DNA from: a virus
Taxonomy: Duplodnaviria; Caudoviricetes
Direction: 5' to 3' (one strand)
DNA: 63,229 nt
Virus record (IMG/VR): IMGVR_UViG_3300046004_000392
Location: 1-63,229 of that record
How positions within the stretch are numbered: the stretch's first letter is position 1; each line of letters starts with the position of its first letter. The notes beneath the pieces are model-generated. The model worked only from the letters and a program-made list of their open reading frames with translations. It was not told where the DNA came from and made no database searches. The position numbers and the translations under genes were made by a program. Positions 1 through 63,229 of the stretch are shown piece after piece.

Positions 1-127
1 CGCTAGGGTCACTTTGCTTAACTAAACTTTCCAAAATGCCCAAAAAACGAGGGAACAAATGGAACAAAGGAACATTACTGCATAATCAACGAGTTAGCAG
101 GGAACAATACAAGGAACAATACAAAAC
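1..127. repeat. Terminal direct repeat (identical to 63103-63229); circular assembly overlap
   Basis: First 127 nt match the last 127 nt exactly; 127 is a common assembler k-mer length, so the contig is probably a complete circular or permuted genome. Confidence 0.9.
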
Positions 128-137
128 TCAAGGAACA
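52..137 (+). repeat. GGAACA iteron-like repeats (candidate origin, continues across the junction from ~62870)
   Basis: GGAACA at 52, 61, 69, 101, 113, 132; further GGAACA/TGTTCC copies in 62870-63060. Confidence 0.55.
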
Positions 138-140
138 ATA

Positions 141-170
141 GGACAACATAACATCTGCGTTACCTTGTCC
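141..170. repeat. 12-6-12 palindromic element, copy 1
   Basis: GGACAACATAAC ATCTGC GTTACCTTGTCC. Confidence 0.85.
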
Positions 171-267
171 GCTTAATTTATCGCGTAGGCCAACGCTACC
201 GCGTAGGATATTCTGACCAGTTCCCAAAACTGCGTTTTGTCACTTTGCTCTGCAAAGTTGCAGGCAC

Positions 268-291
268 AAAAAAACCGCCCGAAGGCGGTTT
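268..291 (-). terminator. Intrinsic terminator ending the leftward 3-gene unit
   Basis: Minus strand AACCGCC-TTCG-GGCGGTT followed by a T run. Confidence 0.85.
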
Positions 292-303
292 AGTGATACG
301 GAG

Positions 304-447
304 TTATAGGAAAACAGGTTTAAACGAAACATCATAGCAATTGCAGAAAAACAAAATAGCGCGGTAATACATCAACTGAAACCAGTTATGCGCAAGCACA
401 CAAGACGGGATACCGTCAGAGTCAACATAGTGAATTAAAAATTTCAT
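304..447 (-). CDS. Small hypothetical protein (47 aa, MKFLIHYVDSDGIPSCVLAHNWFQ...)
   Basis: Hand-translated ORF; begins inside the duplicated 47-nt initiation cassette and ends just before the terminator. Confidence 0.65.
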   Translation of the reverse strand: MKFLIHYVDSDGIPSCVLAHNWFQLMYYRAILFFCNCYDVSFKPVFL

Positions 448-491
448 AGTAAGTGCAAGCAGGTTATTAGCCTGCCTGCTTCCCTTTAGTT
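445..491 (-). repeat. 47-nt direct repeat copy 1 (SD-hairpin-ATG cassette)
   Basis: Identical to 665-711. Confidence 0.9.
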
Positions 492-667
492 TATTGGTTA
501 AATTCTAATTCGTTCAAGTGCGAGATAAGACCATCGAAATCCTCAATCTCGCCCAACATATCCGCAAGCATACGAACAGTCTTAAAAGTAAAGCCGTAAT
601 TCTCGGCAACATCTCGCAGGTAATCGTTTCTATCTGCGAACCCATTTGCAACATAAGCATTTTGCAT
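491..667 (-). CDS. Small acidic hypothetical phage protein (58 aa, MQNAYVANGFADRNDYLRDVAENYG...EDFDGLISHL)
   Basis: Hand-translated ORF; fills the gap exactly between the two 47-nt repeats. Confidence 0.75.
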   Translation of the reverse strand: MQNAYVANGFADRNDYLRDVAENYGFTFKTVRMLADMLGEIEDFDGLISHLNELEFNQ

Positions 668-711
668 AGTAAGTGCAAGCAGGTTATTAGCCTGCCTGCT
701 TCCCTTTAGTT
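665..711 (-). repeat. 47-nt direct repeat copy 2 (SD-hairpin-ATG cassette)
   Basis: Identical to 445-491. Confidence 0.9.
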
Positions 712-713
712 AA

Positions 714-1460
714 TTATAGTAATGCTTCAGTATCGTAAACAGAGCCTTGAAGCAAATCACGTACTTCCTGCAATGTGTACAAGTCATCAACTTCTTTCAA
801 CAGTGTACGTATGCTGTCTTTTACGTCTTTCACTTGCACCTTAAGCAACTCGGCTTCGGCACTTGTGGCCTTGTCAATCGCTTTCGTGATTAGCTTTGCT
901 TCTTTCAGCGCTTCCTTGCCTTGCTTACCGCCATCACCTGCGACGTTAAACAGCGCTTTCGCCTTGTCTTTCAACTCGGCAACTGGCACCGCTTCGTAAG
1001 CCGCAAGCAACTGGGCTTCCTCGGCACGCTTAGTAGCTTTCGCTTCCGCTTCTTTCGTGACCGCCTTGGGCTTCTCATAGCCGAAGTCATCGCTTAATAG
1101 CTTCATAACACGCGACCAAGCCATATTAAGCGCCTTGTCATTCAGCACGCCACCTTTAGCGGAGCCGTAAGCGTCTAACCACGACAAGCGCACCGCGTCA
1201 TGCCAACCTAACAACACAGGCTCACCGGCATAAACGTCACCGGCTAACACGCTATCACATTGACTAACCAACACACCGAACAGGATAGACGACAGACCGG
1301 CCTTAGTATCGGTTAAGTCACCTTCTAATCTTTCAACACTAACCAACATATCGGCCGACTTACTAATCTCGGCATTGAAACCGCCTAGCATAGCAACGAA
1401 TTGGTTAACAGGTTTTACATCTGATACACTTACTGGTACTACTTGATTGGCTTTAGCCAT
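714..1460 (-). CDS. Hypothetical protein (248 aa, helical, Ala/Lys-rich), first gene of leftward unit
   Basis: Long ORF with GGAG SD; extended -10 element upstream. Confidence 0.75.
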   Translation of the reverse strand: MAKANQVVPVSVSDVKPVNQFVAMLGGFNAEISKSADMLVSVERLEGDLTDTKAGLSSILFGVLVSQCDSVLAGDVYAGEPVLLGWHDAVRLSWLDAYGSAKGGVLNDKALNMAWSRVMKLLSDDFGYEKPKAVTKEAEAKATKRAEEAQLLAAYEAVPVAELKDKAKALFNVAGDGGKQGKEALKEAKLITKAIDKATSAEAELLKVQVKDVKDSIRTLLKEVDDLYTLQEVRDLLQGSVYDTEALL

Positions 1461-1519
1461 AATTGCTCTCCATAATAAAAAGATTAAAACACGCTGGGCT
1501 TGCTTGCCCCAGTAAGAAC

Positions 1520-1528
1520 ATTATAGCA
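1520..1528 (-). promoter_or_regulatory. Extended -10 promoter (TGCTATAAT)
   Basis: Minus strand TGnTATAAT about 60 nt upstream of the 714..1460 start. Confidence 0.55.
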
Positions 1529-1570
1529 AACCCTAGGATAGAGTGGGATTTATTGGAAGCATTGAAAACT

Positions 1571-1600
1571 GGACAACATAACGGCCTTGTTATACTGTCC
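1571..1600. repeat. 12-6-12 palindromic element, copy 2
   Basis: GGACAACATAAC GGCCTT GTTATACTGTCC. Confidence 0.85.
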
Positions 1601-1775
1601 CCCGCTACCCCACCGCACCCCCACCCCCCAATTTTGTAGATTAGGTTCGTATCGCTTTATATACACACTGATATGCACAGTAGACGACGCTACTTTGAAA
1701 ACACCCCCCGTCACTAAACTAAACGCATACCCCCCACCCCCTATATAAAAAAATTTACGAATACCCCCACCCCCC

Positions 1776-1804
1776 TTGACATTTACACAGTAAACATGTA
1801 TTGT
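1776..1804 (+). promoter_or_regulatory. Putative sigma70 promoter for the packaging operon
   Basis: TTGACA-N17-TATTGT upstream of 1857. Confidence 0.45.
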
Positions 1805-1856
1805 CCGGTTTGAAACGCACCCCCCGTCACCAAACCAAAGAGACCCGTTTCCTCAT

Positions 1857-2456
1857 ATGGACCTAAAAATTACGCCCGACTTCGATCACCCTATGCCTAA
1901 AGACGCTAAGGACGAAGTGCCGCGGGACTTACACGAAGCAATGCGAACTTCTGCTGAAACTGCGAAGTTACTAGACCAACTCGGCATACCGTTTGAGATG
2001 TCCAAAAAGGACGAGGACGACGCCCGAGAACTAATTCAAGCTACAGACCGAAGTAAACTCGTGCCCGACAAAGTGTACGAAGGGGGTGTTGCGGTCAAGC
2101 TAGCTGCATTACTTAATGAATACGACAAACAAATCATTGCCGACGGAGCGCAAGTCCGAACCTATGTGACCAACAAGTTGCTAGATATCTCGCATTGTGG
2201 GGATGCTAAGGTGGAACTACGTGCCTTAGAGTTACTAGGTAAACTTTCTGATGTCGGCGCGTTCACTGAGAAGTCCGAGATTACAATCAATGCTAAGACT
2301 ACTATTGAGTTAGAGTCAGCTATTAAAGATAAGATTAACCGGTTGCTTGGGATGAAAGAAGTAAAAGGCGAAGTTATCGAGGATGAGCTAGCGGAACTAG
2401 AGCACAAGGTTGTAGCCAAAGATATCGATATAGACACCGAAACAGACGATGAGTAA
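1857..2456 (+). CDS. Putative terminase small subunit
   Basis: Directly upstream of and overlapping terL; 199 aa with RALELLGK helix typical of TerS-like proteins. Confidence 0.6.
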   Translation: MDLKITPDFDHPMPKDAKDEVPRDLHEAMRTSAETAKLLDQLGIPFEMSKKDEDDARELIQATDRSKLVPDKVYEGGVAVKLAALLNEYDKQIIADGAQVRTYVTNKLLDISHCGDAKVELRALELLGKLSDVGAFTEKSEITINAKTTIELESAIKDKINRLLGMKEVKGEVIEDELAELEHKVVAKDIDIDTETDDE

Positions 2457-3990
2457 TTCCGATTTACTTACGGCACAGGAACTACAAGCGGCATTAGTAT
2501 TGCTGCCTACCTTGCCTGACTCGGAGAAACGCGATTTACTTATTAAACTTGAGTTGCACGAGAAGGCGGCGGAGGTTGAGAACGCCCAGAATAACTTTAT
2601 TGACTTTGTACACCAGGTCTGGCCGGGCTTTATTGATGGGGCTCACCACAAGCGGATGGCCAAAGCGTTCGAGCGAGTGGCTAATGGGGAGATCAAACGG
2701 CTAATTATCAACATGCCACCTCGTCATACTAAGTCCGAATTTGCGTCATACCTGTTACCTGCGTGGTTTCTAGGTAAGTTCCCCGGTAAGAAGGTTATCC
2801 AGACGTCTCACACAGCTGAATTGGCGGTGGGGTTTGGTCGTAAAGTACGTAACTTAGTGGATTCTGAAAAGTATCATGACATATTTCCGGACGTTGCACT
2901 ACAATCTGACTCTAAAGCTGCTGGCCGGTGGGCGACTAACCACGGCGGAGACTATTTTGCGATTGGTATTGGTGGTGCAGTTACGGGTAAAGGTGCTGAT
3001 ATCCTCATTATTGACGACCCTCACTCAGAACAAGAGGCGGCATTAAGCGAAACTAACCCAGAAATCTACGACAAGACGTACGAGTGGTACACATCTGGCC
3101 CTCGGCAACGGTTGCAACCGGGCGGGGCTATTGTAATCGTGATGACGCGGTGGTCTAAGAAGGATTTAACGGGTCAAGTTGTCAAGTCTGCCCTGCAACG
3201 TAGCGGGGAAGAGTGGGAAGTGATCGAGTTTCCTGCAATTTTACCCTCTGGCAACCCACTTTGGCCTCAGTTTTGGTCAATTGGCGAGTTAACTGCGCTA
3301 AAAGACGAGCTTCCGGTAGGCAAATGGATGGCTCAGTACATGCAGCAGCCAACTTCCGAGGTTTCTGCGATTATTAAACGGGAATGGTGGAAATATTGGG
3401 AGAAAGACAACCCTCCTAGCTGTGAATTCATCATTCAGTCGTGGGATACGGCGTTTTTAAAGACACAACGGGCCGACTATAGCGCGTGTACTACGTGGGG
3501 CGTGTTCTATAAGGACGACGACACGGGTAAACCACAGGCTAATATCATCTTACTCAACGCATTTAAGGCACGGATGGAGTTTCCGGAGCTCAAGATGCGG
3601 GCTAAGGAACAATACCAGGACTGGGAACCGGATTCCTTGATAGTCGAGGCTAAAGCGTCAGGCTCACCACTGATTTTTGAACTTCGTGCTATGGGCATAC
3701 CAGTGCAGGACTTCACTCCTAGCAAGGGAAATGACAAGATTTCTAGGTTAAACTCGATTGCCGACATCTTTGCGTCAGGCCGAGTATGGGTTCCGGAGAC
3801 TAGATGGGCTGAGGAGTTAGTTGAGGAAGTGGCTTCGTTCCCGTCAGGCGAGCATGATGACTTAGTGGACTCGATGACTGGCGCCATTATGCGGTTCCGC
3901 AAGGGTGGGTTCTTGACACTAGACACAGATTACGAAGAAGAGTACGACACGTACCAGCGATTTAGCAAACAAAAGTTCTACGCAATGTAG
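2449..3990 (+). CDS. terL: Terminase large subunit
   Basis: Walker A MPPRHTKS, Walker B IIDD, nuclease motifs SWDTA and HDDLVDS. Confidence 0.95.
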   Translation: MSNSDLLTAQELQAALVLLPTLPDSEKRDLLIKLELHEKAAEVENAQNNFIDFVHQVWPGFIDGAHHKRMAKAFERVANGEIKRLIINMPPRHTKSEFASYLLPAWFLGKFPGKKVIQTSHTAELAVGFGRKVRNLVDSEKYHDIFPDVALQSDSKAAGRWATNHGGDYFAIGIGGAVTGKGADILIIDDPHSEQEAALSETNPEIYDKTYEWYTSGPRQRLQPGGAIVIVMTRWSKKDLTGQVVKSALQRSGEEWEVIEFPAILPSGNPLWPQFWSIGELTALKDELPVGKWMAQYMQQPTSEVSAIIKREWWKYWEKDNPPSCEFIIQSWDTAFLKTQRADYSACTTWGVFYKDDDTGKPQANIILLNAFKARMEFPELKMRAKEQYQDWEPDSLIVEAKASGSPLIFELRAMGIPVQDFTPSKGNDKISRLNSIADIFASGRVWVPETRWAEELVEEVASFPSGEHDDLVDSMTGAIMRFRKGGFLTLDTDYEEEYDTYQRFSKQKFYAM

Positions 3991-3999
3991 GGAGTTAAA

Positions 4000-4425
4000 A
4001 TGAGCATACGACCAATGTACGAGACACAGTTTGATTTAGAGAACGAAGGCAGCGCGAAGTCACGGATAGAATCCGCGTTTAAGTGCGTGTTGCATAAGTT
4101 ACCTATGACCTACTCCGCAGACTGGGTAGCCACTAGGAATAACGAGATTGTTGCAGTACTTGAATATAAGAAAAGGACGTGCGAGAAGGATAAGTTCCCA
4201 ACAACGTTCATATTTGTAGATAAGTGGATGAATGGACAGCGATTATCAGATACAATGGGCGTTCCATTTTTCCTTTTAATTGAGTGGACAGATGGGTTAT
4301 ACTGGCATCAAGTAGGAAAGACCCCAGTTACATTTAAAGTAAGTGGAAGAACGGATCGTGGAGACCCGCAAGATATTCAGCCGGCGGTACATATACCGGT
4401 GACGGCGTTCACTAAAGTAAACTAA
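4000..4425 (+). CDS. PD-(D/E)XK-like nuclease, putative
   Basis: ADW...LEYKKR arrangement; GGAG SD. Confidence 0.5.
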   Translation: MSIRPMYETQFDLENEGSAKSRIESAFKCVLHKLPMTYSADWVATRNNEIVAVLEYKKRTCEKDKFPTTFIFVDKWMNGQRLSDTMGVPFFLLIEWTDGLYWHQVGKTPVTFKVSGRTDRGDPQDIQPAVHIPVTAFTKVN

Positions 4426-4435
4426 AGGACACATT

Positions 4436-6994
4436 ATGGCAGGCGACATAGACAAAGGGCTGTATTCAGCTCCACAAGGATTAGAGGAATTGGCAAACGC
4501 GTTGCCAGAACCAGACATTGAGATTGCAATTGAAGACCCAGAAAGCGTAGAGATTAGCGCGGATGGTATGACAGTAATAATTGAGCCAGAGAGCGAATAC
4601 GACGACGAGTTCAACACCAACTTAGCAGAAGAGATGGACGCAGGTGAGTTGACTGAGTTAGCTGGTGATTTGCTAGGTGACTACGAGACTGACGTTGATT
4701 CACGTAAAGACTGGTTAAATACGTACGTTGATGGTATCGAGTTGCTCGGGATGAAGATAGAAGACCGTACTGAACCGTGGCCAGGCGCGTGTGCTGTGTT
4801 CCACCCGATACTGTCAGAAGCGCTAGTTAAGTTCCAGGCCGAAACGATGATGGAGACGTTCCCAGCGATGGGGCCAGTTAAGACACAGATAATTGGTAAA
4901 CAGACTCCAGAGAAAGAAGCAGCGTCTGAGCGAGTACGTGACGACATGAACTTCCAGTTAACCGAGGCGATGCCTGAGTACCGCCCTGAGCATGAGCGCA
5001 TGTTGTGGGGCTTGGGTCTATCAGGTAACGCGTTCAAGAAAGTGTACTACGACCCATCCCTAGAGCGTCAAGTATCCTTGTTTGTCCCAGCAGAAGACAT
5101 CGTCGTTCCATACGGCGCGTCAAGCCTACAAACAGCGCCACGCGTGACACACGTTATGCGCAAGACAGAGAATGAACTACGCCGACTACAAGTGGCTGGG
5201 TTCTATCGTGACATTGACCTAGGTGAGCCATCACACGACATCGAGGAAGTAGAGAAGAAGATAGCGGAGAAAATGGGCTTCAACGCCACAATGGACGACC
5301 GCTATAAGTTATTGGAGATGCACGTTGACTTAGACCTGCCAGGTTATGAGGACTTAGATGACGATGGCGAGCCTACAGGTATTGCCCTACCGTACGTAGT
5401 TACCCTAGAGCGTAGCACAGGTGAGGTGTTAGCTATCCGTCGTAACTGGGACCCAGACGACAAGACTAAACAGAAACGTCAACACTTCGTGCACTACAGC
5501 TACATTCCAGGATTTGGCTTCTACGCGTTTGGTTTGATTCACTTGATCGGCGCATCTGCTAAGTCAGGTACGATGTTACTACGTCAGTTGGTAGACGCTG
5601 GTACGCTAAGCAACCTTCCAGGCGGTTTCAAGACTCGTGGCCTACGCATCAAGGGCGATGATACACCAATCGCTCCAGCAGAGTTCCGTGACGTAGACGT
5701 ACCGTCAGGCGCTATCCGTGACAACATAATGGCATTACCGTACAAAGAGCCTTCACAAGTATTAGCTGGCTTAATGGACAAAATCATTATGGATGCTAAG
5801 TCATTCGCTAACGCAGCGGATATGCAAGTGTCTGACATGTCAGCAAACAGCCCAGTTGGTACAACGCTAGCTATATTAGAGCGTACCTTGAAAGTGATGT
5901 CAGCGGTTCAAGCCCGTGTTCACTATGCAATGAAACAAGAGTTCAAGCTAATTGCAGGCATAATTCGTGACTACACTCCTGATGACTACAGCTATGAGCC
6001 AGCAGAAGGTAGTCCACGTGCTAAACAGTCTGACTACGACTGTGTTGAGGTTATCCCAGTATCAGACCCTAACGCAGCAACAATGAGTCAGAAAGTGGTG
6101 CAGTACCAAGCTGTTATGCAGATGGCACAGCAAAACCCACAGATATATGACTTAGTAGAATTAAATAAGCAAATGTTAGAAGTTTTAGGTATTAAAAACA
6201 TTGGCAAGTTGATCCCTGCAGCTGAAGACGAGAAACCGAAAGACCCAGTAACCGAGAATATGTCTATTATTAACGGTAAACCAGTCAAAGCGTTCTTATA
6301 TCAAGACCATCAGGCACACATCCAGGTGCATATGGCTGCTATGCAAGACCCAAAAATGCAGCAAATGATAGGTCAAAACCCACAAGCACAGGCTATTCAA
6401 GCCGCATCTATGGCTCACATCAACGAGCATATTGCGTTCGAATACCGTCGTCAGATAGAAGAACAGCTTGGTGTAACGCTACCAGACCCAGAGCAACAAC
6501 TTCCAGAAGAAGCTGAAGCTCAACTAGCCCCATTAATTGCCCAAGCAGCACAGCAGTTATTAGCTAAAAATCAAGGCGAAGCCCAGCAGCAACAAGCCGA
6601 GCAACAAGCTCAAGACCCGCTGATTCAAATGCAACAACAAGAGCTACAAATCAAGCAGCAAGAAGCTCAAGCTAAAGCGCAAAAAATGATGGCCGATGCG
6701 CAAATCGATCAAGCAAGACTAGAGATTGAGAAGATGCGTATTGAGTCACAAGAACGCATTGCTGGCGCACAACTAGGGGCTAAAGCGGAATTAGATAAGA
6801 GCAAACTAACGGCAGAACAAATGATTAAAGGTGCTCAACTAGGTATGAAAGCTGTATCTGAGCAACGTAATCGTGAAGTTCAGTCAGAGCAAATTTCCGC
6901 ACAACGGGAACAAGCTGATAAACAACATAAGTTAAGCATGAACCAACTTATGAGGCAGTCTTCCCAGAAGTCGGATAAACCTAAAGAGGAATAA
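4436..6994 (+). CDS. Portal protein (P22-like, long Q-rich C-terminal barrel)
   Basis: 852 aa after terL; PWPGACAVFHPIL and FKKVYYD motifs; coiled-coil tail. Confidence 0.9.
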   Translation: MAGDIDKGLYSAPQGLEELANALPEPDIEIAIEDPESVEISADGMTVIIEPESEYDDEFNTNLAEEMDAGELTELAGDLLGDYETDVDSRKDWLNTYVDGIELLGMKIEDRTEPWPGACAVFHPILSEALVKFQAETMMETFPAMGPVKTQIIGKQTPEKEAASERVRDDMNFQLTEAMPEYRPEHERMLWGLGLSGNAFKKVYYDPSLERQVSLFVPAEDIVVPYGASSLQTAPRVTHVMRKTENELRRLQVAGFYRDIDLGEPSHDIEEVEKKIAEKMGFNATMDDRYKLLEMHVDLDLPGYEDLDDDGEPTGIALPYVVTLERSTGEVLAIRRNWDPDDKTKQKRQHFVHYSYIPGFGFYAFGLIHLIGASAKSGTMLLRQLVDAGTLSNLPGGFKTRGLRIKGDDTPIAPAEFRDVDVPSGAIRDNIMALPYKEPSQVLAGLMDKIIMDAKSFANAADMQVSDMSANSPVGTTLAILERTLKVMSAVQARVHYAMKQEFKLIAGIIRDYTPDDYSYEPAEGSPRAKQSDYDCVEVIPVSDPNAATMSQKVVQYQAVMQMAQQNPQIYDLVELNKQMLEVLGIKNIGKLIPAAEDEKPKDPVTENMSIINGKPVKAFLYQDHQAHIQVHMAAMQDPKMQQMIGQNPQAQAIQAASMAHINEHIAFEYRRQIEEQLGVTLPDPEQQLPEEAEAQLAPLIAQAAQQLLAKNQGEAQQQQAEQQAQDPLIQMQQQELQIKQQEAQAKAQKMMADAQIDQARLEIEKMRIESQERIAGAQLGAKAELDKSKLTAEQMIKGAQLGMKAVSEQRNREVQSEQISAQREQADKQHKLSMNQLMRQSSQKSDKPKEE

Positions 6995-6996
6995 CA

Positions 6997-7188
6997 ATGA
7001 GTGAATCGCTAGAGTATTTGATGTCACAAATCGAAGAACGGCGCAAAGCAATTATCGAATCCCTTGGCGATGGTGCCGCTAAGGATTTCGGTGCCTATCA
7101 ACAATCTGTCGGTATGGTTCGAGGTCTACTTACCGCGCAGTCTTTAATCTCAGACCTCGCAAAAAAACTGGAGAATTACGATGAGTAA
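6997..7188 (+). CDS. Small hypothetical protein (head module)
   Basis: GAGG SD; packed between portal and GroES. Confidence 0.7.
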   Translation: MSESLEYLMSQIEERRKAIIESLGDGAAKDFGAYQQSVGMVRGLLTAQSLISDLAKKLENYDE

Positions 7189-7588
7189 ACTAGACCTGAG
7201 TCAAGCAATTGACTTAACAGGTATTGCGGCGGAAGCACCCACGCCAGAACCAAAGGCATCACAACTGCCTGAACCAAAAGGCTATCGAATCTTATGTGCT
7301 GTACCCGATGCAGATGATAAATACGAAAGTGGTATTGTCAAAGCGTCTGATACTAAACGTATTGAGGAAAATGGCACCGTAGTATTGTTCGTGCTAAAAA
7401 TGGGCGACCTTTGCTACAAAGAAGAAGCGAAGTTCCCTACAGGTGCGTGGTGTAAAGAAGGCGACTTTGTCCTTACCCGTGCATACGCAGGTACTCGTTT
7501 TAAAATCCACGGAAGAGAATTCCGCATAATCAACGATGATACTGTCGAGGGTGTAGTAGATGACCCACGCGGTTATACTCGCGCTTAG
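7181..7588 (+). CDS. groES: Co-chaperonin GroES-like protein
   Basis: PKGYRIL...SGIV...YAGTRFKIHGREFRIINDDTVEGVV matches the Cpn10 pattern. Confidence 0.85.
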   Translation: MSKLDLSQAIDLTGIAAEAPTPEPKASQLPEPKGYRILCAVPDADDKYESGIVKASDTKRIEENGTVVLFVLKMGDLCYKEEAKFPTGAWCKEGDFVLTRAYAGTRFKIHGREFRIINDDTVEGVVDDPRGYTRA

Positions 7589-7597
7589 GAGATAGAT

Positions 7598-8587
7598 ATG
7601 GCTGCAAAACCAGAGTTTGACGACGACTTTGAATTTCCGGATGAAAAGGAAGTTTCTACAGTTGATACTAGAGAAGAAGTAAGCATTACACTGGAAGAGG
7701 ATAATACCGAAGTAGAAATCGATATTATCGATGATACTCCTCCACAAGACCGTGACCGTAAGCCGCTCCCAAAAGAGATAGTTGAAGAGCTAGAGAAAGA
7801 TGATTTAACCGACTACTCAGACCGTGTAAAAGAACGGATGGCGCAGTTACGTAAGGTATATCACGATGAACGCAGAGATAAAGAAGCTGCTGCACGTGAG
7901 CGCGAAGAAGCAATTCGCTATGCCCAATCGATCCAAGAAGAAAACAAACGATTAAAATCGAATCTAACTTCTGGTGAACAAACCTATATTGAGATTGCTA
8001 GGAAGTCTGCTGAGCAAGAAATGAATATGGCTAAGCGCGATTACCGCGAAGCGTATGATAGAGGCGAGACAGATAGCATTATTGATGCGCAACAACGCAT
8101 GAATGAAGCCCAATATAAACTGACACAAATGCAAAATTATCGTCCGCAATACGATAGTACTTTACAAGCGGAAGAAAATGATGTATATATACAACCTGAA
8201 CGACCCCAAGTAGCCAAACCCGACCGTAAAGCTCTTGCCTGGCAAGATAAGAACAGTTGGTTTGGTCAAGATGAAGAAATGACTAGCCTCGCTTTGGGGT
8301 TGCATGAGAAGTTAGTCAGAGCAGGTACTAATCCTACCTCAGAAGAGTATTACACAACCATCGATAAAACGATGCGCAAACGATTCCCAGAATATTTCGG
8401 GGATGATTCGCTGGACGTGGAAACACCCGCCCAACGCAAAAAACCGTCAACCGTTGTAGCCTCGGCCACGCGTAGTACCGCGCCTAAAAAAGTACACTTG
8501 ACTAAAACTCAATTAGCTTTGGCTAAAAAGTTTAATCTAACACCCGAGCAATATGCACGTGAGACACTTAAATTGGAGAACAGATAA
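7598..8587 (+). CDS. Putative capsid scaffolding protein
   Basis: Acidic N-terminus, long coiled coil, C-terminal LTKTQLALAKKFNLTPEQYA; upstream of MCP. Confidence 0.7.
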   Translation: MAAKPEFDDDFEFPDEKEVSTVDTREEVSITLEEDNTEVEIDIIDDTPPQDRDRKPLPKEIVEELEKDDLTDYSDRVKERMAQLRKVYHDERRDKEAAAREREEAIRYAQSIQEENKRLKSNLTSGEQTYIEIARKSAEQEMNMAKRDYREAYDRGETDSIIDAQQRMNEAQYKLTQMQNYRPQYDSTLQAEENDVYIQPERPQVAKPDRKALAWQDKNSWFGQDEEMTSLALGLHEKLVRAGTNPTSEEYYTTIDKTMRKRFPEYFGDDSLDVETPAQRKKPSTVVASATRSTAPKKVHLTKTQLALAKKFNLTPEQYARETLKLENR

Positions 8588-9036
8588 TGACTGATACTAG
8601 ACAAAACCGAGACTTAGAAACCCGCGAAACCTTTCAACGTCAGGCGCAATGGGCACCAGCTGCTTTATTACCTGAAATAAATAAGGAGCCTGGATGGGCA
8701 TATCGCTGGATTCGTACAAGTATGGCTGGTCAAGCTGACGCCACAAACGTTTCTTCAAAAATGCGAGAAGGTTGGGAACCCGTCAAATTGTCGGAGCATC
8801 CTGAACTAAGGTTATTCACAGATAAAGACAGCCGCATTCCAGATTCAGTGGAAGTTGGTGGTCTGATGCTATGTAAAACACCAGAAGAGTTCGTTAACCA
8901 ACGTTCTGCTTATTTCAATAATCAGACACAGTCCCAGACTGAAGCGGTGGATAACAGCTTTATGAAAGAGAATGACGCACGTATGCCCCTATTTAAGGAA
9001 AAGCGTACCACTACCTCATTCGGTAAAGGTAAATAA
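8587..9036 (+). CDS. Hypothetical head-module protein
   Basis: Coupled to scaffold stop; YRWIR...EGWEPV motif. Confidence 0.7.
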   Translation: MTDTRQNRDLETRETFQRQAQWAPAALLPEINKEPGWAYRWIRTSMAGQADATNVSSKMREGWEPVKLSEHPELRLFTDKDSRIPDSVEVGGLMLCKTPEEFVNQRSAYFNNQTQSQTEAVDNSFMKENDARMPLFKEKRTTTSFGKGK

Positions 9037-9051
9037 TTTAAGGAGATATAT

Positions 9052-9654
9052 ATGGCTACTACAGCAGCCCCATACGGTCTTCGTCCTATCAACCTAATTG
9101 GTGGTCAGCAATTCGCTGGCTCAACACGTCAATTAAAAATCGCTAGCGGTTATGCTGCTAACATTTTTTACGGTGATGTTGTTGCAATTGGTACAGATGG
9201 TACGATCGTAAAAGTAACAAACGTAGGTACAAACGCGGATGCATTCCCAGCTGGTACAGTTGGTGTGTTCTTAGGTTGTTCATACACAAGCCCATCATTA
9301 GGCTATTTCTTGCAAGCACAATACTGGCCTACTGGTACTGTTGCTTCAAACGCTACAGCTTATGTATGTGACGATCCAGATGCATTGTTCCAAATCCAAG
9401 CAGATGATGCTGTGACTCAAACAATGCTAGGTTCTAACTTTGGCGTGAATCAAACAGCAGGCTCTACAACTACTGGCGATTCAAAAATATCATTAGACGT
9501 TGGTACTCGTGCTACAACAAACACTATCGCATTGCGTTTAGTAGATTTTGTAAACGGCCCATTCTCTACTGTTGGTGACGCATACACTGATTGTATCGTT
9601 AAATTTAACTTTGGTATCCATACGTATTACAATGGTACCGGTGTTGGCGATTAA
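9052..9654 (+). CDS. Putative capsid decoration/cement protein
   Basis: Strong AGGAG SD; beta-rich; immediately before MCP. Confidence 0.6.
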   Translation: MATTAAPYGLRPINLIGGQQFAGSTRQLKIASGYAANIFYGDVVAIGTDGTIVKVTNVGTNADAFPAGTVGVFLGCSYTSPSLGYFLQAQYWPTGTVASNATAYVCDDPDALFQIQADDAVTQTMLGSNFGVNQTAGSTTTGDSKISLDVGTRATTNTIALRLVDFVNGPFSTVGDAYTDCIVKFNFGIHTYYNGTGVGD

Positions 9655-9666
9655 GGAGAATAAATA

Positions 9667-10581
9667 ATGGCTATTTCACGCGCACAGCTCCTTAAAGAGC
9701 TACTACCAGGTCTGAACGCTTTGTTCGGTTTGGAATACAAACGTTACGGCGAAGAGCATCAAGAGATTTACGAAACTGAATCTTCTGAGCGTTCATTCGA
9801 GGAAGAAACAAAATTGTCTGGCTTCTCAGCAGCTCCTGTTAAAAACGAAGGCAACGCCATCGCTTATGACAATGCTCAAGAAGCTTGGACAGCTCGCTAC
9901 ACACACGAAACTATCGCTTTAGGCTTCAGCTTGACTGAAGAAGCAGTAGAAGATAACTTGTATGACACTTTATCTGCTCGCTACACTAAAGCATTAGCTC
10001 GTGGTATGGCTTACACAAAACAAGTTAAAGCAGCTAACGTATTGAACAACGGTTTCAACACCTCTGGTTCATACAACGGCGGCGACGGTGTGCCACTATT
10101 CAGTGCATCTCACCCACTTGTTACTGGCGGTACAAACAGCAACATTCCAACCACTCCAGCAGACTTGAACGAAACTTCATTGGAAAATGCAGTTATTCAA
10201 ATCGCAGCTTGGACTGACGAACGTGGCCTATTGATCGCTGCTAAACCTCGTAAATTGGTTGTTCCACCAGCATTGCAATTCGTTGCAACTCGCTTGTTGG
10301 AAACTGAATTACGTGTTGGCACTGCTGACAACGATATCAACGCATTGAAAAACAACGGTTCAATCCCAGAAGGTTACGCAATTAACCACTTCTTGACTGA
10401 CTCAAATGCTTGGTTCTTGACAACAGACGTACCTAACGGTATGAAACACTTTGTACGTACTCCATTAGCAACATCAATGGATGGCGACTTCGATACTGGT
10501 AACGTTCGTTATAAAGCACGTGAGCGTTATTCATTCGGTTGGTCTGATCCATTAGGTATGTACGGTTCAGCTGGCGCTTAA
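9667..10581 (+). CDS. Major capsid protein
   Basis: MAISRAQLLKELLPGLNALFG start and RYKARERYSFGWSD end; biased codons; AGGAG SD; terminator follows. Confidence 0.9.
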   Translation: MAISRAQLLKELLPGLNALFGLEYKRYGEEHQEIYETESSERSFEEETKLSGFSAAPVKNEGNAIAYDNAQEAWTARYTHETIALGFSLTEEAVEDNLYDTLSARYTKALARGMAYTKQVKAANVLNNGFNTSGSYNGGDGVPLFSASHPLVTGGTNSNIPTTPADLNETSLENAVIQIAAWTDERGLLIAAKPRKLVVPPALQFVATRLLETELRVGTADNDINALKNNGSIPEGYAINHFLTDSNAWFLTTDVPNGMKHFVRTPLATSMDGDFDTGNVRYKARERYSFGWSDPLGMYGSAGA

Positions 10582-10598
10582 TAAACGCTAGGTAAGAC

Positions 10599-10627
10599 AA
10601 AAGGGCTCACTTCGGTGGGCCTTTTTT
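10599..10627 (+). terminator. Intrinsic terminator after MCP
   Basis: GGGCTCAC-TTCG-GTGGGCCT followed by a T run. Confidence 0.85.
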
Positions 10628-10716
10628 AATGGTTTTCTCTATGGTGATATGTACAGAAAAGCGCAGAATTCGTACATGTACATAATGACGTGTACAAATT
10701 TTAAAGGATTATAATC

Positions 10717-10788
10717 ATGTGGACATCACCAGCAGCTACTGAAATGCGTTTCGGTTTTGAAGTAACAATGTACGTAATGAACAAATAG
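10717..10788 (+). CDS. pqqA: Coenzyme PQQ precursor peptide PqqA (MWTSPAATEMRFGFEVTMYVMNK)
   Basis: 23-aa ORF with AAGGA SD; MW-x-x-P leader, RFGFE and the E-x-x-x-Y core that becomes PQQ. Confidence 0.95.
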   Translation: MWTSPAATEMRFGFEVTMYVMNK

Positions 10789-10808
10789 TCTAAACATTTG
10801 TTTAAACA

Positions 10809-10898
10809 TAGGCGGTTAAGCCGACACTAGAGGATGTAGTAAGTAACGAGTTTTTCGGCTTTCTGCGTTACATGTAACAACTACCAAATCTACGCCTA
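10809..10898 (+). ncRNA. Candidate structured RNA 3' of pqqA
   Basis: Nested pairings TAGGCG/CGCCTA, TAGA/TCTA, GTAGT/ACTAC, GTAACG/CGTTAC. Confidence 0.35.
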
Positions 10899-11267
10899 CC
10901 TTTCTGTAATTAGGCCTTCTTTTAATTTACGTTCTTCGTGATGGTGTTTGCGGTGACAATTAGCGCATAGCACTATGCATTTGGCTTCTATTTCTTCGCG
11001 GGCTATCTTATAAGCTCCGTTCTGAACTAATTCACTTATCTTTCTATTGGCGGGATCGGGTACTACGTGGTGGAAGTCTAATGCTGCCGGGTGGTTTTCA
11101 CCGCAGTTGGCACACGCTAACGAGGCTTTATAGTTTTCCCATTGGATTCTTTTCTTTATCTTACCTAACCTAATTCGTTCTATCTGAGCTGGCTTATTAC
11201 TGTCGTAGTGCTTCTTAGAATATAGCTTTGCTTTTGCCTTGCGAACTTCTAGGTCTTTGTAGGGCAT
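10896..11267 (-). CDS. HNH endonuclease (Zn-binding), antisense within the late arm
   Basis: CANC...LDFHH...CANCHRKHH; likely start MPYKD at 11267 with GGAG SD. Confidence 0.85.
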   Translation of the reverse strand: MPYKDLEVRKAKAKLYSKKHYDSNKPAQIERIRLGKIKKRIQWENYKASLACANCGENHPAALDFHHVVPDPANRKISELVQNGAYKIAREEIEAKCIVLCANCHRKHHHEERKLKEGLITER

Positions 11268-11285
11268 AAATACTCCACTAATCTG

Positions 11286-11314
11286 TTGACACCAAAACAA
11301 TAACATAGTATAAA
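11286..11314 (+). promoter_or_regulatory. Sigma70 promoter
   Basis: TTGACA-N17-TATAAA; predicted start ~11321. Confidence 0.7.
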
Positions 11315-11320
11315 GACTGT

Positions 11321-11400
11321 ATCAACCGGGAAATTAAATCCGGCTCATTAGACTGCCCCGGCGGACGCATACAAGACTAATGAGCTTACTTTGTATGGAG
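11321..11400 (+). ncRNA. Candidate double-pseudoknot cis-regulatory leader RNA
   Basis: Three crossing helices: 11326-30/11357-61, 11343-51/11377-85, 11368-75/11390-97; the last abuts the GGAG SD. Confidence 0.55.
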
Positions 11401-11408
11401 AAATTCAA

Positions 11409-11864
11409 ATGGCATTTACCACATTCAGCGGTCCAGTTCGTTCATTAGCAGGTTTCGTAGAACCTGTAATATACATCAAAGCTACAGACGTAGTATCAGG
11501 TGCAGTTAATGTTTCTGCAACAGGTAACATCGTAATCCTTTCACCAGCAGATGGTGGCCCAGCTTCAACATGTACATTAGTATTACCAGAAGTAGTAAGC
11601 GGTGATTTCACCCTAACTTCACAACCAGCCGATGCTCGTTACAATGGCGCTAAAGGTACTATCTTGAACTACGGCGCAGTTGATCACGTTTTAGGCGGCT
11701 ACGGCACTAATGACTCAACATCAACAGCAGGCCAAAAAGTTAACGGCTCTACAGCTGGTGTAGTTATCCCCGCAGGTTACGGCGTTCAATTCGGTGGTAA
11801 TGGTAACGACGCAGCACCTTGGGCCGCTACTAACTCAGTATTGTCCACAGCTAACACATTCTAA
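11409..11864 (+). CDS. Putative virion structural protein (MAFTTFSGPVRS...)
   Basis: ATG at 11409 after GGAG; beta-rich, G/T/A-rich. Confidence 0.7.
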   Translation: MAFTTFSGPVRSLAGFVEPVIYIKATDVVSGAVNVSATGNIVILSPADGGPASTCTLVLPEVVSGDFTLTSQPADARYNGAKGTILNYGAVDHVLGGYGTNDSTSTAGQKVNGSTAGVVIPAGYGVQFGGNGNDAAPWAATNSVLSTANTF

Positions 11865-11872
11865 TTAATCTT

Positions 11873-11886
11873 GGGGCTTCGGCCCC
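11873..11886 (+). other. GC hairpin with UUCG loop, no U tract
   Basis: GGGGC-TTCG-GCCCC in intergenic space. Confidence 0.5.
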
Positions 11887-11910
11887 GCTTACAATCTAAG
11901 GAGATTAATT

Positions 11911-12696
11911 ATGAGCATAGTTTCATCAATAACCCGCGTAGGCACGTATGAGCCATTCGAGTTACAAGTTGCACGTGGTCAAATCACAATGCATCGAAGT
12001 TTTTGCCAATTTGGCGCAAACGGGGCTGTCGGTACATCATTAGAAACGGTTTGGGTTGGTAGCAGTTTATATACCTTCCCTGCATCAGCTACTACTACAA
12101 CTGTTTCAAGCTCTAGCGCAGATGATGCTTCAGCAGGTACGGGCGCAAGAACCGTATTGGTTGAAGGTTTAAATGCAAGTTACGAAGCTGTTTCTGAAAC
12201 AGCGTCTTTAAATGGGCAAACTGGCGTAACTTTAACAAATCAGTATTTGCGTGTTAATAAAGTAACAGTTTTAACGGCAGGTTCTGGTGGCACTTCTGCG
12301 GGAAGTATTTATGTAGGTACTGGCACTGTTACCACTGGTGTTCCAGCAAACATTATTAACCGTACTGGTTCAAGCAGCAACGAAAGTGAGTCTGCATTTT
12401 ATACTGTACCCGCTGGATACACAGCATTTATTACTCGGTTTACAATGTCTTCAGCTAACTCAACAGCAAACACTTCTACTAGATTTATATTGCGAATTCG
12501 ACCGTATGGTGGTGTTTTTGGGTACAAAGCTATATATAATATACCTGGAAACGGTATATATGAGTGTGAAGCAGCATATCCACTAGCAGTGCCAGAAAAG
12601 ACAGACCTTGATATTTTATCATTAACAAGCGCCGACAGTGCCTACGCATCAACTCAACTACAAATCGTCTTAATTAAGAATGACGGTGTTTCGTAA
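11911..12696 (+). CDS. Putative structural protein (S/T/G-rich beta protein)
   Basis: AGGAG SD; 261 aa. Confidence 0.7.
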   Translation: MSIVSSITRVGTYEPFELQVARGQITMHRSFCQFGANGAVGTSLETVWVGSSLYTFPASATTTTVSSSSADDASAGTGARTVLVEGLNASYEAVSETASLNGQTGVTLTNQYLRVNKVTVLTAGSGGTSAGSIYVGTGTVTTGVPANIINRTGSSSNESESAFYTVPAGYTAFITRFTMSSANSTANTSTRFILRIRPYGGVFGYKAIYNIPGNGIYECEAAYPLAVPEKTDLDILSLTSADSAYASTQLQIVLIKNDGVS

Positions 12697-12923
12697 TGAG
12701 CATAGAAAGAGAATTAGCAGTTCATGGGACTGAGATTAAACATCTACAAGCTGATATGGATAGACTTGTCGCCGATATGGACGACATTAAAAAGACGCTT
12801 AATGACATTAATTCAACCCTTGCAGAAGCCCGCGGTGGTTGGAAAGTCTTAATGATGGTTGGCGGTGCTGGCGGTGCTCTTGGCGCTGTAGTTACTCAAT
12901 TCGCACATAAACTATTTGGATAG
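12696..12923 (+). CDS. Small coiled-coil + C-terminal TM protein (XhlA/holin-like)
   Basis: Heptad N-terminus then hydrophobic GGWKVLMMVGGAGGALGAVV. Confidence 0.55.
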   Translation: MSIERELAVHGTEIKHLQADMDRLVADMDDIKKTLNDINSTLAEARGGWKVLMMVGGAGGALGAVVTQFAHKLFG

Positions 12924-12931
12924 GATAAAAA

Positions 12932-13075
12932 ATGGCAATTACACTAAAGAAAAAAGTTACCGAAGCTGCAGAAGAAGTAGCAGTAGAAGAAGTGGTGGTA
13001 GCTAAGGAAGTTAAAGAAACGCCTGCCCCAGCAAAAGCACCTGCTACAGGTACAAGTTGGTTTATGAGCAAGTAA
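12932..13075 (+). CDS. Small hypothetical protein (47 aa, MAITLKKKVTEAAEE...)
   Basis: Hand-translated; AGGA SD; fills the gap. Confidence 0.6.
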   Translation: MAITLKKKVTEAAEEVAVEEVVVAKEVKETPAPAKAPATGTSWFMSK

Positions 13076-13077
13076 TC

Positions 13078-13461
13078 ATGCCAAGCAAGAGTAAACCTCA
13101 AGCTAAACTAATGGCTGCTGCGGCACATAACCCTAAATTCGCTAAGAAGGTAGGTATTCCTACTAAAGTAGCAAAAGAGTTTAACGCAGCGGACAAAGGT
13201 AAGACCTTTAAAAAAGGCGGCGTGTCATTAGCTGTTGGTCGTGGTGAGAAGTTACCAGTATCGCAAGGTGCTGGACTTACTGCCAAAGGCCGCGCAAAAT
13301 ACAATGCAGCAACGGGGTCGAACTTAAAAGCTCCTCAGCCAGAAGGTGGTCCTCGCAAGAAATCGTTTTGTGCCCGTATGTCAGGTATGCCAGGCCCAAT
13401 GAAAGACGAGAATGGCAAACCTACTCGTAAAGCAGCGTCATTAAAACGTTGGAAATGTTAA
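13078..13461 (+). CDS. Small basic protein (FKKGG; SFCARM motif)
   Basis: Likely start MPSKSKPQ at 13078; very Lys-rich. Confidence 0.7.
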   Translation: MPSKSKPQAKLMAAAAHNPKFAKKVGIPTKVAKEFNAADKGKTFKKGGVSLAVGRGEKLPVSQGAGLTAKGRAKYNAATGSNLKAPQPEGGPRKKSFCARMSGMPGPMKDENGKPTRKAASLKRWKC

Positions 13462-13471
13462 AGGAACTAAT

Positions 13472-13816
13472 ATGGCTGACAATAAAGCAAAACCAGTAAA
13501 CGTAAAACCAGTTAAATCTGAAGCAACTGACGAAGATTATACGCCTCCTGATATTAAGGATAAGCTACAAGACATGAAGAACAAAAAAGCTGCTGAGAAG
13601 TATGAAGCAACTAAATCATACAAAAAAGGTGGCGATGTAAAATCTGATTTAGCCCAAGATAAAAAGATGGTTAAGAAAGCAGTAAAGATGCATGATGACC
13701 AACTACACGGCGGCAAAAAGACTAACCTTAAATCACTAAAAAGCGGCGGCTGTACTAAAATGGCTCGTGGCGGCGGTATTGAAGTTCGCGGTAAAACCCG
13801 CGGGAAGATGTGTTAA
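13472..13816 (+). CDS. Small basic protein (YKKGG, MARGG, RGKTRG)
   Basis: AAGGA SD; Lys-rich. Confidence 0.7.
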   Translation: MADNKAKPVNVKPVKSEATDEDYTPPDIKDKLQDMKNKKAAEKYEATKSYKKGGDVKSDLAQDKKMVKKAVKMHDDQLHGGKKTNLKSLKSGGCTKMARGGGIEVRGKTRGKMC

Positions 13817-13818
13817 TT

Positions 13819-14202
13819 ATGGCTACGTATGCTGGGGCTGAGAGTTGGAATGACAACACTAAGAAAGACGCTAAAACACTAGCTAAGCTAGAAAAAAATA
13901 AAGCTAAAATGGAAGGCGCATTTTATTCTACTGGAAGTAAAGCGGTTACAAAAAAAGAAGTTGACGCTGAAGAGCACGCTAGAAATAAACTGTTAAATTT
14001 TAACGAGACAGAGCAAGAATATTTAAAGCAACGAATTTTAAACGAGTACCCTAAAGATACAGAAGATGGTGAAGGACGTAAGTCAAAAAATACGCAGGGG
14101 TATGGTAAAGAGCCGGTAGTAAAAAACGCTAGAGGCGGTTCAATAAGTTCAGCATCTAAACGTGCTGATGGTTGCGCAATGCGCGGAAAGACAAGGGCAT
14201 AA
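13819..14202 (+). CDS. Small charged protein (NARGG, RADGCAMRGKTRA)
   Basis: Likely start ATG 13819. Confidence 0.65.
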   Translation: MATYAGAESWNDNTKKDAKTLAKLEKNKAKMEGAFYSTGSKAVTKKEVDAEEHARNKLLNFNETEQEYLKQRILNEYPKDTEDGEGRKSKNTQGYGKEPVVKNARGGSISSASKRADGCAMRGKTRA

Positions 14203-14203
14203 T

Positions 14204-14869
14204 ATGAAAGACTACGACGTATGGGAAAAGTATCTAGCTGACAAAGCCGCTGGTAAAAAAGCGAAAGAGGAAGCTAAATACGAAGCTGGTAAACGTGCAT
14301 TAGATTCTAAGTACGACCAGAAAAAGAAATCTGAAGAGATTGCTAAAGCAGCTAAGCTGAAGATGGCTAACGATGCTGTTGAGTCACATCGCCGTGCGGG
14401 TAATCTTGCTGGTGGTAAACCACAATACGTTATAGACAACGAGAAACGTATTAAAGATTGGGAAGCTAAGCAATCTGCTAAAAAAGCAGACGACAAGTCA
14501 ACAAAAGTAACTAAGAAAGAAGTTACTGTAGAGACTCCTACAGGCAACATCGGTTCACGTAATAGCTTTGATGCAGGTGAAGTTAGCCCATTTGCCAACC
14601 GCAAAGCAGAAGCAATTGCTGAGAAAGTAATTGACTACCCATCACGTACAGCTGACGAAGTAGTTGAAAAAATCACGGAAGCAAAAGCAGCTGATGAACC
14701 TAGGTTTAGCGCTAACAACCCAATGGGTATGAAAAAAGGCGGTAGCGTACGAGCAAAACCTAAAGCTAAAGCTAAATGTATGGCATCTGGTGGTTCTACC
14801 TCATCAAGAGCATCATCTCGTGGTGACGGCTGTGCACAACGCGGCAAAACTAGAGGACGGATGGTATAA
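14204..14869 (+). CDS. Basic protein (MKKGG, MASGG, RGDGCAQRGKTRG)
   Basis: Likely start ATG 14204. Confidence 0.7.
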   Translation: MKDYDVWEKYLADKAAGKKAKEEAKYEAGKRALDSKYDQKKKSEEIAKAAKLKMANDAVESHRRAGNLAGGKPQYVIDNEKRIKDWEAKQSAKKADDKSTKVTKKEVTVETPTGNIGSRNSFDAGEVSPFANRKAEAIAEKVIDYPSRTADEVVEKITEAKAADEPRFSANNPMGMKKGGSVRAKPKAKAKCMASGGSTSSRASSRGDGCAQRGKTRGRMV

Positions 14870-15135
14870 TGAGACCGTCACGTGGAATGGGGTGCATGAA
14901 AAAGGATAAGATGCCTGGCTCAAAAGGCAAGACTATTGTACGTAAGGACAAACCGCAGTTCGTAACCGAGTACAAGAAGGGTGGCGATGTAAACCTTCCT
15001 GGCTTGTATGCAAATATCAATGCTAAAAAGAAACGTATTGCAGCAGGGTCTGGTGAAAAGATGCGTAAACCTGGAAGTTTAGGGGCACCCACTTCAGACG
15101 CCTTTAAGAAGTCAGCGTTAACTGCTAAAAAGTAG
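14869..15135 (+). CDS. Small basic protein (YKKGG; GLYANINAKKKR)
   Basis: Coupled TAATG start. Confidence 0.7.
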   Translation: MRPSRGMGCMKKDKMPGSKGKTIVRKDKPQFVTEYKKGGDVNLPGLYANINAKKKRIAAGSGEKMRKPGSLGAPTSDAFKKSALTAKK

Positions 15136-15145
15136 GGGATAAACA

Positions 15146-15268
15146 ATGCAACTCTATAGTGTAGGTATGATATGCGGCTTTACTATAGGGATTCAATACG
15201 AACTCATTGATAGCCAAGACTACCTAATAATTAGTTTAGGTATCGTAGAAATAGTATTAATTAGGTAG
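15146..15268 (+). CDS. Small hydrophobic hypothetical protein (40 aa)
   Basis: Hand-translated MQLYSVGMICGFTIGIQYE...; GGGG SD. Confidence 0.45.
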   Translation: MQLYSVGMICGFTIGIQYELIDSQDYLIISLGIVEIVLIR

Positions 15269-15275
15269 GGGTTAT

Positions 15276-16223
15276 ATGGCTTTAAACACAGCAACGTCAG
15301 GTACATCCTCTTTTAATCTAGACATAAACAATCTAGTAGAAGAAGCGTTTGAGCGTTGTGGCTCAGAGTTACGTACGGGCTACGACTTAAGAACCGCACG
15401 CCGTAGCTTGAATTTGCTTACTATTGAGTGGGCTAACCGCGGCATTAACTTGTGGACTGTAGAGCAAGGCGAGATTCCTTTAGTACAAGGCCAGATATTG
15501 TATGCGCTACCTACCGAAACCATTGACTTACTAGATCAAGTGGTGCGTACAGGTACAGGGCAGAATCAAGTAGACATCAATATCACGCGTATTAGTGAGT
15601 CTACATACATTACAATACCTAACAAGAACGCACAAGGGCGTCCAATTCAAGTATGGATTAACCGCCAGACAGGTAACACTAACTCAACAACCTCTACGCT
15701 ATCTACTACAATAACCGCAGCATCTACATCGATTGCGCTAAGTGACGTGACAATGCTAGGCTCTACTGGGTTTATCAAGCTAGATAACGAGATCATCAGC
15801 TACAGCAATTTAGATAAGTCAACTACTTCATCTGCGGGTACATTGAGTAACCTAGGCCGGGGCCAACAAAACACATTAGCTGCAGCACACACTGCTGGTG
15901 CAGCTGTTACGGTAACAAACGTGCCTAACGTGAGCGTCTGGCCAGTTCCCGAACAAAGCAACTACTACACACTAGTGTACTACCGTCTACGCCGAATCCA
16001 AGATGCAGGTTCAAGCGGCACTAACACACAAGATATACCGTTTAGGTTCTTACCTGCGATGGTTGCAGGCTTAGCGTACCACTTAAGCATGAAGATACCA
16101 GAAGCGTTACCTAGGGTACCAATGCTAAAAGCAATGTACGAAGAAACGTACCAACAAGCCGCTGATGAAGACCGTGAGAAAGCAGCACTAAGACTAGCGC
16201 CTAGAATGCAGTTTATAAGGTAG
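15276..16223 (+). CDS. Putative head-tail adaptor/connector protein
   Basis: ARRSLNLLTIEWANRGINLW and IPFRFLPAMVAGLAY helices; late module. Confidence 0.6.
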   Translation: MALNTATSGTSSFNLDINNLVEEAFERCGSELRTGYDLRTARRSLNLLTIEWANRGINLWTVEQGEIPLVQGQILYALPTETIDLLDQVVRTGTGQNQVDINITRISESTYITIPNKNAQGRPIQVWINRQTGNTNSTTSTLSTTITAASTSIALSDVTMLGSTGFIKLDNEIISYSNLDKSTTSSAGTLSNLGRGQQNTLAAAHTAGAAVTVTNVPNVSVWPVPEQSNYYTLVYYRLRRIQDAGSSGTNTQDIPFRFLPAMVAGLAYHLSMKIPEALPRVPMLKAMYEETYQQAADEDREKAALRLAPRMQFIR

Positions 16224-16227
16224 TGTT

Positions 16228-16650
16228 ATGGCGAGTAAATACTCAAGTGGTAAGTTCGCAATTGCACAGTGCGACAGGTGTAATTTTAGGTATAAGTTAT
16301 CGCAACTAAAGCGGTTAGTCATTAAGACTAAGAACGTTGATATATTAGTGTGTCAGAATTGTTGGGAGCCAGATCAGCCCCAGTTACAACTAGGTATGTA
16401 TCCAGTTAATGACCCACAAGCAGTTAGAGACCCACGACCAGATACAAGCTATTTCCAATCAGGTCTAAATGGGTTACAATTAACGGAAACAACGAGCGTT
16501 AATCCAAACTCAACTGGGGTTCCGTTACAAGGTAGTAGGGTAATACAGTGGGGTTGGAATCCAGTAGGGTTACGTGATCCGTTTAACTTAGAAGTAAACA
16601 ACTTGGTAGCAGTTGCCTCAGTCGGTACTGTAACCGTAACGACGACATAG
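16228..16650 (+). CDS. Hypothetical protein with CxxC...CxxC Zn ribbon
   Basis: CDRC...CQNC. Confidence 0.7.
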   Translation: MASKYSSGKFAIAQCDRCNFRYKLSQLKRLVIKTKNVDILVCQNCWEPDQPQLQLGMYPVNDPQAVRDPRPDTSYFQSGLNGLQLTETTSVNPNSTGVPLQGSRVIQWGWNPVGLRDPFNLEVNNLVAVASVGTVTVTTT

Positions 16651-16660
16651 GAGAAGTAAA

Positions 16661-16855
16661 ATGGCATTTAAAGCAGGCGCACAAGGTATCAACACCAAAG
16701 GTAAAACCAAAGGCAAACAATTAGGTATCGACGGCGCTAAATTGCCTGTTGATGGTGGTGTTTCTAAGGGTGGTAAAGCACGTTCAGTTAAATCAATCGA
16801 CATGAAGAAAATGGGTCGTAACTTAGCTCGTGCAGCTAATCAAAAAGGCGGATAA
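16661..16855 (+). CDS. Small basic protein (KGKTKG motif)
   Basis: AGGAG SD. Confidence 0.7.
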   Translation: MAFKAGAQGINTKGKTKGKQLGIDGAKLPVDGGVSKGGKARSVKSIDMKKMGRNLARAANQKGG

Positions 16856-16856
16856 T

Positions 16857-17075
16857 ATGGCAGAATATAATCAACCAAAAGTAGTACCCAATGCGGATAT
16901 CAGTTACCAAACTGACCCAAACAACATAAGTGCAGACAAATCTAATGGCTGTATTCCAGCTCGTCGCGTAAGCGGTGGTAATCCTGCGCGTAATGAAGTT
17001 AAAACAGCTGGCATGAAGCAACGTGGTAGTGGTGCTGCTACAAAAGGTTTCACTTCACGCGGTCCGATGGCATAA
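16857..17075 (+). CDS. Small basic protein (RGSGAATKG motif)
   Basis: Likely start ATG 16857. Confidence 0.65.
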   Translation: MAEYNQPKVVPNADISYQTDPNNISADKSNGCIPARRVSGGNPARNEVKTAGMKQRGSGAATKGFTSRGPMA

Positions 17076-17084
17076 GGTAGGTCA

Positions 17085-17720
17085 ATGAACTACACCCAAT
17101 TAGTTGCAGCTATTGAAAGTTACACCGAGAATCAGTTTGAAACGGCTGATATAAACACGTTTATACAAGAAGCAGAACAACGTGTATATAACTCAGTACA
17201 ATTGCCAGCTTTGCGTAAGAACGTGACTGGTAATCTAACTAGCGGTAACAAGTATTTAGCTTGCCCTTCTGATTGGTTAGCAACGTTTTCACTAGCTTTA
17301 ATTAATGGCAACAACGAGTTTTCATACTTACTGGATAAAGATGTTAACTTTATTCGAGCATCGTATCCTGATACTGATGCCGCGTTCTACGGAACCCCAG
17401 AGTATTATGCACAGTTTGATCAGAACACGTTTATATTAGGACCAACACCAGACGCAGGCTACAGTATGGAGTTGCACTACTTCTATTACCCACAGTCAAT
17501 CGTTACTGCAGGTACTAGTTGGTTAGGTGATAACTTTGATTCTGTACTGCTATATGGCGCATTATTAGAAGCTTACACTTACATGAAGGGTGAAGCTGAT
17601 GTTATGGCAGCGTATCAAAAGCGTTACGATGAGGCTATGGTCTTGTTGAAACAATTAGGTGATGGTAAAAATAGGCGCGATGCATATCGCAACGGGCAAG
17701 TAAGATACCCAGTAATGTAA
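17085..17720 (+). CDS. Putative tail adaptor / tubular protein A-like
   Basis: MNYTQL...FIQEAEQR...LLYGALLEAY pattern. Confidence 0.6.
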   Translation: MNYTQLVAAIESYTENQFETADINTFIQEAEQRVYNSVQLPALRKNVTGNLTSGNKYLACPSDWLATFSLALINGNNEFSYLLDKDVNFIRASYPDTDAAFYGTPEYYAQFDQNTFILGPTPDAGYSMELHYFYYPQSIVTAGTSWLGDNFDSVLLYGALLEAYTYMKGEADVMAAYQKRYDEAMVLLKQLGDGKNRRDAYRNGQVRYPVM

Positions 17721-17735
17721 TTTAGGAGAAACAAA

Positions 17736-18179
17736 ATGGCAATTTCACAAGCAATGTGCACGAGCTTTAAAGTTCAATTATTGAGCGGTGCACAAAATTT
17801 TAATACAGGTACAACAAAGGTTTATAAAATCGCGTTGTATACTTCAGCAGCATCATTAGGTGCAGGTACAGAAGATTATAGCAATAACACTGGCGACGAG
17901 GTACCTAACGGTGGCGGATACACTACTGGTGGTAATACACTTACAGTGTCACAAATTCCTACGGATGGCGGTTCCGGTACTACAGCGTTTATTGACTTTG
18001 CGGATACTACTTGGTCAGCAGCGACAATCACTGCTCGTGGGGCGTTGATTTATAACAGTACTGATGATACTTCAGTTGCGGTGTTAGACTTCGGTTCAGA
18101 TAAAACATCTACCGCTGGTGACTTTACAATCATATTCCCAACAGCAGACGCAACAGACGCAATTATCCGTATAGCCTAG
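17736..18179 (+). CDS. Putative tail/fibre-associated structural protein
   Basis: AGGAG SD; beta-rich; precedes fibre. Confidence 0.6.
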   Translation: MAISQAMCTSFKVQLLSGAQNFNTGTTKVYKIALYTSAASLGAGTEDYSNNTGDEVPNGGGYTTGGNTLTVSQIPTDGGSGTTAFIDFADTTWSAATITARGALIYNSTDDTSVAVLDFGSDKTSTAGDFTIIFPTADATDAIIRIA

Positions 18180-18193
18180 AATAGGAGTCTCAA

Positions 18194-21100
18194 ATGGCTC
18201 TAGTTCTTAAAGACCGGGTTAAGGAAACCTCAGTATCGACTGGTACTGGGGCGTTTGCACTTGCTGGTGCAGTAGGTCCATATCAAGCGTTTAGTATTAT
18301 TGGTAATGGCAATACAACCTACTACTGTATAGCAGGGCAAACCACTAATGAGTGGGAAGTGGGCATTGGTACATACAACTCTGGTACTGATTCCATATCT
18401 CGCGACACTATACTTGCCTCGTCTAACAGTAATACTATTGTTACATTCTCTGCTGGTACTAAAGACGTATTCATAACCTACCCGTCAGAACAAGCAGTCT
18501 ATCAAGAGATAGATGGTAGTCTTAAACTTATTGCGGGGGTTATTGAGGTTTCTTTAGATGGAACTAATGGTACTACACTAAATAATACCGCCTTCCAAGC
18601 ATTTACTACTACTAATGATTTCTTCCAAAACAATATCCAAAACCTAGATAATGGCTCAGATGCTTCAGCAGATTATGTAGCTACTAATGATGTTGGTGAC
18701 GATGCTAAGAACTATGTAGACTTAGGTATTAATAGTAGTGGGTTTACTTCAGTTTCATTTCCAATATATACCGCAAACTCAGCGTACCTATATAATCAAG
18801 GGGATGGGGTTACTCATGGGGACTTATTTGTAGGTACTGGAGACATTGGGGATGTAGTTATCCATGCCGGTGGTTTTACTACTGGGGATGTAGTAGCAAC
18901 TATTAAATCAGATACTAAGAACCTACTAATCGGTACAACTACTGACACAGGCGAGAAAGTGCAGATTGCTGGCAGTGCTATCATTACAGGTGCGGCTGAG
19001 TTTGGGGATACTGTTTTACTTTCTACTAACCCGACAACAGCCTTACAAGCCGCCACAAAACAATACGTAGATAACCAGGTCACTGCAGGTCTTCACATCC
19101 ACGCCCCTGTACGCGTTGAGACAACAGGTAATCTGACTGCTACATATGTGCAGGGTGGTACAACATTTAACATTACAGACATTACTTCGACTACTACGGT
19201 TACGACTTCTGTAAACCACGGTCTAGTAGTAAACGACCAAATCTGGCTAACTACCACAGCAGGTAACGGGTTATCTATCAACACTGCTTATTTTGTATTC
19301 TCAACCCCTGCATTAAATCAGTTGACACTATCGTTAACATTTGATGGTACACAGATTACAGGACTAACTAATGCCGCTGGTCTAACCTATGCTACAAGAG
19401 CAAATTCTGGTGTTGGTGCTACATTAACAAACGCAGGTACACAAGTTGCACTAACCGTTGATGGTATTGCATTAAGTGTGACCAACCGAGTAATGGTTCG
19501 TCTGCAAACAAACGGCGAAGAAAATGGTGTATACGTAGTAACTACGGTAGGTAGCGGCTCTACTAACTGGGTATTGACTCGTTCTGCCGATGCAGATAGG
19601 GTAATTCCTGGCGACCCAGATGGTTTAGGTACAGGCGACTACTTCTTTACACAAGAAGGTGCAATCAACGCTGGTGACTCACACGTACTGACCACCGAAC
19701 CCAACACAATGATTATTGGCTACACGACGTTAACATACACACAGTTCAGTGGCGCCGTAGCCTACACGGGCGGTACAAACATTGACATTACAGGTCAAAT
19801 AATAGCTCTTACCGGTACAGTTGCGGCTACTAATGGTGGTACAGGCACAAGCACTGTTACTACAGGCGACTTGCTTTACGGCTCTGCGACAAACACTTGG
19901 TCAAAACTACCGGTAGGCTCTGCGTATAGGACATTAAGTGTAAACGCTGCTGGCACACAAGTAGAGTGGAATGCCGTTGCACTTAACCAATCTAGTGCAG
20001 TATCTGGTACTTTAGGGGCAACGAATGGCGGTACTGGGACAAATAACTACGCTATTGGGGATACTTTATACTCTTCGGCTACAAATACACTAAGTAAATT
20101 AGCTGGTAATACTACAACTACTAAACAATACCTATCTCAAACGGGTACAGGCGCAGTGTCACAGGCTCCAAGCTGGGCTACTATTTCAGCGGCAGACATC
20201 GGTGCAGGTACACTCCCTGCAACTCGTGGTGGTACAGACAACAGCTCTTATGCAGTGGGCGACTTGCTCTATGCGGATACTACAACTTCACTAGCTAGAT
20301 TGGCTGACGTTGCTACGGGCAACGCCTTAATATCTGGGGGTCTATCTACCGCGCCGGCTTGGGGTAAAATTGGGCTAACTACGCATGTATCTGGTACGTT
20401 AGGGATTGCTAATGGTGGTACAAACTCAACAGCTACTGCTACCGCTGGAGGTATAAATTATGGTACAGGTACAGCGCATGCATTTACTGCCGCTGGAACA
20501 GCTGGACAAATACTAACTTCTGCAGGAGCTTCGCCACCTACTTGGCAAAACAATACACCAGCCTTTCCTTCTGGAACTAGGATGTCATTCCAGCAAACAA
20601 CAGCGCCAACCGGTTGGACTAAAGATACAACAGCTGCAATAGATAACAGTGCGTTGAGGTTTGTTACTGGAGCAGCTAGTTCCGGTGGTTCAGTAGCGTT
20701 TACTACAGCGTTTGCAAGTCAAGCCGTTACAGGTAGCGTAGCGGCAACGGCGGCGGCAACAGCAACTAACCAAGCAACAACCGCAGGCGGTTCTGTTGGG
20801 GCAACGGCGGCGGCAACAGCAACTAACCAAGCAACAACCGCAGGTGGAACAGTAGGCGTAACAGTAAGTGCAGGCACTTTAGCGGTTGGTGCAGGAACAT
20901 TTGCTGTTAGTGCAACCACACTAGCAACAACACAAATCCCTAGCCATACGCACTCGTACACTGCTCCACTTAACCAATCACTTTCTGGACGTATTTCTCT
21001 TAACGATAGGTACCCAGTTCAAACATCAACTACAGGTGCAACAGGTGGCGGCGGTTCACATACGCATAGTTTATCAGGCGCACCAAGTTTAAGTGGTTCA

Positions 21101-21301
21101 CCAAGCGTAACAGGCACATCCTTTACAGGCACAAGCCATAACCACACGCAAGACGCGCACAGCCACACTTCAGGCGCATTTACAGGAACAAGCCACAACC
21201 ATACGCAAGATGCCCACAGCCATACTTCAGGGGCATTTACAGGAACGGCGATTAATTTAGGGGTTAAATACTACGACTTTATAATAGCGAGCAAAGACTA
21301 A
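18194..21301 (+). CDS. Long tail fibre protein
   Basis: 1035 aa, T/G-rich; AATKQYVD, repeated L..xxGGTG units, collar-like PSGTRMSFQQTTAPTGW, HxH motifs at the tip. Confidence 0.85.
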   Translation: MALVLKDRVKETSVSTGTGAFALAGAVGPYQAFSIIGNGNTTYYCIAGQTTNEWEVGIGTYNSGTDSISRDTILASSNSNTIVTFSAGTKDVFITYPSEQAVYQEIDGSLKLIAGVIEVSLDGTNGTTLNNTAFQAFTTTNDFFQNNIQNLDNGSDASADYVATNDVGDDAKNYVDLGINSSGFTSVSFPIYTANSAYLYNQGDGVTHGDLFVGTGDIGDVVIHAGGFTTGDVVATIKSDTKNLLIGTTTDTGEKVQIAGSAIITGAAEFGDTVLLSTNPTTALQAATKQYVDNQVTAGLHIHAPVRVETTGNLTATYVQGGTTFNITDITSTTTVTTSVNHGLVVNDQIWLTTTAGNGLSINTAYFVFSTPALNQLTLSLTFDGTQITGLTNAAGLTYATRANSGVGATLTNAGTQVALTVDGIALSVTNRVMVRLQTNGEENGVYVVTTVGSGSTNWVLTRSADADRVIPGDPDGLGTGDYFFTQEGAINAGDSHVLTTEPNTMIIGYTTLTYTQFSGAVAYTGGTNIDITGQIIALTGTVAATNGGTGTSTVTTGDLLYGSATNTWSKLPVGSAYRTLSVNAAGTQVEWNAVALNQSSAVSGTLGATNGGTGTNNYAIGDTLYSSATNTLSKLAGNTTTTKQYLSQTGTGAVSQAPSWATISAADIGAGTLPATRGGTDNSSYAVGDLLYADTTTSLARLADVATGNALISGGLSTAPAWGKIGLTTHVSGTLGIANGGTNSTATATAGGINYGTGTAHAFTAAGTAGQILTSAGASPPTWQNNTPAFPSGTRMSFQQTTAPTGWTKDTTAAIDNSALRFVTGAASSGGSVAFTTAFASQAVTGSVAATAAATATNQATTAGGSVGATAAATATNQATTAGGTVGVTVSAGTLAVGAGTFAVSATTLATTQIPSHTHSYTAPLNQSLSGRISLNDRYPVQTSTTGATGGGGSHTHSLSGAPSLSGSPSVTGTSFTGTSHNHTQDAHSHTSGAFTGTSHNHTQDAHSHTSGAFTGTAINLGVKYYDFIIASKD

Positions 21302-21615
21302 TGGCAAAAGATGCAAAAATTATATGTCCAATGATGGGCGGAAAGCCTTGTGTAGAAGATGGGTCTATAGTCGACGGGGAGTTAGTAGCCTGTCGTTTTT
21401 GGGTTTCAGTTCAAGGAATGAATCCACAAACAGGCGAAATTACAAATAACAATGATTGTTCTTTTGCTTGGATTCCTATTTTAATGATTGAAAATAGTAA
21501 AGTTAATCGTGAAACGGGTGCGGCAGTTGAATCATTTAGAAATGAAATGGTTAAAAACAATGAAATAAATACTCAAGTTTTAATTTCAACGGCAAATAAA
21601 AATTTAATAGAATGA
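21301..21615 (+). CDS. Fibre-associated hypothetical protein (Cys-containing)
   Basis: Coupled to the fibre stop. Confidence 0.65.
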   Translation: MAKDAKIICPMMGGKPCVEDGSIVDGELVACRFWVSVQGMNPQTGEITNNNDCSFAWIPILMIENSKVNRETGAAVESFRNEMVKNNEINTQVLISTANKNLIE

Positions 21616-22145
21616 TATACGAATATCAAAATTATATTGACGATGAAACTATTGAATATATTAAACAACAAGTTTATCCAACAATTGATTACACAAAAAA
21701 GAAAGCATATAACCGAGAAGGGCAAACAGTTCCAATTAATGACAATGGAGAGCATCCGGAACTAGATTTAAAACTACTGGGTATATTTTCGAAAATACAA
21801 AACGAAATTGTGCAGGATTTATTTAATCCACAGTTTGAGTCAGGGGATAGCGGATACGAATTTCATAGATATAATCCCAATGAAGTTTGTGACAAGCATG
21901 CAGACGGGGAAGTAATATGCGGGTTATTAAGGTATGCCACTGTAATACTATTTTTAAATACCGTTAATGAGGGTGGGGAGTTAGTGTTTGATAGGCAGAA
22001 TAAAAAAATAAAACCAGAAAAAGGAAAGTTAGTCCTGTTTCCTCCGTACGGTATGTATGAACATTATACGTTACCTTCTCCTGAACCCAGGGAAATAGTA
22101 ATGACCTGGTTTGTTTATAACAATATAAATGTAATTCAAAGATAA
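21612..22145 (+). CDS. 2OG-Fe(II) oxygenase (prolyl-4-hydroxylase-like)
   Basis: HAD...LFLN...EGGEL.F...LVLFP...H...R signature. Confidence 0.85.
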   Translation: MIYEYQNYIDDETIEYIKQQVYPTIDYTKKKAYNREGQTVPINDNGEHPELDLKLLGIFSKIQNEIVQDLFNPQFESGDSGYEFHRYNPNEVCDKHADGEVICGLLRYATVILFLNTVNEGGELVFDRQNKKIKPEKGKLVLFPPYGMYEHYTLPSPEPREIVMTWFVYNNINVIQR

Positions 22146-22154
22146 GAGACAAAT

Positions 22155-22625
22155 ATGAAGTTGACTATTATAGTAGAAGATGGCGCAGTTTATAAAGATG
22201 GAATAAACTTTCTAGAATTAGTTTGGGAAGGGACGCCGCTTGACGTTCACGCATTGCAATGGCTAGACACAGCGGGTTGGATTGAATATAAAGCTAATGT
22301 TTCCAACGCCCCTATTACAGAACTTCCTGAATGGGCAAACAACGCTTTAGCTGCGTGGCAAGCTGCATATGACGCAGCTGTAAACCCACCACCTCCAGCT
22401 CCACCTAGTGCAGAAGCTAATCAAGCAACCGCTGCAAGTTTGTTACAACAGACAGACTGGACAACTATTGCTGATGTAGGTAATCCTCAAATGTCAAACC
22501 CTTACCTTGCAAACCAAGCTGAATTTATTACGTACCGTAATGCTGTTCGCCAATATGCAGTTTATCCAGTAGAGGGCGATATTGTATGGCCTGTTGTCCC
22601 GACTGAAAACTGGATAAAAGTTTAA
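22155..22625 (+). CDS. Putative tail fibre assembly chaperone
   Basis: LLQQTDW...YRNAVR...WP C-terminal domain. Confidence 0.65.
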   Translation: MKLTIIVEDGAVYKDGINFLELVWEGTPLDVHALQWLDTAGWIEYKANVSNAPITELPEWANNALAAWQAAYDAAVNPPPPAPPSAEANQATAASLLQQTDWTTIADVGNPQMSNPYLANQAEFITYRNAVRQYAVYPVEGDIVWPVVPTENWIKV

Positions 22626-22634
22626 GGGTAAGTA

Positions 22635-23798
22635 ATGTTTGGGTTTACCCCTTTTGCTGCCGCGCCTTTTGCTGACTTAGGAAGTTCAGTTCAGGACAAT
22701 ATAATTGTCTTCCCGTTAGGGGTTGAGGGTGTAGGGCAGGTAGGGGACGCTAGTGTTGAAGCTATTGCGAATGTTCCGGTAACTGCGGTAACTGCACAAG
22801 CTCTTTTAAACAGCATACTAGTCAATGCTACAGCTAATACCAACGTAACAGGGGTAGAAGCACAAGCTTTACTAAATAGTGTAACAACAAGTGCAGCTGC
22901 AAATGCTCCGGTAACAGGACTTGAAGCAACAGGGTATGTAGGCAGTGTAACTACAGCATCCGGGGCAAATGCATATCCTACTGGAGTATTCGCTACTGGT
23001 GAAGTTGGGGACGTAACGACATACGCCGCGGCTAATGCATACCCAGCAGGGGTTTTTGCTACGGGTGAGACAGGATTTGTTACATTCTCACTAGGGGCTA
23101 CGGTATTCCCTAACGGCGTCTATGGTACAGGTTATGTAAACAGTGTAGTAGTTAACGCGACTGGTAACATATATGTTACTGGGGTACAAGGCACTTGTAA
23201 TGTAAATAGTGTAACTGTAACGGCCGATGCTAATATATACCCAACCGGATTGCAGGCAACGGGTGAAGTAGGCGATGTAACCTTCTCGTTAGGAGCTACA
23301 GTATTTCCTACGGGTGTTTACGGTACGGGTTTTGTTGGCAATGTTACAGTTAATGCGGATAGTAATGTATTTGCTTCAGGTGTTCAAGGCACTACATTCC
23401 TAGGTTCTGTTTCGATAGCAGGTAAAGCTAACATCTACCCAACAGGTGTATATGGTACAGGACAATTAGGCACTGCGACTGTATATACGCAGACTAAAGT
23501 ATTTGCTACAGGGGTATTAGGTACTACGTTCTTAGGGACAGTATCAGTAACAGGTAAAGCTGCTATATACCCACTAGGTGTTGAAGGTATAGGGCGAGTA
23601 GGATTTGCGTTAGTTTGGGGACAAATTGATGATTCACAAACGCCAAATTGGGGTATAATCGACGACAGTCAGAGCAGCATTTGGACAGCAATTAACGACT
23701 CACAATCAGTAACGTGGGTAGCAATAGACGATAGTCAAAGTAGTAATTGGACTAATATTAACGACGCACAAACACCAAACTGGACAGGGATACCATAA
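22635..23798 (+). CDS. Repeat-rich structural protein (MFGFTPFAAAPFA...)
   Basis: ~21-aa P-T-G-V-x-G-T-G repeats; C-terminal WxxIDDSQ repeats. Confidence 0.7.
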   Translation: MFGFTPFAAAPFADLGSSVQDNIIVFPLGVEGVGQVGDASVEAIANVPVTAVTAQALLNSILVNATANTNVTGVEAQALLNSVTTSAAANAPVTGLEATGYVGSVTTASGANAYPTGVFATGEVGDVTTYAAANAYPAGVFATGETGFVTFSLGATVFPNGVYGTGYVNSVVVNATGNIYVTGVQGTCNVNSVTVTADANIYPTGLQATGEVGDVTFSLGATVFPTGVYGTGFVGNVTVNADSNVFASGVQGTTFLGSVSIAGKANIYPTGVYGTGQLGTATVYTQTKVFATGVLGTTFLGTVSVTGKAAIYPLGVEGIGRVGFALVWGQIDDSQTPNWGIIDDSQSSIWTAINDSQSVTWVAIDDSQSSNWTNINDAQTPNWTGIP

Positions 23799-23941
23799 TG
23801 ACAGACACTATACCTAAGCAAGAAGATGCAGTAAAATGTGATAGCAAAGAAACACAAGCAAACGAGGCTTCCCAAAAAGAAACGCAAAGCGTTTCAGTGA
23901 TGGTTACGGGTTTTTCCTTATTTGCCACTACATTAAAATAG
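23798..23941 (+). CDS. Small hypothetical protein (47 aa)
   Basis: TAATG-coupled ORF that fills the gap. Confidence 0.4.
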   Translation: MTDTIPKQEDAVKCDSKETQANEASQKETQSVSVMVTGFSLFATTLK

Positions 23942-23952
23942 AGGATTAAATT

Positions 23953-25269
23953 ATGGCAAGTACCTATTCACCACTCAAAATTGAGTTAATTACCACAGGC
24001 GAGCAGTCAGCTACGTGGGGTACAACTACGAATGTTAACTTAGGTACTGCTATAGAAGAGGCAATTGTTGGATCAGCAGATGTTACTTTTTCTAGTGCTA
24101 ACGTGACACTAACCCTAACGGATACCAACGGTACGCAAGCAGCGCGTAATTTAAGGCTCCGACTAATAGGCACGACTGGTGGCGCTAGAAACTTAATTGT
24201 GCCATCGATTGAAAAACAATACATTGTATTGAATGAATGCTCAGATGCAATTACAGTTAAAAACACTACAGGGACTGGAGTAGCAGTACCACCTAGTTTA
24301 TCGGCAGTATTGTATAACGATGGAACAAATGTAACATGTGCTAGCATTTATTCAACATCAGTAGTAACCCCATCGCTAGCAGCAACTGACGCAGTATTTC
24401 TTAATGCCTTACCGGTTTTATACGGCGGTACAGGCGTTACTACTTCTACTGGTACAGGCGCTGGAGTACATGCTAATAGCCCAGCGTTGACAACACCTAA
24501 CATAGGAACTCCATCAGCGGGTGTTTTAACAAGCTGTACTGGGCTTCCTTTAACTACAGGTGTTACAGGTACACTTCCTGTTGCTAATGGCGGAACAGGA
24601 TCCACTAGCGCCGCAACGGGGACAGGTGGAGTAGTATTAGCAAATAGCCCTACGCTAGTCACACCTGCATTAGGTACCCCCTCTGCATTAGTTGGTACAA
24701 ACATTACGGGTACTGCAGCAGGTCTTTCAATAGGCGGCAATCTTACTGGCGCATCGCCAACCGCGGCTACTCAAACTACTGGCACAAATAATACCACCGT
24801 AGCTACAACTGCTTTCGTACAAACGGCGCTGCAGCTCTTGTATCCAGTTGGCGCTATATACTCCTCCACTGCCGCAACGAATCCTGGTACATCATTCGGA
24901 TTTGGTACTTGGGTTGCATTCGGTGCTGGCCGTGTAATGATAGGTAATGGTGGTGGATACTCTGCTGGAGCCACAGGAGGTAGTGCGGACGCAGTTGTAG
25001 TAAGCCATACTCATACAGCGTCATCAGCTGTTACAGACCCAGGCCACGCACATAACGTCCAATTGAAATTTAATAACGGCGGCGGTGACGGATACAGTGT
25101 GGCATCAGGGGCGTTGACAGGTTCAAACTTAACACTTCTTACTCCAGGTACTAATACAGCGACTACAGGCATAACAGTTGCTACTACAATTACTTCAGCT
25201 GGGGTAAGCGGTACTAATGCAAACTTACAACCGTACGTTGTTGTATATATGTGGAACAGGACTGCTTAA
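23953..25269 (+). CDS. Second tail fibre/spike protein
   Basis: GGTG repeats; C-terminal YPVGAIY...HTH...HAH...NLQPYVVVYMW domain. Confidence 0.8.
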   Translation: MASTYSPLKIELITTGEQSATWGTTTNVNLGTAIEEAIVGSADVTFSSANVTLTLTDTNGTQAARNLRLRLIGTTGGARNLIVPSIEKQYIVLNECSDAITVKNTTGTGVAVPPSLSAVLYNDGTNVTCASIYSTSVVTPSLAATDAVFLNALPVLYGGTGVTTSTGTGAGVHANSPALTTPNIGTPSAGVLTSCTGLPLTTGVTGTLPVANGGTGSTSAATGTGGVVLANSPTLVTPALGTPSALVGTNITGTAAGLSIGGNLTGASPTAATQTTGTNNTTVATTAFVQTALQLLYPVGAIYSSTAATNPGTSFGFGTWVAFGAGRVMIGNGGGYSAGATGGSADAVVVSHTHTASSAVTDPGHAHNVQLKFNNGGGDGYSVASGALTGSNLTLLTPGTNTATTGITVATTITSAGVSGTNANLQPYVVVYMWNRTA

Positions 25270-25270
25270 A

Positions 25271-25753
25271 ATGCGGAATACCTTTTACTTTTTGTTAGGT
25301 CTTTTACTTGGCGGGCTATTATCAGCGGGAGTATCGTATGCGGATGAAACAACAATTAATTATAAAGGTCAACCTGTCCCCTCTGCTATGGCTCCTTCGA
25401 TGTCGGCTTTCAGTCAAGATGTTTGCGGCATTGGTGTCAGTGGTGCTGTTAACGGGGGCGTATTTTCTGTAGCAGGTGGCACGATGATTACCGACAACAA
25501 CTGCGTTCGCTTGCGTTGGGCTAAGTTCTTAAGTGACAGCGGCTTGAAAGTTGCGGCAGTATCTCTTGCTTGTGCAGCTACGCATGAAAACTGGGTTGCG
25601 ATGGAAATGTCGGGTTCGCCCTGCCCTATAGGGGGTGCTATTGGTGATGCAGCAAGGAAGGCGTGGTATGATTTACACCCAAAATGGTTTGAGGAAATTT
25701 ATGGTAAAGACTTCGTGCTTATCACTCCTCTGCCTGATTCTTCTAAGGAGTAA
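25271..25753 (+). CDS. Predicted exported Cys-containing protein
   Basis: Start MRNTFYFLLGLLLGGLLSAGVSYA has a signal-peptide shape with an SYA cleavage site. Confidence 0.7.
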   Translation: MRNTFYFLLGLLLGGLLSAGVSYADETTINYKGQPVPSAMAPSMSAFSQDVCGIGVSGAVNGGVFSVAGGTMITDNNCVRLRWAKFLSDSGLKVAAVSLACAATHENWVAMEMSGSPCPIGGAIGDAARKAWYDLHPKWFEEIYGKDFVLITPLPDSSKE

Positions 25754-26897
25754 TTATGTTTATGCATATTGTTACGCAACTCAGTGGGCGGATTACGGCC
25801 CTGTTTACTCAAGCCTTGGCGTCGCTCAAGGTACTACTATGCAAGCTTGTCAACAACTTGCGTGTCAATATTACCCGGGCATACCAGAATGTGCGCAACC
25901 TGCACCTCCTCAACCTCCTGCGTGCTCAGACAGGGTGGAAAACCAATCCCTTAGTTGTGAACCTAACAACAGCGGTGCAATCAATCAAAGCCGCACATAC
26001 GTATGCCAAAGCCAAACTTACACAGATTGGGCCACTACCTCTAACAATTGCACGCCAAACCCTCCAACGTGTCAGACAACTGTTGAAAGCCAAAGCTTAG
26101 TATGCCCACAAAACTTTTCAGGCTCAATACAGCAAACCAAAACAAACGCTTGCTCAGACCCGTATGGACAACCAACGGAAGGCGCGTGGACAACGGTGTC
26201 AAATTCATGTACACCCGACCCTGCAACATGTTCGGTATCAACGCAGGTTAGGACGTTAGCATGTCAGGAAGATTACATTGGAGCAGTAACGGAAAACAGG
26301 ATGTCGAGTTGTGCGACACCTTACAGCGAGCCTGTGTGGAGCAGCTGGATGGTAACTCAGGATACCTGCACCAAGAGTCCAACCAACGTAACGAACATGA
26401 GCAGTCCGTTGAATCCAGTCAGTCCGATAGCACCAGCGATGCAGGAAACGGTGCAGCAGCAACCAGAGACATCGGCAACAGAGATGTTAAGCACACCAGC
26501 TTCCCCTGCAAGCACTGCGGAGACCACATCGGAAACTCCAGCCTCGTCAGGAAGCACAAGTACACAGTCCACCCAACAATCGCCGACCACATCGAGCGGG
26601 ACTACGCCGAGTACATCGCAGCCACAAGTACCAAAGGGCAAAACACTAGTGCCGGGGTTTGGGATAGTACTGAGCCTAGAGATTTTAAACCGACCAATGC
26701 AGATTCAGGAGATTCAGTTGAACGACGCACTGGCATACCAGCAGGAGTTACCATATGAGCTTGGAAGAAATCAAGGAATCTTACTCGAACTACTCAGCGA
26801 AAACGCTATTAGTAGTGGTTTTTGGGATATTAGCACCGCTAGGTGGGACAGTCTACGTAGGTATAACGACCTACAACCGAGTTATAGCGGCGACTGA
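25701..26897 (+). CDS. Predicted exported protein with three Cys-rich repeats and an S/T/P linker
   Basis: Start MVKTSCLSLLCLILL after GAGG; repeats of the form LxC...G...C...W...C. Confidence 0.7.
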   Translation: MVKTSCLSLLCLILLRSNYVYAYCYATQWADYGPVYSSLGVAQGTTMQACQQLACQYYPGIPECAQPAPPQPPACSDRVENQSLSCEPNNSGAINQSRTYVCQSQTYTDWATTSNNCTPNPPTCQTTVESQSLVCPQNFSGSIQQTKTNACSDPYGQPTEGAWTTVSNSCTPDPATCSVSTQVRTLACQEDYIGAVTENRMSSCATPYSEPVWSSWMVTQDTCTKSPTNVTNMSSPLNPVSPIAPAMQETVQQQPETSATEMLSTPASPASTAETTSETPASSGSTSTQSTQQSPTTSSGTTPSTSQPQVPKGKTLVPGFGIVLSLEILNRPMQIQEIQLNDALAYQQELPYELGRNQGILLELLSENAISSGFWDISTARWDSLRRYNDLQPSYSGD

Positions 26898-27225
26898 ACT
26901 GATTGAGGCTAATAAGCCTTACGACGATACTGATCTAAAGGCAGAAGTCAACGCGCTAAAGGTACAACTAGCTGCACAGCAATCATCTGTAAACACAGTT
27001 AAAGACTCTATGGTTGTTACATCTAACCAGCTTGTATCAATGCAAGAGAAGGTATCAAACGCTATTGGCACTGCCAATGAAGCTAAAGCTATCACTAACG
27101 GTAACGTGCGTGAGACTGCAGCGTCTTTGATGGGCGTACGCGAAGAAATGAAAGCGACACGCGAAGGTATTGAATCACAACTTAAAGCACTAAAACGTGC
27201 TACCAGCAACCCACTAGGAAATTAA
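26755..27225 (+). CDS. Membrane-anchored coiled-coil protein (spanin-like topology)
   Basis: AGGAG SD; N-terminal TM then heptads; upstream of holin. Confidence 0.55.
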   Translation: MSLEEIKESYSNYSAKTLLVVVFGILAPLGGTVYVGITTYNRVIAATELIEANKPYDDTDLKAEVNALKVQLAAQQSSVNTVKDSMVVTSNQLVSMQEKVSNAIGTANEAKAITNGNVRETAASLMGVREEMKATREGIESQLKALKRATSNPLGN

Positions 27226-27227
27226 TT

Positions 27228-27725
27228 ATGTTATCAATCATATCAGGACTATTAGGCATAGGTTCATCAGCGCTACCCAGTATACTAGGCTTCTTCCAAC
27301 AAAAGGGAGACCAAAAGCACGAAATGGCTATGGCTCGGTTGCAGACAGAACGTGAAGCTGCGATGGCTGCAGCTGGCTTCGCATCGCAAGAAAAGATTGA
27401 AGCTATCAAGCTAGAAGAAATTGAAGTGCAAACTTACGCGCAAGAGCGCGAGGCTTTATATAACCACGACATGAAGATGATGGACAAGGCTTCTCAAGCT
27501 ACCGTAGACCTAAACGCAAAAGTACGTCCTATAATAGCGTTTACTTTTGTTGGCTTGCTTGTATTAGTAGACCTTGTTGGCTTAGGCTGGGCAATATATA
27601 CTGGTGTTGAGTTTACGACGGCAATGAGCTTAGTCTTTTCTGATGATGAAATGGCAATTGTAAGTAGCATAATTGGCTTCTACTTTGGTTCTCGTCAATG
27701 GGAAAAGCACCGTGAAGGCAAGTAA
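27228..27725 (+). CDS. Putative holin (3-TM type)
   Basis: VRPIIAF, two C-terminal TMs, IIGFYFGSR; overlaps lysozyme start. Confidence 0.75.
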   Translation: MLSIISGLLGIGSSALPSILGFFQQKGDQKHEMAMARLQTEREAAMAAAGFASQEKIEAIKLEEIEVQTYAQEREALYNHDMKMMDKASQATVDLNAKVRPIIAFTFVGLLVLVDLVGLGWAIYTGVEFTTAMSLVFSDDEMAIVSSIIGFYFGSRQWEKHREGK

Positions 27726-28206
27726 AGAACTATTTAAAATGCTTAAACACCACGAGGGCGTTCGGTACAAACCGTATCAATGCCCTGCAAAACTTTGGAC
27801 GATAGGCGTCGGGAGTGTGCTGTATCCAGAACAAGCAAAAATACCGTCAAGTATAGACGGTATGGAGAGGCGCAAGGCGTGGCCTGTTAAACCAGAAGAC
27901 AATCGTAGATGGAGTGAGGAAGAAGTTGACAAGTTATTGGCTAAGGATGTCGCACGATTTGAACGAGGGCTTGCCCGTTATCTACCTATACGACTTTCAC
28001 AGAATGAATACGATGCTATTCTTAGCTTTTGCTTTAATCTTGGTCTTGGTACATTTCAGCGGTCAACCCTCCGTCAGGCGCTTTTGCGTGGGGATAAAGC
28101 AGGTGCTATTGCGAGCCTTCTCAAGTATAATAAAGCCGGTGGTAAGGTCTTGAAAGGACTAGATAACCGCCGTAAAGACGAAGCAGCACTGTTTTTGAGA
28201 GAATAA
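27712..28206 (+). CDS. Endolysin, GH24 lysozyme
   Basis: HEG...YQC...WTIG catalytic motif; FNLG; GLDNRRKDEAALF; likely GTG start 27712. Confidence 0.9.
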   Translation: MKASKELFKMLKHHEGVRYKPYQCPAKLWTIGVGSVLYPEQAKIPSSIDGMERRKAWPVKPEDNRRWSEEEVDKLLAKDVARFERGLARYLPIRLSQNEYDAILSFCFNLGLGTFQRSTLRQALLRGDKAGAIASLLKYNKAGGKVLKGLDNRRKDEAALFLRE

Positions 28207-28207
28207 T

Positions 28208-30154
28208 ATGCCATTATCCAAACTTGTATTTAAACCAGGAATCAATAAAGACCAGACTAACTACGCCTCTGAGGGCGGATGGTTTGATATGGATAAGGTT
28301 CGCTTTCGTTCAGGTTATCCTGAAAAGATTGGTGGCTGGTTAGTACAAACGTTCCAACAGTACGCAGGGGAAGCAAGATTACTGTTTCCCTGGGGGTTAA
28401 CTACAGGCAATAGACTTCTGTGTATAGGCACTAATGAAAAGATATATGTTACTGCTGGTACAACTTTGTATGACATTACACCAATCAGAATAACCTATAC
28501 AAACGGCACTACGCCATCAACGGGAAATTGCTTTGGTACAACTAATGGGTCTACTACAGTATTAGTTACACTTGCAGGTCACGGTGCTGACGAAGGCGCG
28601 TATGTTACGTTTAGTGGTGCTGTAGCAGTAGGTGGTGTAACTGCTCCAAACTTAAACAAAGAATTTAAGATTAGTAACGTCACTACAAATACGTTTACGA
28701 TTACTGTAGCAAGTGCCGCAACATCAACAGTAACGTCTGGTGGTGGAACTGCAATAACAGCAGCTTTTCAAGTTAACATTGGGTACCCAGTAGTAACAGC
28801 AGGGTATGGTTGGGGTACAGGCACTTGGGGTCGGGGTACTTGGGGATCAAGCTCAACCTCACCTATATATTTTGATGCTAGACTATTCTCCGCAGACAAT
28901 TTTAACAACGACTTAATATTTAACATTGCTGATGGCAGCATATATTATTGGACATACGACGCTAATTTTAGTAGTCGTGCAGTTTTAATGTCCTCATTGG
29001 GAGGCGCAGTAGCTGTGCCCCAACAAGTAGGTACCATAATATTTGCGCCTTCTGGGCATCTGATAGCAATGAGTTGTACTGAATACGACGCTGGTGGCTC
29101 ATCTCCAAATTACCTAGGCCCACTTAATCAGTTATTAGTTAGATGGGCGGATGTATCTGCAGATATTGGACCAGACCCATTAAATTGGAAACCGGAATTA
29201 ACTAACACCGCGGGATTTTTGTACTTGCAGTCAGGTACAAACATTATCACCGCATTCCACGCTAAACAAGAAACACTAATATGGACTGATATCTCCTTAT
29301 CGTCAATGCAGTTCTTAGGTACAGCGGAAGTATTTGGGGTTCAAGAAATTGCTAATGGGGTATCAATTATTGGTGGAAATGTCGTTGCCTCAGCTAACAA
29401 CGTTATTTACTGGATGGGTAACGATAAGTTCTACACATATAATGGTCGAGTAGATACATTACCGTGTACTTTACGGCAATATGTATTTGAAAACATAAAC
29501 CGACAACAAGGGCAAATATTCCTTGCTGGTACAAACAATCAGTTTAATGAAATAGTTTGGTTCTATTGCTCCGCTAACGCATCTGAAATAGATAGATACG
29601 TAATATATAACTACTCAGATAACATCTGGTATTACGGCAATATAAACCGAACTGCTTGGATAGATGCCGGTATATACACATACCCACTAGCTGCTCACGA
29701 CGGGTGGGTATACACGCATGAAAATGGAAACGACGATGGGCAGCCGCTAGGTGTAGCTCCAATAGCTATGGAATCTTATATCCAATCTGCTGATGTAGAT
29801 ATAGAAGACGGAGATAAATTTATGCTTATCCGCCGTATTATTCCAGACGTTAACTTTACTAATTCAGAGACTACCAACCCAGTAACAGGGGCCCCAATAA
29901 CACCAGAGGCAACGATTACAGTTGGTGTCCGGAATTTCCCAGGAGCTGCTAGCTCAACTACGAATGCATCTGGAATATCATCTAATAGAGATATCGTAAC
30001 GGCATCAGCAACTATTAATCAGTATACGAATCAAGTATTCATTAGGGCGCGTGGTCGTCAAATGAACTTTAGAATCGAGTCTAGTAACGTGGGTACGCAG
30101 TGGCAGTTAGGTATGCCTAGAGTTGATGCACGACCAGACGGAACAAGGGGATAG
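28208..30154 (+). CDS. Tail tubular B / DNA-stabilisation (nozzle) protein
   Basis: 648 aa beta-propeller-like; VRFRSGYPEKIGGW N-terminus; precedes ejection proteins. Confidence 0.7.
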   Translation: MPLSKLVFKPGINKDQTNYASEGGWFDMDKVRFRSGYPEKIGGWLVQTFQQYAGEARLLFPWGLTTGNRLLCIGTNEKIYVTAGTTLYDITPIRITYTNGTTPSTGNCFGTTNGSTTVLVTLAGHGADEGAYVTFSGAVAVGGVTAPNLNKEFKISNVTTNTFTITVASAATSTVTSGGGTAITAAFQVNIGYPVVTAGYGWGTGTWGRGTWGSSSTSPIYFDARLFSADNFNNDLIFNIADGSIYYWTYDANFSSRAVLMSSLGGAVAVPQQVGTIIFAPSGHLIAMSCTEYDAGGSSPNYLGPLNQLLVRWADVSADIGPDPLNWKPELTNTAGFLYLQSGTNIITAFHAKQETLIWTDISLSSMQFLGTAEVFGVQEIANGVSIIGGNVVASANNVIYWMGNDKFYTYNGRVDTLPCTLRQYVFENINRQQGQIFLAGTNNQFNEIVWFYCSANASEIDRYVIYNYSDNIWYYGNINRTAWIDAGIYTYPLAAHDGWVYTHENGNDDGQPLGVAPIAMESYIQSADVDIEDGDKFMLIRRIIPDVNFTNSETTNPVTGAPITPEATITVGVRNFPGAASSTTNASGISSNRDIVTASATINQYTNQVFIRARGRQMNFRIESSNVGTQWQLGMPRVDARPDGTRG

Positions 30155-30156
30155 TA

Positions 30157-30387
30157 ATGGCGCTTAAATCTTTTGCACCACCAAGCTTACCATTACCTCC
30201 AACTGAGTACTCAGCACAGTATTTTAATCAGCTAGTGCGTTCATTAAACACATATTTTCAGCAAGCGGGCTCGACAACACCCATAGTTGTTGATAGTATT
30301 ACATTTAATAATTTACCTACTAGTTCAGCAGGTTTACCCGTCGGAAGTGTGTGGAATGATGCCGGCACTTTAAAGATAGTTATCTAA
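30157..30387 (+). CDS. Small hypothetical virion protein
   Basis: ORF in tail module. Confidence 0.65.
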   Translation: MALKSFAPPSLPLPPTEYSAQYFNQLVRSLNTYFQQAGSTTPIVVDSITFNNLPTSSAGLPVGSVWNDAGTLKIVI

Positions 30388-30396
30388 GGATTTAAT

Positions 30397-31932
30397 ATGG
30401 CAACACAAAGAATGGCACAGGGATTAGCAAGCTTAGGTCGTAACGGGGACTCAATGCTAATGCACGTATCACCAGAAGAAGTTTCTGGTCTGCAACGATT
30501 AGGTAAGCCGCACGGTATATCACTAACTGTTAACCCACATACAGGCTTGCCAGAAGCATTTAGCTTCGGTAAGTTCTTTAAACAATTTGCTCCTACGCTA
30601 GTAGGCGCAGCGTTAGCCCCAGCAACAGGTGGTGCATCACTAGGCTTAACAGGTATGGCTGCTACAGCAGCTCCTATCCTAGGTGGTTTGGCTACAGGTG
30701 TAGCGTTAGGCCAAGACCCACTTATGTCCGCTATGGCTGGCTTTGGTGGGGGTAGTTTAGGTAACGGCATTGCAGGGATGAGTAGTGGTGCAGGTGGTAC
30801 AGGTGCTGCCGTAGGTGAGACTACATTGAATTCAGCTCCAGGGTTTGCTGCTGAAACAGTAGCATCGGGTACACCTGACGCAATCACTGCCGGGCAAGCG
30901 GCTAGCAATGCAGAGACTGCAGGAAATATTGCAAAGTATGGCGCTATGGAGAATGGTGCAGCGCCAGCTGGTGGGATAGGTAACTTAGCTACAGGCTTAC
31001 AAAACATTGGACAAGAAGGTAGTTGGGATGCGTTTAAAGCTGGAATGGGCGGTGCAGGTGGCCAAGCATCAAATACTCAAGCTGCGTTAGCAATAGGTAT
31101 GCCAGCAGGTATGAGCTACCTAGCTGGTGCAATGCCTCCAGTACCGGGAGAAAACGAGGAAGATAAGTACGATCCTAATAGAACATTAAACTTAAACACT
31201 GACACTGCATTAAACTTAGATACCAATACAGGTTTAAAACTATTAGCGCAAGGTGGCATGACCTCAGGTGGATCTACATCCGTATACGGTAATCAAGATG
31301 GCACTGCAGCACAAAACACACTAAAAGAAGGATATGGCTTAGGCCGACTAAATACGCTGGCAGCTGCTAATACTACTGCAAATGCTGAGATGGGTGGGTT
31401 TGCAGAGGGTGGTAATGTTAGGGTTAATTTAAATACGCCTAGCGGGTTAACACAGCCTAATCCTACTGGAGGTTATTTTAAGGGTGTGAATTTACCAGAG
31501 GGTGTGATGGAGGGTGTGATGGATTATACGCCCGCTAATAAACCTGGATTTATGGCAAGTATGTTAGAAAATCAAGATAGAATTCAAACTATGTTTGCGC
31601 CATTAATGGCGACTATGAAAGACCGAAATGAGTCAGGAAGGCCATTAGGGTTAAGCCTTGCCAAAGGTGGGTTTGCTAAAGGCGGTTACTTAGATGGTGC
31701 TGGTGACGGCATGAGCGATTCAATCCCTGCTACAATAGAGGGCAAGCAGCCAGCTCGTTTGGCTGACGGCGAATTCGTTATTCCTGCTGATGTAGTTAGT
31801 CACTTAGGTAACGGCTCAACCAAAGCAGGTGCAAAACATCTATACAAAATGTTAGATAAAGTTCGCAAAGCTCGTACAGGCAATAAGAAACAAGGTAAAC
31901 AAATTAACCCTAGTAAATACATGCCTGCATAA
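30397..31932 (+). CDS. Internal virion/ejection protein
   Basis: GRNGDSMLMHV...NPHTGLPEAF start, G/A-rich, GDGMSDSIPA...LADGEFVIPADVV end. Confidence 0.7.
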   Translation: MATQRMAQGLASLGRNGDSMLMHVSPEEVSGLQRLGKPHGISLTVNPHTGLPEAFSFGKFFKQFAPTLVGAALAPATGGASLGLTGMAATAAPILGGLATGVALGQDPLMSAMAGFGGGSLGNGIAGMSSGAGGTGAAVGETTLNSAPGFAAETVASGTPDAITAGQAASNAETAGNIAKYGAMENGAAPAGGIGNLATGLQNIGQEGSWDAFKAGMGGAGGQASNTQAALAIGMPAGMSYLAGAMPPVPGENEEDKYDPNRTLNLNTDTALNLDTNTGLKLLAQGGMTSGGSTSVYGNQDGTAAQNTLKEGYGLGRLNTLAAANTTANAEMGGFAEGGNVRVNLNTPSGLTQPNPTGGYFKGVNLPEGVMEGVMDYTPANKPGFMASMLENQDRIQTMFAPLMATMKDRNESGRPLGLSLAKGGFAKGGYLDGAGDGMSDSIPATIEGKQPARLADGEFVIPADVVSHLGNGSTKAGAKHLYKMLDKVRKARTGNKKQGKQINPSKYMPA

Positions 31933-32342
31933 TGGGGTTAAAATCCGTACATCCTAATGACGTATACAGTGTATGGGATACTGTAGTACCCTACTTTGAA
32001 CGGGCACTTAGTCATTCTGGTGGAGAATACAGTGTTGAGCATCTAAAGCTATACCTTACTGAAGGTAGGCAAATGTTACTGATTACAGTAGATGCTAATG
32101 AAAAAATAAACGGCGCTCTTACTATAGAGTTCATTAATATGCCAAACGAACGCATTGCTTTTGTTACAGCAGTGGGCGGCAAAATGATGACAGGCAAAGA
32201 CAACTGGGCGCAGTTCGAAGATTGGTGTAGATTTAACGGCGCTACTATGATTAGAGGCGCTGCACATGAATCAGTTGCACGGCTATGGAAACAACTATTT
32301 GACGTTGAGAGCCGATATATAATGGTGGAGAAAAGAGTATGA
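31932..32342 (+). CDS. GNAT-like protein in ejection module (tentative)
   Basis: Size, position and alpha/beta pattern. Confidence 0.4.
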   Translation: MGLKSVHPNDVYSVWDTVVPYFERALSHSGGEYSVEHLKLYLTEGRQMLLITVDANEKINGALTIEFINMPNERIAFVTAVGGKMMTGKDNWAQFEDWCRFNGATMIRGAAHESVARLWKQLFDVESRYIMVEKRV

Positions 32343-33637
32343 AATACGATCACTTAGGCATGTTGCCTGAACAAGCATTTAAGCCTATTGGTAAACGCAT
32401 GACCTTAGAAGGTGGCGGTGGTGGCGGTGGCGACCAAAAGTCATACTCAACAAACTTACCTGAATACGCCAAACCGTACTACGAAGAGTTACTAAAACAA
32501 ACGGGTAAGCAAACGTTTGATACCGATGCGGAGGGTAATGTTACTGGCGTTAAAGGTCCTACAAACTTACCGCAACAATCAGTTGTTGGGTTTAATCCGT
32601 ATCAACAACAAACACAACAGAACATTGCTAACCTAGCTACTCCAGGCCAATTTGCTCAGTCTACACAAGGTTTAGGCACAGGTCAGCAACTAGGTTATGG
32701 CACTGCTATGGCCGGGCTTAATCAAGCGTTCGGATACCAACCATCTAGCTATCAAGCGCAACAAGTAAATGCCCCTACCCTACAGAACTACCAAATGACG
32801 GGCCCGCAAAACGTTGGCTCTCAAGTATTTGGTCAGGGTGCTGCAGATTACTACTCAAACCCATATGCACAAAACGTAACCAACACCGCATTACGTGAAG
32901 CGATGCAAAAAGGTGCGATGGATAAAAACGCCTTAATGAGTGGGTCTATTAGCCGTGGTACATTCGGTGGTGGACGTAACACTTTATTACAAGCAGAACA
33001 AAACCGTGGGTTAAATCAGCAGTTAGGTGATATCCAATACCGTGGTGCTTCTGATGCGTACACTAACGCACAACAACAGTTCCAAGCAGATCAACAACGT
33101 CGTATGCAAGCAGATTTGGCTAACCAACAAGCTGGTCTAACTACAGGTCAACAAAACCTACAAGCTTTACTACAAACTCAAGGTTTAGGTGCAGGACAAA
33201 ATTTACAAGCACAGCAACTTAACCAACAAGCAGGGTTATCTGCTAACCAACAAAACCAACAAGCTCAACAATATGCTGCAGGCTTAGGCAAAGATTTAGG
33301 TTTAGCTGGTATGCAAGCAGGTATAGATACATCTAAAGCATTGGGCGCATTGGGTACCGAGCAACAACAAGCGGACTTGGCAAGATTGCAGGCTCAAGCT
33401 GGTGCTGGTGCAACTCAACAGCAACAAGCGCAAAAAGAAGCCGATATCAATTACCAAAACCAAATGGCTCGGGAAAACTTCCAAAGACAACAGTTACAAT
33501 ACTACAGTGATATACTACGTGGTAATGCGGGTGCGTTAGGTTCTACACAAGTAAACTACACGCCAGCACCGTCTACTGTGTCACAACTTGGTGGTTTAGG
33601 TTTGGGTGCGTTAGGTTTAGCTAAAGCCTACGGTTAA
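32339..33637 (+). CDS. Q-rich DNA-injection/pilot protein
   Basis: GGGG linker, YSNPY, FGGGR, Q-rich helices, hydrophobic C-terminus. Confidence 0.7.
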   Translation: MKYDHLGMLPEQAFKPIGKRMTLEGGGGGGGDQKSYSTNLPEYAKPYYEELLKQTGKQTFDTDAEGNVTGVKGPTNLPQQSVVGFNPYQQQTQQNIANLATPGQFAQSTQGLGTGQQLGYGTAMAGLNQAFGYQPSSYQAQQVNAPTLQNYQMTGPQNVGSQVFGQGAADYYSNPYAQNVTNTALREAMQKGAMDKNALMSGSISRGTFGGGRNTLLQAEQNRGLNQQLGDIQYRGASDAYTNAQQQFQADQQRRMQADLANQQAGLTTGQQNLQALLQTQGLGAGQNLQAQQLNQQAGLSANQQNQQAQQYAAGLGKDLGLAGMQAGIDTSKALGALGTEQQQADLARLQAQAGAGATQQQQAQKEADINYQNQMARENFQRQQLQYYSDILRGNAGALGSTQVNYTPAPSTVSQLGGLGLGALGLAKAYG

Positions 33638-33646
33638 GGATAATAT

Positions 33647-35347
33647 ATGAACATAGCAAAAATACAAAGCCAACTAAAACTAGTACCTGATAGTACCTTA
33701 GCTGGGTATGTGCAAAACCCAGACGGTCAAGTACCTTCCTACTTAGCGCTATCTGAGATATCTCGTCGTAGTCTTCTTCGCAAATCTGCAGCACCTAAAG
33801 AAGAAGCACCTACCGAATCTGTGGCTGAGCAAACTGTTGCGGAAGTTAGTCCTGGTATTGCAGGCATACCGCTTAAAGACAACTCAATGTTCTCTGAAGA
33901 GACTATGGCAGGTGGTGGCATTGTTGCGTTTGCTGGTCCGGAAGGGTCACTTGTGCAATCTGGGTTTGATCCGTACGGCACTATTACAGCATCTGAGTAC
34001 AAAGCCTTACCGACAGAACTACAAGTTGCATTTGAAGGTAAGATTCAAGCCCCTCACGGACTAGACGCTATCAAGGTAACTGATGTAAAAACTGGGAAAA
34101 CAGAAATTAAGAGAGGTCCAGCAGCGAGTACCAAAGTAGCTGCTAACCCAGTTCCAGTTGCATCTCCACAAGGCGGAGCTGGTAATGTACCACTAAGTGA
34201 TTATGAAGCAAGGCGAAAAGAATACTTTGCTAACTATCAGGGCAGCTATGATACGCCAAACTTTATGCAAGAGTTTGATACTCCGCAAAAACAAAAACCG
34301 GTGGCACCTGCACCTACTGGCGGCATTACGACTGGTTTAAAAAACGCATTCTCTGACGTAACTGTTCCAGATAGAGTTACACTAGACAGAGATGAGATGG
34401 TTGGCGAGGCTCCAACATTATCAGGCATTCGAACATCACGTAAAGATGCGTATACAGCAGAAAACGTAAACGAGGACTTGTACAATACCGGCCTAGAAAA
34501 TATTAGGGCACAAAAAGAAGAACTTAAGACCAAAGGTAAAGACCAGGCCATCGGTGAATTCCTAATGAACTTAGGTTTCGGTGCTGCTGGTGGTACAAGT
34601 CAAAATGCAATAACCAATTTTAGTCAAGCTTCAGGTCCCGCAGGTAAAGAGTTAATTGGAACCTTAGGTAAACTTAAAGATAAAGAAGAGAAAGTTAACG
34701 AGCGTGAGTTTGCAATGATGGACGCACAGAATAAGTTCCGTCAAACTGGTGCAGATGCTGACTTACGTAACTTGCAAGAGCAAACAAAAGATTACCGCAA
34801 TGCTAAACGTGAGTACGCTAAAACAGATGCTCAGTTGCAAGATACACATGTAGGACGTAAATTCTCATTAGAAACAAACAAAGCAAACGAAGCAGGTCAA
34901 AATGCCCGTGCAGAACTTTCTGCTAAGTTACAAGCTCAGCAAATAAACGTAAGTGCATTTAGTGCGGACACACAACGCATGATTGCTAATAAACCGGAAC
35001 TGTTTAATACAGTACTTACTAACCTTGAGCAAAGCGATGCGTATAAAAATGCAGATGGCGTAGGTAAAAACAAACTAATCACAGACGCAATCTCTGACGC
35101 TAAGTCTACCTCTGCTGTTAATGATAGTACCCTACGTACTAAAGCGTTAGAAATTACGTCTAACTACTTTGCGTCAGGTGGAGCTGGTGCTAAGGCGTAC
35201 AAAGAATTGCTAAAAACTAACCCTGATGCGGCTAAAAAAATGTATAACGATTACTTCAATCAGCAACTAGGATTAGCTAAGTCTACATTAGCTTCAGCTC
35301 CAGCAGGTGTGCTACAATACGACCCTACATCAGGAACAATAAGTTAG
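33647..35347 (+). CDS. Internal virion/ejection protein
   Basis: MAGGGIVAF motif; helical; between pilot and giant protein. Confidence 0.65.
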   Translation: MNIAKIQSQLKLVPDSTLAGYVQNPDGQVPSYLALSEISRRSLLRKSAAPKEEAPTESVAEQTVAEVSPGIAGIPLKDNSMFSEETMAGGGIVAFAGPEGSLVQSGFDPYGTITASEYKALPTELQVAFEGKIQAPHGLDAIKVTDVKTGKTEIKRGPAASTKVAANPVPVASPQGGAGNVPLSDYEARRKEYFANYQGSYDTPNFMQEFDTPQKQKPVAPAPTGGITTGLKNAFSDVTVPDRVTLDRDEMVGEAPTLSGIRTSRKDAYTAENVNEDLYNTGLENIRAQKEELKTKGKDQAIGEFLMNLGFGAAGGTSQNAITNFSQASGPAGKELIGTLGKLKDKEEKVNEREFAMMDAQNKFRQTGADADLRNLQEQTKDYRNAKREYAKTDAQLQDTHVGRKFSLETNKANEAGQNARAELSAKLQAQQINVSAFSADTQRMIANKPELFNTVLTNLEQSDAYKNADGVGKNKLITDAISDAKSTSAVNDSTLRTKALEITSNYFASGGAGAKAYKELLKTNPDAAKKMYNDYFNQQLGLAKSTLASAPAGVLQYDPTSGTIS

Positions 35348-35359
35348 TAGGAGTAGGGT

Positions 35360-38300
35360 ATGCCGATAGTAAACGTCCCTGGAGTTGGTCAAGTTAACTT
35401 TCCCGACTCGATGAGTCATGAGGATATAGTTAAGGCAATACAGACTAATATTCTTCCTAGTGCAGCTAAGCCACAAGCACCTGCCGCAGCTCCAGCAGAA
35501 CCATCCAGCTTTATGCGTCGTGTCGGTGACGTAGGACTTAGCACAGCTCAAGGTGTTGTTGGGTTAGGTGAAGCAGCGTTAGGTATCGCTGATATTCCTA
35601 CTATGGGTCACGCAGGTCGTGGTGCTGAGATTGCCGAGAAAGCTATATTCGGCGGTACAACAAAAGATGCGCAAGCATACCTAGAGTCACTAAAATCTCC
35701 AGAAGCTAAACTAGCACAAGAAAAAGTAGCCGCAGCTAAAGGGTTCTTACCTACAGCTGGTGCACTACTTGAAAACCCATCCGCACTAGTTGGTACAGTA
35801 GCAGAGTCACTTCCATCTATGGTTGGTGGCGCTGGCTTAGCCCGTGCTGGTATGAAAGCACTTCCTACATTAGCTGAAAAGGCGGGAGAAAAAGCTGCGT
35901 TATATGCTGGTGCAGCTGGCGAAGGTGCAATCAGTGCCGGGTCTACAGCCGAATCTATACGTCAGCAAGATAAATCAGGTTTAATTTCTCCCGAACAAGC
36001 GGCTATATCAGGTGTTAGTGGCGTACTTACAGGTGGGCTAGGCATATTCGGCGGCAAGATGGCTGCTAGATTTGGTGTGTCTGATGTTGATACGCTAATG
36101 GCGGGTGGTGTTAAAGACCTAGCTAAGAACGCGGAGAAACAATCTATACTTAAAGCCGCAGCTAAAGGTGCGTTGGCAGAGTCTGTATTTGAGGAACTCC
36201 CTCAATCAATGCAAGAACAGATATCAATGAACGTTGCTACAGGCAAACCGTGGGACGAGAACGTTGCTGAAGCTGGTGCTACTGGTGCAATGGCTGCACT
36301 CGTTATGGGTGGTGGGGGTGCAGGCGCATCTCAAGCACTTACTAATGCCAATATAAAAGCACAAGCGAAAAAAGACCAGCTAGCTGCTACTCAAGAAGAA
36401 TCAAAAGCAGGTAAGAGCCTGTTTGAAGAACAAGACGATGAAGATGCAGGAGAAAGTCCCTTTGCCCCATCAGCTGTAGACTTAGCTGCAATGGAAGAAG
36501 AAAAAAAGGCTAAAGAAAAATATCTATCTAAGACACTAACTGCACAAGAACGTGATGCTAAACGCGAAGCGGAACATCCGTTTGGCGACACAATGCTTGA
36601 TGAGAAGACTGGCTTCCCGTTGTTTTCACGTCGTGAGGATGAATCACACAAAAAAGACTATGTTGCATTAGTTAATACAATAGGCAAAGAAGCATATTCT
36701 CCAGATAGAGATAGTCCTTTTTTCGGGGACACTAACTATGCTGGTACCGTAATGGACGTATTTCACAGCAGAGAATTTAATGATGCTGACACAACTAACC
36801 CTGAAGTAGCTGAAAGACTATACAATAATTTAGCCTTAAGTTTAGACGCTAACGGATACTCAAAGTATTTACAGCAAATAGACCCATACACACCCCCCAC
36901 ACGTCAAGAAGCGCCATCAATGCCAGCTGCCGAAGATGTGCAGCAAGAATTTAAACTAGCTAGTCAAAAAGTTAACGACGCAATCGCTAACAAAGACGAA
37001 GCCGCGTACGAGAAGGCGCTAGAAGAACTTAAGATTGCTAGAGAGAAAGCACAGACAATCCAACCCGGGTTTCAAGCACCGCTATTCGCTCAGCAACAAG
37101 GTCTCGACTTCAATCAAGAAATGCCTGTGGCACCAGAAGGTCAAGCTGCAGTAAAACCACCTACTATTGGCCAGCAAGGTTTAGACTTTACGCAAGAACA
37201 ACAAGGTGAGTACACCCCACCAAAAGTAGAAGCGCCTAAGTTTGGCTTTACTACTGATACATCAGCTGCCCCACTACAACAATTCTTATCTCGGTTTAAA
37301 CCGCGTTCTACTAGCGAAGCCGAAAGAGAAAAGCAGCAAGCAGCGTTGTTTGGTAAGCAAGAAGCAGATGGCAGTCGTATGGGTGGGCTATTAGACCAGA
37401 TTGCTGAGTTATACGTAGACGATTCTTCTGCGGAACAATTAGCTTACTCTAAGGGAGTGATTGATTCATTCTTTGATAAGTACGCGGCTACAGACCGCCC
37501 TAGTAAGCAAGCTGCATTAGATAACATAAACAACTTATCTGCAGAAGACCAAACACGAGTACTTAACGACTACACTCGTCTACCAGACTTAACCACTTAC
37601 GAAGGCGTTAAGAAATTATCCGACGCATTCCAAGACCACGTTGCCGAAGCTGAGTTAGCTGGGTTAGGTATCACCAAATCTTCCAGTGCGTACAAGCAAG
37701 CGGATGAAGCGGTACGTAGCTTACGCAAAAAACCTAGGTCCCAATACGACGAACAAGAACAAGCTGCTTACAATTACTTTAGTAACTATGGTTTAGATTT
37801 AGCATTACGTTCAGCTGCATTTGATATATCTGTTAACACTCCACGCAACCAACTATACCGTGGTCAAGGCAAGGATTCGGCCTTGCAATTCCAAGAGTGG
37901 TTAAATAACAACGCTCTTGAAAGTGCCAAAAAGTTTGACAAGTATCTTCGTGCCTATAAGAAGCAATACGAAGGATATAAAGCATTCCAAGAAATACAGA
38001 AAACTAAAGAGTCCGAAGCCGAAACCGTCGCGGACTACGTAGCAGCGGAAGATACGAAAAATGGTAGGGCACTACTATCCCCAGCGGATAAAGAACGTAG
38101 TCAGATGATGCTAGCGCCGTTGCACCCAGTCGCTAAAATGCATATTTTAAACAATAACTTGAACGGCGTACTTACTACTATTGCATCTACTTCCCCATCT
38201 CCATATCAACGTAGGCTAGCAGCACGATTAGCTGAACTAAACTTATACACCGCTATCGGTATTGATAATATTGAAACTATACTTGAGGACTATACCCCAC

Positions 38301-41300
38301 AATCGAGAAACTTATTAAGTATGTTATTAGACGCGGTGTACCCTAACGAAAATGTATATGACATAATGCGGGGATGGGATAATGCTAAGTCTAATTTAGG
38401 ACGCTTTCATTACGCAAATGTGATAGTTAAGAACCTTGAAGGGGTAGAAATACCTGGAGCTGCTAAGGATATAATCAAAGATTTAAAGCAACAGATAGCA
38501 AATGCCCTTGATTCCGAAGACAGTAGAGGGGCGTACTATCCAAACTCTAATTCGATAATGTTAAGGTCAGACCCTAAGCGATACGGGGTTACTCCGTACA
38601 CTATATTACATGAGGTTATGCATGCGGCTACCGCTCGTATAGTAAATAATCCGACACTCTACTCGAGTACGCAGCAAGCTGCAGTGTATGAGCTTAAGCA
38701 ACTATATGCATTGGCTAAAAAAGAAGCAAAAGGAACTAACTATTACGGTGTAACTAACGTGCATGAGTTTATTGCAGAGGCATTTACTAATAGTAAGTTT
38801 CAAGATTTTCTTAAAGGCATTAAGTACAAGCAAAGCAACATGTCCTTATGGGATAAATTTGTACAGTACTGCCTAGAAATGTTCGGGTATGACAACGTGC
38901 TATCAAGCACTATGGCTAACGTAAATACATTATTTGGTGCACCAGATGAGGGTAAGTCCTTTGTTATTGCTGCCCCTTTGTATGCTAAGCGCAACAAGGG
39001 TATGTTTGAAAGCAACAGTGCTGAGCGCAGTAAGCCGACAGAAATACTTAACGACCTAATTAGAAACAACACTAAGTGGGAAGACATCAAGGACAAGATG
39101 TCACAAGCCTTGTCTACTATGAATACGCAAACACGTAAGCATTGGCTAGGTGCATTCACACTACGTCAAATGGACGAACTAATCGGCACTGTATACGGAA
39201 GAAACCCAGAGACAGGCGAGATGGAGTTCATGTCTAAGATACCGCAGATATCTAAGTTCTTGCGTGCGGTTGAGGATATGACTAGCGAGCGAGCAAAAGT
39301 AATTCACGAGTCTACTCAAATTGCCAAAGAGTTGATGAACCTACAACGTGAAAGTAAAGCGACCGTAGACAAGCTAACTCAGATTGTACAAACGAGTACT
39401 GTGCAAGAAGTAGACCCGACTAAGCCCGCACCTCAACCCAAAGACCCAGCTAATCCTACTAAGGAAGAGCAAGATAGACTTGACTACCACAAGTTAGTTA
39501 AGGAAGAATGGGACAAGCTAGGTAACATGAAAGGCGGTAAGACTGCGCAAGACATGTACGTTAAGATGCGTGAGTTCTTCAAGACACGCTTAGCAGAGTT
39601 TAAGAAGATTGCGTATGAGCGTGAATTCGACCGACTACTAGCGGACGCTGCGTTAGATGCATCGGCTACAGACTACGCGGATCAAGTAGACGCACTTCAA
39701 GCTACGGCTAGGTCTAACATAGACAACAAGTTCTCTGAAAGTATTGAGCCGTACTTCCCACTAAAACGTTTCGGCGAGTTCTGGGTACGTTACGGTACAG
39801 GAAAAAACCGCAAGTACATGCAGTTCGAAGATGCAGCTGCGAAGAACAAGTTCCTTGCTAAAGCTCGTGCAGACTACGCAAATACACTACGTAGAAAAGG
39901 GTACACCACAGAGCAGATTGTCAAGGAAGTAAAAAATCCAGCGATGATTAATCACGGGAACCAACAAGCAGACCTAGTTAATGACTTGTTCTCTGACCGT
40001 GCTGTGTATGAGGAAGTTAAAGACATCGTGTCTACTATTGGTGGCACGACCGTAACTGACCCAGAAGAACTACGTAAATTAGTTTTGGAACAGTTAGGCG
40101 AACTATACATAACTACCCTACCACTACAAAGTGTGCAACGTATGTTCTTGCATCGTCAAAACGTAGCGGGTGCAAGTAATGACTTGATTCGTAGCTTCCA
40201 GCACGCTGGCTTCCATATGGCGTACCAACACGCTAGGTTTAAACACGCACCTAGAATGGACGACCAACTAGCCGCTGCTAAGAGTATGGTAGATTCCCTA
40301 GATGATGCTGACGAAAAAGCAGTACTTAATGACTACTTAGCTGAGATAAATAGGAAGTATAGAGACAATGTAATCAAACCACCACCATCCAGCTGGTTAG
40401 CTAATAAACTATCTAACATCAACTTCTTGTGGTACTTAACTGCACCAGCTTCAGCTATTGTAAACATGATGGCGGTTCCGTCTATTGCACTTCCTGTACT
40501 AGGCGGTAAGTTCGGTACTAAGAAATCTTGGAGCGCCATTACTAAGTACATGACTATGTTGTCTGGGTCTGGTTGGAAGGATTTTTCAGAAGCCGAATAT
40601 AAACGCATATTATCTGAGCAAGGTAAAGAAGCGGCAGATAAGTATAAAAATGATGCACCGTTTGACGCCCCATCTATTGGTCGCTCTTCTAAACTAACTC
40701 CATTACAGAAACGAGCATACGAAGCGTTCTCAGAAAACTTACTTGAGCAATCACTAGCCCACGATGCAGCTGCATTATCAGAAAACCCTAGCTTAGACTA
40801 CACAGGTCGCTGGGGTAAGATTATGCAGATTGCTACGTTCCCATTCCATAAAGCAGAACGGTTCAACCGCGAGATTACAGCAATGGCTGCGTTTGATTTA
40901 GCTTATGAAAAGAACGGCGGTAACTTTGAGGCTGCAGTTAAAGAAGCTTCTGACTTAACGTGGAAGACTATGTTTGACTACGCTACGTATAACAAGCCTC
41001 GTTATATGCAAGGCAACTTAGCTAAAGTGTTACTTGCATTCAAACAATACGCACAGCACATGACTTACCTATTAATGCGTACAGCATACGAAGCAACTGC
41101 AGATGTATCTAAAGCAGAGTTTGACGAGCTTGCAAGTTTATATGGCGAAGAGGCAGCAACCAAATACGCCCAAGACGCAAACGAACTTCGCGCTCAAGCA
41201 CGTAAAACATTTGCGTTGATGATGGGTATGTCATTTGTATTTGCCGGTGCAGCTGGCCTACCAATTTGGTGGATGTACTCTGGTATGGCAAAAGCGTTCA

Positions 41301-42091
41301 ATGCTGTATTCGGAAACGATGAGTTACCGTTCGATGTAGACAACGACTTCAAGAACATGATGAACAATACATTCGGTGGGTTCGTTGGCGATTCAATTTC
41401 ACGTGGAGTAATCCCACAACTTACTGGTGTATCACTAGCCGATCGTATGAGCACTAACTTGCCTGATATGTGGTTCCGTGATACTAGAAAAAATAACGAC
41501 GAAGTTGAAATGGTAAACCAAACAATCCTTAACTTACTAGGCCCAACTGTTGGCTTACTAGTAAATGGCGCTGAAGCAGTTAAACGATACAACGACGGAA
41601 ATACAGAACGTGCGTTTGAAGCGATAGCACCGGGTGCATTTAAGAATTTATTAGCTGGTTCTCGTCTTGCTAGCGAAGGTGCATTGACTATGAAGGGTGA
41701 TACCTTGATAGAAGACATCTCTGGACCAGAAGCATTCAAGCAAATGCTAGGTTTTACTCCAGAAAGGCTCGCTCAAAGGCAAGCTGCTAACATAGAAGCC
41801 AAATCTAGCGAGCAAGCGGTGATGCAGCGCCGTCAGGACCTACTAAACTTCTTAGCGATGGCTATAGAGCGCGAAGACGAAGATGGTGAGGCAAAGGTAT
41901 TGGCAAAGATCGAAGATTTCAATGACGCCAACGATTGGGCTGCAATTAAGGCTTCTACGATTCGTTCATCAATCAAAAAACGTGCAAAAGCTAGGGCAAT
42001 GTCAGACGAATTAGGCGGGTTAAACGTCAATAAAAACTTCCGAGACATTGCAGAAGAGCAAACTGGATACGCGGCCGACGAAGAAGAGTGA
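35360..42091 (+). CDS. Large polyvalent ejected protein (zincin HExxH domain, PLxRFG domain, helical C-terminal region)
   Basis: 2243 aa; LHEVMHA...HEFIAEAF; YFPLKRFGEF. Confidence 0.75.
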   Translation: MPIVNVPGVGQVNFPDSMSHEDIVKAIQTNILPSAAKPQAPAAAPAEPSSFMRRVGDVGLSTAQGVVGLGEAALGIADIPTMGHAGRGAEIAEKAIFGGTTKDAQAYLESLKSPEAKLAQEKVAAAKGFLPTAGALLENPSALVGTVAESLPSMVGGAGLARAGMKALPTLAEKAGEKAALYAGAAGEGAISAGSTAESIRQQDKSGLISPEQAAISGVSGVLTGGLGIFGGKMAARFGVSDVDTLMAGGVKDLAKNAEKQSILKAAAKGALAESVFEELPQSMQEQISMNVATGKPWDENVAEAGATGAMAALVMGGGGAGASQALTNANIKAQAKKDQLAATQEESKAGKSLFEEQDDEDAGESPFAPSAVDLAAMEEEKKAKEKYLSKTLTAQERDAKREAEHPFGDTMLDEKTGFPLFSRREDESHKKDYVALVNTIGKEAYSPDRDSPFFGDTNYAGTVMDVFHSREFNDADTTNPEVAERLYNNLALSLDANGYSKYLQQIDPYTPPTRQEAPSMPAAEDVQQEFKLASQKVNDAIANKDEAAYEKALEELKIAREKAQTIQPGFQAPLFAQQQGLDFNQEMPVAPEGQAAVKPPTIGQQGLDFTQEQQGEYTPPKVEAPKFGFTTDTSAAPLQQFLSRFKPRSTSEAEREKQQAALFGKQEADGSRMGGLLDQIAELYVDDSSAEQLAYSKGVIDSFFDKYAATDRPSKQAALDNINNLSAEDQTRVLNDYTRLPDLTTYEGVKKLSDAFQDHVAEAELAGLGITKSSSAYKQADEAVRSLRKKPRSQYDEQEQAAYNYFSNYGLDLALRSAAFDISVNTPRNQLYRGQGKDSALQFQEWLNNNALESAKKFDKYLRAYKKQYEGYKAFQEIQKTKESEAETVADYVAAEDTKNGRALLSPADKERSQMMLAPLHPVAKMHILNNNLNGVLTTIASTSPSPYQRRLAARLAELNLYTAIGIDNIETILEDYTPQSRNLLSMLLDAVYPNENVYDIMRGWDNAKSNLGRFHYANVIVKNLEGVEIPGAAKDIIKDLKQQIANALDSEDSRGAYYPNSNSIMLRSDPKRYGVTPYTILHEVMHAATARIVNNPTLYSSTQQAAVYELKQLYALAKKEAKGTNYYGVTNVHEFIAEAFTNSKFQDFLKGIKYKQSNMSLWDKFVQYCLEMFGYDNVLSSTMANVNTLFGAPDEGKSFVIAAPLYAKRNKGMFESNSAERSKPTEILNDLIRNNTKWEDIKDKMSQALSTMNTQTRKHWLGAFTLRQMDELIGTVYGRNPETGEMEFMSKIPQISKFLRAVEDMTSERAKVIHESTQIAKELMNLQRESKATVDKLTQIVQTSTVQEVDPTKPAPQPKDPANPTKEEQDRLDYHKLVKEEWDKLGNMKGGKTAQDMYVKMREFFKTRLAEFKKIAYEREFDRLLADAALDASATDYADQVDALQATARSNIDNKFSESIEPYFPLKRFGEFWVRYGTGKNRKYMQFEDAAAKNKFLAKARADYANTLRRKGYTTEQIVKEVKNPAMINHGNQQADLVNDLFSDRAVYEEVKDIVSTIGGTTVTDPEELRKLVLEQLGELYITTLPLQSVQRMFLHRQNVAGASNDLIRSFQHAGFHMAYQHARFKHAPRMDDQLAAAKSMVDSLDDADEKAVLNDYLAEINRKYRDNVIKPPPSSWLANKLSNINFLWYLTAPASAIVNMMAVPSIALPVLGGKFGTKKSWSAITKYMTMLSGSGWKDFSEAEYKRILSEQGKEAADKYKNDAPFDAPSIGRSSKLTPLQKRAYEAFSENLLEQSLAHDAAALSENPSLDYTGRWGKIMQIATFPFHKAERFNREITAMAAFDLAYEKNGGNFEAAVKEASDLTWKTMFDYATYNKPRYMQGNLAKVLLAFKQYAQHMTYLLMRTAYEATADVSKAEFDELASLYGEEAATKYAQDANELRAQARKTFALMMGMSFVFAGAAGLPIWWMYSGMAKAFNAVFGNDELPFDVDNDFKNMMNNTFGGFVGDSISRGVIPQLTGVSLADRMSTNLPDMWFRDTRKNNDEVEMVNQTILNLLGPTVGLLVNGAEAVKRYNDGNTERAFEAIAPGAFKNLLAGSRLASEGALTMKGDTLIEDISGPEAFKQMLGFTPERLAQRQAANIEAKSSEQAVMQRRQDLLNFLAMAIEREDEDGEAKVLAKIEDFNDANDWAAIKASTIRSSIKKRAKARAMSDELGGLNVNKNFRDIAEEQTGYAADEEE

Positions 42092-42092
42092 T

Positions 42093-42120
42093 AAAAAAAG
42101 CCCCTACCGAAGTAGGGGTT
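42093..42120 (-). terminator. Intrinsic terminator at the convergence of the two arms
   Basis: Minus strand CCCCTAC-TTCG-GTAGGGG-C-T7. Confidence 0.85.
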
Positions 42121-42176
42121 AAAATGAGAATACCAAAATGAAGTCCTCTCGGACTTCTGAAGTATATCAACATTGT

Positions 42177-42392
42177 TCAACGAGAGTCAATAGCGTCCAG
42201 TAATCTCCATACACGTATTCCACGTATTCTATTTTCTGTAACTACTTTAATCAGCACCTTATACTTCAATCGTTTGCACTCTGCTCTTACTTGTCGACGC
42301 ATATCTTTGACATTCAGGCAAGGTATAAAGAAAGAAGCATAAGGCTTAAACTTCGTCCACTCAATCTCGAGCGTCTTCGTCTGGAGTTGCAT
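42177..42392 (-). CDS. Small hypothetical protein (SFFIPC...GIRVWR)
   Basis: Overlaps primase-helicase end. Confidence 0.65.
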   Translation of the reverse strand: MQLQTKTLEIEWTKFKPYASFFIPCLNVKDMRRQVRAECKRLKYKVLIKVVTENRIRGIRVWRLLDAIDSR

Positions 42393-45174
42393 CGTTTTTA
42401 ATAATCAAAGCCGAAACAAAAGCATCAGGGTTAATTAGTTTCTCGTTAAAGATATGTACGTGAACAGGACTCGAATCAATCGGTGTGCCTTTTGACATAC
42501 GCTTCCTGCGTTCACCTTCGCATGCACCAGTCTTCTTAAGTTGGTCAATCAAATCAGTAAACGAAACCTGATTGGCCGTGCAGAATGCGCGTAAGTGTTT
42601 TGACGTGATGTAAGTTTTTTTGGTGTCGGGCTCGATGCGTATGACCAGTTCCCTGCGTGGTTCTAGAATCGGCATTGCATGCATACCAGTACGTTGGTCT
42701 GCTTCATTGTTAATTACCAACACGCTGAACCAATGCTCGTTGATGAACTCACCCAGTGTGCTGTCACCTGTGATGTCTGGTGCCTTAACATTATTCTGAA
42801 TGTTCTTAATCATATTGATAGCCCAATCACGAACTCGTGCTACGTCAATATCAATCAGACCAATGTGCTTAGCGATTAGACCACCTGTAATGATTGCAGC
42901 TATGGTACCTGAGTAGAACCGCTCACGGCTAGTTAATCCCGCAGCTTCGTCAATCTGTTTCTGCACACCTTCTAGTACTTCTAATGCAGATGACAAGTTG
43001 CCTACAACCCACTGACTGAATATTGGACCTGCCCATCCGTAGTTGTCGTACAACCCACCGAATATGTCGTCGGCCTGAGTTTTGGTAAGGTTATCAGTCC
43101 TACTAACTTTGTACTCAATCAGACGCATCATCTCACCATCAGGGGTAGACTTAAGTGAGAGTAGCTTGTCGTAGAAGGACGCATTAGAGCTGCATAGCCC
43201 GATAGTAGACCACGTGGTGTCGTTCTTGCGTTCCTCGTTCTCTGCTGCTTTCATTCGGTTGTTACCGTGACCTTGTGAGATAGCATAGGCAAAGGTTGAG
43301 AACTCGTCGCCTGTCATCTTAGTAACTTCATCGCACGTAAATGCAAAGTTATTAAATAGACCTAGTCGGAACATCTTGTGGTTGTGCGTGTCTTTCCACT
43401 GTGACATCAACTCATCAGGATGCCCAATGATTGAGTTACACATCTTTAATACGGTTGACTTACCGGTACCTGACTCACTGTTAATCAAGTTAATGATGGC
43501 ACCACGTAAGTGAATGTGCTTCATGAACAACGCGCCGAATCCAGCAAAGAAACCAAATGCTTGTGGCTCAAAGCCAGGCATGTCATACACGTTTACTATT
43601 TTCTTCCACTCTTCTAGGGAGCCTTTTGGTTCCATCCATCTAGCTAACTTCTCAGTAGCTGCTGACGGTGGACTATACCGAGTTGCATCGGCGCTTATTT
43701 CCTTAGTACCTAAGATGATTTTGCTGTCATCGTCGGCCCATCCAAATTGGTTTCTCATAATTTCTGCCTCATATTTATGTTGTAATTCGTTAGCACAGGA
43801 TATGACGTAAGCCATAATATGATCCATAGACTTAGGCATTGCAATAACGCCGTAGTGTGCCAACCTTTCTCTTAGTTTTTCTTTTGACCCAATATCTGAT
43901 GCGGGCATTGTAAACTCGCGTACTCCATCTCTAGGTAGATGCAGCCTTATGAGCAAGCATTCCCCAGCTTTGAATTCGTCATTAAGTCGTTTGACCACAA
44001 ACAAGTCGTGAGCGTAAATCAGTACTGCTTCTTCTTCCTCGTCGAAAGGCATCTTGTATATACCGCCAACCTTGCCCCGAAAGTATGGGTCTGGTATAGG
44101 TGGTATGTCATACACAGTTACGGCACCGGCTTTATCTGATGCCACTACATGCGTATCGTCTGACGCTACAACTTCGTTGCCTAAAACAATAGGTGATTTA
44201 ATCTTACCGTTATATTTGCAGCCACTACATATCCCCGGGTTTAGTGCGTCAAACTTATCGCACTTGTAAGGTCCTTGGATAATTGCAGCCTTTGCTTCTG
44301 TTGCTTCTTTTGTATAGTCGGGATGACCGTCAGACACAATGTGAATAGCTTGTTCGTTATCGTTACAAAACTTAGCGATTGATAACCCTGCTCGCCATAG
44401 TGGCTCGCTGATTGTCGCTGCATTCTGTATTACATGTGCTAACTGATTGCAACCATCTCCTTCCATTGTTCGTTCAATGATTGTGTAGAACCTAGACTCT
44501 TTGTTGCCCATCAACGACATAGTCAATGCGTTTGGCTTACGGGTAAATTGGAAATCCCCAATAGGTGTAAGCAACGCGCCGACAGCGTGTTTGAACTCGT
44601 CATAGGTAATACTTGTTGACGTATAAACAATACTAACTGGGAGCGGTGGATTGCTCTTGTAGTTGAACGTCTCTGGTACACGAAGTATCCGTGCTACGTC
44701 AGACGTAACCGCAGCGTCAGCTTCGAATTTATGTTCTGCACACAGTTGCTTTATTCTTTCTGCAACAGGTTTCCACGATGCTTTATCAACAGCCTGCTCC
44801 AGTATCCAGTATGCGTGGACACCCCTACCTGAATCAACGATAGTAGGAATAGGTAATGATACTTCACCGCAGAATTTGTATAGTGCTTCGATGCCTTCTG
44901 CTTGATTTGCATACGGTTTGCCTACACCACAGTCTACGTCTAACCAAAACGACTTCAGGGATTTCACATTATCCTGAGTGCGTTTACCTTCGGTTTCGTA
45001 TTTGGCGCAAGCAAAGTAAACATCATAATTTTGTTTGAGTAGTATCTCAATTGAATCTGATGCTTCTTCCAATGTAGCAACAAACTCCTGCTTCGGAGTA
45101 CCAGCCTTTAAGCCGACGATGCAGTACCATCCCTGCCCATCTAGTACTTGCCCTAATAGGTCTGTAGTTGCCAT
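42361..45174 (-). CDS. Primase-helicase (AEP/RepB-like primase + DUF927-type helicase)
   Basis: WLDVD, SGRGVHAYW, RILRVP.T.N primase motifs; CSGC; SGTGKST Walker A. Confidence 0.85.
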   Translation of the reverse strand: MATTDLLGQVLDGQGWYCIVGLKAGTPKQEFVATLEEASDSIEILLKQNYDVYFACAKYETEGKRTQDNVKSLKSFWLDVDCGVGKPYANQAEGIEALYKFCGEVSLPIPTIVDSGRGVHAYWILEQAVDKASWKPVAERIKQLCAEHKFEADAAVTSDVARILRVPETFNYKSNPPLPVSIVYTSTSITYDEFKHAVGALLTPIGDFQFTRKPNALTMSLMGNKESRFYTIIERTMEGDGCNQLAHVIQNAATISEPLWRAGLSIAKFCNDNEQAIHIVSDGHPDYTKEATEAKAAIIQGPYKCDKFDALNPGICSGCKYNGKIKSPIVLGNEVVASDDTHVVASDKAGAVTVYDIPPIPDPYFRGKVGGIYKMPFDEEEEAVLIYAHDLFVVKRLNDEFKAGECLLIRLHLPRDGVREFTMPASDIGSKEKLRERLAHYGVIAMPKSMDHIMAYVISCANELQHKYEAEIMRNQFGWADDDSKIILGTKEISADATRYSPPSAATEKLARWMEPKGSLEEWKKIVNVYDMPGFEPQAFGFFAGFGALFMKHIHLRGAIINLINSESGTGKSTVLKMCNSIIGHPDELMSQWKDTHNHKMFRLGLFNNFAFTCDEVTKMTGDEFSTFAYAISQGHGNNRMKAAENEERKNDTTWSTIGLCSSNASFYDKLLSLKSTPDGEMMRLIEYKVSRTDNLTKTQADDIFGGLYDNYGWAGPIFSQWVVGNLSSALEVLEGVQKQIDEAAGLTSRERFYSGTIAAIITGGLIAKHIGLIDIDVARVRDWAINMIKNIQNNVKAPDITGDSTLGEFINEHWFSVLVINNEADQRTGMHAMPILEPRRELVIRIEPDTKKTYITSKHLRAFCTANQVSFTDLIDQLKKTGACEGERRKRMSKGTPIDSSPVHVHIFNEKLINPDAFVSALIIKNDATPDEDARD

Positions 45175-45192
45175 AAGAATTCCGTTCGTTGT

Positions 45193-45441
45193 TTATATAA
45201 GTATTAAGTCTGAAATCATGTCTCGGATACGTTCTTCCTGTGACTTGCGTGGTATTGTTTTGCCAGTGAACCACTTGTATACAGTCATCTTAGATACTGA
45301 CATTGCTTCGGATACCTCACTAGCTGGGATATCGTTAACAATGCAGTACCTACCTAGAAGAACACCGAGGCTGTCGATACTCGCAAGTGAATTAGCACTC
45401 ACGATACGACTACTGTAGCCTCGATTATCTTTATTCATCAT
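45193..45441 (-). CDS. HTH DNA-binding protein (Cro/XRE-like)
   Basis: ASEVSEAMSVSKMTVYKWFTG. Confidence 0.75.
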   Translation of the reverse strand: MMNKDNRGYSSRIVSANSLASIDSLGVLLGRYCIVNDIPASEVSEAMSVSKMTVYKWFTGKTIPRKSQEERIRDMISDLILI

Positions 45442-46345
45442 CTACTGCTGTACTTACTTTTGCGAACTTACTTAAGATGTCACCTAAATCAGGTTTAGAA
45501 GACACTGGCTTATCTTCTGTCTTAGCTGATTTGCGAACGGTTGGTTCTACTTCTTCCTCTTCCATAGCAGGTGCTACTAGTTTTGGTTTCGGCGCTGCGA
45601 TTGCAGGAGCAGATACGTGGTCAGTCTGAGATACAGTCATTGTGATTGCATTGATAGCTTCTTGTGACTTACCTAACTTAGATGTAGCTGCGTACTCTTC
45701 TTGATTTAAGAATCGTTTAGCATCGAAGTACACGCGTGGTGAATCGCTGTCTTCATCAAAGGACATAGTCGTTACTAGCGTATCAATACTGTAGCCTTGT
45801 GAGCCAACGTATTTAACAAACTTGTTGAACGGCATTTGGTTTTTCTCACCGTCACCAAAGATAGATGCAGATGGTAAGGTTAGTTGGTACACGCCACCAG
45901 CAACATCATCAGCAAGTGCAATAGCTAGACGTTTAGAGAAGCGGCAAGCACGGCTGTTACCTTGTCCAGAACCCTTAATGTTTTGTGGGCAACCGTCACA
46001 CTTAAGTGCTTGTTTTGTAGATGCAGTTGGGTCAGGTGCTACGCCATCTTTAGACCAACAGTCAGGTGGAACTGCATCGGCTTTAGGGTCATATGCTTTA
46101 GAATAAAATGTACGTGAAATGTCTTTAGTAGCATTCACAATTACTACGTCTAATGACTCAGCTTTTAATGTAGATAGTTCTTCGCCATCAACAACTAGGC
46201 GGAACTTTTTACCGCGAAGTGAGATACGTTTGCTACCACCGCCACCACCAGAATTGCTAAGCAAGGATTTAGTAAGGTCAGATACGCCTACATCACGTAA
46301 GTAATCGGGTACTGAATTGTTTTGGAAAATTGTTAAGTCACTCAT
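45431..46345 (-). CDS. Putative single-stranded DNA-binding protein
   Basis: Replication module; C/CxxC/C cluster; acidic DDE tail. Confidence 0.55.
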   Translation of the reverse strand: MSDLTIFQNNSVPDYLRDVGVSDLTKSLLSNSGGGGGSKRISLRGKKFRLVVDGEELSTLKAESLDVVIVNATKDISRTFYSKAYDPKADAVPPDCWSKDGVAPDPTASTKQALKCDGCPQNIKGSGQGNSRACRFSKRLAIALADDVAGGVYQLTLPSASIFGDGEKNQMPFNKFVKYVGSQGYSIDTLVTTMSFDEDSDSPRVYFDAKRFLNQEEYAATSKLGKSQEAINAITMTVSQTDHVSAPAIAAPKPKLVAPAMEEEEVEPTVRKSAKTEDKPVSSKPDLGDILSKFAKVSTAVDDE

Positions 46346-46357
46346 TTGTACTGCTCC

Positions 46358-46756
46358 TTATGCGCCACGTGGGCGAGTTACGCGAATAGAATACTCTTGG
46401 TCTACATTTAATCCTGCAGGGTGTAAATCAGGGTTTTCTTCTAAAAACTCCTTCATACCGGATTGGTTAACCCGTTTATGAAGTAAGTGAAATGCATCGT
46501 TTTCTTTAATAAATCTGTATAAAGAGTCCCAATCATTAGTCCAGTATTCGGTCTTAGTGATTTGTGAAACGGTGCCAAAGTCGGTGCGGAAACCATCTAG
46601 TTTATTCTCTTTGCATATTTCTAGCAAGGCTTTACTGACGGCTTCTAATTGTAATTCAAGCTCTTTAAGTGCTTGTTTTTGTTGACTAATTATTCTGTCT
46701 CGTTCGTCACGTATATTGATATACGCGGAGACAAGTGATTCTGCATCTGCATCCAT
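46358..46756 (-). CDS. Hypothetical replication-module protein
   Basis: GAGG SD; coiled coil then DWDSLYRFI. Confidence 0.7.
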   Translation of the reverse strand: MDADAESLVSAYINIRDERDRIISQQKQALKELELQLEAVSKALLEICKENKLDGFRTDFGTVSQITKTEYWTNDWDSLYRFIKENDAFHLLHKRVNQSGMKEFLEENPDLHPAGLNVDQEYSIRVTRPRGA

Positions 46757-46809
46757 TTGTGGTTCCTCATTTTGGTTGGTTAATCATACGGCTCTTTGTC
46801 CGTTTTCTA

Positions 46810-46838
46810 ATTAGACTACACTAAGTATACTGTGTCAA
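46810..46838 (-). promoter_or_regulatory. Sigma70 promoter
   Basis: TTGACA-N17-TCTAAT upstream of 46756. Confidence 0.6.
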
Positions 46839-48388
46839 GTATTTATTTCGCTATTATATAAATCAATTAGCTGATTATGTACACCTAGTTTTTGCGTGAG
46901 CATCTTATACAATTTGCGCTCTACGCTACTGCCCTCAATGTGAACTACGGTCATTGAATTCTTCTGCCCTTTACGGTTAATACGGGCGTTTGCTTGCAAG
47001 TATGTTTCGATTGACGTTACAGGTGAGTACCAAATTACTACGTTAGCTGCGGTCAATGTAACCCCGTGGGCTGCTGACTGTGGCTGTATGATAAGTACCT
47101 GTGGGTCTGGTGACTCTTGGAACCTACGGAATATGTCCGTACGACGTGTCACTGATACATCACCCGAGATCACATCACAGCTAATGTGTGCTTTCTTTAA
47201 GTGGTCATGCAGTAAGTTAATCGCATGCTTGAACGGCACGAACACGAGTACCTTGTGACTAGCCTCGTTGATTACTTCCTCGATTACATGTAGTCGGTTG
47301 GACACATCAAACTCTACTACTGCGCCACTGTCGCTGTACACCGCGCCACATGATATCTGCAATAGCTTAGTTAGTTGGGCAGCTGCGTTTACTGCGGACA
47401 CTTCCTCACCACTAGCGGTCATAGCGAACTGCTCTTTAATGTGCTTGTAGTATTTGAGTTGCTGTGATGATAGTGGTGCTTGACGCTCAACGAACACTAG
47501 GTCGGGTAAGTCTAAGCATTCTTCCTTAGTATACCGAATAGCAGGTTGGAGCATGTTGTGCACGACCGCAGATGAATTCGGTTTTGGAACCCACTTAAAC
47601 CGAGTTAGCTGTTGTAGTACGCTGTCTCTGTATTGGCCAAAGTGACGTGGTGCATTCTCGGGGACACATAGTTTAGCTAGGCCGTAAGCGTCTACGGGAG
47701 ACTGAGCAGCTGGTGTACCTGTCATCATCCACAACCACGTGTCGGGGCCGAGTAAGGATTGCATAGCCTTCCAGCGTTTAGTGCTTACGTTCTTATACGC
47801 ATTGGCTTCATCGATTATGACTAGGTCAAACTTACCTGCTCTAATCTCTTTCTGAATGATTTCAATGCCGTCATAGTTTATGACAACGTATTCGTAAGGA
47901 CCTTGTATAACCTGCTTACGTTTCTCACGTATACCGTGTGCAATCCCAACCTTGCGGTGAGTAGCGAACTTAAATAGGTCAGCCTGCCACGCGGACTGCA
48001 TGATAGATAGAGGACAGACAATCAATACGCGGTGTATTTTGCCTTGATTCAGCAAATAGTCTGAAGCCCAGATAGCTGCCGCAGTCTTGCCTGTCCCCTG
48101 TTCGTTAAAGCAGAAAGACCGTTTGGCTATCGTGAGGAACGACGCAGTATCACGTTGATGCTCCATTGGAGGGAACACACCCGGCCACGAATAGTCACGG
48201 TTGATAGGTGAGGGTACGTTCTTAAACTTAAGGCGCTTAAGCTTCTGGGCATCTTCCAATGTCCAGTTAACTAGTACTGCATGTACGCCTTCGTTCTCTC
48301 CTATTACTTCGCTACCTGCTATTGTTTCTGTTATTCGTTCTGGGGTTCTCGTTTTTACTACTAGATATTTATTATCGATTATATCCAT
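46835..48388 (-). CDS. SNF2-family (SF2) helicase
   Basis: NEQGTGKT, IIDEA, MTGTP, HGVTLT, QANARINRKGQ. Confidence 0.9.
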   Translation of the reverse strand: MDIIDNKYLVVKTRTPERITETIAGSEVIGENEGVHAVLVNWTLEDAQKLKRLKFKNVPSPINRDYSWPGVFPPMEHQRDTASFLTIAKRSFCFNEQGTGKTAAAIWASDYLLNQGKIHRVLIVCPLSIMQSAWQADLFKFATHRKVGIAHGIREKRKQVIQGPYEYVVINYDGIEIIQKEIRAGKFDLVIIDEANAYKNVSTKRWKAMQSLLGPDTWLWMMTGTPAAQSPVDAYGLAKLCVPENAPRHFGQYRDSVLQQLTRFKWVPKPNSSAVVHNMLQPAIRYTKEECLDLPDLVFVERQAPLSSQQLKYYKHIKEQFAMTASGEEVSAVNAAAQLTKLLQISCGAVYSDSGAVVEFDVSNRLHVIEEVINEASHKVLVFVPFKHAINLLHDHLKKAHISCDVISGDVSVTRRTDIFRRFQESPDPQVLIIQPQSAAHGVTLTAANVVIWYSPVTSIETYLQANARINRKGQKNSMTVVHIEGSSVERKLYKMLTQKLGVHNQLIDLYNSEINT

Positions 48389-48390
48389 TT

Positions 48391-48696
48391 TTATTTTTTC
48401 TTTGGTTTGTTTACCTTAACCGTATGGTCTGAGTTTCGGCTATACGACCGGTTGCTACTAGCACTTCTAATCCGCAGGTTCTTCGTAGTATTAGAGCCTC
48501 CTTTAGATAGCGGAACGATGTGGTCAATATCTTTTCCTTCCCGCTTGTCTGCCTTACCGTTCTTGTTCTTGTCTGCACTTGTCTTATCCATCGTGTAGCG
48601 AGCGCGTTCTCTAGCTGCACGAGATGGTTTCTCGTCACGCTGTTGTTGCATTTCCCACTCATGTTTGTATGGACGTTTTTTGTTTACGTATGGCAT
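48391..48696 (-). CDS. HNH endonuclease
   Basis: DIDHIVPLSKGGSN...NL...NR; likely start MPYVNKKR. Confidence 0.8.
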   Translation of the reverse strand: MPYVNKKRPYKHEWEMQQQRDEKPSRAARERARYTMDKTSADKNKNGKADKREGKDIDHIVPLSKGGSNTTKNLRIRSASSNRSYSRNSDHTVKVNKPKKK

Positions 48697-48697
48697 A

Positions 48698-49369
48698 TCA
48701 TCTCCCACTCTTTCCGTTATGTTCACAGTCAGTAACTGGACAGAACTTACGGCAAGTAAAGTTAGGCTTGGGGTTCCACGTGTCATTCTCATAACATGAC
48801 TCTAGGCGACCCGTCTCACCAATCCAGTACGTCCAACCGTCCCTCTGTCCTTCTAATGCATATTCTGACTGTACGAACTCTTTAGATACAACGAATAGTA
48901 ACCCAGCCTTAATACGTTTTACTTCGGGGAAGTGTCTAAACACAGCAAGCGATAACAACTCTAACTGCTTGGTATCCGCATACTGTGCAGACTTCCCTGT
49001 TTTGTAGTCAATAAGGAAACAATCGTTTCCTTTTACGATAAGTAAGTCAGCTATACCACGCCACCATACTTTCGGGTCAAAGAACTCACATGCATCTAGT
49101 TCTTTGGTTAGCCCCATTTTTATTTCGCAATGCTTGTCCCCATCAATCTGCATCAATGCATCTACTTGTGGTTTGATGTACGCGTACTTCTCCGGTATCG
49201 CTTTGCCATCCCGTACGTATTCTTCGGCAGCTTTGTGTACTTCGGTACCGTAAATCAGATGTTCTGCTTCGGGTTCCTTAATATCCTTAACTACTTTTAA
49301 TCGATAGTACTTCCTAGGGCATTGCTGAAACGTCGACATCGACGAGTACGACCACGTATAATTTGTCAT
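48698..49369 (-). CDS. Cas4/RecB-like PD-(D/E)XK exonuclease
   Basis: WSYS...CP, GTEVH, GIADL, IDYKTG, C-terminal CxxC...C. Confidence 0.85.
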   Translation of the reverse strand: MTNYTWSYSSMSTFQQCPRKYYRLKVVKDIKEPEAEHLIYGTEVHKAAEEYVRDGKAIPEKYAYIKPQVDALMQIDGDKHCEIKMGLTKELDACEFFDPKVWWRGIADLLIVKGNDCFLIDYKTGKSAQYADTKQLELLSLAVFRHFPEVKRIKAGLLFVVSKEFVQSEYALEGQRDGWTYWIGETGRLESCYENDTWNPKPNFTCRKFCPVTDCEHNGKSGR

Positions 49370-49557
49370 TCGGCATCTCTAATGGGGGATTCAACAGCAT
49401 GAATATAGTCTCCGGCTTCGCATTGTTCTACTAACTTATGTTCTAGGTCAAAGTCGTAGTTAGCCGAGTGCACTAACGGTATTGCCTCTTGCCTGTACGC
49501 ATCTAAGTAATCTAGATACGTTAAGTAAGTCTCTATGCTCTTCGGAGTATATTTCAT
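49366..49557 (-). CDS. Small hypothetical protein
   Basis: Coupled ORF. Confidence 0.55.
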   Translation of the reverse strand: MKYTPKSIETYLTYLDYLDAYRQEAIPLVHSANYDFDLEHKLVEQCEAGDYIHAVESPIRDAE

Positions 49558-49757
49558 TATATCACTCTTGCGTTCCCTGTTATAGCCTGCTGCTTTGCGA
49601 ACCGATACAAGGTTTCTATATCGACGATTATTTCTTCTTGCTTAAATTTTAACTTAAATCCCATCGTTTGGTTAGCCCTAAGCGTAACTATTAGTGGCAC
49701 CATTTTCTCGATGACTGTTGTTTCCCGTGTGACGGGTTTCTCTAGCTTAGTTGCCAT
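49557..49757 (-). CDS. Small hypothetical protein
   Basis: GGAG SD; coupled ORF. Confidence 0.6.
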   Translation of the reverse strand: MATKLEKPVTRETTVIEKMVPLIVTLRANQTMGFKLKFKQEEIIVDIETLYRFAKQQAITGNARVI

Positions 49758-50001
49758 CGTCGTTCTCCAATTTAATTTTGCCTAGGTATGGACCATATTG
49801 TTTAAATGTTATGTTTCCGTTTTCTAGCCACCCATATACATTTATATACTGTGGCTCTTTAGGCTGTGGTTTAATGCGGTAAGTGCAATCATAATTCCAT
49901 TCAGGGTCACCAGCATCAAGCCATACAACTCCATCTAAAAATTGAATTTCTGCGCCATCAGCCCACGCTTTAATTTCTTTGTGCCATTTATGTTGTGCCA
50001 T
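49747..50001 (-). CDS. Small hypothetical protein (IKAWADGAEIQ...YRIKP)
   Basis: Common phage motif; coupled to polA stop. Confidence 0.65.
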   Translation of the reverse strand: MAQHKWHKEIKAWADGAEIQFLDGVVWLDAGDPEWNYDCTYRIKPQPKEPQYINVYGWLENGNITFKQYGPYLGKIKLENDDGN

Positions 50002-51806
50002 TAGCATTCTCCATAATTTTTACCAATGCCGGACTCGCAGTTCAGAGGTAGGCCAGTGGCCCACTCCGGAGTCCAACGCATGCATTCTTCTATGTACTTC
50101 TGCGCTTCTTCAGCTTCAGCTTCGGGTACGACACAAGCTACCGCATCGTGAACAGTCAATACTACACGATATTTCTGACTCATGCGTATCATCTGCTCAC
50201 CAATTACGCACCGCGCAACAGCTTGACACAGATTTTCTACGGCCTTACCCCCGTAAATGCGCGTATAACCAGTTCTCGCCTTGTACACATACTCAGTCCC
50301 GTTTTTACGCAAGTCACGGTATGACAGGAAGTAGCCGTTCGGTAACACGAACCCATTCTCGCTATCCATACGTAATGCTTGAGGCTGAACTCCGATCGGA
50401 TTAATCACTCCGCGTATCATCGCATCTAGACACCGACCTGCTTGTTTCCACAGTTGCGGTATCATTGGGTAGGTCTTGCGGTAAACATCTATGATGCGCG
50501 TACATTCGGCTAAGGATACAACGGTACCGAACCCTTGCAGTTGCGCTTGAAACTTCTCAGCGCCCATTCCGTAACCCGACCCTAGAATAGTTGTCTTACC
50601 TACGAACCGTTCTTGCTTAGTAATAGAGTCGATTGGTTTATTGTATATACTACTCGCCATAATCTTGTACACGTCTTCGTTCTTAGCAAACGCATCTACT
50701 AGGTCAACCTGCCCTGCAAGCCACGCTAGTACTCGGGCTTCAATCTGTGACGAGTCAGCGTCGATAATAACGTATCCATCCGGGGCAAGTATTGAGTTCT
50801 TTAATGCGTTCGTACCACGTGCGGGTAAGTTCTGTAAGTTAAGCTTGTCGTCTCCACCCCATCGCCCAGTATGTGCGGCATAGTATCTCAAGGGTACCGG
50901 TAGACTACCTCTCTTCGCTATGTTGATAAAACGTTCTGTACGCGTTTCTTCTAGTGTTGATTTGGTGCCTAGCCTAGCTGCGACCAATGCTTGCACTCGG
51001 TCATCGGGATGCTCAAGCAGTTCTTTGAATTCCGCGTCAGACTTAGCAAATGCCCACGTTTCTTTGCCGTTAGCAGGACTAAGTTTAGTTGGTGGAGTCA
51101 CCCCCATAGATTGCAGTAACTCAGCAAACTTAGGATTACTCATTAGAATTTCTTTGTGTGCGTTAGCCGCCTCAAGCAATTGCGTCTTACGTTCTTTGAC
51201 TTCGCTTAAGTGTTGCTCTAGCAGTAGCATATTCAGTTCAAGTACAGGCTCCGAGAACATACGGGTTGTGATATCCATAATCTTAAGTTCGTTGGGCGAT
51301 ACTTTCGGCAGGAATTCTTGTAGCAGTTTGTACGTTAGTTCTACGTCGTTCTTACAGTACTCACCATACTGTGCTAGGTCACGAGGTGTAAAGTCTCTAC
51401 GTCGTTTACCTAATGCATCTAGTACTTCCTTCCCTTTAACACCGAGATGATATCGGTCGGCAAGTTTAGCCAAGCTGTTCCCAACTTCGACCCCATCAAT
51501 AGCCCTAGCCATACCCAGCGTGTCCCAGATACCATAAGGGCGTATCCCAAAATGCCAACTAAGAATAGAGGCATCAAAACTAGCGTTGTGAGCAACAAGT
51601 ACACCACTATCCCAATCGTACGTATGTAGGAACTCCTTAATTTCGTAGGGCGTTCCGGTGAACCAAACGGCTGCATTGTCATTCTCCTTTATTGAAACAC
51701 CGATGGGTTCAAACAAATCATTACGGATGTAGTCTTCCATAGTAATCTTAGACAGACTGTACTCTCGGTCATAGTACGTCTCAAAGTCTAACGTGAGTAT
51801 CTTCAT
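50001..51806 (-). CDS. polA: DNA polymerase family A with 3'-5' exonuclease
   Basis: LDFETY, HNASFD, HTGRWGG, DSSQIEAR (motif A), GKTTILGSGYG (motif B), TVHDA (motif C). Confidence 0.95.
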   Translation of the reverse strand: MKILTLDFETYYDREYSLSKITMEDYIRNDLFEPIGVSIKENDNAAVWFTGTPYEIKEFLHTYDWDSGVLVAHNASFDASILSWHFGIRPYGIWDTLGMARAIDGVEVGNSLAKLADRYHLGVKGKEVLDALGKRRRDFTPRDLAQYGEYCKNDVELTYKLLQEFLPKVSPNELKIMDITTRMFSEPVLELNMLLLEQHLSEVKERKTQLLEAANAHKEILMSNPKFAELLQSMGVTPPTKLSPANGKETWAFAKSDAEFKELLEHPDDRVQALVAARLGTKSTLEETRTERFINIAKRGSLPVPLRYYAAHTGRWGGDDKLNLQNLPARGTNALKNSILAPDGYVIIDADSSQIEARVLAWLAGQVDLVDAFAKNEDVYKIMASSIYNKPIDSITKQERFVGKTTILGSGYGMGAEKFQAQLQGFGTVVSLAECTRIIDVYRKTYPMIPQLWKQAGRCLDAMIRGVINPIGVQPQALRMDSENGFVLPNGYFLSYRDLRKNGTEYVYKARTGYTRIYGGKAVENLCQAVARCVIGEQMIRMSQKYRVVLTVHDAVACVVPEAEAEEAQKYIEECMRWTPEWATGLPLNCESGIGKNYGEC

Positions 51807-51808
51807 TA

Positions 51809-52267
51809 TTATCTCGCAGCTTTTTTTAGATTAGCTTTCAGTTGTTGTTTCGCTGCTTCTGAGTCCGCAAACTTTTTAGCTATGTCGTATTGCGCTTTGT
51901 TCATGTGTATCTTTGACGGAGTTGCTTGTAGTTGGTCATTTGTCCATTCTTTTATTATCTTTGCCATACTCGGCGCTGAATAACTATTTCCGCTCTCTGT
52001 CTGTTGGGTAGGTGCAAGCAAGCCTTCTAGTATTAGCTGTTTAGCATACACGCCTTTTATTAGTTTAAGTTGTTGTCGTAAGGTTATGTGGTCAATCATT
52101 TCAAAGTTGCCACTGGCTAACGCTCTAGCCCACGGATGTGCCGGACGGTAGTCATCAAACATTTCCCTAAACTTATCCGGACTGCTTTGCATTTGGTCGA
52201 TTAGTATTTTTACCTCATCACTGCATAGTGGGTACAAGGCTTTAACTATGTATGTTCTTAAGTTCAT
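51809..52267 (-). CDS. Hypothetical protein
   Basis: Likely start MNLRTY after AAGGA. Confidence 0.6.
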   Translation of the reverse strand: MNLRTYIVKALYPLCSDEVKILIDQMQSSPDKFREMFDDYRPAHPWARALASGNFEMIDHITLRQQLKLIKGVYAKQLILEGLLAPTQQTESGNSYSAPSMAKIIKEWTNDQLQATPSKIHMNKAQYDIAKKFADSEAAKQQLKANLKKAAR

Positions 52268-52283
52268 TTTGGTATTCCTTTTA

Positions 52284-52553
52284 TTATCGTAAGGCTTTAA
52301 ATTTACTGCGTGTCCATAGTAGCATAGCTGTCTTAGTCGCGCCGGCCTTCTCAAGTTCGTGTGCACTGTACTCTTTGTTTGGGTCGGACATATAAAACTT
52401 ATTGCCTTGCGAGTCTACCATCCCCGTTGCGTGCTCCGCGTATCCGGGTGATACGTAGCAATCCTTATTGTAATGTGGTACGTAAGTAATGCCATTTAGC
52501 ACGTACGTTAAATAGTGTTGTGTTTCCGCAGGTGTTTTCATTGGTGTAATCAT
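52284..52553 (-). CDS. Hypothetical protein
   Basis: Likely start MITPMK after GGAG. Confidence 0.6.
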   Translation of the reverse strand: MITPMKTPAETQHYLTYVLNGITYVPHYNKDCYVSPGYAEHATGMVDSQGNKFYMSDPNKEYSAHELEKAGATKTAMLLWTRSKFKALR

Positions 52554-52798
52554 TCTGTTTCTCCGTTGTAATGGTCGCCCGTCGGGCCGTTCTGTCCTAT
52601 AACATCGCATCGGGCCTCGTCCCAGTTAAGGGGACATCCCGTAAACGCGCATTCTTTTGTAGCAGTTAAACTTTTACCGCACACATCGCACAGTGGGTCT
52701 TTGTTCTTCCTAAAGATTTTATCGAAGTTATCTTCAAACTCTTTGCTGTTCTTCCGACTTTTTATTAAGTCGCCTGTTACATCATTTCGTGATGCCAT
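52550..52798 (-). CDS. Hypothetical protein with Zn-ribbon Cys
   Basis: MASRNDVTGD...CDVC...C...C; AGGAG SD. Confidence 0.65.
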   Translation of the reverse strand: MASRNDVTGDLIKSRKNSKEFEDNFDKIFRKNKDPLCDVCGKSLTATKECAFTGCPLNWDEARCDVIGQNGPTGDHYNGETE

Positions 52799-52955
52799 TT
52801 TCTTTCTCCTTCTTAGCCCTATCAAGCCCTCGCCTTATCAACGCTTCAAAACCTTGTTGCATTAGGTACATCTTACCTTCCTCGTCCACGTCCAGCTGGG
52901 CTATACCACTTCCATCGGGTTGGTCGATTATGTCGCCTATCAATTCTATTTTCAT
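52782..52955 (-). CDS. Small hypothetical protein (57 aa, MKIELIGDIIDQPDGSG...)
   Basis: Hand-translated; AGGA SD. Confidence 0.6.
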   Translation of the reverse strand: MKIELIGDIIDQPDGSGIAQLDVDEEGKMYLMQQGFEALIRRGLDRAKKEKENGITK

Positions 52956-53130
52956 ATCTGTATCCTATGGTTTACATTTTTGTCTGTTTGTACACTATGT
53001 GAGCGCTTTTAGTTCAAAACTAAACTAATAGTGTAGACTTGTGTGTAATTTTAAACCGTTTATTCAACACAAACTTTTTTGTCTCGTACGAATTAAACGC
53101 AAAAAAGTGATATATCAAATGTTTGGTATA

Positions 53131-53349
53131 TCAAACAGTCTTACCTATATAAGTTGCCTTAACGTTATTATCAAACTGCAACGTCACAGCGCAGTCCTGT
53201 CCTGTGTTTCCACTTAAAAGTTTATAAAATCCAAATCCCATAGAAACAATAGCTACAAGTAGTAACGTTACTACAATCACTACGGCTCTATCCCCACTTC
53301 TATCGCAGTCACACTTACGGCCTTGCTCACAATCTTGATTACACGGCAT
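53131..53349 (-). CDS. Small Cys-rich membrane protein (MPCNQDCEQGRKCDC + TM)
   Basis: GGAGG SD; single TM. Confidence 0.6.
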   Translation of the reverse strand: MPCNQDCEQGRKCDCDRSGDRAVVIVVTLLLVAIVSMGFGFYKLLSGNTGQDCAVTLQFDNNVKATYIGKTV

Positions 53350-53539
53350 CTGAACCTCCATAATATTTAATCAATACGTTATATGCTTTAGTTACTTTCT
53401 TTTGCATCTTTATGTCGTCGGGGTGCACGGCTGTCCATTCATTCATACCGTCCCTACTGCTTTTTAAATGTGCCAACACGATAGCGTCCAGTGCATCAGC
53501 TAATTGTATTGAGTCTGTTAAGTCTAATGTGATTTTCAT
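53339..53539 (-). CDS. Small hypothetical protein
   Basis: GAGG SD. Confidence 0.6.
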   Translation of the reverse strand: MKITLDLTDSIQLADALDAIVLAHLKSSRDGMNEWTAVHPDDIKMQKKVTKAYNVLIKYYGGSDAV

Positions 53540-53712
53540 AGTTCCACCTCGTTGTTGTGTATATCAAGTTCATCAATATCTATCTCTGACTCTTTGCCAC
53601 TAGGTAACTTGCCTATGATAGATGTCGGAAAGTGCCCTGTTTTAATTACTTCAACTACGCACTCGCCTTTCTTCCACCATACCCATCTTGGCATCGTTCG
53701 TTTATTTGTCAT
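53536..53712 (-). CDS. Small hypothetical protein (58 aa, MTNKRTMPRWVWW...)
   Basis: Hand-translated; ATGA overlap with next gene. Confidence 0.55.
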   Translation of the reverse strand: MTNKRTMPRWVWWKKGECVVEVIKTGHFPTSIIGKLPSGKESEIDIDELDIHNNEVEL

Positions 53713-53713
53713 A

Positions 53714-53887
53714 CTAGTGTCCTTTCTTTGGTTGTCTAAATCCGTTCGGTACCTGCCCCGACGTTAAGTTTTGCATTACAAGCATCAGTTGCTCGATTAC
53801 TTTTTGGTGGTCATCAAGCCTAGCCTGCATACCTAGTAGCCCTTCGTGCATAGCCTTTAATGTTGTTTCGATTTGTTCTTCTGTCAT
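53714..53887 (-). CDS. Small coiled-coil protein (57 aa, MTEEQIETTLKAM...)
   Basis: Hand-translated; GGAG SD. Confidence 0.55.
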   Translation of the reverse strand: MTEEQIETTLKAMHEGLLGMQARLDDHQKVIEQLMLVMQNLTSGQVPNGFRQPKKGH

Positions 53888-54132
53888 TTGTTTGCTCCGT
53901 ATTTAGTCTGTAACAACAACTCGCAGTAGTGCAATGCTTTCTTGATGTCCTCGGCGCCGTTCTTAGCGTGGTGTCGGCATACATACTTAACTATGTTGCC
54001 CTCTAAGAAGCCTAAGTTATTCGCGGCAATAAACTCAACCGGTTGTATCTTCATGCTTGCATAGTGGCTTCCGCCTATCTGTTTAGCTAATGCGTTTTCT
54101 TCTTCCCTCATGTCTGTCATTCCGTCGCTCAT
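53884..54132 (-). CDS. DUF3310-family protein (T7 gp1.7 nucleotide-kinase-like)
   Basis: QIGGSHY...IQPVEFI...FLEGNIVKYVCR...EDIKKALHY. Confidence 0.8.
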   Translation of the reverse strand: MSDGMTDMREEENALAKQIGGSHYASMKIQPVEFIAANNLGFLEGNIVKYVCRHHAKNGAEDIKKALHYCELLLQTKYGANK

Positions 54133-54367
54133 TCCATTCTCCTATCATAAACATACATAACATACCTAACCCAAATGCTTGCCAGTAGCACTGAATGTAC
54201 TCAATTACCATATTTGCCATTAGCTTCGTCCCTCGCATCTCGTTCTGCTTCTTTCTCTAGCGATAAGTAAATCCCCTCAATCACCCTACCTTTTTCTGCG
54301 GGGGGTAGGTCATGTGTTGCTAGTTTGGTAATAAAATTCCCTAACTTAATATAATGTTTCTCTTTCA

Positions 54368-54766
54368 TTACCACGCTCCAAACATATTCATGCTACTACC
54401 TATTGCTACCGTACCACGTCTAGTTGTGCGCTTGTTTGGTTCGGGGTTTACGTATGGTCTATCCACCAATCGTATTACTCTAACGTGTGGTGGCACCTCT
54501 TCTTCTACTTGTTCCGTAGGTTGTTCCCGTTTGATATACGGTGTGCCTTCGTTGTAAGCGTATTGACGTCTGCCTTGTGTAGTAACCTTACGTCGTACTA
54601 AGAAACCACGTAGCGCAAGCCATTCCATATAGTGCTTCATCTTTACTACGGGAATGTTCAATTCAGTTGAACACGTTATCATTATCACATCTTTCTTGCC
54701 CTGTATAAATTTGCATATACGGTCTCGGCTTTCTTCTACTTCAGCATCAAACTCATTTAATCGCAT
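54368..54766 (-). CDS. Hypothetical protein, possible winged helix
   Basis: GAGG SD; LALRGFLVRR wing-like pattern. Confidence 0.55.
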   Translation of the reverse strand: MRLNEFDAEVEESRDRICKFIQGKKDVIMITCSTELNIPVVKMKHYMEWLALRGFLVRRKVTTQGRRQYAYNEGTPYIKREQPTEQVEEEVPPHVRVIRLVDRPYVNPEPNKRTTRRGTVAIGSSMNMFGAW

Positions 54767-54915
54767 AGTGTTACTACCTCGTGTCGTAATAAATATTTGT
54801 CTAGGTATTCGTATAGTTCTGCTTCTAAAACTCCAACCAACAGATTATAAACGTGCTCGTCGTTTACGCTTTCGATTAGTTTGCATAATCGCTCAAGTCT
54901 TTCTATGTCAAACAT
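54757..54915 (-). CDS. Small hypothetical protein (52 aa, MFDIERLERLC...)
   Basis: Hand-translated; GGAG SD. Confidence 0.5.
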   Translation of the reverse strand: MFDIERLERLCKLIESVNDEHVYNLLVGVLEAELYEYLDKYLLRHEVVTLCD

Positions 54916-55243
54916 TTTGGTTCTCCTCGAGGCTATCGTGGGGCTCTGACCAGTTCCCTGCCACGTCCATCAATTTGGCGATTAAATCTACGTTTGTCTC
55001 GTTGATAACGTAGGTTAAGCCACCTGCTTTATTTATTTTGTGTAGTTCGCGCAGTTGTAATTCGGTTGGTTTGTTTGTGCCAGCTTTACATTCGATGCCA
55101 ACAAACTTACCGCGTAGACAGCAGACAATGTCGGGCACACCACTGCGACCGAAGCCACCAGTGGCAGGAAAGAAATAGTACGCGTCGTTAGCCTTGAGTA
55201 GTTTGACTACTGATGCCTTGACTTTTGACTCGGGTGTTGCCAT
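54908..55243 (-). CDS. VRR-NUC nuclease
   Basis: PESKVK...GVPDI...IECKAG...PTELQ; start MATPES after GGAG. Confidence 0.85.
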   Translation of the reverse strand: MATPESKVKASVVKLLKANDAYYFFPATGGFGRSGVPDIVCCLRGKFVGIECKAGTNKPTELQLRELHKINKAGGLTYVINETNVDLIAKLMDVAGNWSEPHDSLEENQNV

Positions 55244-55277
55244 TGATGTACTCCATAAACATAACGAATGTTTACTA

Positions 55278-55305
55278 AGTATACTTGACGGAATGGGGGT
55301 GTCAA
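55278..55305 (-). promoter_or_regulatory. Sigma70 promoter for middle/replication genes
   Basis: TTGACA-N16-TATACT. Confidence 0.5.
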
Positions 55306-55373
55306 TAGGCTTACAAGATTTATTTTTAGGTACGTCTTCCACCCAAATAGGGTGTTACGTTTGTGATAGGCAT

Positions 55374-55413
55374 AAAAAAAGGACAACATAACAGTTAAGT
55401 TACATTGTCCTTT
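55374..55413 (-). terminator. 12-6-12 palindrome copy 3 (55381-55410) doubling as intrinsic terminator
   Basis: Minus strand AAAGGACAATGTAAC-TTAACT-GTTATGTTGTCC-T7. Confidence 0.7.
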
Positions 55414-55533
55414 GGTGGATAGAAAAGCAGATTACACGCTATCCTCGTGGTGGAGAGCAGACCTAACCTATGCAGGTTAAGGTGCTAGGCAAGCAACACA
55501 CATCTGCTATATGTATTCGTTCTTGCCCGTTGG

Positions 55534-56412
55534 TTATCCTACTATGTACATTATGTTGTCTTCGAACTTTACCCCTATATCTTGTATAGGGTCGTTCTCC
55601 TCAGCAATTTTAAGTACAGCTATCTGTTCTTGCATACGAATTGGCATCTCTTCATAGTTTCGGTATCGCATAAGCGGTATGTTGTTTTCCTCATACGTGT
55701 GCCTAGCGTCATACATAAACGATACTGCTCGTATAGTGTTGTCAGCTAGTACCTTTACCACGTACCCACTACGTTCTTTACCTGTGGCAGTATTGTACTT
55801 GCTTACCGCCTTCAGCGACTTACCTGCTAGGTATCTATAATACATATGCATTTGGTTCTCGTCTACTTTACACGTTGCAGGCATAGGCAGTACCTTGCCT
55901 TGAATATGTGACTCAACTATCCACTCATGTATATCGTTACCATAGTAACTTGACACTTGAGACAACGAACTGCGCCACCGGTACTCGTGGTTATCATACT
56001 CATCACGTACCCTAGTAATTAACCTAGCACAAATCTGCCCTACGCTAGGTGGTGCAAATGCTTTAACGACGTGCTTCAATGCCGTTGTGGTATTAGTAGT
56101 TACAACCGTATTAGGAGACCCACGTTCTTTCTGTATGTGTTCAGACCTTATAACGTATGCGTCCGGATAGGTACCATCAGATTGCCTACGGCCTGCTTCA
56201 TGTTGATACGAAATCTCACCTACTCGGTCAGCGTCTTGTGTTACCTCAAACCCCGTAGCCCACTTAGTGATTGAACCTGTTTCATCACTAACAGCGTTGC
56301 GAAACTTGGTTGCGTGGAACTCAAACAATGGGCGCTTCATCTGTATCATTGTTACCAACTCTTTAAGCTGCGGAACTATTTCCGTAGCCTGTCCTAAATT
56401 TATTGCAGCCAT
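55534..56412 (-). CDS. Hypothetical early protein (292 aa)
   Basis: AGGAG SD. Confidence 0.75.
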   Translation of the reverse strand: MAAINLGQATEIVPQLKELVTMIQMKRPLFEFHATKFRNAVSDETGSITKWATGFEVTQDADRVGEISYQHEAGRRQSDGTYPDAYVIRSEHIQKERGSPNTVVTTNTTTALKHVVKAFAPPSVGQICARLITRVRDEYDNHEYRWRSSLSQVSSYYGNDIHEWIVESHIQGKVLPMPATCKVDENQMHMYYRYLAGKSLKAVSKYNTATGKERSGYVVKVLADNTIRAVSFMYDARHTYEENNIPLMRYRNYEEMPIRMQEQIAVLKIAEENDPIQDIGVKFEDNIMYIVG

Positions 56413-56432
56413 ACAACTCTCCTAAAATAATG

Positions 56433-57323
56433 TTACCAATTAAACTTCGATAAGATATCGTCTACTTGTGTCTTGACTTCTTGACGTGTGTGTTCGCTAT
56501 CACGTAGCGCTTCTGCGCTAAGTCCATTAACCACAGTAGCTAACTGTTTACGTGCATCTTCAATCTTCGGGTCTTGCGTGATGTTCAAATGCTTTAACTC
56601 CAGGCATAACTCTTGTGCATTGGTTACTAACGTATCACGAAAGATTTTCTTCTTACTCTCAGCACCGCTGTCATCATCTGCTAACCTATCACTCATGCGA
56701 CGTAAGCAATCCTCTAGGCGCCACGTTACATCAGCCATCGCGTTATGTACTCGGTCATTGACACTCGCATTGAACTGTTCTTTCAACTCCACGATAGCAT
56801 CATTACCCACATCAACTCGGAAGTCACCTGCCACAGGCACAGGTAAGAACGAGTACTTGAACTCGAACTGTTTAGCGACTTGTGCCTTATCGGGATAGTC
56901 TGATTGCACAAACAAATCACCTAGGGCGTGCGACGCTTGGACAATAAGGTCATCAAACTTTTCTAAAAAGTCGTCTATCATATCCTTACGCATAGTTTCG
57001 TAATTAGATAGAGCTTGCTTGTACTCAAAGAACTTAGCCGATGGTAGCAGACGTTGTCCTTTGTCAGACCACGGAAGGGTCTGTGATATATTCCACGCAC
57101 GAATACGTGAGTCGAACTTGTTGATATCGTGTAGTACTTTAGTACCTGCAAACAAATTCTTTTGGTACTTACCTGCGTTGGTTGTCGTAGAATTTACTAC
57201 ATCTACCATCTCGGTCGTGGGTCGGTCAATCTTAGTACCAGTCCACGAACGGATTGATAGGTCTACTAACATAGAACTGCTTGATATACTGACGATATCT
57301 ACTGCTTCATTTTGGTTACTCAT
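56433..57323 (-). CDS. DUF3150-like helical early protein
   Basis: LSIRSWTG...TLPWSDKGQRLLP...DYP; follows AAA/VWA genes. Confidence 0.55.
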   Translation of the reverse strand: MSNQNEAVDIVSISSSSMLVDLSIRSWTGTKIDRPTTEMVDVVNSTTTNAGKYQKNLFAGTKVLHDINKFDSRIRAWNISQTLPWSDKGQRLLPSAKFFEYKQALSNYETMRKDMIDDFLEKFDDLIVQASHALGDLFVQSDYPDKAQVAKQFEFKYSFLPVPVAGDFRVDVGNDAIVELKEQFNASVNDRVHNAMADVTWRLEDCLRRMSDRLADDDSGAESKKKIFRDTLVTNAQELCLELKHLNITQDPKIEDARKQLATVVNGLSAEALRDSEHTRQEVKTQVDDILSKFNW

Positions 57324-57342
57324 TTTATTTCTCCTTATGGTT

Positions 57343-57372
57343 GGACAACATAACTACTCTGTTACATTGTCT
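57343..57372. repeat. 12-6-12 palindromic element, copy 4
   Basis: GGACAACATAAC TACTCT GTTACATTGTCT. Confidence 0.85.
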
Positions 57373-57542
57373 AAGATAGTTTGATTACGGACTATGTACT
57401 CATGCGCTAAGTATTGTATTGCTTGCGTATAGGAAGCGTTAATACCTAGTGAGGCCCGCATATGTTGAATTACTACATCAAGTACTTTTACTGTACCTGC
57501 GTTTACTGATACACCTACACGACCATCGCTTGTTCTTGCCAT
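57354..57542 (-). CDS. Small protein, ribbon-helix-helix-like
   Basis: RVGVSVN strand then two helices; GAGGAG SD. Confidence 0.5.
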   Translation of the reverse strand: MARTSDGRVGVSVNAGTVKVLDVVIQHMRASLGINASYTQAIQYLAHEYIVRNQTILDNVTE

Positions 57543-57543
57543 C

Positions 57544-57717
57544 TTAATTCTCCTCTAATACATCTTCGATAAAATAATAGCTTTCGGCAGGCTCTAGGTC
57601 TGCGTTAGCTTCGTACGTCTGTACTGCAAGACGTTGTGCTTCTTCGGGCGAGTCTGCTTCTACCTGCATAGGGTATATCTCTGACTGCACGATTGTTACT
57701 AACCATTTCTGTTTCAT
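57544..57717 (-). CDS. Small protein (57 aa, VEADSPEEA motif)
   Basis: Hand-translated; AGGAG SD. Confidence 0.65.
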   Translation of the reverse strand: MKQKWLVTIVQSEIYPMQVEADSPEEAQRLAVQTYEANADLEPAESYYFIEDVLEEN

Positions 57718-57727
57718 GACTTACTCC

Positions 57728-58135
57728 TTAGTATATATCCCAACATAACGAACTTACTGGGTACAGCATTGACGTAGCTTCGCCATCACCACCATACCTA
57801 GTGTCTATATCACCCGACTCCTCACCTATACGCACGAAACACCAACTCACGCAGTTATACTTCTCTGCAAACTCCTCAGCTAAATCGAGTAGCTTGTGAT
57901 GTGCTATTACGTCGGAGTAACTGTCGTACCACTTGACGTCCTCGGCTTCAAATCTAACGTGTAGTTTGTTATCGTTAAACTCTAAACTTTGTGGCTCGTC
58001 CTCTCGACAGTGGTCGTAATCGGGGTCTAGCTTGTACTGCACCTTAAATTGGTCGTACACTTGCTGTTCTGTGAATACAATTAAGTACCCCACTTGACTT
58101 CTATATCCCATATCTAACTCCTTAAATTTACCCAT
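57728..58135 (-). CDS. Hypothetical protein (MGYRSQV...VKWY...FVRIGEE)
   Basis: Coupled ORF. Confidence 0.7.
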   Translation of the reverse strand: MGKFKELDMGYRSQVGYLIVFTEQQVYDQFKVQYKLDPDYDHCREDEPQSLEFNDNKLHVRFEAEDVKWYDSYSDVIAHHKLLDLAEEFAEKYNCVSWCFVRIGEESGDIDTRYGGDGEATSMLYPVSSLCWDIY

Positions 58136-59337
58136 TATGTTTTAAGATGTAACACTTTGCCTGTATCGCTTGTGTATGATGGGTTATCTACCACACACCA
58201 TATAACTGGATTAGCTACGTCAGACCAGTCGCCCTCACCGCCGTAACAACCATCAGTTAGAACGATAGTGATTTCCGGATTCAAGCTGTGCTCTTTCATG
58301 TACGCAGGTATACAGCTTGGGTCAGTACCTCCACCACCTCTTGGTTTCGTCGTATCCAATAGCGAGTCATATTCGGTTTCGGTATAGAACTCATGCCCTG
58401 CCACACGTGTATCCCAATACAGTAAGTCCAGTCCTTCGGGCATCACTTCGTCACAGATAGATTTAATCTCTGTCATAAACGTATCGTGAATTACTCCACC
58501 GATGGAACCCGACGTATCGTCAGCCACACAGATTCGGCCGACCTTGTGGTTAATGTTTTGTGGTAGGTAAATATCAGCACCTAGGTGTCGCTTACTAAAC
58601 TTGCGCCACGAACTATCGCCTGTACCTTTACACGTAACCTTAACTAAGTCGCGTAGCAATTCTGTCCACGGCACCTGTGGCTCAACTAGGCTTTGCATAC
58701 CACGTGGTACGTCGCCACCCATCTTACCTGCCAACTGCTTACCTTGATGTAGTGCTTGCGTAACGCGTGAACCTAATTCCTGTTTCTCCTCAGGAGTTAA
58801 TTCTTCTGCCCCTTCAAAGTCGTGGTCATCAAATTGGTCATCGCCCAGTTCGTCTTTTGCGCGTGGGTTCTGACCAGTTCCATATTCTTTGACAAGCAAA
58901 TCAAATACTTGCTGTGCGTCCATACCACGATACTTCTCGTCGAGTAAGCCCATACGTGACCCATCGTCATTCTGAGGAAATGCTATCTCTGTTTCGTTTG
59001 GGTCTTGGTCTACTAGCTGTAAGTTAATCACGTAGTCACACGCACAGTTCGCAAGCATAGGGTCTTTGTCGTAAAGATGTTTCCACGTAGTAGTGTGTCG
59101 CCACGCAATGTGCGATAGCTCATGTAATACTACAAACAACATTTGCTTATCGTTCATCTTATTGACAAACTCTCTACCGTAGATTACGTCCCTACCATTA
59201 GTACATGCTGTTGGTATGTCGTCGCTTACCGATACCTTACCTATCATAGTAAGCCCCGAGTAGAAGCGGAATAGTTTGGACTGCATGATTGATACATGCG
59301 CCCTCTCTACCTTTTGTTCTGCTGTTAATGTTGCCAT
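58135..59337 (-). CDS. HExxH metallopeptidase-like + VWA domain protein (DUF2201-like)
   Basis: TACTNG, LHELSH, MIDAS DTSGS, GGGGT, LTDG. Confidence 0.85.
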   Translation of the reverse strand: MATLTAEQKVERAHVSIMQSKLFRFYSGLTMIGKVSVSDDIPTACTNGRDVIYGREFVNKMNDKQMLFVVLHELSHIAWRHTTTWKHLYDKDPMLANCACDYVINLQLVDQDPNETEIAFPQNDDGSRMGLLDEKYRGMDAQQVFDLLVKEYGTGQNPRAKDELGDDQFDDHDFEGAEELTPEEKQELGSRVTQALHQGKQLAGKMGGDVPRGMQSLVEPQVPWTELLRDLVKVTCKGTGDSSWRKFSKRHLGADIYLPQNINHKVGRICVADDTSGSIGGVIHDTFMTEIKSICDEVMPEGLDLLYWDTRVAGHEFYTETEYDSLLDTTKPRGGGGTDPSCIPAYMKEHSLNPEITIVLTDGCYGGEGDWSDVANPVIWCVVDNPSYTSDTGKVLHLKT

Positions 59338-59353
59338 ATTGTTTCTCCTAAAT

Positions 59354-59383
59354 GGACAGTATAACTAGACTGTTATGTTGTCC
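59354..59383. repeat. 12-6-12 palindromic element, copy 5 (inverted)
   Basis: GGACAGTATAAC TAGACT GTTATGTTGTCC. Confidence 0.85.
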
Positions 59384-60453
59384 TAAAATAAATACTGATT
59401 AGCACGAGCCCAATCCACGAACGCTTGTGAACTAAACAAGATACGTTTCTTTTCCTCGTTCTTACTTGCGGTCAGACAGAATACAGACTGCAACTCTTTC
59501 GGAGTGCGTTTCATATAGTCGAACCACTTCCCTATCGTATCCCTCTGTACACGTTGAACTGCACCGAACGCTAAGATACACAAGGCGGCCGGATTGTTAG
59601 GTACGATTGCCTCACTTGGTTTATCAATGATACTGTCCCACGTAGGTAAGCTGTCGGCTATATCAATGAACGCATACAAGTCACGCGCACCACTAGCACC
59701 GATAGTACCTTCCAATGCACACAGTAACGCTTGCGTGTTGTAATCATTCTTGTTCTTAACGATGTTACTTGCCAACTCTAGTGAGCGTGGCGATACGAAG
59801 CTACGTTGTGAGAACTTAGGGTTGTAGATGTACTGATTGTCCGATTGTGATGGGTCACGATACGAACCTAGTACTTGAGGGAACTCACGAACCCACGCTA
59901 GTACCACAGGTGCAATCTTGTCCATACCCCAACTCAACCATTCCTCACTCGTAGGCTTGCGTACATTGAGTACACTCAGACGGTTTCGGCTATGACTCGC
60001 CATCACGTCGCCCACTGCGTCAGTCGTCAAGTTACCTGCTGTGATAACCACGCTATCCTTGTGCAGGGTAAGACCACTTATCCTTCTGGGGTTTGTCAGC
60101 AAAGGGTGTAACATATTCTTAACTGCCGACGCACCTTTGGTAAACTCGTCAAGCATGATGCACAACGGCTCGTCAGTGTGAAAGCCCCAATGTTCGTTCG
60201 GGTACAACTTGGTCGTGCCTGTTTCTCTGTCGGGCATAGGTATACCTAAGTCGCCCAACTCTGTGTTGGGTACGTCAATATAGATAGCACGCATACCTAG
60301 TCGGTCAGCGATTGATTGGTGCATTGCTGTTTTACCAACTCCGGGCTCGCCCACTAAGTGGAACGTGTTGCTTGCGCCTACGGAAACGATTAAGTCTGAC
60401 GCTTCACGTAGGCTAACCTGTGTGTCAAGGTTGATATTCATTTGGTTGCTCAT
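59383..60453 (-). CDS. MoxR-type AAA+ ATPase
   Basis: GEPGVGKT, MLDEF, TAGN, NR finger, SPRS. Confidence 0.85.
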   Translation of the reverse strand: MSNQMNINLDTQVSLREASDLIVSVGASNTFHLVGEPGVGKTAMHQSIADRLGMRAIYIDVPNTELGDLGIPMPDRETGTTKLYPNEHWGFHTDEPLCIMLDEFTKGASAVKNMLHPLLTNPRRISGLTLHKDSVVITAGNLTTDAVGDVMASHSRNRLSVLNVRKPTSEEWLSWGMDKIAPVVLAWVREFPQVLGSYRDPSQSDNQYIYNPKFSQRSFVSPRSLELASNIVKNKNDYNTQALLCALEGTIGASGARDLYAFIDIADSLPTWDSIIDKPSEAIVPNNPAALCILAFGAVQRVQRDTIGKWFDYMKRTPKELQSVFCLTASKNEEKKRILFSSQAFVDWARANQYLF

Positions 60454-60464
60454 TTTTATTATCC

Positions 60465-60848
60465 TTAGTCTTGTTTTGTAAATGTGTTTAAGTACGCAAG
60501 TGTACCCAGTACTGCAGGTACGTCAGCAGGTGTGCACTCATAGTCTATGTCTGATTTGTTGATTAGTACTTTGCCCTCATAGATTGTAATGAGTAGTCCG
60601 TACATAGTGGCTAGGTCAGCCATTATCTTGCTTGCTTCAGCGATACCATCAGATACGATTTGCACGTTAGATGGGCGACCTTGTTTCTTAGCTTTCATCT
60701 GTTTAGCTTTAAGTGCTTTGCGTTTCATGTCATGCACGATGGTCACGTGACAATCAACTGCGTCAGCGATTTGCTGTGCCGTTAGTTTCGGGTGTGTTAC
60801 TAACATGTCACGTACCATTTGAGTTTTGTTAATGCCTGCTACTTTCAT
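60465..60848 (-). CDS. HTH DNA-binding protein
   Basis: LTAQQIADAVDCHVTIVH. Confidence 0.6.
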   Translation of the reverse strand: MKVAGINKTQMVRDMLVTHPKLTAQQIADAVDCHVTIVHDMKRKALKAKQMKAKKQGRPSNVQIVSDGIAEASKIMADLATMYGLLITIYEGKVLINKSDIDYECTPADVPAVLGTLAYLNTFTKQD

Positions 60849-60871
60849 TTTGTTTCTCCTTAGTTTTGAAT

Positions 60872-62092
60872 TTAAAGGACAACATAACGACGTGTTATGA
60901 TGTCTTCCTGCTCTACAAGGTACTTGTTACACAACACATACTTCTCGTTCAGTGTTGATGGGAGTACACCTTGCGATACTTCCACTTTCTTAAAGATTAA
61001 GTCTGCATACACGTACTTGATTACATCTATGATGTAGTTCTCTATCGTGGTGCCACTCACTCGCCACTCCAGTTCGGGTAGGTTTACCTTGCCAAACATC
61101 GTGTCTACGGCTATCTCTGCGTCATGATGTACTTGCTTCGCATAGCTTGAACCATTAGTTACCACGCGCAACATCATCTTGCGGACAGTTTCGGCATTGT
61201 CCGAGAATAGATTAGATATGATGGACAAGAAGTCCTCGGTGTTGTGCCCGTCTGTATAGTTAGGTTCTCCGTACTTCGCATTAGTAAACTTACTTGAGTC
61301 ACCTGTGCGTTTCATGTTCTCCGCTAGGTGTGACAGATTGGATAGGTTAGGTGCGCCTACCTTGTTCTCAATTAGGTTTCGTAGTGTGTAGCTACCATAG
61401 AAATACCCAAAGTAGGTTGCGTGCGCAGGGTCGCCTGCTTCTTTCGCATGCATTTTCTCTCTGTGTTCGTTCACCTGTTTCACGTAGTCGTCTATCACGT
61501 TCGGAAAGAAATACGCTATCTCGGGCAAAGTGTACGTAGATGACATACTTGTCATGACAAATGTCGCGTCTAAGAATGGTTTAATATTCTTGCGTATAGC
61601 GTTCATCACCTTGCGGTCAGCCTTATACTCGTAAAGCGTAGGTGCGTTGTCTAACATAGGCTCGGCAGTCTGCCAGTCCTCGCTCACTTGTAACCACAAG
61701 CCACCATCGGGTATGACAAACTCACGACCTTTTACTGTCGTGTATATCATGCGTCTACGTTCCAACCGAACCTTACCGAATTTGCGTGGTAACACTGCTT
61801 CCATAAAGTTAGCAGTAGATGGGCTTAACCAACCACCACGATTTAGTTTGATGGTGTTGTCGGGATAGATAGTTACGCAAGGTGTTTCGTACAGCACAGC
61901 CGACACGCTATCCACAAGTGGGTCGTGTTCAATCTTGCATTGCGTGTATGCCCTGTTAGTGCCGAGTGGTTTAAGTTCGGGTGTTCTACCACGTATCGGT
62001 TTCACTCTGTTGAAGTGCGCTAGTGCCATTTCGTGTGTTTCAAAGTGCGACGACCTAACACCTGCGCTAGATATAAATGTGTTCCAACTCAT
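60872..62092 (-). CDS. Hypothetical early protein (~406 aa)
   Basis: Likely start MSWNTF after AGGAG. Confidence 0.75.
   Translation of the reverse strand: MSWNTFISSAGVRSSHFETHEMALAHFNRVKPIRGRTPELKPLGTNRAYTQCKIEHDPLVDSVSAVLYETPCVTIYPDNTIKLNRGGWLSPSTANFMEAVLPRKFGKVRLERRRMIYTTVKGREFVIPDGGLWLQVSEDWQTAEPMLDNAPTLYEYKADRKVMNAIRKNIKPFLDATFVMTSMSSTYTLPEIAYFFPNVIDDYVKQVNEHREKMHAKEAGDPAHATYFGYFYGSYTLRNLIENKVGAPNLSNLSHLAENMKRTGDSSKFTNAKYGEPNYTDGHNTEDFLSIISNLFSDNAETVRKMMLRVVTNGSSYAKQVHHDAEIAVDTMFGKVNLPELEWRVSGTTIENYIIDVIKYVYADLIFKKVEVSQGVLPSTLNEKYVLCNKYLVEQEDIITRRYVVL
60877..60905. repeat. Palindromic element, copy 6 (5-nt spacer, inside ORF 3' end)
   Basis: GGACAACATAAC GACGT GTTATGATGTCT. Confidence 0.75.
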
Positions 62093-62110
62093 ATTACTCT
62101 CCTTAGTTTC

Positions 62111-62140
62111 GGACAACATAACGTGCTTGTTACATTGTCC
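62111..62140. repeat. 12-6-12 palindromic element, copy 7
   Basis: GGACAACATAAC GTGCTT GTTACATTGTCC. Confidence 0.85.
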
Positions 62141-62153
62141 TTTGGTTGATGGG

Positions 62154-62360
62154 TTATCCTACTAACCCGAATAAAATACATATTGCTATGATGATACAAA
62201 CTACTGCCACTGCTCTATCCCCTTTGTGTACTTGCGTATCAAATGCTTCACCTGCGAAGTCATCGTCAGTTAATGCACGACCAAATGCTTCCCGACTTGT
62301 GCGTGGGAAATGGTAGTGCTTGCTGTCATGCTGATTGAATTGTGTTTGGTTTCGGTTCAT
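62154..62360 (-). CDS. Small membrane protein (HFPRTSREAFG + C-terminal TM)
   Basis: AGGAG SD. Confidence 0.7.
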   Translation of the reverse strand: MNRNQTQFNQHDSKHYHFPRTSREAFGRALTDDDFAGEAFDTQVHKGDRAVAVVCIIIAICILFGLVG

Positions 62361-62369
62361 GTTGTTCTC

Positions 62370-62516
62370 CTATTGTAAAAACAAATCTAATTGCCGTTGT
62401 TCGCTAGCCAATACGTGTACATCACGACCATCAAACAGGCACTCTAAGTACGCTTTAATCCACCGTATGTTTGCGCGACCTTGCATACGCTTTTGGTGCC
62501 ACTGATACTTGTTCAT
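62370..62516 (-). CDS. Small early protein (48 aa) ending QLDLFLQ
   Basis: Hand-translated MNKYQWHQKRMQGRANIRWIKAYLECLFDGRDVHVLASEQRQLDLFLQ; ATGA overlap with upstream gene. Confidence 0.6.
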   Translation of the reverse strand: MNKYQWHQKRMQGRANIRWIKAYLECLFDGRDVHVLASEQRQLDLFLQ

Positions 62517-62725
62517 GTTCTCACCCCTTTCTGATTAGTTTCTTTGAGAGTACAAAGTGCACTCTCGCTTGTGACGAATTGGTAGTTACCCTTACCATAC
62601 TCTTGTACCACACACCAACTAGCACGCTCTATTACTGCAAGTTCCTCACCGCAGTATAAGCAGACTTTGTAACCTAGTTTGACACGACGACTGTCAATGT
62701 CATGACCACAACGAATACAACTCAT
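62513..62725 (-). CDS. DksA/TraR-type C4 zinc-finger protein
   Basis: CIRCG..I...R...GYKVCLYC; AGGAG SD; first gene after strong promoter. Confidence 0.6.
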   Translation of the reverse strand: MSCIRCGHDIDSRRVKLGYKVCLYCGEELAVIERASWCVVQEYGKGNYQFVTSESALCTLKETNQKGVRT

Positions 62726-62743
62726 AACGCTCTCCTAAATAAT

Positions 62744-62773
62744 GGACAACATAACAAACGTGTTACATTGTCC
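62744..62773. repeat. 12-6-12 palindromic element, copy 8
   Basis: GGACAACATAAC AAACGT GTTACATTGTCC. Confidence 0.85.
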
Positions 62774-62816
62774 GTGGACAGAAACCACAGGGTATAGCTA
62801 CATTACCCCAACCATT

Positions 62817-62845
62817 AGTATACCATAACCACCTACTTTTGTCAA
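62817..62845 (-). promoter_or_regulatory. Strong early sigma70 promoter
   Basis: TTGACA-N17-TATACT with extended TGn. Confidence 0.75.
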
Positions 62846-62869
62846 GCTGATGGCGTTTGTTGTGGGACG

Positions 62870-63102
62870 TTTGTTCTCTTTTGGAACATTGTTCCTTTTT
62901 GGGACAATAGGTATGTGGGTTGGTGTGGGATTGATGTAGCGTGAAGGAACAAATGCGTTCCTTTTTGGAACATTGTAAAATTGAGTGTAAGTTGCTGTTA
63001 TTATTAGTTTATTTATTTTTATTTTATATTATTATTGTATTGTTCCAAATGTTCCGTGCTTTTTAGTGAGAGGCGCCATTTTGCTTTTTTCGCTTTGCAC
63101 TG
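62870..63102. other. Candidate replication origin: GGAACA/TGTTCC repeats flanking an AT-rich tract
   Basis: Non-coding; TTTTGGAACATTGT twice; near-pure A/T run ~62997-63042. Confidence 0.5.
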
Positions 63103-63229
63103 CGCTAGGGTCACTTTGCTTAACTAAACTTTCCAAAATGCCCAAAAAACGAGGGAACAAATGGAACAAAGGAACATTACTGCATAATCAACGAGTTAGC
63201 AGGGAACAATACAAGGAACAATACAAAAC
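63103..63229. repeat. Terminal direct repeat (identical to 1-127)
   Basis: Exact match to the start of the window. Confidence 0.9.

What the first reader, a model, noticed from the sequence alone, without database searches (positions are those of the whole stretch)
10717..10788. Phage-encoded PqqA: a cofactor-precursor peptide placed right behind the major capsid gene
Seen: an unannotated 23-codon ORF MWTSPAATEMRFGFEVTMYVMNK with an SD, just after the MCP terminator. I see no pqqB-E in the genome. Established: PqqA supplies the Glu and Tyr of its ExxxY motif, which host PqqE/D cross-link on the way to PQQ, the cofactor of methanol dehydrogenases (XoxF/MxaF). One peptide is consumed per cofactor. 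Inference: the phage supplies the consumable substrate to sustain methanol oxidation during infection, or the peptide titrates PqqD/E. From memory the peptide resembles Methylophilaceae PqqA, which suggests the host. I recall viral pqqA being reported from freshwater metagenomes, so this may not be wholly new, but gene callers routinely miss it.
Basis: partly seen in the sequence, partly recalled or inferred. Interest (0 to 1): 0.85.

Follow-up and report, generated by a model that had tools for sequence, protein, structure and literature searches.

The report
Phage copy of PQQ precursor gene

Summary
The 23-codon ORF at 10717-10788 (+) has a Shine-Dalgarno site and lies 91 nt after the capsid-gene terminator. 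It scores above the curated cut-offs of Pfam PqqA and NCBIfam TIGR02107. The window is a complete phage genome with terminal repeats. It has no pqqB, pqqC, pqqD, pqqE or methanol dehydrogenase gene.

The peptide matches the commonest Methylophilaceae PqqA at 22 of 23 residues, and the DNA matches a Methylotenera copy at 70 of 72 bases. These hosts carry 3-7 pqqA copies per genome and one pqqE.

The gene is accessory. Four of 72 assessable capsid relatives have it at this site, and five near-complete relatives lack it entirely. Lone pqqA also occurs in at least 120 viral contigs of many backgrounds. All five cultured Methylophilales phages tested have it, unannotated on its own strand.

The most likely role is to supply substrate to the host's PQQ enzymes. 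Expression of the phage copy was not shown.

Viral pqqA is in print (Coutinho 2020), and this scan found it before on other DNA. A conserved, phage-specific element of about 86 nt follows pqqA and is unexplained.

The parts
9667..10581 (+). Major capsid protein gene (304 aa), the upstream neighbour of pqqA
   Evidence: Matches phrog_371, major head protein. 74% aa identity to the annotated capsid protein of Pag-Yong1 and 64% to the capsid proteins of Pelagibacter phages HTVC023P and HTVC027P.
10599..10626 (+). Intrinsic-terminator-like hairpin (12 pairs, 4-nt loop) followed by a T-run, ending the capsid transcript
   Evidence: The only terminator-like site in 10300-11500.
10627..10702 (+). Spacer between terminator and ribosome-binding site. 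It holds short palindromes and is conserved in several pqqA-bearing relatives. It may hold a promoter, but none was recognised.
   Evidence: Alignment with L130, L195, L177 and L114. blastn gave 87.5% over 88 nt to L130. No sigma-70-like site at the scan's threshold; best score 8 of 12 in my own scan.
10703..10708 (+). Shine-Dalgarno sequence AAAGGA, 8 nt before the ATG
   Evidence: Read. The same AGGA-type site, at the same distance, is the only conserved upstream feature in 116 bacterial and 109 viral copies.
10717..10788 (+). pqqA: 23 codons plus stop, with Glu15 and Tyr19 in the E-x-x-x-Y core
   Evidence: 22 of 23 residues identical to the commonest Methylophilaceae peptides. 70 of 72 nt identical to a Methylotenera chromosomal copy.
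10810..10897 (+). Conserved, phage-specific element of about 86 nt downstream of pqqA. It is a candidate structured RNA of unknown function.
   Evidence: Its 21-mer (10828-10848) occurs in 103 viral contigs. pqqA lies within 400 nt upstream in 88 of the 97 contigs with enough flank. Nucleotide diversity is 0.040 against 0.252 at pqqA third codon positions. A five-helix pseudoknot model has 99.3% of cells paired and 3 pairs changed on both sides. No Rfam family matches it at E <= 1. It was not found in 50,697 GenBank phage records. Among 301 Methylophilaceae genomes only one chance match appeared.
10896..11306 (-). HNH endonuclease gene (136 aa) on the opposite strand. It is a separately mobile neighbour, not part of the pqqA unit.
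   Evidence: Matches phrog_2255 and phrog_3106. Present in 6 of 80 capsid relatives: 4 without pqqA and 2 with it. L002 and L006 have pqqA but no HNH gene.

Best explanation
This is a real pqqA gene, captured from a Methylophilaceae host (most like Methylotenera) and kept as a small accessory cassette in the variable spot behind the capsid gene of a lytic-type 63-kb tailed phage.

Proposed mechanism:
- The phage makes the 23-residue peptide during infection.
- The host's own PqqD/PqqE and then PqqB/C/F process it into PQQ.
- The phage thereby replaces the one component of the pathway that is consumed stoichiometrically, and whose supply would fail first if host transcription declines.
- This keeps the periplasmic PQQ-dependent methanol dehydrogenases loaded, and energy flowing, until lysis.

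Shown here: the identity of the gene, its intactness, its near-identity to host copies, purifying selection on the peptide within phage lineages, the absence of the other pqq genes from the phage, multi-copy and unlinked pqqA in hosts, and recurrence in unrelated Methylophilales phages.

Inferred: that the phage copy is expressed, that the host enzymes process its peptide, and that this benefits the phage.
For: Identity:
- Pfam PF08042 37.9 bits and TIGR02107 34.4 bits, both above cut-off.
- Glu15 and Tyr19 are intact.

Genuine phage context:
- Complete record with terminal repeats.
- pqqA lies between the capsid gene and virion genes; terminase, portal and a family A DNA polymerase are present.

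The host supplies the enzymes:
- No PqqB, C, D or E and no PQQ alcohol dehydrogenase in the phage.
- Each of 5 Methylophilaceae genomes has one pqqE above cut-off.

Hosts already use extra, unlinked copies:
- 3, 7, 5, 5 and 4 pqqA copies in those 5 genomes. In 2 of them no copy lies near pqqE. All copies within a genome encode the same peptide.
- Beck et al. 2014 (PMC4109929, passages read) report 3-12 pqqA copies and single pqqB-G genes.

A substrate rather than a variant:
- 22 of 23 residues match the two commonest host peptides.
- 70 of 72 nt match a Methylotenera copy. The similarity covers 87 nt, including the ribosome-binding site, and that 48-kb host contig shares no phage protein with the window.

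Selection within phages:
- Nine cassettes share a phage-specific 3' flank, so they descend from a phage-borne copy. They differ at 15 nt sites, 11 of them third codon positions. dN is 0.026 and dS 0.605. All amino-acid changes lie in residues 3-7.
- Across 119 viral copies, diversity by codon position is 0.082/0.081/0.327.

Translation signal:
- The same Shine-Dalgarno site at the same distance is conserved in 109 viral and 116 bacterial copies.

Recurrence:
Their neighbours fall into 106 protein clusters.
- Only 12 of 50,697 GenBank phage records match, and 9 of those are phages isolated on Methylophilales or Methylophilaceae.
- 5 of 5 of those isolates tested pass the Pfam cut-off.

Clustering in this lineage:
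- On the capsid tree, pqqA presence needs 4 changes against a shuffled mean of 8.6 (0 of 500 shuffles as low).
- The window sits in a clade of 4 rows that are all pqqA-positive.
Against: - Expression of this copy is not shown. In four metatranscriptome runs, the contigs that cover the ORF run on into unlike sequence at both of its ends, so they come from other pqqA loci.
- The gene lies behind a strong terminator, and I found no recognisable sigma-70 promoter before it.
- The window copy lacks the hairpin plus T-run that follows 99 of 109 bacterial and 64 of 105 viral copies.
- The gene is dispensable for the lineage. Only 4 of 72 assessable relatives have it at this site, 5 near-complete relatives lack it anywhere, and 3 related isolates lack it.
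- PQQ is a recycled cofactor, so it is not established that new synthesis matters within one infection cycle (my reasoning).
- High third-position diversity could partly reflect repeated exchange with host copies rather than long-term selection in phages.
Confidence: 0.6

Rival explanations
1. Passenger or recombination anchor. The 72-nt gene is host DNA picked up by chance. It persists because it is short and harmless, or because its identity to a multi-copy host sequence promotes recombination with the host or between co-infecting phages. The peptide itself would do nothing for the phage.
For: The site behind the capsid gene is hypervariable: the gap to the next recognisable gene ranges from 480 to 2569 nt among relatives. 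The gene is patchy, present in 4 of 72. It is 93% identical over 87 nt to a host copy. Synonymous diversity in pqqA (0.252) far exceeds that of the adjacent non-coding element (0.040), as repeated exchange with host alleles would produce.
Against: The ORF with its Shine-Dalgarno site is intact in all 120 viral stretches examined and in 5 of 5 cultured Methylophilales phages of unrelated types. dN/dS is 0.04 among cassettes that share a phage-only flank. A pure DNA-homology role would not preserve the reading frame and start signals so uniformly.
Confidence: 0.13
2. Another use of the product. The peptide, or the PQQ made from it, or the small mRNA, serves something other than keeping methanol oxidation going. 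Examples are redox protection, signalling, or soaking up a host regulator of pqqA expression.
For: Nothing in the sequence ties the gene to methanol dehydrogenase in particular, and the phage has no PQQ-dependent dehydrogenase. A conserved non-coding element of about 86 nt travels with the gene, which hints at RNA-level function.
Against: The hosts are methylotrophs whose primary energy enzymes need PQQ (established knowledge; Beck et al. 2014). T4-like Baikal phages carry pqqA together with a methanol dehydrogenase gene (Coutinho et al. 2020). Most viral copies lack the 3' element, which was in 8 of the first 123 viral pqqA loci.
Confidence: 0.12
3. Decoy. The phage peptide binds PqqD/PqqE unproductively and shuts down host PQQ synthesis.
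For: A peptide without the rest of the pathway could in principle compete with the host's peptides.
Against: The peptide differs from the commonest host peptides at a single residue (position 4), which also varies among hosts (Thr, Lys). The Glu and Tyr of the core and everything from residue 8 onward are invariant among related cassettes. A decoy should differ where chemistry happens.
Confidence: 0.04
4. Attachment site. The phage copy is an attP that matches host pqqA genes, so that integration regenerates an intact host gene, as many temperate phages do with tRNA genes.
For: It is a short host gene present in many chromosomal copies, with a full-length near-identical copy in the phage.
Against: The complete genome has no tyrosine integrase (PF00589) or serine recombinase (PF00239) at E <= 1. 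pqqA sits in the virion module. It also occurs in the Kyanoviridae myovirus Melnitz. The best-matching host contig has no phage genes beside its pqqA.
Confidence: 0.03

Closest known systems
Dispersed 'orphan' pqqA copies of Methylophilaceae (Pfam PF08042, NCBIfam TIGR02107)
   Same: Same length (23 aa). 22 of 23 residues identical. Same Shine-Dalgarno site and spacing. A stand-alone gene away from pqqBCDE.
   Different: It sits in a phage virion module rather than a chromosome. Residue 4 is Ser where hosts mostly have Thr or Lys. It lacks the hairpin plus T-run that follows 99 of 109 host copies, and is instead followed by a phage-specific element of about 86 nt.
Viral PqqA of Lake Baikal virus population VP_266 (Coutinho et al. 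2020, Microbiome 8:163, PMC7678222; section 9 read)
   Same: A virus-encoded PqqA precursor peptide in freshwater phages predicted to infect Methylophilaceae, proposed to boost PQQ supply for methanol oxidation.
   Different: The Baikal viruses are T4-like, have 35% GC and also carry a methanol dehydrogenase gene. This phage is a 63-kb relative of the HTVC023P/Pag-Yong1 capsid group, has about 44% GC and carries no dehydrogenase. I did not compare sequences with VP_266 because I did not hold its sequence.
pqqA, unannotated on its own strand, in cultured Methylophilales phages (P19250A, Venkman, MEP301, MEP401/402, Melnitz)
   Same: A lone, intact 23-24-codon pqqA with a Shine-Dalgarno site and no other pqq gene nearby. 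All 5 tested pass the Pfam cut-off.
   Different: The phage types are unrelated to this one and the positions differ: near recombination genes in P19250A, Venkman and MEP301, and beside tRNA genes in Melnitz. None has the 3' element. The papers on MEP301, MEP401/402 and Melnitz do not mention a phage pqq gene in their main text; I could not see their supplements.
Cyanophage psbA-type auxiliary metabolic genes (recalled; not tested here)
   Same: The logic is the same: the phage carries its own copy of a fast-turnover host component, so that energy production outlasts the decline of host gene expression.
   Different: psbA encodes a full-size protein that acts directly. Here the product is a 23-residue precursor that is destroyed in making a cofactor and depends wholly on host enzymes.

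Membership tests
PqqA (PQQ precursor peptide; PF08042 / TIGR02107) | Match to the curated family models above their cut-offs | tested here: met
   PF08042: 37.9 bits (cut-off 21.1), profile positions 1-19 of 19. TIGR02107: 34.4 bits (cut-off 20), positions 1-21 of 21.
PqqA (PQQ precursor peptide; PF08042 / TIGR02107) | Short peptide with the Glu and Tyr of an E-x-x-x-Y core that become PQQ | tested here: met
   23 aa with Glu15 and Tyr19. Both are invariant in 9 related cassettes.
PqqA (PQQ precursor peptide; PF08042 / TIGR02107) | Encoded next to pqqB-E (the classical operon arrangement) | tested here: not met
   No PqqB, C, D or E in the whole phage genome. This feature is not required of members: in 2 of 5 Methylophilaceae genomes no pqqA copy lies near pqqE.
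PqqA (PQQ precursor peptide; PF08042 / TIGR02107) | Bound by PqqD, cross-linked by PqqE and converted to PQQ | not testable with these tools
   Needs biochemistry or complementation. At 23 aa the peptide is below the 30-residue minimum of the complex predictor, so no job was sent.
Auxiliary metabolic gene of a phage | Host-derived metabolic gene inside a genuine viral genome, flanked by viral genes | tested here: met
   Complete genome with terminal repeats. Capsid gene upstream; HNH gene and virion genes downstream. Closest DNA match is a Methylotenera chromosomal copy.
Auxiliary metabolic gene of a phage | Maintained by selection in phages | tested here: met
   dN 0.026 and dS 0.605 among cassettes with a phage-only flank. 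Third-position diversity is 4 times that of positions 1 and 2 in 119 viral copies.
Auxiliary metabolic gene of a phage | Expressed during infection, with an effect on host metabolism | tested here: inconclusive
   The RNA-library contigs over the ORF belong to other pqqA loci (loose ends at 10714-10717 and 10784-10789). One contig about 90% alike spans 10760-10898. Contigs cannot show level or strand.
Group I intron (RF00028) | Score at or above the family's gathering threshold, with the catalytic core present | tested here: not met
   24.6 bits against a gathering score of 50. 88 core model positions are replaced by 15 nt. The hit disappears when the search window is changed.

The most novel reading that the evidence does not exclude
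pqqA would be the signature host-takeover gene of phages that infect Methylophilaceae, playing the role psbA plays in cyanophages. On this reading, precursor-peptide supply limits PQQ, and so energy, in infected methylotrophs, and unrelated phages have acquired the gene independently. In this lineage it would move as a cassette together with a conserved pseudoknotted RNA of about 86 nt that stabilises or controls the tiny mRNA. That RNA would be a new RNA family.
Probability: 0.3. Interest if true: 0.7.

Novelty: new member of a known kind. Interest (0 to 1): 0.5.

Why it matters
If the mechanism holds, a phage can steer a cofactor pathway with a 72-nt gene by supplying only the consumable precursor and leaving every enzyme to the host. 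That would be one of the smallest auxiliary metabolic genes known.

Practical consequences:
- Gene callers and viral annotation pipelines miss the gene (no feature on its strand in the 5 GenBank records opened), so viral influence on methanol turnover in lakes and coastal seas is under-counted.
- The gene is a cheap host marker. In 50,697 GenBank phage records it is almost confined to phages isolated on Methylophilales.
- Cultured phage-host pairs exist, so the hypothesis can be tested directly.

Tried and rejected
Group I intron. A weak Rfam hit (RF00028, 24.6 bits against a gathering score of 50) spans 10598-10811, beside an HNH gene. I rejected it for four reasons. It vanished when the search window was 10400-11400. 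The alignment lacks most of the catalytic core. The capsid ORF is full-length without splicing. The part that resembles the core is simply the 3' end of pqqA.

HNH and pqqA as one mobile unit. Rejected: HNH occurs in 6 of 80 relatives, 4 of them without pqqA, and 2 pqqA-bearing relatives lack it. An earlier count said 7; a recount gives 6.

Own promoter. The consensus scan found none before pqqA. My scan of 150 nt upstream found no enrichment of sigma-70-like pairs in 109 bacterial or 105 viral copies, and no conserved upstream position beyond the ribosome-binding site. How the gene is transcribed remains open.

Simple stable fold of the 3' element. The nested minimum-energy fold is no better than shuffles (z 0.05). 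Only a pseudoknotted model fits the variation, and I derived that model from the same sequences.

Metatranscriptomes.
- Bins 10602-10711, between the terminator and pqqA, have almost no cover in the four RNA runs.
- Contigs over the capsid gene stop near 10565-10605.
- The very high depth on the ORF cannot be credited to this phage, because those contigs continue into unlike flanks.

Habitat. 14 DNA runs labelled lake water hold at least half of the sampled words of 9667-11306. One of them may be the source sample. None was laid.

The single match of the 3' element's 21-mer in 301 Methylophilaceae genomes has unrelated flanks, no pqqA and no phage proteins. I treat it as chance.

Denominators I could not get:
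- The total number of viral contigs with pqqA (the scan stops at 120 rows).
- The number of Methylophilales phage records in the GenBank collection that lack a match. NCBI taxonomy lists further names (MEP431-434, HIM624-A, phiMB624-A, Venkman EXVC038S, MG-MTP1, RSA-MFP1) that I could not check.

No structure or complex prediction was run, because the peptide is below the size limits.

Full report
**What is there**

The window is a whole virus record of 63,229 bases with direct terminal repeats, rated 100% complete. GC content is about 0.41-0.49 in 3-kb windows, and there is no tRNA gene. It encodes:
- a large terminase, a portal protein and a major capsid protein;
- a family A DNA polymerase, a DUF927 primase-helicase-like protein and an SNF2 helicase.

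The capsid protein (9667-10581) is 74% identical to that of Planktothrix phage Pag-Yong1, 65% to that of lake phage DSL-LC04 and 64% to those of Pelagibacter phages HTVC023P and HTVC027P.

The capsid gene ends at a 12-pair hairpin with a T-run at 10599-10626, the only terminator-like site in 10300-11500. After a 76-nt spacer comes AAAGGA at 10703-10708. An HNH endonuclease gene lies on the other strand at 10896-11306.

**Is it PqqA, and is it more than chance?**

- Pfam PqqA gives 37.9 bits (cut-off 21.1, E 1.7e-9) over the whole 19-position profile.
- The NCBIfam equivalog model TIGR02107 gives 34.4 bits (cut-off 20).
- A six-frame scan of the genome finds this one site, at E 1.1e-9 per genome.
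- Glu15 and Tyr19 form the E-x-x-x-Y core.

The rest of the pathway is absent. PqqD, radical SAM (PqqE), the PqqC family, PqqB and the PQQ alcohol dehydrogenase family gave no match at E <= 1.

**Where it came from**

I back-translated residues 9-19 of the peptide into a DNA pattern and scanned one genome per prokaryotic species. By record title:
- 91 of the 120 are named Methylophilaceae or Methylophilales (Methylotenera, Methylophilus, Methylobacillus, Methylovorus, Pseudomethylobacillus, Novimethylophilus, Ca. Methylopumilus, OM43);
- 24 carry only higher-rank names;
- 5 carry other names (an Acidovorax caeni bin twice, Rhodocyclaceae, Pseudomonadales, Gammaproteobacteria).

The pattern was built from the phage peptide, so it selects this type. 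The point is which organisms own that type.

Among 129 peptides read from those loci, the two commonest (52 and 29 copies) differ from the phage peptide only at residue 4. At the DNA level the best matches are 70 of 72 nt, to a Methylotenera bin and to a Methylophilaceae bin. The similarity to the Methylotenera copy runs over 87 nt (93%), including the ribosome-binding site. That 48-kb host contig (GC 42.4%) shares no phage protein with the window. The likely host is therefore a Methylotenera-like member of the Methylophilaceae. Fourteen DNA runs labelled lake water hold at least half of the sampled words of this stretch.

**How hosts use pqqA**

Five Methylophilaceae genomes hold 3, 7, 5, 5 and 4 pqqA copies and one pqqE each. 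In three of them one copy lies 2.3-2.5 kb upstream of pqqE. In Ca. Methylopumilus universalis and Methylophilus rhizosphaerae no copy is near pqqE. All copies within a genome encode the same peptide. This agrees with Beck et al. 2014 (PMC4109929, passages read), who report 3-12 pqqA copies and single pqqB-G genes.

A pqqA encoded away from the enzymes is therefore the normal state in these hosts. The multiplicity suggests that precursor supply matters.

**How the gene is distributed among phages**

Within the window's own lineage it is accessory:
- Of the 80 best capsid relatives (86-96% aa identity), 8 have too little downstream sequence to judge. Four of the other 72 have pqqA right behind the capsid gene.
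- Five near-complete relatives have no PqqA match anywhere, using the same search that found the gene in the window.
- The related isolates Pag-Yong1, DSL-LC04 and HTVC023P also lack it.
- The gap between the capsid gene and the next recognisable gene ranges from 480 to 2569 nt, so this is an insertion hot spot.

I built a capsid tree of 85 rows. Four of them were added by a pqqA-directed search, so the tree gives no frequency; two partial capsids were dropped. The 9 pqqA-positive rows need 4 changes against a shuffled mean of 8.6 (0 of 500 shuffles as low). The window forms a clade with three other positive rows, with SH-aLRT support of 94.

Beyond this lineage the gene is common:
Nearly all hits encode the same Methylophilaceae-type peptide.
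- The genes flanking pqqA in 121 loci fall into 106 clusters. These include this capsid (10 loci), endolysin-like proteins (13 and 7), a T4-type RegA repressor (5), Erf recombinases (5) and a T4-type major head protein (4).
- In 50,697 GenBank phage records only 12 match. Nine are phages isolated on Methylophilales or Methylophilaceae (P19250A, Venkman, MEP301, MEP401, MEP402 and four Melnitz records), one is an uncultured spring phage, and two are weak Acinetobacter-labelled records.
- Five of five tested isolates pass the Pfam cut-off, with intact ORFs and Shine-Dalgarno sites.
- In the five isolate records I opened, no feature is annotated on the gene's strand. In Melnitz, a CDS on the opposite strand overlaps it.

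**Selection**

- Across 119 viral copies, diversity by codon position is 0.082/0.081/0.327. In 124 bacterial copies it is 0.064/0.093/0.358.
- Fresh captures from hosts could mimic this pattern. I therefore also compared nine cassettes that share a phage-only 3' flank. They differ at 15 sites (11 at third positions), with dN 0.026 and dS 0.605. All amino-acid changes fall in residues 3-7.
- The ribosome-binding site is the only conserved upstream feature in both viral and bacterial copies.

**Expression**

This test was inconclusive. Contigs of four metatranscriptome runs from three studies cover the capsid gene, some without a single difference. The contigs over the pqqA ORF continue into unlike sequence just outside it, so they belong to host or other phage copies. 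One contig about 90% alike spans 10760-10898. Contigs show neither strand nor level, and DNA can be present in RNA libraries.

**Mechanism and rivals**

The best-supported reading is substrate supply to the host's PqqD/E and later enzymes. The identity, origin, selection and host-side logic are shown; expression, processing and benefit are inferred.
- Decoy: disfavoured, because the peptide is the host's substrate in all but one variable residue.
- Attachment site: disfavoured, because the genome has no integrase or serine recombinase.
- Passenger or recombination-anchor role: not excluded, but it explains the uniformly intact frame and start signals poorly.

**A linked element**

Directly after pqqA, at 10810-10897, lies a stretch with sharp borders.
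- Its 21-nt core occurs in 103 viral contigs. pqqA lies within 400 nt upstream in 88 of the 97 with enough flank.
- 86 of the 103 contigs share a protein with the window, so the element belongs mostly to this lineage.
- In 85 cassettes its diversity, leaving out the 21-mer used to find it, is 0.040. That compares with 0.252 at pqqA third positions.
- A five-helix pseudoknot model keeps 99.3% of cells paired. Three pairs change on both sides, and the outermost pair switches between A-U and G-C in 16 rows. With partners slid by 1-3 columns, pairing drops to 33-44%.
- No Rfam family matches it at E <= 1. It is in no GenBank phage record. It was not found in 120 bacterial pqqA loci, and in 301 Methylophilaceae genomes only one chance match appeared.

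Caveats: the model was derived from these same sequences, retrieval required an exact 21-mer, and variation is low. It is a candidate structured RNA of unknown role, not a demonstrated one.

**Comparison with what is known, and verdict**

- Virus-encoded PqqA was reported by Coutinho et al. 2020 in T4-like, 35% GC Baikal phages of Methylophilaceae that also carry methanol dehydrogenase (section 9 read).
- That paper states that phage P19250A has none of their auxiliary genes. P19250A does carry an unannotated pqqA.
- A 2026 sediment study lists viral pqqA, pqqD and pqqE (PMC13188868, passages read).
- The main texts of the MEP301, MEP401/402 and Melnitz papers do not mention a phage pqq gene.
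- Searches for pqqA with 'phage', with 'auxiliary metabolic', and for PQQ with Methylophilaceae and phage found no paper that states the gene is general in these phages.
- This scan had already noted phage pqqA in at least 16 other genomes, with the same conclusions. I reached mine before reading those notes.

The finding is real and correctly read. It is a new member of a known kind, in a different phage lineage and a defined hot spot. The linked conserved element is the only part that looks new.

Noticed in passing
window 10810-10897 (+): A sharply bounded element of about 86 nt right after pqqA. It is near-invariant in 94 viral contigs although adjacent synonymous sites vary. It fits a five-helix pseudoknot, matches no Rfam family, and was not found in hosts or GenBank phages.
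   Followed up: partly
L177:2708-2789 (+): The closest relative (capsid 99% identical) has a tRNA-Tyr (anticodon GTA) inserted between the capsid gene and pqqA. The window has none there, and no tRNA gene at all.
   Followed up: partly
window 10627-10702 (+): The spacer between the capsid terminator and pqqA holds short palindromes (GTACATGTAC, GTGTACA). It is conserved in L130, L195, L177 and L114. It may be a phage promoter or a binding site.
   Followed up: no
window 10896-11306 (-): An HNH endonuclease gene abuts the 3' element. Homologues occur in 6 of 80 capsid relatives, independently of pqqA, which suggests a free-standing homing endonuclease using the same hot spot.
   Followed up: partly
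L356-L360 (GenBank KX815270, MT375522, MW452941, OP830906, MZ577097): Cultured Methylophilales phages P19250A, Venkman, MEP301, MEP401 and Melnitz each hold an intact pqqA that is not annotated on its strand. In Melnitz a 'hypothetical protein' CDS on the opposite strand overlaps it and is probably a mis-call.
   Followed up: yes
G006 (Ca. Methylopumilus universalis) and G009 (Methylophilus rhizosphaerae): In these two host genomes none of the 3 or 5 pqqA copies lies near the single pqqE, so the pathway runs entirely on unlinked precursor genes.
   Followed up: partly
GenBank OQ594354, OL906435, PP438419 (rows H1-H3): Three phage records assigned to different cyanobacterial hosts (Synechococcus, Planktothrix, Planktothricoides) have the same length (65,014 bases) and the same capsid match. 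They may be one phage, perhaps of a heterotroph in the cultures.
   Followed up: no
window 10712-10821, runs X15, X16, X18: In lake metatranscriptome assemblies the bins over the pqqA ORF carry some of the largest summed contig depths of the stretch laid. The contigs continue into several different flanks, so they come from several pqqA loci other than this one. Contig depth is only a rough guide to abundance.
   Followed up: no
window 10598-10811 (+): A weak, unstable Rfam match to the group I intron model (24.6 bits, gathering score 50) beside an HNH gene. I judged it a chance resemblance.
   Followed up: yes

What the first reader, a model, noticed from the sequence alone, without database searches (positions are those of the whole stretch)
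11321..11411. Compact double-pseudoknot leader RNA touching the SD of a virion gene
Seen: a near-consensus promoter (11286-11314) predicts a ~90-nt leader. Its main 9-bp stem is GCTCATTAG/CTAATGAGC. One loop segment (CCCGG 11357-61) pairs back with the 5' end (CCGGG 11326-30). A second loop segment (CATACAAG 11368-75) pairs forward with TTTGTATG (11390-97), which includes the first G of the GGAG SD. A short CTG/CGG helix and three GAC triplets sit at the junctions. Three crossing helices in 75 nt look unlikely by chance. I do not recognise it as a known riboswitch or ribozyme class. Inference: an undescribed riboswitch-like or protein-binding translational switch, or a small ribozyme, controlling late structural genes.
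Basis: partly seen in the sequence, partly recalled or inferred. Interest (0 to 1): 0.78.

Follow-up and report, generated by a model that had tools for sequence, protein, structure and literature searches.

The report
Knotted leader RNA of post-capsid gene
The 75 bases in front of the gene that follows the capsid gene fold into a conserved, doubly knotted RNA that runs from the likely transcript start to the ribosome-binding site, recurs in well over a hundred lake and ocean phages including cultured SAR11 phages, is in no RNA catalogue searched, and probably sets how much of a virion surface protein is made.

Summary
The evidence comes from 132 distinct copies taken from 145 related loci. 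The helices are a 9-bp stem P1, a 3-bp hairpin P2, a pseudoknot PK-A and a pseudoknot PK-B.

- **PK-A** pairs the P2 loop with the 5' end. It has at least 5 Watson-Crick pairs in 129 of 132 copies.
- **PK-B** pairs a junction strand with the stretch just before the Shine-Dalgarno (SD). It is present in 87 of 132 copies.

Five junction bases are invariant. No Rfam family matches, including Mu-gpT-DE (RF03012), which occupies the same genomic position.

The element always lies on the gene strand. It follows a Mu-gpT-like capsid gene and precedes ORFs that share only a 16-residue N-terminal peptide. In most copies it starts 7-9 nt after a -10-like hexamer, and it ends at or within 3 nt of the SD.

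Two cultured pelagiphages, HTVC023P and HTVC027P, carry it.

The function is inferred, not shown. My reading is a whole-leader translational gate that also buries the mRNA 5' end. Riboswitch, protein operator, pure stabiliser and ribozyme all remain open.

This scan has already followed up the same motif twice on other DNA (e1-5947772, e1-5920458).

The parts
11286..11314 (+). sigma-70-like promoter: TTGACA (11286-91), 17-nt spacer, TATAAA (11309-14). The predicted start is about 11321-11322.
   Evidence: Read. The same hexamers and spacing occur in relatives L002, L008, L057, L059 and L067. Across 129 distinct upstream contexts, a -10-like hexamer lies 5-10 nt before PK-A in 72, against 9 at a control offset. 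No transcription start has been mapped.
11326..11330 (+). PK-A 5' strand (CCGGG). It pairs with the P2 loop.
   Evidence: About 11 pair types were seen, for example CCGGG/CCCGG, CTGGG/CCCAG, CTAGG/CCTAG, CTGAG/CTCAG, GGAAG/CTTCC and CTATAC/GTATAG.
11331..11342 (+). Variable linker, 6-16 nt in relatives. In this clade 11339-11343 could pair with the PK-A 5' strand instead (P0).
   Evidence: One search gives the linker lengths. P0 is not enriched overall, but is present in 16 of 22 copies of the CCGGG and CCAGG types.
11343..11351 (+). P1 5' strand
   Evidence: All 9 pairs show compensatory changes. RNAalifold found 6 of them unaided.
11352..11352 (+). J1/2, a single A
11353..11364 (+). P2 hairpin: CTG (11353-55), a 6-nt loop (11356-61) whose bases 11357-61 form the PK-A 3' strand, and CGG (11362-64).
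   Evidence: P2 is 90-98% paired. It lengthens to 6 bp with a 14-nt loop in the L012 group.
11365..11367 (+). J2/B (ACG). A11365 and C11366 are invariant.
   Evidence: Invariant columns of the 60-sequence MAFFT alignment.
11368..11373 (+). PK-B 5' strand, the Watson-Crick core CATACA
   Evidence: There are 26 pair types among the 87 copies that have it.
11374..11376 (+). JB/1 (AGA), invariant. In the window A11374 and G11375 can extend PK-B by A-U and G-U.
   Evidence: invariant. These two pairs are not kept in many relatives.
11377..11385 (+). P1 3' strand
11390..11397 (+). PK-B 3' strand (core 11392-11397). Its last base is the first G of the SD.
11397..11400 (+). Shine-Dalgarno GGAG, 8 nt before the start codon
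11409..11864 (+). Regulated ORF of 151 aa. It has a conserved N-terminal peptide and a beta-rich, spike-like domain.
   Evidence: No Pfam or PHROG family matches.
11873..11886 (+). 3' hairpin GGGGC-TTCG-GCCCC just after the stop codon, with no T-run behind it
   Evidence: Read. No function has been tested.

Best explanation
This is a cis-acting structured 5' leader of the mRNA for the gene after the capsid gene.

**The fold.** Three helices meet at a tight junction.
- P1 is the closing stem.
- P2 is a mini-hairpin.
- The third helix, PK-B, forms between a junction strand and the 3' tail that runs into the SD.
- The P2 loop pairs with the first bases of the transcript (PK-A).

The whole untranslated region is therefore one compact knot.

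**Proposed action (inferred).**
1. PK-B holds the bases at and just 5' of the SD in a helix. The knot then sits on the ribosome's platform side and limits or sets the rate of 30S binding.
2. PK-A leaves no free 5' end for 5'-end-dependent decay.

Together these would fix, and perhaps gate, the output of one abundant virion surface protein relative to the capsid protein.

**What is shown and what is not.** The four helices, the RNA strand, the position and the gene linkage are shown. Any effect on translation or stability, and any partner that opens or locks the knot, are inferred.
For: **Structure**
- Covariation supports P1, P2 and PK-A, and PK-B in two thirds of copies.
- In P1, G-U cells outnumber A-C cells 39 to 13. 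This points to RNA of the gene strand.

**Position**
- All 145 covariance-model (CM) matches in related loci lie on the gene strand directly upstream of the ORF.

**SD involvement is kept in three different ways**
- Among the 78 copies with both PK-B and a recognisable SD, PK-B overlaps the SD in 34, ends 0-3 nt before it in 32, and ends 5-6 nt before it in 12. Its 3' end lies 9-17 nt from the start codon, median 12.
- The L016 group puts CUCC opposite GGAG.
- The GCC[AG]AGAC subclass replaces PK-B with a small hairpin that carries the SD.

**5' end**
- -10-like hexamers peak 7-8 nt before PK-A. They occur at 5-10 nt in 72 of 129 contexts, against 9 of 129 at a control offset.
- The cultured phages HTVC023P and HTVC027P show the same spacing.

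**Own transcription unit in the window**
- Promoter, leader, ORF and 3' hairpin are all present.

**Linkage**
- A DNA pattern chosen without regard to genes gave 80 listed loci. All 80 carry the full motif.
- Across all 145 motif loci, 134 have an ORF starting with the same N-terminal peptide.

**Transcription (weak)**
- Contigs from lake RNA libraries cover the leader joined to the start codon, 11333-11413, as well as the ORF.
Against: - No experiment and no mapped transcript start exists. The RNA evidence is assembled contigs only, and these can contain DNA.
- In most copies the SD core itself stays unpaired, so occlusion may be mild. The knot could even enhance initiation.
- 45 of 132 copies lack PK-B as drawn.
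- 36 of 129 contexts have a GC-rich hairpin and no -10-like hexamer just upstream. In those, the RNA 5' end is probably not at PK-A.
- Simple 5' protection would not need five invariant junction bases. That hints at a partner or ligand I cannot name.
- No general alternative conformation was found.
Confidence: 0.55

Rival explanations
1. Small-molecule or ion riboswitch. On this reading the junction with its invariant A, AC and AGA is a ligand pocket. Ligand binding would lock PK-A and PK-B and change SD access.
For: - The core is a compact multi-helix fold with few, strictly invariant, unpaired junction bases.
- The same core is joined to at least three different SD arrangements, as riboswitch aptamers are joined to varied expression platforms.
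- It occurs in phages of unrelated hosts, namely SAR11 and Methylophilales-type phages. That fits a universal ligand.
Against: - It is linked to a single virion gene of no metabolic meaning, so no ligand suggests itself.
- No conserved mutually exclusive fold was found.
- No Rfam riboswitch matches.
Confidence: 0.18
2. Protein-bound translational operator. A phage protein (the ORF's own product, free capsid protein, or another late protein) or a host protein would bind the knot and repress or activate initiation. This would resemble T4 gp32 or the ribosomal-protein S15 and S4 leaders.
For: - The leader pseudoknot abuts the SD.
- The RNA is strictly co-inherited with a conserved 16-residue N-terminal peptide and with a conserved capsid gene, while the rest of the ORF diverges into at least 15 clusters.
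- Feedback from unassembled subunits is an established logic for phage structural proteins. This point is recalled, not looked up.
Against: - The downstream proteins are acidic: median pI 4.5, and 3 of 86 above pI 7.
- The conserved N-terminal arm is explained more simply as the anchor to the conserved capsid.
- No RNA-binding domain was found.
Confidence: 0.15
3. Ligand-free mRNA stabiliser only. On this reading the knot exists to hide the 5' end and block 5'-end-dependent or scanning nucleases, with no role in initiation.
For: - The -10 spacing puts +1 within a few bases of PK-A.
- The layout is a self-contained promoter, ORF and 3' hairpin unit.
Against: - A simple terminal hairpin would do the job.
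- The tight, variously maintained contact with the SD is then unexplained.
- 36 of 129 copies follow a hairpin with no -10-like hexamer.
Confidence: 0.08
4. Small self-cleaving ribozyme.
For: - It is a compact double pseudoknot with invariant junction purines.
- Small ribozymes are often found in phage DNA. This point is recalled.
Against: - No match to any Rfam ribozyme family.
- Only about five invariant bases.
- The helix order does not fit HDV-like, hammerhead or twister cores. That is my own comparison from recalled consensus features.
- Fusion to the SD argues for gene control.
Confidence: 0.03
5. Not an RNA element at all: a DNA-level site such as an operator, a recombination site or a homing-endonuclease target, or a chance arrangement.
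For: - The window clade has an HNH gene next to it.
- Inverted repeats could be protein sites.
Against: - Compensatory changes are seen in four interleaved helices, with dozens of pair types.
- G-U cells exceed A-C cells.
- The strand is constant relative to the ORF.
- Most relatives have no HNH gene.
- In bacterial contigs, 73 of 80 listed pattern hits fail the model. The pattern alone therefore does not create the motif.
Confidence: 0.01

Closest known systems
Rfam RF03012, Mu-gpT-DE ('Mu gpT downstream element', Weinberg 2017 collection; function unknown).
   Same: The genomic position matches. The motif lies just downstream of a Mu-gpT-like major capsid gene. The window's capsid protein hits PF10124. 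A capsid homologue lies upstream on the same strand in 130 of 144 motif loci, with a median gap of 67 nt.
   Different: - The 53-position Rfam model does not score on the window at E<=10.
- It does not score on 16 diverse relatives at E<=1.
- It does not score at the motif in HTVC023P, HTVC027P or two related complete virus records. The best hits there are 11 bits, elsewhere in the records, against a cut-off of 49.
- I could not fetch a true member to compare by eye. A distant relationship is therefore not excluded.
Pseudoknotted translational operators in mRNA leaders: T4 gene 32, E. coli rpsO (S15) and the alpha operon (S4). These are recalled; the T4 gene 32 case is mentioned in a passage of PMC10690425.
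   Same: Both are 5'-leader pseudoknots that end at the ribosome-binding site of the regulated gene.
   Different: - Those are single H-type or nested pseudoknots with a known protein ligand. This one is a three-way junction with two pseudoknots that also takes in the 5' terminus.
- It has no known ligand.
- Its gene product is acidic.
Small pseudoknot riboswitches with translational platforms: preQ1-II, SAM-II, SAM-V, fluoride (recalled).
   Same: Compact size, a few invariant unpaired bases, and a 3' pseudoknot strand at or in the SD.
   Different: No Rfam match. The helix topology differs. No metabolic gene context points to a ligand.
Flavivirus exoribonuclease-resistant RNAs (xrRNA; recalled).
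   Same: A three-way junction in which both the 5' end and the 3' tail fold back as two pseudoknots. The size is about 70 nt and the junction bases are conserved.
   Different: - The partner elements are swapped. Here the hairpin loop pairs with the 5' end and a junction strand pairs with the 3' tail.
- It lies in a 5' leader next to an SD, not in a 3' UTR.
- Nuclease resistance is untested.
- No Rfam xrRNA family matched.
The 5'-terminal stem-loop, strong SD and 3' terminator layout of highly expressed phage capsid genes such as T7 gene 10 (recalled).
   Same: A promoter is followed at once by a 5'-terminal structure, then SD, ORF and a 3' hairpin.
   Different: T7 uses a plain hairpin. Here the structure is a conserved double pseudoknot with invariant junction bases.

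Membership tests
Rfam RF03012 Mu-gpT-DE | Scores at or above the family's gathering threshold (49 bits) with the Rfam covariance model | tested here: not met
   No match at E<=10 in the window or on the 101-nt element alone. None at E<=1 in 16 relatives. The best hits in related records are 11 bits and lie away from the motif. No positive control was found.
Rfam RF03012 Mu-gpT-DE | Lies downstream of a Mu-gpT-like major head gene (feature recalled from the family's name) | tested here: met
   The window's capsid protein hits PF10124. A capsid homologue lies upstream in 130 of 144 loci.
Riboswitch (any class) | Conserved aptamer-like fold supported by covariation, in a 5' leader | tested here: met
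Riboswitch (any class) | Specific binding of a small ligand | not testable with these tools
   Needs in-line probing or ITC
Riboswitch (any class) | Conserved alternative (mutually exclusive) pairing of an expression platform | tested here: inconclusive
   The P0 alternative is limited to one clade and is not enriched overall. The SD platforms do vary between subclasses.
Known self-cleaving ribozyme classes (hammerhead, twister, twister-sister, pistol, hatchet, HDV-like) | Match to the class covariance model | tested here: not met
   No such family at E<=10, at E<=1 in relatives, or at gathering score.
Self-cleaving ribozyme (new class) | Site-specific self-scission | not testable with these tools
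   Needs a cleavage assay
Autogenous translational operator (gp32 / r-protein type) | Structured leader element at the ribosome-binding site of the regulated gene | tested here: met
Autogenous translational operator (gp32 / r-protein type) | The gene's own product binds the leader | not testable with these tools
   The only indirect evidence is that the products are acidic, with median pI 4.5. That argues against binding but does not test it.
xrRNA-like nuclease-resistant knot | A three-way junction in which the 5' end and the 3' tail each form a pseudoknot with the core | tested here: met
   Topology from covariation. The partner elements differ from the flaviviral ones.
xrRNA-like nuclease-resistant knot | Blocks a 5'-to-3' nuclease | not testable with these tools
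   Needs Xrn1, RNase J or RNase E assays
5'-terminal mRNA stabiliser | The structure begins within a few bases of the transcript's 5' end | tested here: inconclusive
   This is inferred only from -10 spacing, 72 of 129 against 9 of 129 at the control offset. 36 copies follow a hairpin without a -10-like hexamer. No start has been mapped.

The most novel reading that the evidence does not exclude
A phage counterpart of viral xrRNAs. On this reading the element is a ligand-free, ring-like knot that threads or buries the transcript's own 5' end (PK-A) and is latched by the SD-proximal tail (PK-B). It would mechanically stop 5'-end-dependent or scanning ribonucleases, while the first ribosome that engages the SD can unlatch it. 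This would be a directional RNA roadblock in bacterial mRNA, used by the most abundant known group of ocean phages.
Probability: 0.12. Interest if true: 0.9.

Novelty: new variant of a known kind. Interest (0 to 1): 0.74.

Why it matters
**A well-supported new RNA family**
- It has a three-way junction plus two pseudoknots and spans an entire 5' UTR.
- Unusually clean covariation supports it across at least 132 distinct sequences.
- It is absent from Rfam 15.

**Ecological reach**
- It is carried by relatives of the HTVC023P-type pelagiphages.
- It also occurs in lake phages of methylotroph type such as this window.

**Directly testable**
- Two cultured phage-host pairs carry it: HTVC023P and HTVC027P on HTCC1062.
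- An infection RNA-seq time course already exists (PMC12753301).

**Possible pay-offs**
- A new riboswitch or operator class.
- A new RNA fold for structural work.
- A view of how streamlined phages set the ratio of capsid protein to capsid-surface protein.
- A compact, portable expression-control part.

Tried and rejected
**RNA family and structure checks**
- **Rfam.** Five scans gave only irrelevant weak hits (and RF03012 alone). These were Atu_At1 at 10805-10898 (E = 6.3), Histone3 and BSR0709 away from the motif in L067, and an IRES_APC fragment on the minus strand.
- **Positive control for RF03012.** I looked in four bacterial genomes and in 151 Burkholderiales genomes and found none. The comparison with that family therefore rests on its model only.
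- **Single-sequence folding.** It was not significant (z = -1.0). I rejected it as evidence either way.
- **Alternative 5' hairpin P0** that would compete with PK-A. It is conserved with a triple coordinated change in the CCAGG clade (L073, L134) but not enriched overall. I rejected it as a general switch.
- **HDV-like, hammerhead and twister helix orders.** I compared these by eye against recalled consensus features and rejected them.

**Protein and isolate searches**
- The window protein found no isolate by tblastn. Neither did L092's protein.
- blastn of a motif against isolates gave only chance hits at E>=1.
- Foldseek against PDB gave nothing at E<=0.001.
- Pfam and PHROGs give no function for the ORF family.

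**RNA runs**
- All runs are contigs. They show no starts, ends or strand. Depth sums related strains and may include DNA.
- The low cover over the HNH gene and the higher cover over the leader are not used as evidence.

**Literature**
- Searches found no description of this element.
It may well contain this element.
- The supplements of PMC12753301 may hold expression values for HTVC027P gp62, but I could not see them.

- Complex prediction, the look-up of encoding contigs, the listing of cluster members, the search of protein representatives, the protein-atlas search, the search of solved structures.
Full report
**What is in the window**

The window is a complete 63,229-bp virus record with direct terminal repeats. 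The finding lies in the 143-nt gap between two genes.
- On the minus strand is an HNH endonuclease gene. Its likely start is the ATG at 11266, which has its own SD.
- On the plus strand is a 151-codon ORF starting at 11409.

- **Promoter:** TTGACA (11286-91), a 17-nt spacer, TATAAA (11309-14).
- **P1:** a perfect 9-bp stem, 11343-51 with 11377-85.
- **P2:** a 3-bp mini-hairpin, 11353-55 with 11362-64.
- **PK-A:** 11326-30 pairs with the P2 loop at 11357-61.
- **PK-B:** 11368-75 pairs with 11390-97. The last base of PK-B is the first G of the GGAG SD.

The three GAC triplets are not a repeat as such. Each is the closing G of one helix, a junction A, and the first C of the next helix.

Folded alone, the sequence is unremarkable. 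The z-score is -1.0, and 33 of 200 shuffles fold as well. The window copy by itself therefore proves nothing.

**Relatives**

The ORF has 216 homologues at E<=0.001 among 289 candidates in the large protein collection. I fetched DNA for three sets.
- 8 close loci.
- 43 viral loci.
- 31 metagenome loci.

Every one of these loci that retains enough upstream DNA carries the element. A covariance model built only from P1 and P2 (R1) hit 65 of 70 sources. The five misses (L065, L066, L075, L076, L079) are cut by a contig end at or just before the ORF start. The window holds exactly one copy.

I then searched by RNA alone. A 16-base degenerate pattern from the P2/junction core was scanned over the viral collection.
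- All 80 contain a full R1 match at E<=0.002.

The same pattern in 596 Gb of bacterial contigs also reached the limit. There the outcome was different.
- Only 5 of the 80 listed loci pass the model at E<=4e-8. All five are MAG or draft contigs.
- 2 are marginal and 73 fail.

This is a useful control: the pattern alone does not make the motif.

**Covariation**

- On a plain MAFFT alignment of 60 distinct leaders, made without any structure, P1 is 84-86% paired and P2 90%. All P1 pairs change on both sides. Overall, cells are 70.7% paired against 57.8% in shuffles, with 0 of 500 shuffles reaching the observed value.
- RNAalifold on that alignment finds six P1 pairs unaided, and all six show compensatory changes.
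- On the R1-fitted alignment, in which the pseudoknots were not modelled, PK-A is 93.4% paired and 4 of its 5 pairs change on both sides.
- On the pattern-derived set, PK-A is 97.7% paired and P1 92%. There P2 and two PK-A columns were fixed by the search pattern, so they say nothing.
- Sliding the 3' partners by 1-3 columns drops pairing to 26-46% in all three counts.

PK-B shifts register between subgroups, so I tested both pseudoknots without an alignment. Among 132 distinct sequences:
- **PK-A.** The P2 loop has at least 5 contiguous Watson-Crick pairs with the 5' region in 129. Shuffled 5' regions give a mean of 4.0 and a maximum of 9. About 11 pair types occur.
- **PK-B.** The junction strand, with the invariant AGA excluded, has at least 5 pairs with the 3' tail in 87 and at least 6 in 73. 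Shuffles give means of 8.9 and 1.6. There are 26 pair types.
- **Mismatched pairings** between different types among the first 60 sequences rarely fit. PK-A reaches 5 pairs in 82 of 2,792 combinations. PK-B reaches 6 pairs in 20 of 3,280.
- **Wobble asymmetry.** In P1, G-U cells outnumber A-C cells 39 to 13. That fits RNA of the gene strand.

Five positions are invariant in the 60-sequence alignment. They are A11365 and C11366 between P2 and PK-B, and A11374, G11375 and A11376 before the P1 3' strand.

**Variation between members**

45 of 132 copies lack PK-B as drawn.
- About 40 form a subclass whose junction strand reads GCC[AG]AGAC. Its 3' tail instead forms a small A/U-rich hairpin that carries the SD in its loop or stem.
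- The L016 group has CUCC opposite the GGAG.

Where both PK-B and an SD are recognisable (78 copies), PK-B relates to the SD as follows.
- It overlaps the SD by 1-3 nt in 34.
- It ends 0-3 nt before the SD in 32.
- It ends 5-6 nt before the SD in 12.
- Its 3' end lies 9-17 nt from the start codon, median 12.

SD involvement is thus preserved in three different ways. That is my main reason for reading the element as a control of translation initiation rather than as a stabiliser only.

A possible competing hairpin for the PK-A 5' strand (P0) exists in the window's clade. It shows coordinated changes in the CCAGG clade. It is not enriched overall: 33 of 129 copies reach at least 4 bp, against a shuffle mean of 20.1 and maximum of 33.

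**The 5' side**

Across 129 distinct upstream contexts, -10-like hexamers peak sharply 7-8 nt before the PK-A strand.
- 72 have one at 5-10 nt, against 9 at a control offset of 25-30 nt.
- Only 12 also have a good -35.
- 46 have a GC-rich hairpin within 50 nt upstream, usually the capsid gene's terminator. Of these, 36 lack the -10-like hexamer.

HTVC023P has a terminator, then TATAAT, then 7 nt, then PK-A. HTVC027P has TTGCAC, 17 nt, TATAAA, 7 nt, then PK-A.

In most members the knot therefore starts at or within a few bases of the predicted +1. In a minority it must be reached by read-through or processing. No start site has been mapped.

Lake metatranscriptome libraries from one study hold 52-65% of the sampled words of 11200-11900. 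Their contigs cover the leader joined to the start codon (11333-11413) and the ORF. These are contigs only, and DNA carry-over is possible. I take this as a weak hint of transcription.

**The gene it serves**

The ORF family has no Pfam or PHROG function.

The AlphaFold model has mean pLDDT 82. It shows a disordered N-terminal 16 residues and a beta-rich domain. Residues 17-145 align to domains of several phage virion proteins at Z 7.8-9.3, rmsd 2.2-2.7 A and 93-97 aligned residues. Unrelated rows score Z 3.3 or less. The matched proteins are:
- phage tailspike N-terminal regions;
- a baseplate protein;
- the Pa223 capsid spike.

The ORFs behind the motif have these properties.
- Their length ranges from 74 to 315 aa.
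- Beyond residue 20 they fall into at least 15 BLAST clusters (62 proteins of at least 100 aa).
- 134 of the 145 loci start with the same peptide, M-A-x-[TS]-T-F-[SN]-G-P-V-[RK]-S-x-[AN]-G-F.
- Third codon positions are free, carrying 0.16-0.6 bits against about 2 bits at positions 1 and 2. The peptide is therefore conserved as protein, not as RNA. My regular expression demanded part of this pattern, so those columns are enriched by construction.

A homologue of the window's Mu-gpT-like capsid protein lies upstream on the same strand in 130 of 144 loci. Of those 144, 135 have at least 900 nt of upstream DNA. The median gap is 67 nt.

The window's capsid protein is 64% identical to that of HTVC023P (E = 1e-150). 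The two downstream proteins share little beyond the N-terminus (E = 0.066).

My inference is that this is a fast-evolving virion surface (spike or decoration type) protein, anchored by a conserved N-terminal arm to a conserved capsid.

These proteins are acidic: median pI 4.5, and 3 of 86 above pI 7. That lowers the odds that the product binds its own leader.

**What it is like, and what it is not**

No Rfam 15 family matches.
- Not the window at gathering score or at E<=10.
- Not 16 diverse relatives at E<=1.
- Not the 101-nt element searched alone.

Earlier follow-ups in this scan had already met the same motif on other DNA (e1-5947772 and e1-5920458). I reached these notes after my own analysis. 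One of them named Rfam RF03012 (Mu-gpT-DE) as the closest family.

The position fits that name. However, the 53-position model gives nothing on the window. It also gives nothing at the motif in HTVC023P, HTVC027P and two related complete records. I could not find a true member for comparison. I therefore do not file the element under RF03012, but I cannot exclude a distant relationship.

Functionally it most resembles three things:
- pseudoknotted translational operators and small pseudoknot riboswitches, because the 3' strand lies at the SD;
- viral xrRNAs in topology, because both tails fold back onto a three-way junction;
- T7 gene 10 in cassette layout.

All three comparisons are recalled, not tested.

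**Literature**

Four searches found no description of this element.
- PMC10690425 (passages read) catalogues about 10,000 candidate viral RNAs in supplements that I could not open. The element may be listed there without a function.
[quoted passage not shown] It also reports an HTVC027P infection transcriptome.
- PMC9599517 was seen as an abstract in a listing plus one passage.
- PMC7657543 was seen as one passage that lists RF03012.

**Verdict**

It is an uncatalogued, doubly pseudoknotted, SD-abutting leader, but 'switch', 'ligand' and 'ribozyme' are untested, and it serves one gene rather than the late genes at large.

| Reading | Odds |
|---|---|
| Whole-leader translational gate that also hides the 5' end | 0.55 |
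| Riboswitch | 0.18 |
| Protein operator | 0.15 |
| Pure stabiliser | 0.08 |
| Ribozyme | 0.03 |
| DNA-level site or chance | 0.01 |

Noticed in passing
window 10717-10788 (wider match 10624-10787): This stretch matches non-coding or 'hypothetical' DNA of many unrelated Methylophilales phages at 79-86% identity. RNA-library contigs pile up here (summed depth 120-1197), but host pqqA copies may contribute.
   Followed up: partly
window 10896-11306, minus strand: An HNH endonuclease gene is the only antisense gene in this stretch (phrog_2255, E = 3e-20). It is wedged between pqqA and the promoter. It is present in the close relatives L002-L009 but absent in most others, where the motif follows the capsid terminator within about 25-150 nt.
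   Followed up: partly
window 10599-10626: A strong intrinsic terminator-like hairpin (12 pairs, followed by a T-run) lies right after the capsid gene. Many relatives have an equivalent hairpin directly before the motif.
   Followed up: partly
window 11414->11891, 11422->11893, 11435->11862: Metatranscriptome contigs join the leader plus the first codons to the start of the next gene, skipping about 430-480 nt of the ORF body, with unknown letters in between. The likely cause is co-occurring strains with a different C-terminal domain. That would fit the modular design of constant N-terminus and variable body.
   Followed up: no
window 13472-14869: Several consecutive small Lys-rich ORFs end in a similar C-terminal G-x-x-x-R-G-K-T-R-like motif (translations).
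   Followed up: no
window 10805-10898: A weak Rfam hit to the Rhizobiales sRNA Atu_At1 scores 17.8 bits against a threshold of 60 (E = 6.3), between pqqA and the HNH gene's 3' end. It is probably chance. Earlier notes on other genomes mention a 'structured RNA' after pqqA.
   Followed up: no
L206, L216, L232, L237, L242: Five contigs filed under bacterial MAGs or drafts carry full motif copies at R1 E<=4e-8. Their labels are Chitinophagales, Ignavibacteria, Microbacteriaceae, Kordiimonadaceae and a Gammaproteobacterium. They may be mis-binned phage contigs or prophages, and so say little about host range.
   Followed up: no
L111, L137, L160 and about 40 others (3' tail of the motif): In a subclass with junction strand GCC[AG]AGAC, PK-B is replaced by an A/U-rich mini-hairpin that carries the SD in its loop or stem. 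This could be a different expression platform on the same core.
   Followed up: partly
L101, L105, L139 (ORFs behind the motif): A variant N-terminus (M-A-V-H-F-T-G-P...) occurs with a body that weakly hits Pfam PF22237, SO2946-like C-terminal domain, at 23.8 bits against a cut-off of 27.
   Followed up: no

Follow-up and report, generated by a model that had tools for sequence, protein, structure and literature searches.

Cluster K mycobacteriophages carry elements called ESAS: these are imperfect inverted repeats with 17-bp arms and 4-13-bp spacers, tied to a 13-bp SAS box, and the departures seen in their arms do not, according to the authors, support pairing (PMC3203893); their function was still unknown in 2025 (PMC12699233). 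Cluster O mycobacteriophages carry 17-bp dyad repeats of the form 7-3-7, invariant and found genome-wide, with 34 copies in Corndog (PMC4351075), and T4-like phages have PeSLs, or promoter-early stem-loop cassettes (PMC4122927).

The element studied here belongs to a phage genome of lake origin, called W; the window is the whole analysed stretch of 63,229 bases. It has the form GGACAACATAAC-N5/6-GTTAYNNTGTCY and occurs in eight copies, all inside one 9.5-kb arc. The arm GGACAACATAAC has eight exact matches, at 141, 1571, 55381, 57343, 60877, 62111 and 62744 on the plus strand and at 59372 on the minus strand, against an expectation of 0.36, and none of 100 shuffles reaches eight; the inverted partner arm GTTAYNNTGTCY is present at each of them. 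A covariance model built from the hairpin family, applied to all 63,229 bases, yields no further sites beyond the eight (E <= 7e-5), the next best match having E = 2.3. Since positions 1-127 are repeated at 63103-63229, a terminal overlap, the hairpin-bearing arc is contiguous; its genes lie on the minus strand. These results bear out an earlier note on this DNA, which had claimed that the eight copies are confined to a contiguous early region, that one arm is invariant in all of them, and that every spacer is different (8/8). The 12-6-12 architecture that it gave describes seven copies, with spacers of 6 nt, but not the copy at 60877, which is 12-5-12.

Read in the direction of the genes, the arc opens with a near-consensus sigma-70-type promoter (62817..62845, minus strand; TTGACA-17-TATACT with TG, 11/12) that would, judging from its sequence, start an early transcript with copies 8 to 3. 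Copy 8 (62744..62773, minus; 37.5 bits with the covariance model) belongs to the main early operon's 5' leader, where it begins 44 nt past the -10 of that promoter (62845..62817) and is followed by an SD at 7 nt and an ATG (62725) at 18 nt. Copy 7 (62111..62140, minus) lies between a 68-aa gene and a 406-aa gene whose likely start is 62092, with an SD 6 nt after the copy, and copy 6 (60877..60905, minus), the 12-5-12 one, is upstream of a 127-aa gene, with an SD 15 nt after. In copy 5 (59354..59383, minus) the invariant arm is on the other side, an inversion also present in the related loci L011, L012 and L013; it begins on the final base of a MoxR-like gene's stop codon, and an SD comes 4 nt after it, then a DUF2201/VWA gene. 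Copy 4 (57343..57372, minus) includes the stop codon of a 62-aa gene, with an SD 6 nt after and then a 296-aa gene. Copy 3 and its T-run (55374..55413, minus) consist of a hairpin at 55381-55410 and seven T at 55374-55380. Copy 2 (1571..1600, minus), just 3' of a G-tract region and not obviously within a transcript, is followed, about 40 nt downstream, by a TGCTATAAT-type -10 ahead of a 248-aa gene, in a promoter recognised by eye. Copy 1 (141..170, minus), about 100 nt after a canonical terminator (291..272), directly precedes a cluster of TTGTTCC repeats, itself before early promoters. In all, five copies end 4-15 nt before an AGGAG-type SD on the minus strand (offsets 7, 6, 15, 4 and 6), as had been claimed; the inverted fifth copy, the two copies overlapping coding ends (59354 and 57343) and the apparent position of copies 1 and 2 outside predicted transcripts hold as well.

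The closest likeness is to ESAS: five of the eight W copies are imperfect repeats directly upstream of a non-structural SD, which is a resemblance of layout only. Both elements are inverted repeats of imperfect symmetry whose spacer varies; they directly precede ribosome-binding sites and are limited to the non-structural part of the genome; in both, one arm is better conserved and the consensus differs between related phage groups. However, the W hairpin has no sequence relation to ESAS and lacks the SAS box, and in the W family the upper stem covaries and one copy would be an operon terminator. With the Cluster O dyads the hairpin shares dispersal as phage-specific palindromes at gene junctions, free spacer bases, and relatives that carry their own versions; the W element differs by its 12-5/6-12 form, a selected internal mismatch, confinement to one operon arc, and the inclusion of a terminator. 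PeSLs are likewise repeated intergenic stem-loop modules of early regions, with some association with gene replacement, but they are terminator-plus-promoter composites, and most indels between W and its close relatives do not map to hairpin sites. Promoter-like sites were found near copies 8 and 3 only, plus after copy 2, and none beside copies 7, 6, 5 and 4, so that the internal copies are not PeSL cassettes joining a stem-loop terminator to an early promoter.

The constrained signal that the earlier note saw punctuating the early region of W extends to the whole phage family. A motif scan finds sites in 13/13 related phage genomes, 6-9 in each with GACA...TGTC ends. Nine distant loci (146,626 bases) contain 34 GACA-core hairpins, where shuffles have a mean of 0.17 and a maximum of 2, and other 4-mer cores never give more than 3; in a complete relative of 65,213 bp, all five covariance-model matches fall within 54009-61952. 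The family-invariant bases are GACA/TGTC, and the sequence of the lower stem is constant between genomes whose proteins are about 55% identical. The layout is conserved too: intercistronic copies end 3-21 nt before an SD in W and three close relatives, and in each of the three lineages examined (W, L017 and L022) a copy follows a near-consensus promoter at a distance of about 45-55 nt.

All eight W copies are predicted minimum-free-energy hairpins in 86-nt sense RNA, with helices of 11-13 bp (15 bp for copy 3) and no common extension into the flanks. From its base upward, the hairpin has a lower stem of 5 bp, which is conserved, then two positions prone to mismatch, then an upper stem of 5 bp, which covaries, and at the top a free loop of 5-6 nt. 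In an alignment of 65 sites, the five inner pairs have 117 cells in which both sides have changed, versus 41 in shuffles, and every slid register loses this covariation. A second comparison uses 96 sites from 13 genomes, picked by the outer motif GACA-N19/20-TGTC alone, whose right arms are re-dealt 2000 times within each genome. At positions 8-12, the sites' own arms form 396/480 Watson-Crick pairs versus 371.7 when re-dealt, and 0/2000 re-deals reach 396: at the level of sequence, this shows that upper-stem pairing is site-specific. At arm positions 6-7, pairing falls below chance (70/192 versus 85.4), and the mismatch there is, on this count, selected.

The copy at the operon end stands apart. 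Copy 3 has an extended stem of 15 bp, with a predicted fold of -18.5 kcal/mol (z -3.5), and with its seven T it is, by sequence, the intrinsic terminator of the early operon, as previously claimed. In 11/11 distinct loci that extend past the homologue of a 292-aa gene, the operon-end copy is followed by a T-run, and because of that run we take it to be an intrinsic terminator. A stem-loop followed by a U-run on the transcribed strand is thus found in copy 3 and in the corresponding copies of 10 other loci; copies 4-7 lack this combination, copies 2 and 8 are terminator-like by a loose scan only, and the seven W copies other than copy 3 differ from intrinsic terminators in having a mismatch and no U-run. 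To our knowledge, terminator hairpins are normally neither conserved in sequence across a phage family nor reused within an operon. The mismatches follow the same division. The 15 T-run copies contain 11 G.U versus 2 A.C, and T-runs are on the sense strand 15 times versus 2 antisense A-runs; the 65 copies without a T-run contain 24 G.U versus 23 A.C, with other mismatches dominant (69). Since G.U and A.C are equally common there, the sense RNA strand is unmarked in the non-T-run copies. The statement that arm mismatches mostly become G-U pairs on the mRNA strand is right for W (11 G.U versus 4 A.C) but not for the family (35 versus 33, plus 55 other).

The reading that we favour, with about even confidence, is that the hairpin is an RNA stem-loop tagging immediate-early transcripts, probably read by a specific factor. 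Host RNA polymerase would begin at the strong sigma-70-type promoter, pass through one copy in the leader and then through others that separate cistrons and lie a few nucleotides ahead of ribosome-binding sites, until transcription would stop at the last copy, whose U-run would make it the operon's intrinsic terminator. The internal copies keep the GACA/UGUC lower stem, a paired upper stem and the selected mismatch at arm positions 6-7; because of this mismatch and the absence of a U-run, they would not terminate. Because the lower stem is fixed, the upper stem genome-flavoured and the loops free, the hairpins most probably serve as docking points for a factor, of phage or host, that recognises both sequence and shape and would govern what becomes of early mRNA: maturation into stable units, end protection, or shut-off of the early class through translation or decay. 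We infer that the folded strand of the non-terminator copies is RNA, that a specific factor exists, and what its role would be. For four RNA libraries, covered as contigs, no pile-up of begins or ends is reported.

The earlier note had seen a dilemma between RNA and DNA, which is real and resolved only in part: the within-genome covariation of the upper stem, the 5/6-nt spacer and the operon-end terminator in 11/11 loci favour a folded single strand, most simply RNA. The foremost alternative, which we hold to be unlikely, is that the palindromes are duplex-DNA operators or roadblocks for a phage regulator that shuts off or insulates the immediate-early unit, the operon-end copy doubling as terminator; this would resemble the dispersed operator-like repeats of mycobacteriophages. 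Several observations lean that way. The loops are free and the arms have a genome-specific flavour, which switches in concert between genomes 85-92% identical (TAAC, GTGAC, CTGAC), and a reader has easier access to paired bases in duplex DNA than in A-form RNA. Every site of W, L011, L012 and L013 has its genome's commonest half-site on one arm only, and the arm that bears it varies (1:7, 1:6, 3:3 and 2:3, respectively), so that an RNA reader would meet different bases at different sites, and a DNA reader would not. Copies 1 and 2, like the 1-2 copies that L017 and L022 have ahead of the main promoter, precede promoters and are not in evident mRNAs; about 8 sites lie deep within long ORFs of distant relatives; and the non-terminator copies have no G.U bias. 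The authors of the ESAS study inclined to DNA-binding proteins for their elements (PMC3203893).

However, site-specific covariation within genomes (0/2000 re-deals) is unexpected for half-sites read independently. The spacing of the half-sites is not fixed: it varies between 5 and 6 nt within single genomes (W, L011, L012, L017 and L018), which fits a hairpin better than a dimer on duplex DNA, and 25 bp separate the centres of the outer conserved blocks. Placement relative to promoters is inconsistent, at about +45, upstream, or far from any, and the association with T-runs also speaks against operators. Moreover, a separate and more operator-like repeat, TTGTTCC, with eight distinct copies, already clusters at the early promoters of W. 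As for the regulators proposed earlier, the 127-aa HTH-like protein is found only in three close relatives (3/14 loci) and the 62-aa RHH-like protein in 5/14 loci; the hairpin is in all 14, so neither can be its family-wide reader.

A T7-like RNase III site, also suggested in the earlier note, is a sub-case of the RNA reading: the enzyme would cleave the polycistronic early RNA, leaving stable pieces of one cistron each. We consider it rather improbable. The early region of T7 has a structured element in the leader and between the early cistrons of a transcript made by the host polymerase, with an early terminator at its end, and the layout of W is alike: hairpins lie in the leader, between cistrons and before SDs, a position that fits for five of the eight copies, and an internal mismatch is present, as it is in single-cut RNase III sites. 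Placement thus agrees with the proposal, but helix length does not: RNase III substrates usually span roughly two helical turns, and the helix predicted here has no more than 11-13 bp (15 bp in copy 3), about half the length of that in T7. Further, an enzyme that reads mostly shape leaves the fixed GACA/UGUC sequence of the stem base unexplained, and the copies within ORFs would cut coding RNA.

It is also conceivable, though very unlikely in our judgement, that the folding takes place in DNA, giving a cruciform or a single-strand hairpin, for instance during entry of the early end or replication, and that a structure-specific protein reads either strand. Pairing is selected, yet strand and orientation seem unimportant for most copies, and a conserved mismatch within the stem is typical of protein-read DNA hairpins such as transposase and integron sites. 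However, neither a virion RNA polymerase nor an HUH or Y1 enzyme nor an integrase was found among the proteins examined, this reading leaves the close tie to SDs and the T-run without a reason, and the arms are probably short for spontaneous cruciform extrusion. We found no support for an integron reading, nor for an N4-type hairpin promoter: the similarity of the 2243-aa virion protein to the virion-RNAP PHROG profile is confined to the profile's N-terminal, non-polymerase part, and a search of the protein gave no PDB polymerase match and no DxDGD motif, with LPD39 as the only Pfam result.

Least probable is that the copies serve recombination, as Xer/dif-like or PeSL-like sites or as homology patches through which gene cassettes are shuffled: the 12-6-12 architecture, the first gene after copy 8, replaced or with an insertion in L011 and L013 from 14-22 nt past the hairpin, and the L011 sequence upstream of copy 4, which diverges exactly at the hairpin, speak for it, but only one of three indel loci with respect to close relatives abuts a hairpin (the others are 130-370 nt away), the dif-like heptamer TTATGTT is limited to W and L011 (at that place relatives have GTCAC, GTCAG, CTAGG and others), the eight differing spacers leave no identical central region and thus block tyrosine-recombinase exchange between copies, the internal copies have no promoter of the PeSL type, and no recombinase is found among the proteins examined, as the earlier note had said. 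The single read joint reported in W, 62721 to 55377, is a cross-placement between hairpins and not a rearrangement.

Racr, or solitary repeat units, are CRISPR-repeat mimics near-identical to the CRISPR repeat of the host (PMC10651486). For the hairpin such a reading finds no support in what the searches covered: its consensus occurs at about chance level and without arrays in 596 Gb of genomes, a scan for two units 25-45 nt apart gave at least 120 metagenome stretches, those listed being unrelated tandem repeats, and all eight W loops differ.

Returning to the RNA stem-loop, a more specific proposal can be made, tentatively: the hairpin may be a class tag for immediate-early mRNA, bound by a co-evolving hairpin-specific protein, of phage or host, that would switch off or stabilise the early class as a unit. 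The protein would recognise the GACA/UGUC stem base through a groove opened by the obligatory mismatch, and act at all copies together, beside each ribosome-binding site and at the terminator; the recognition code would combine non-pairing at positions 6-7 with the genome-specific flavour of the upper stem. A sequence-keyed shut-off of early mRNA is known in T4, and the class tag, if true, would be its structured-tag counterpart.

Dispersed phage-specific palindromes at early-gene junctions recur, as the ESAS of Cluster K and the dyads of Cluster O illustrate, and none is known to have an identified reader. The family of W is unusually informative in this respect: comparison within and between genomes separates three layers, namely a stem base that is fixed, a mismatch that is obligatory and an upper stem that covaries, and one copy has a known job, that of a terminator. 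Lineages with about 55% identical proteins share the succession promoter, hairpin, genes, hairpin-terminator. The covariance model can be used to find the hairpin in other uncultured phages, and the hairpin itself offers a concrete, testable way into the question of how a phage that lacks an RNA polymerase of its own marks its first transcription unit and sets the timing of that unit.

The 12-mer GGACAACATAAC has eight exact occurrences in the window, where 0.36 are expected and none of 100 shuffles reaches eight, and each of them faces an inverted partner arm, GTTAYNNTGTCY, at a distance of 6 nt. The eight copies, all on the minus strand, are found at 141..170, 1571..1600, 55381-55410, 57343..57372, 59354..59383, 60877..60905, 62111..62140 and 62744..62773. 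The palindrome with one invariant arm described in an earlier note is thus confirmed, as is the statement that all spacers differ: there are eight spacers and eight sequences. The 12-6-12 architecture proposed there holds for seven copies, and copy 6 (60877), with a spacer of 5 nt, is a 12-5-12. The window is a complete virus record, whose positions 1-127 are identical to 63103-63229, giving a unique length of 63,102 bp; any feature in 1-127 contributes two counts to a whole-window scan. Since the first 127 bases repeat the last 127, the copies at 141 and 1571 join those of 55381-62773 without interruption, the whole arc being about 9.5 kb long. Confinement to this early arc is supported by the family covariance model R1, with which the eight sites score E <= 7e-5, the rest of the 63 kb giving no match below E = 2.3. 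The genes of the arc are encoded on the minus strand. In that reading direction, an AGGAG-type ribosome-binding site comes 4-15 nt after the end of five copies, and the stop codon of the gene before falls within two copies, both much as announced; copy 3 (55381) is followed by seven T on the sense strand. In the window and its close relatives, every copy is intergenic or overlaps stop codons only. The hairpin is predicted for 8 of 8 window copies in 86-nt sense RNA, with stems of 11-13 bp, and of 15 bp for copy 3.

A pattern scan of IMG/VR, together with a protein-baited scan, yields 14 related loci: three close ones (84-94% identity) and eleven with about 55-59% ATPase identity. Palindromes of 29-30 nt that start with NGACA and end with TGTCN are present in all 14, and the putative hairpin is a trait of the family. 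Nine distant loci (146,626 bases, leaving out L020 and L023, near-duplicates of L019 and L015) contain 34 such sites, against a mean of 0.17 and a maximum of 2 in dinucleotide shuffles; under the same rule, none of the 255 other tetramer cores exceeds 3 sites in these loci. In a complete relative of 65,213 bp, the five model matches are all within 54009-61952. The locus L015 has 2 sites according to cmsearch and 7 according to the outer-motif scan, with no model match in its record G004: the covariance model, trained mostly on TGAC and TAAC types, under-detects this lineage. On the host side, the family consensus, counted without the window-type TAAC variant, is at chance level, with 12 stretches in 596 Gb of prokaryote genomes, none of them in a plausible host. 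A mimic of host repeats or CRISPR finds no support in this count, nor among the metagenome matches listed, which are unrelated tandem repeats.

The pairing of the arms was evaluated on an alignment, A1, of 65 sites selected for pairing, in which the four outer GACA/TGTC pairs are invariant by construction of the search. Covariation is seen in its five inner pairs, where both sides have changed in 117 cells (41 in shuffles) and pairing reaches 88%, against 28-44% with a slid partner; in 34-44% of distinct rows, arm positions 6-7 do not pair. Because A1 was selected for pairing, the test was repeated on 96 sites picked solely by GACA-N19/20-TGTC. At positions 8-12, the upper stem, own arms form 396 Watson-Crick pairs out of 480; re-dealing the right arms within genomes gives 371.7 (sd 5.0), and 0 of 2000 re-deals reach 396. 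The upper-stem pairing is thus site-specific, which points to a folded single strand. At positions 6-7, own arms form 70 pairs out of 192, against 85.4 when re-dealt, with 4 of 2000 re-deals equally low, and they pair below cross-pairings in 9 of 12 genomes. The mismatch below the upper stem is itself selected. The spacer takes both lengths, 5 or 6 nt, within single genomes. Orthologous sites of the window and its close relative L012 have whole-arm identities of 0.75-0.85, for 0.81-0.88 in the flanks: this agrees only in part with the notion of a much faster evolution of the arms, the excess change being in the seven non-fixed arm positions. In the close relative L010, the inverted copy 5 and copy 7 (L010:7341-7370 and L010:10124-10153) share the loop GTGCTT with their arms exchanged, suggesting that sequence is now and then transferred between copies, within the inner stem and loop only; the loop of window copy 5 is unlike that of L010 copy 5.

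Eleven loci reach past the homologue of the 292-aa gene: the window, L011, L012, L014, L015, L017, L018, L020, L021, L022 and L024. (L013, L016 and L019 stop short of it; L023 is a duplicate of L015.) In 11 of 11, a family hairpin with a T-run stands between this homologue and the next operon, in agreement with the proposal that copy 3 and its seven T form a terminator. Among 80 sense-strand sites, 15 have at least 6 T in the 8 positions downstream, and 2 have the equivalent A-run upstream. These 15 copies show 11 G.U against 2 A.C; a site among them has on average 0.80 unpaired positions, compared with 1.42 in the rest. L017 and L022 repeat the arrangement of copy 8: a promoter that matches the consensus at 12 of 12 positions, about 50 nt past its end a hairpin, and then an SD. 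A folded strand is likely in view of the within-genome covariation, the variable spacer and the universal terminator copy, and the context of promoter, SD and T-run makes RNA the simplest candidate for it; we give the reading of the hairpin as an RNA tag roughly even chances. The strand test counts against it, as there is no family-wide bias of G.U over A.C (35 vs 33, with 55 other mismatches): the G-U excess pointed out earlier is found in the window (11 vs 4 A.C) and is not general to the family.

The arc looks like an immediate-early unit of the host polymerase, composed of promoter, hairpin, genes and hairpin-terminator, on account of its promoters and of the placement of the hairpins. One near-consensus sigma-70-type promoter, at 62845..62817 on the minus strand, has a -10 that ends 44 nt before copy 8; another, at 55305..55278 on the same strand, is just past terminator copy 3. 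The genes of the arc include a MoxR-type ATPase and a DUF2201/VWA metallopeptidase-like protein. Because the second promoter falls inside the listed ORF of the first gene of the next operon (54908-55342, minus strand), the true start of this gene is probably farther downstream. Its nuclease-like product, with a weak Pfam match to the Holliday-junction resolvase Hjc (E = 0.009, below cut-off), is kept in all relatives reaching that point. Four metatranscriptome runs provide contigs only, for parts of the early region, some of which bridge copies 3, 5 and 6, with DNA carry-over possible; no pile-up of beginnings or ends is reported in these runs. Three distant relatives share a conserved non-coding block, GGGAxCGGTCA...CAACG...TAGCT (L017:1840-1885, L018:3373-3418, L019:4724-4770), which comes after the hairpin located upstream of their main early promoter and has no counterpart in the window. 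A second repeat family, TTGTTCC/GGAACAA, has 23 window matches versus 8.3 expected. It clusters at 52-138 and 62889-63046 (63154-63221 duplicates 52-119), as eight distinct copies, some of them short palindromes, within the roughly 400 bp that separate hairpin copy 1 from the early promoters, and has the appearance of a classical cluster of operators or iterons for these promoters; L016, L019 and L020 have TGTTCGAA-type palindromes at its counterpart.

The phage has genes for a terminase, a portal, a family-A DNA polymerase, a primase-helicase and a 2243-aa virion protein. The DNA polymerase is 36-38% identical to those of Rhizobium RHph_TM3_14A-like and Pseudomonas KPP25-like phages, the closest, and distant, named relatives. 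Megablast of two 8-10-kb window stretches against a phage collection and tblastn of a 415-aa early ORF give no match, Rfam returns only 4 sub-threshold, chance-level matches in 54000-63229, and a tRNA search finds none.

Orientation indifference and copies outside transcripts keep DNA readings alive. In the first of these, the element would be an operator or roadblock on duplex DNA, which we regard as unlikely. The 65 copies without a T-run have 24 G.U, 23 A.C and 69 other mismatches, a near equality that speaks against RNA or for DNA. The commonest half-site of each genome (arm positions 6-8) is present exactly once per site in 8/8 sites of the window, 7/8 of L011, 6/7 of L012 and 5/6 of L013, and on either arm, in ratios 1:7, 1:6, 3:3 and 2:3. 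Copies 1 and 2, which the earlier note had placed outside transcripts, are both indeed upstream of promoter regions, with a TGCTATAAT-type -10 about 40 nt downstream of copy 2, and about eight sites of distant relatives are deep inside long ORFs such as the DUF2201/VWA gene (L022:6014-6042, L014:8204-8232 and about six others). Finally, genomes of 85-92% identity differ by a common change of the upper stem at most orthologous sites (TAAC in the window and L011, GTGAC in L012, CTGAC in L013), with loops that stay site-specific; such concerted change points to a factor that would read sequence rather than shape alone. However, the covariation, variable spacer and terminator copy that favor a folded strand make a classical operator, with a dimer on duplex DNA, unlikely.

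That the copies are specifically RNase III processing sites, as in T7, is rather improbable: the placement fits, but the helix is short, even at the 15 bp of copy 3. The early RNase III sites of T7 are analogues in layout. A hairpin or cruciform in DNA, kept alive by the same orientation indifference and outlying copies, has a slim chance. Xer/dif-like recombination sites are very improbable, since the dif-like heptamer that inspired them is lineage-specific, all spacers differ, and of three indel loci a single one is in contact with a hairpin; the sole long-range joint in the metatranscriptome contigs is a cross-placement between two hairpin copies, not a rearrangement. L011 and L012 lack the segment 62353-62512, which holds a 48-aa ORF, and L013 has other sequence in its place; this precise indel, the size of a gene, has no hairpin at its boundaries. 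No support was found for an integron, and N4 promoters were set aside, as signs of an RNA polymerase were sought in the 2243-aa virion protein and none found.

As for the regulators proposed to bind the sites, the 127-aa HTH-like protein occurs in the three close relatives only, and the 62-aa RHH-like protein in 5 of 14 loci; because of this narrow distribution, neither can, on the loci compared, be a family-wide reader. The conserved early proteins are a 70-aa zinc ribbon, the ATPase, the VWA protein, the 296-aa and 292-aa proteins, and the nuclease-like protein of the next operon. The zinc ribbon (62513-62725, minus strand, CxxC-N15-CxxC), encoded by the first early gene, is present in 12 of the 14 related loci, at 34-96% identity. 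Its fold model (pLDDT 81.5) has its best PDB matches in the zinc-finger region of DksA/DksA2, at a non-significant E = 1.7, and Pfam zf-dskA_traR matches 2 of the 12 members at E = 0.012, below cut-off: these likenesses do not identify it as the hairpin binder. An inserted ORF separates hairpin 8 from the zinc-ribbon gene in L011 and L013. The 248-aa protein, with identities of 89% to L011, 67% to L012 and 64% to L013, tracks the upper-stem type, in three comparisons only.

A literature search, not conducted by phage lineage, found no prior description of the element. The closest described elements are analogues in layout, not relatives, although supplementary ESAS and SRU tables may hold closer ones. 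The ESAS of Cluster K are imperfect 17-bp inverted repeats before SD boxes, of unknown function, for which the authors inclined to DNA binding (PMC3203893, PMC12699233), and their likeness to the hairpin is in layout only. The same is true of the Cluster O dyads, which are 17 bp long (PMC4351075), and of the PeSL cassettes (PMC4122927). To this known kind of layout, the hairpin element adds a three-layer anatomy and a link to a terminator.
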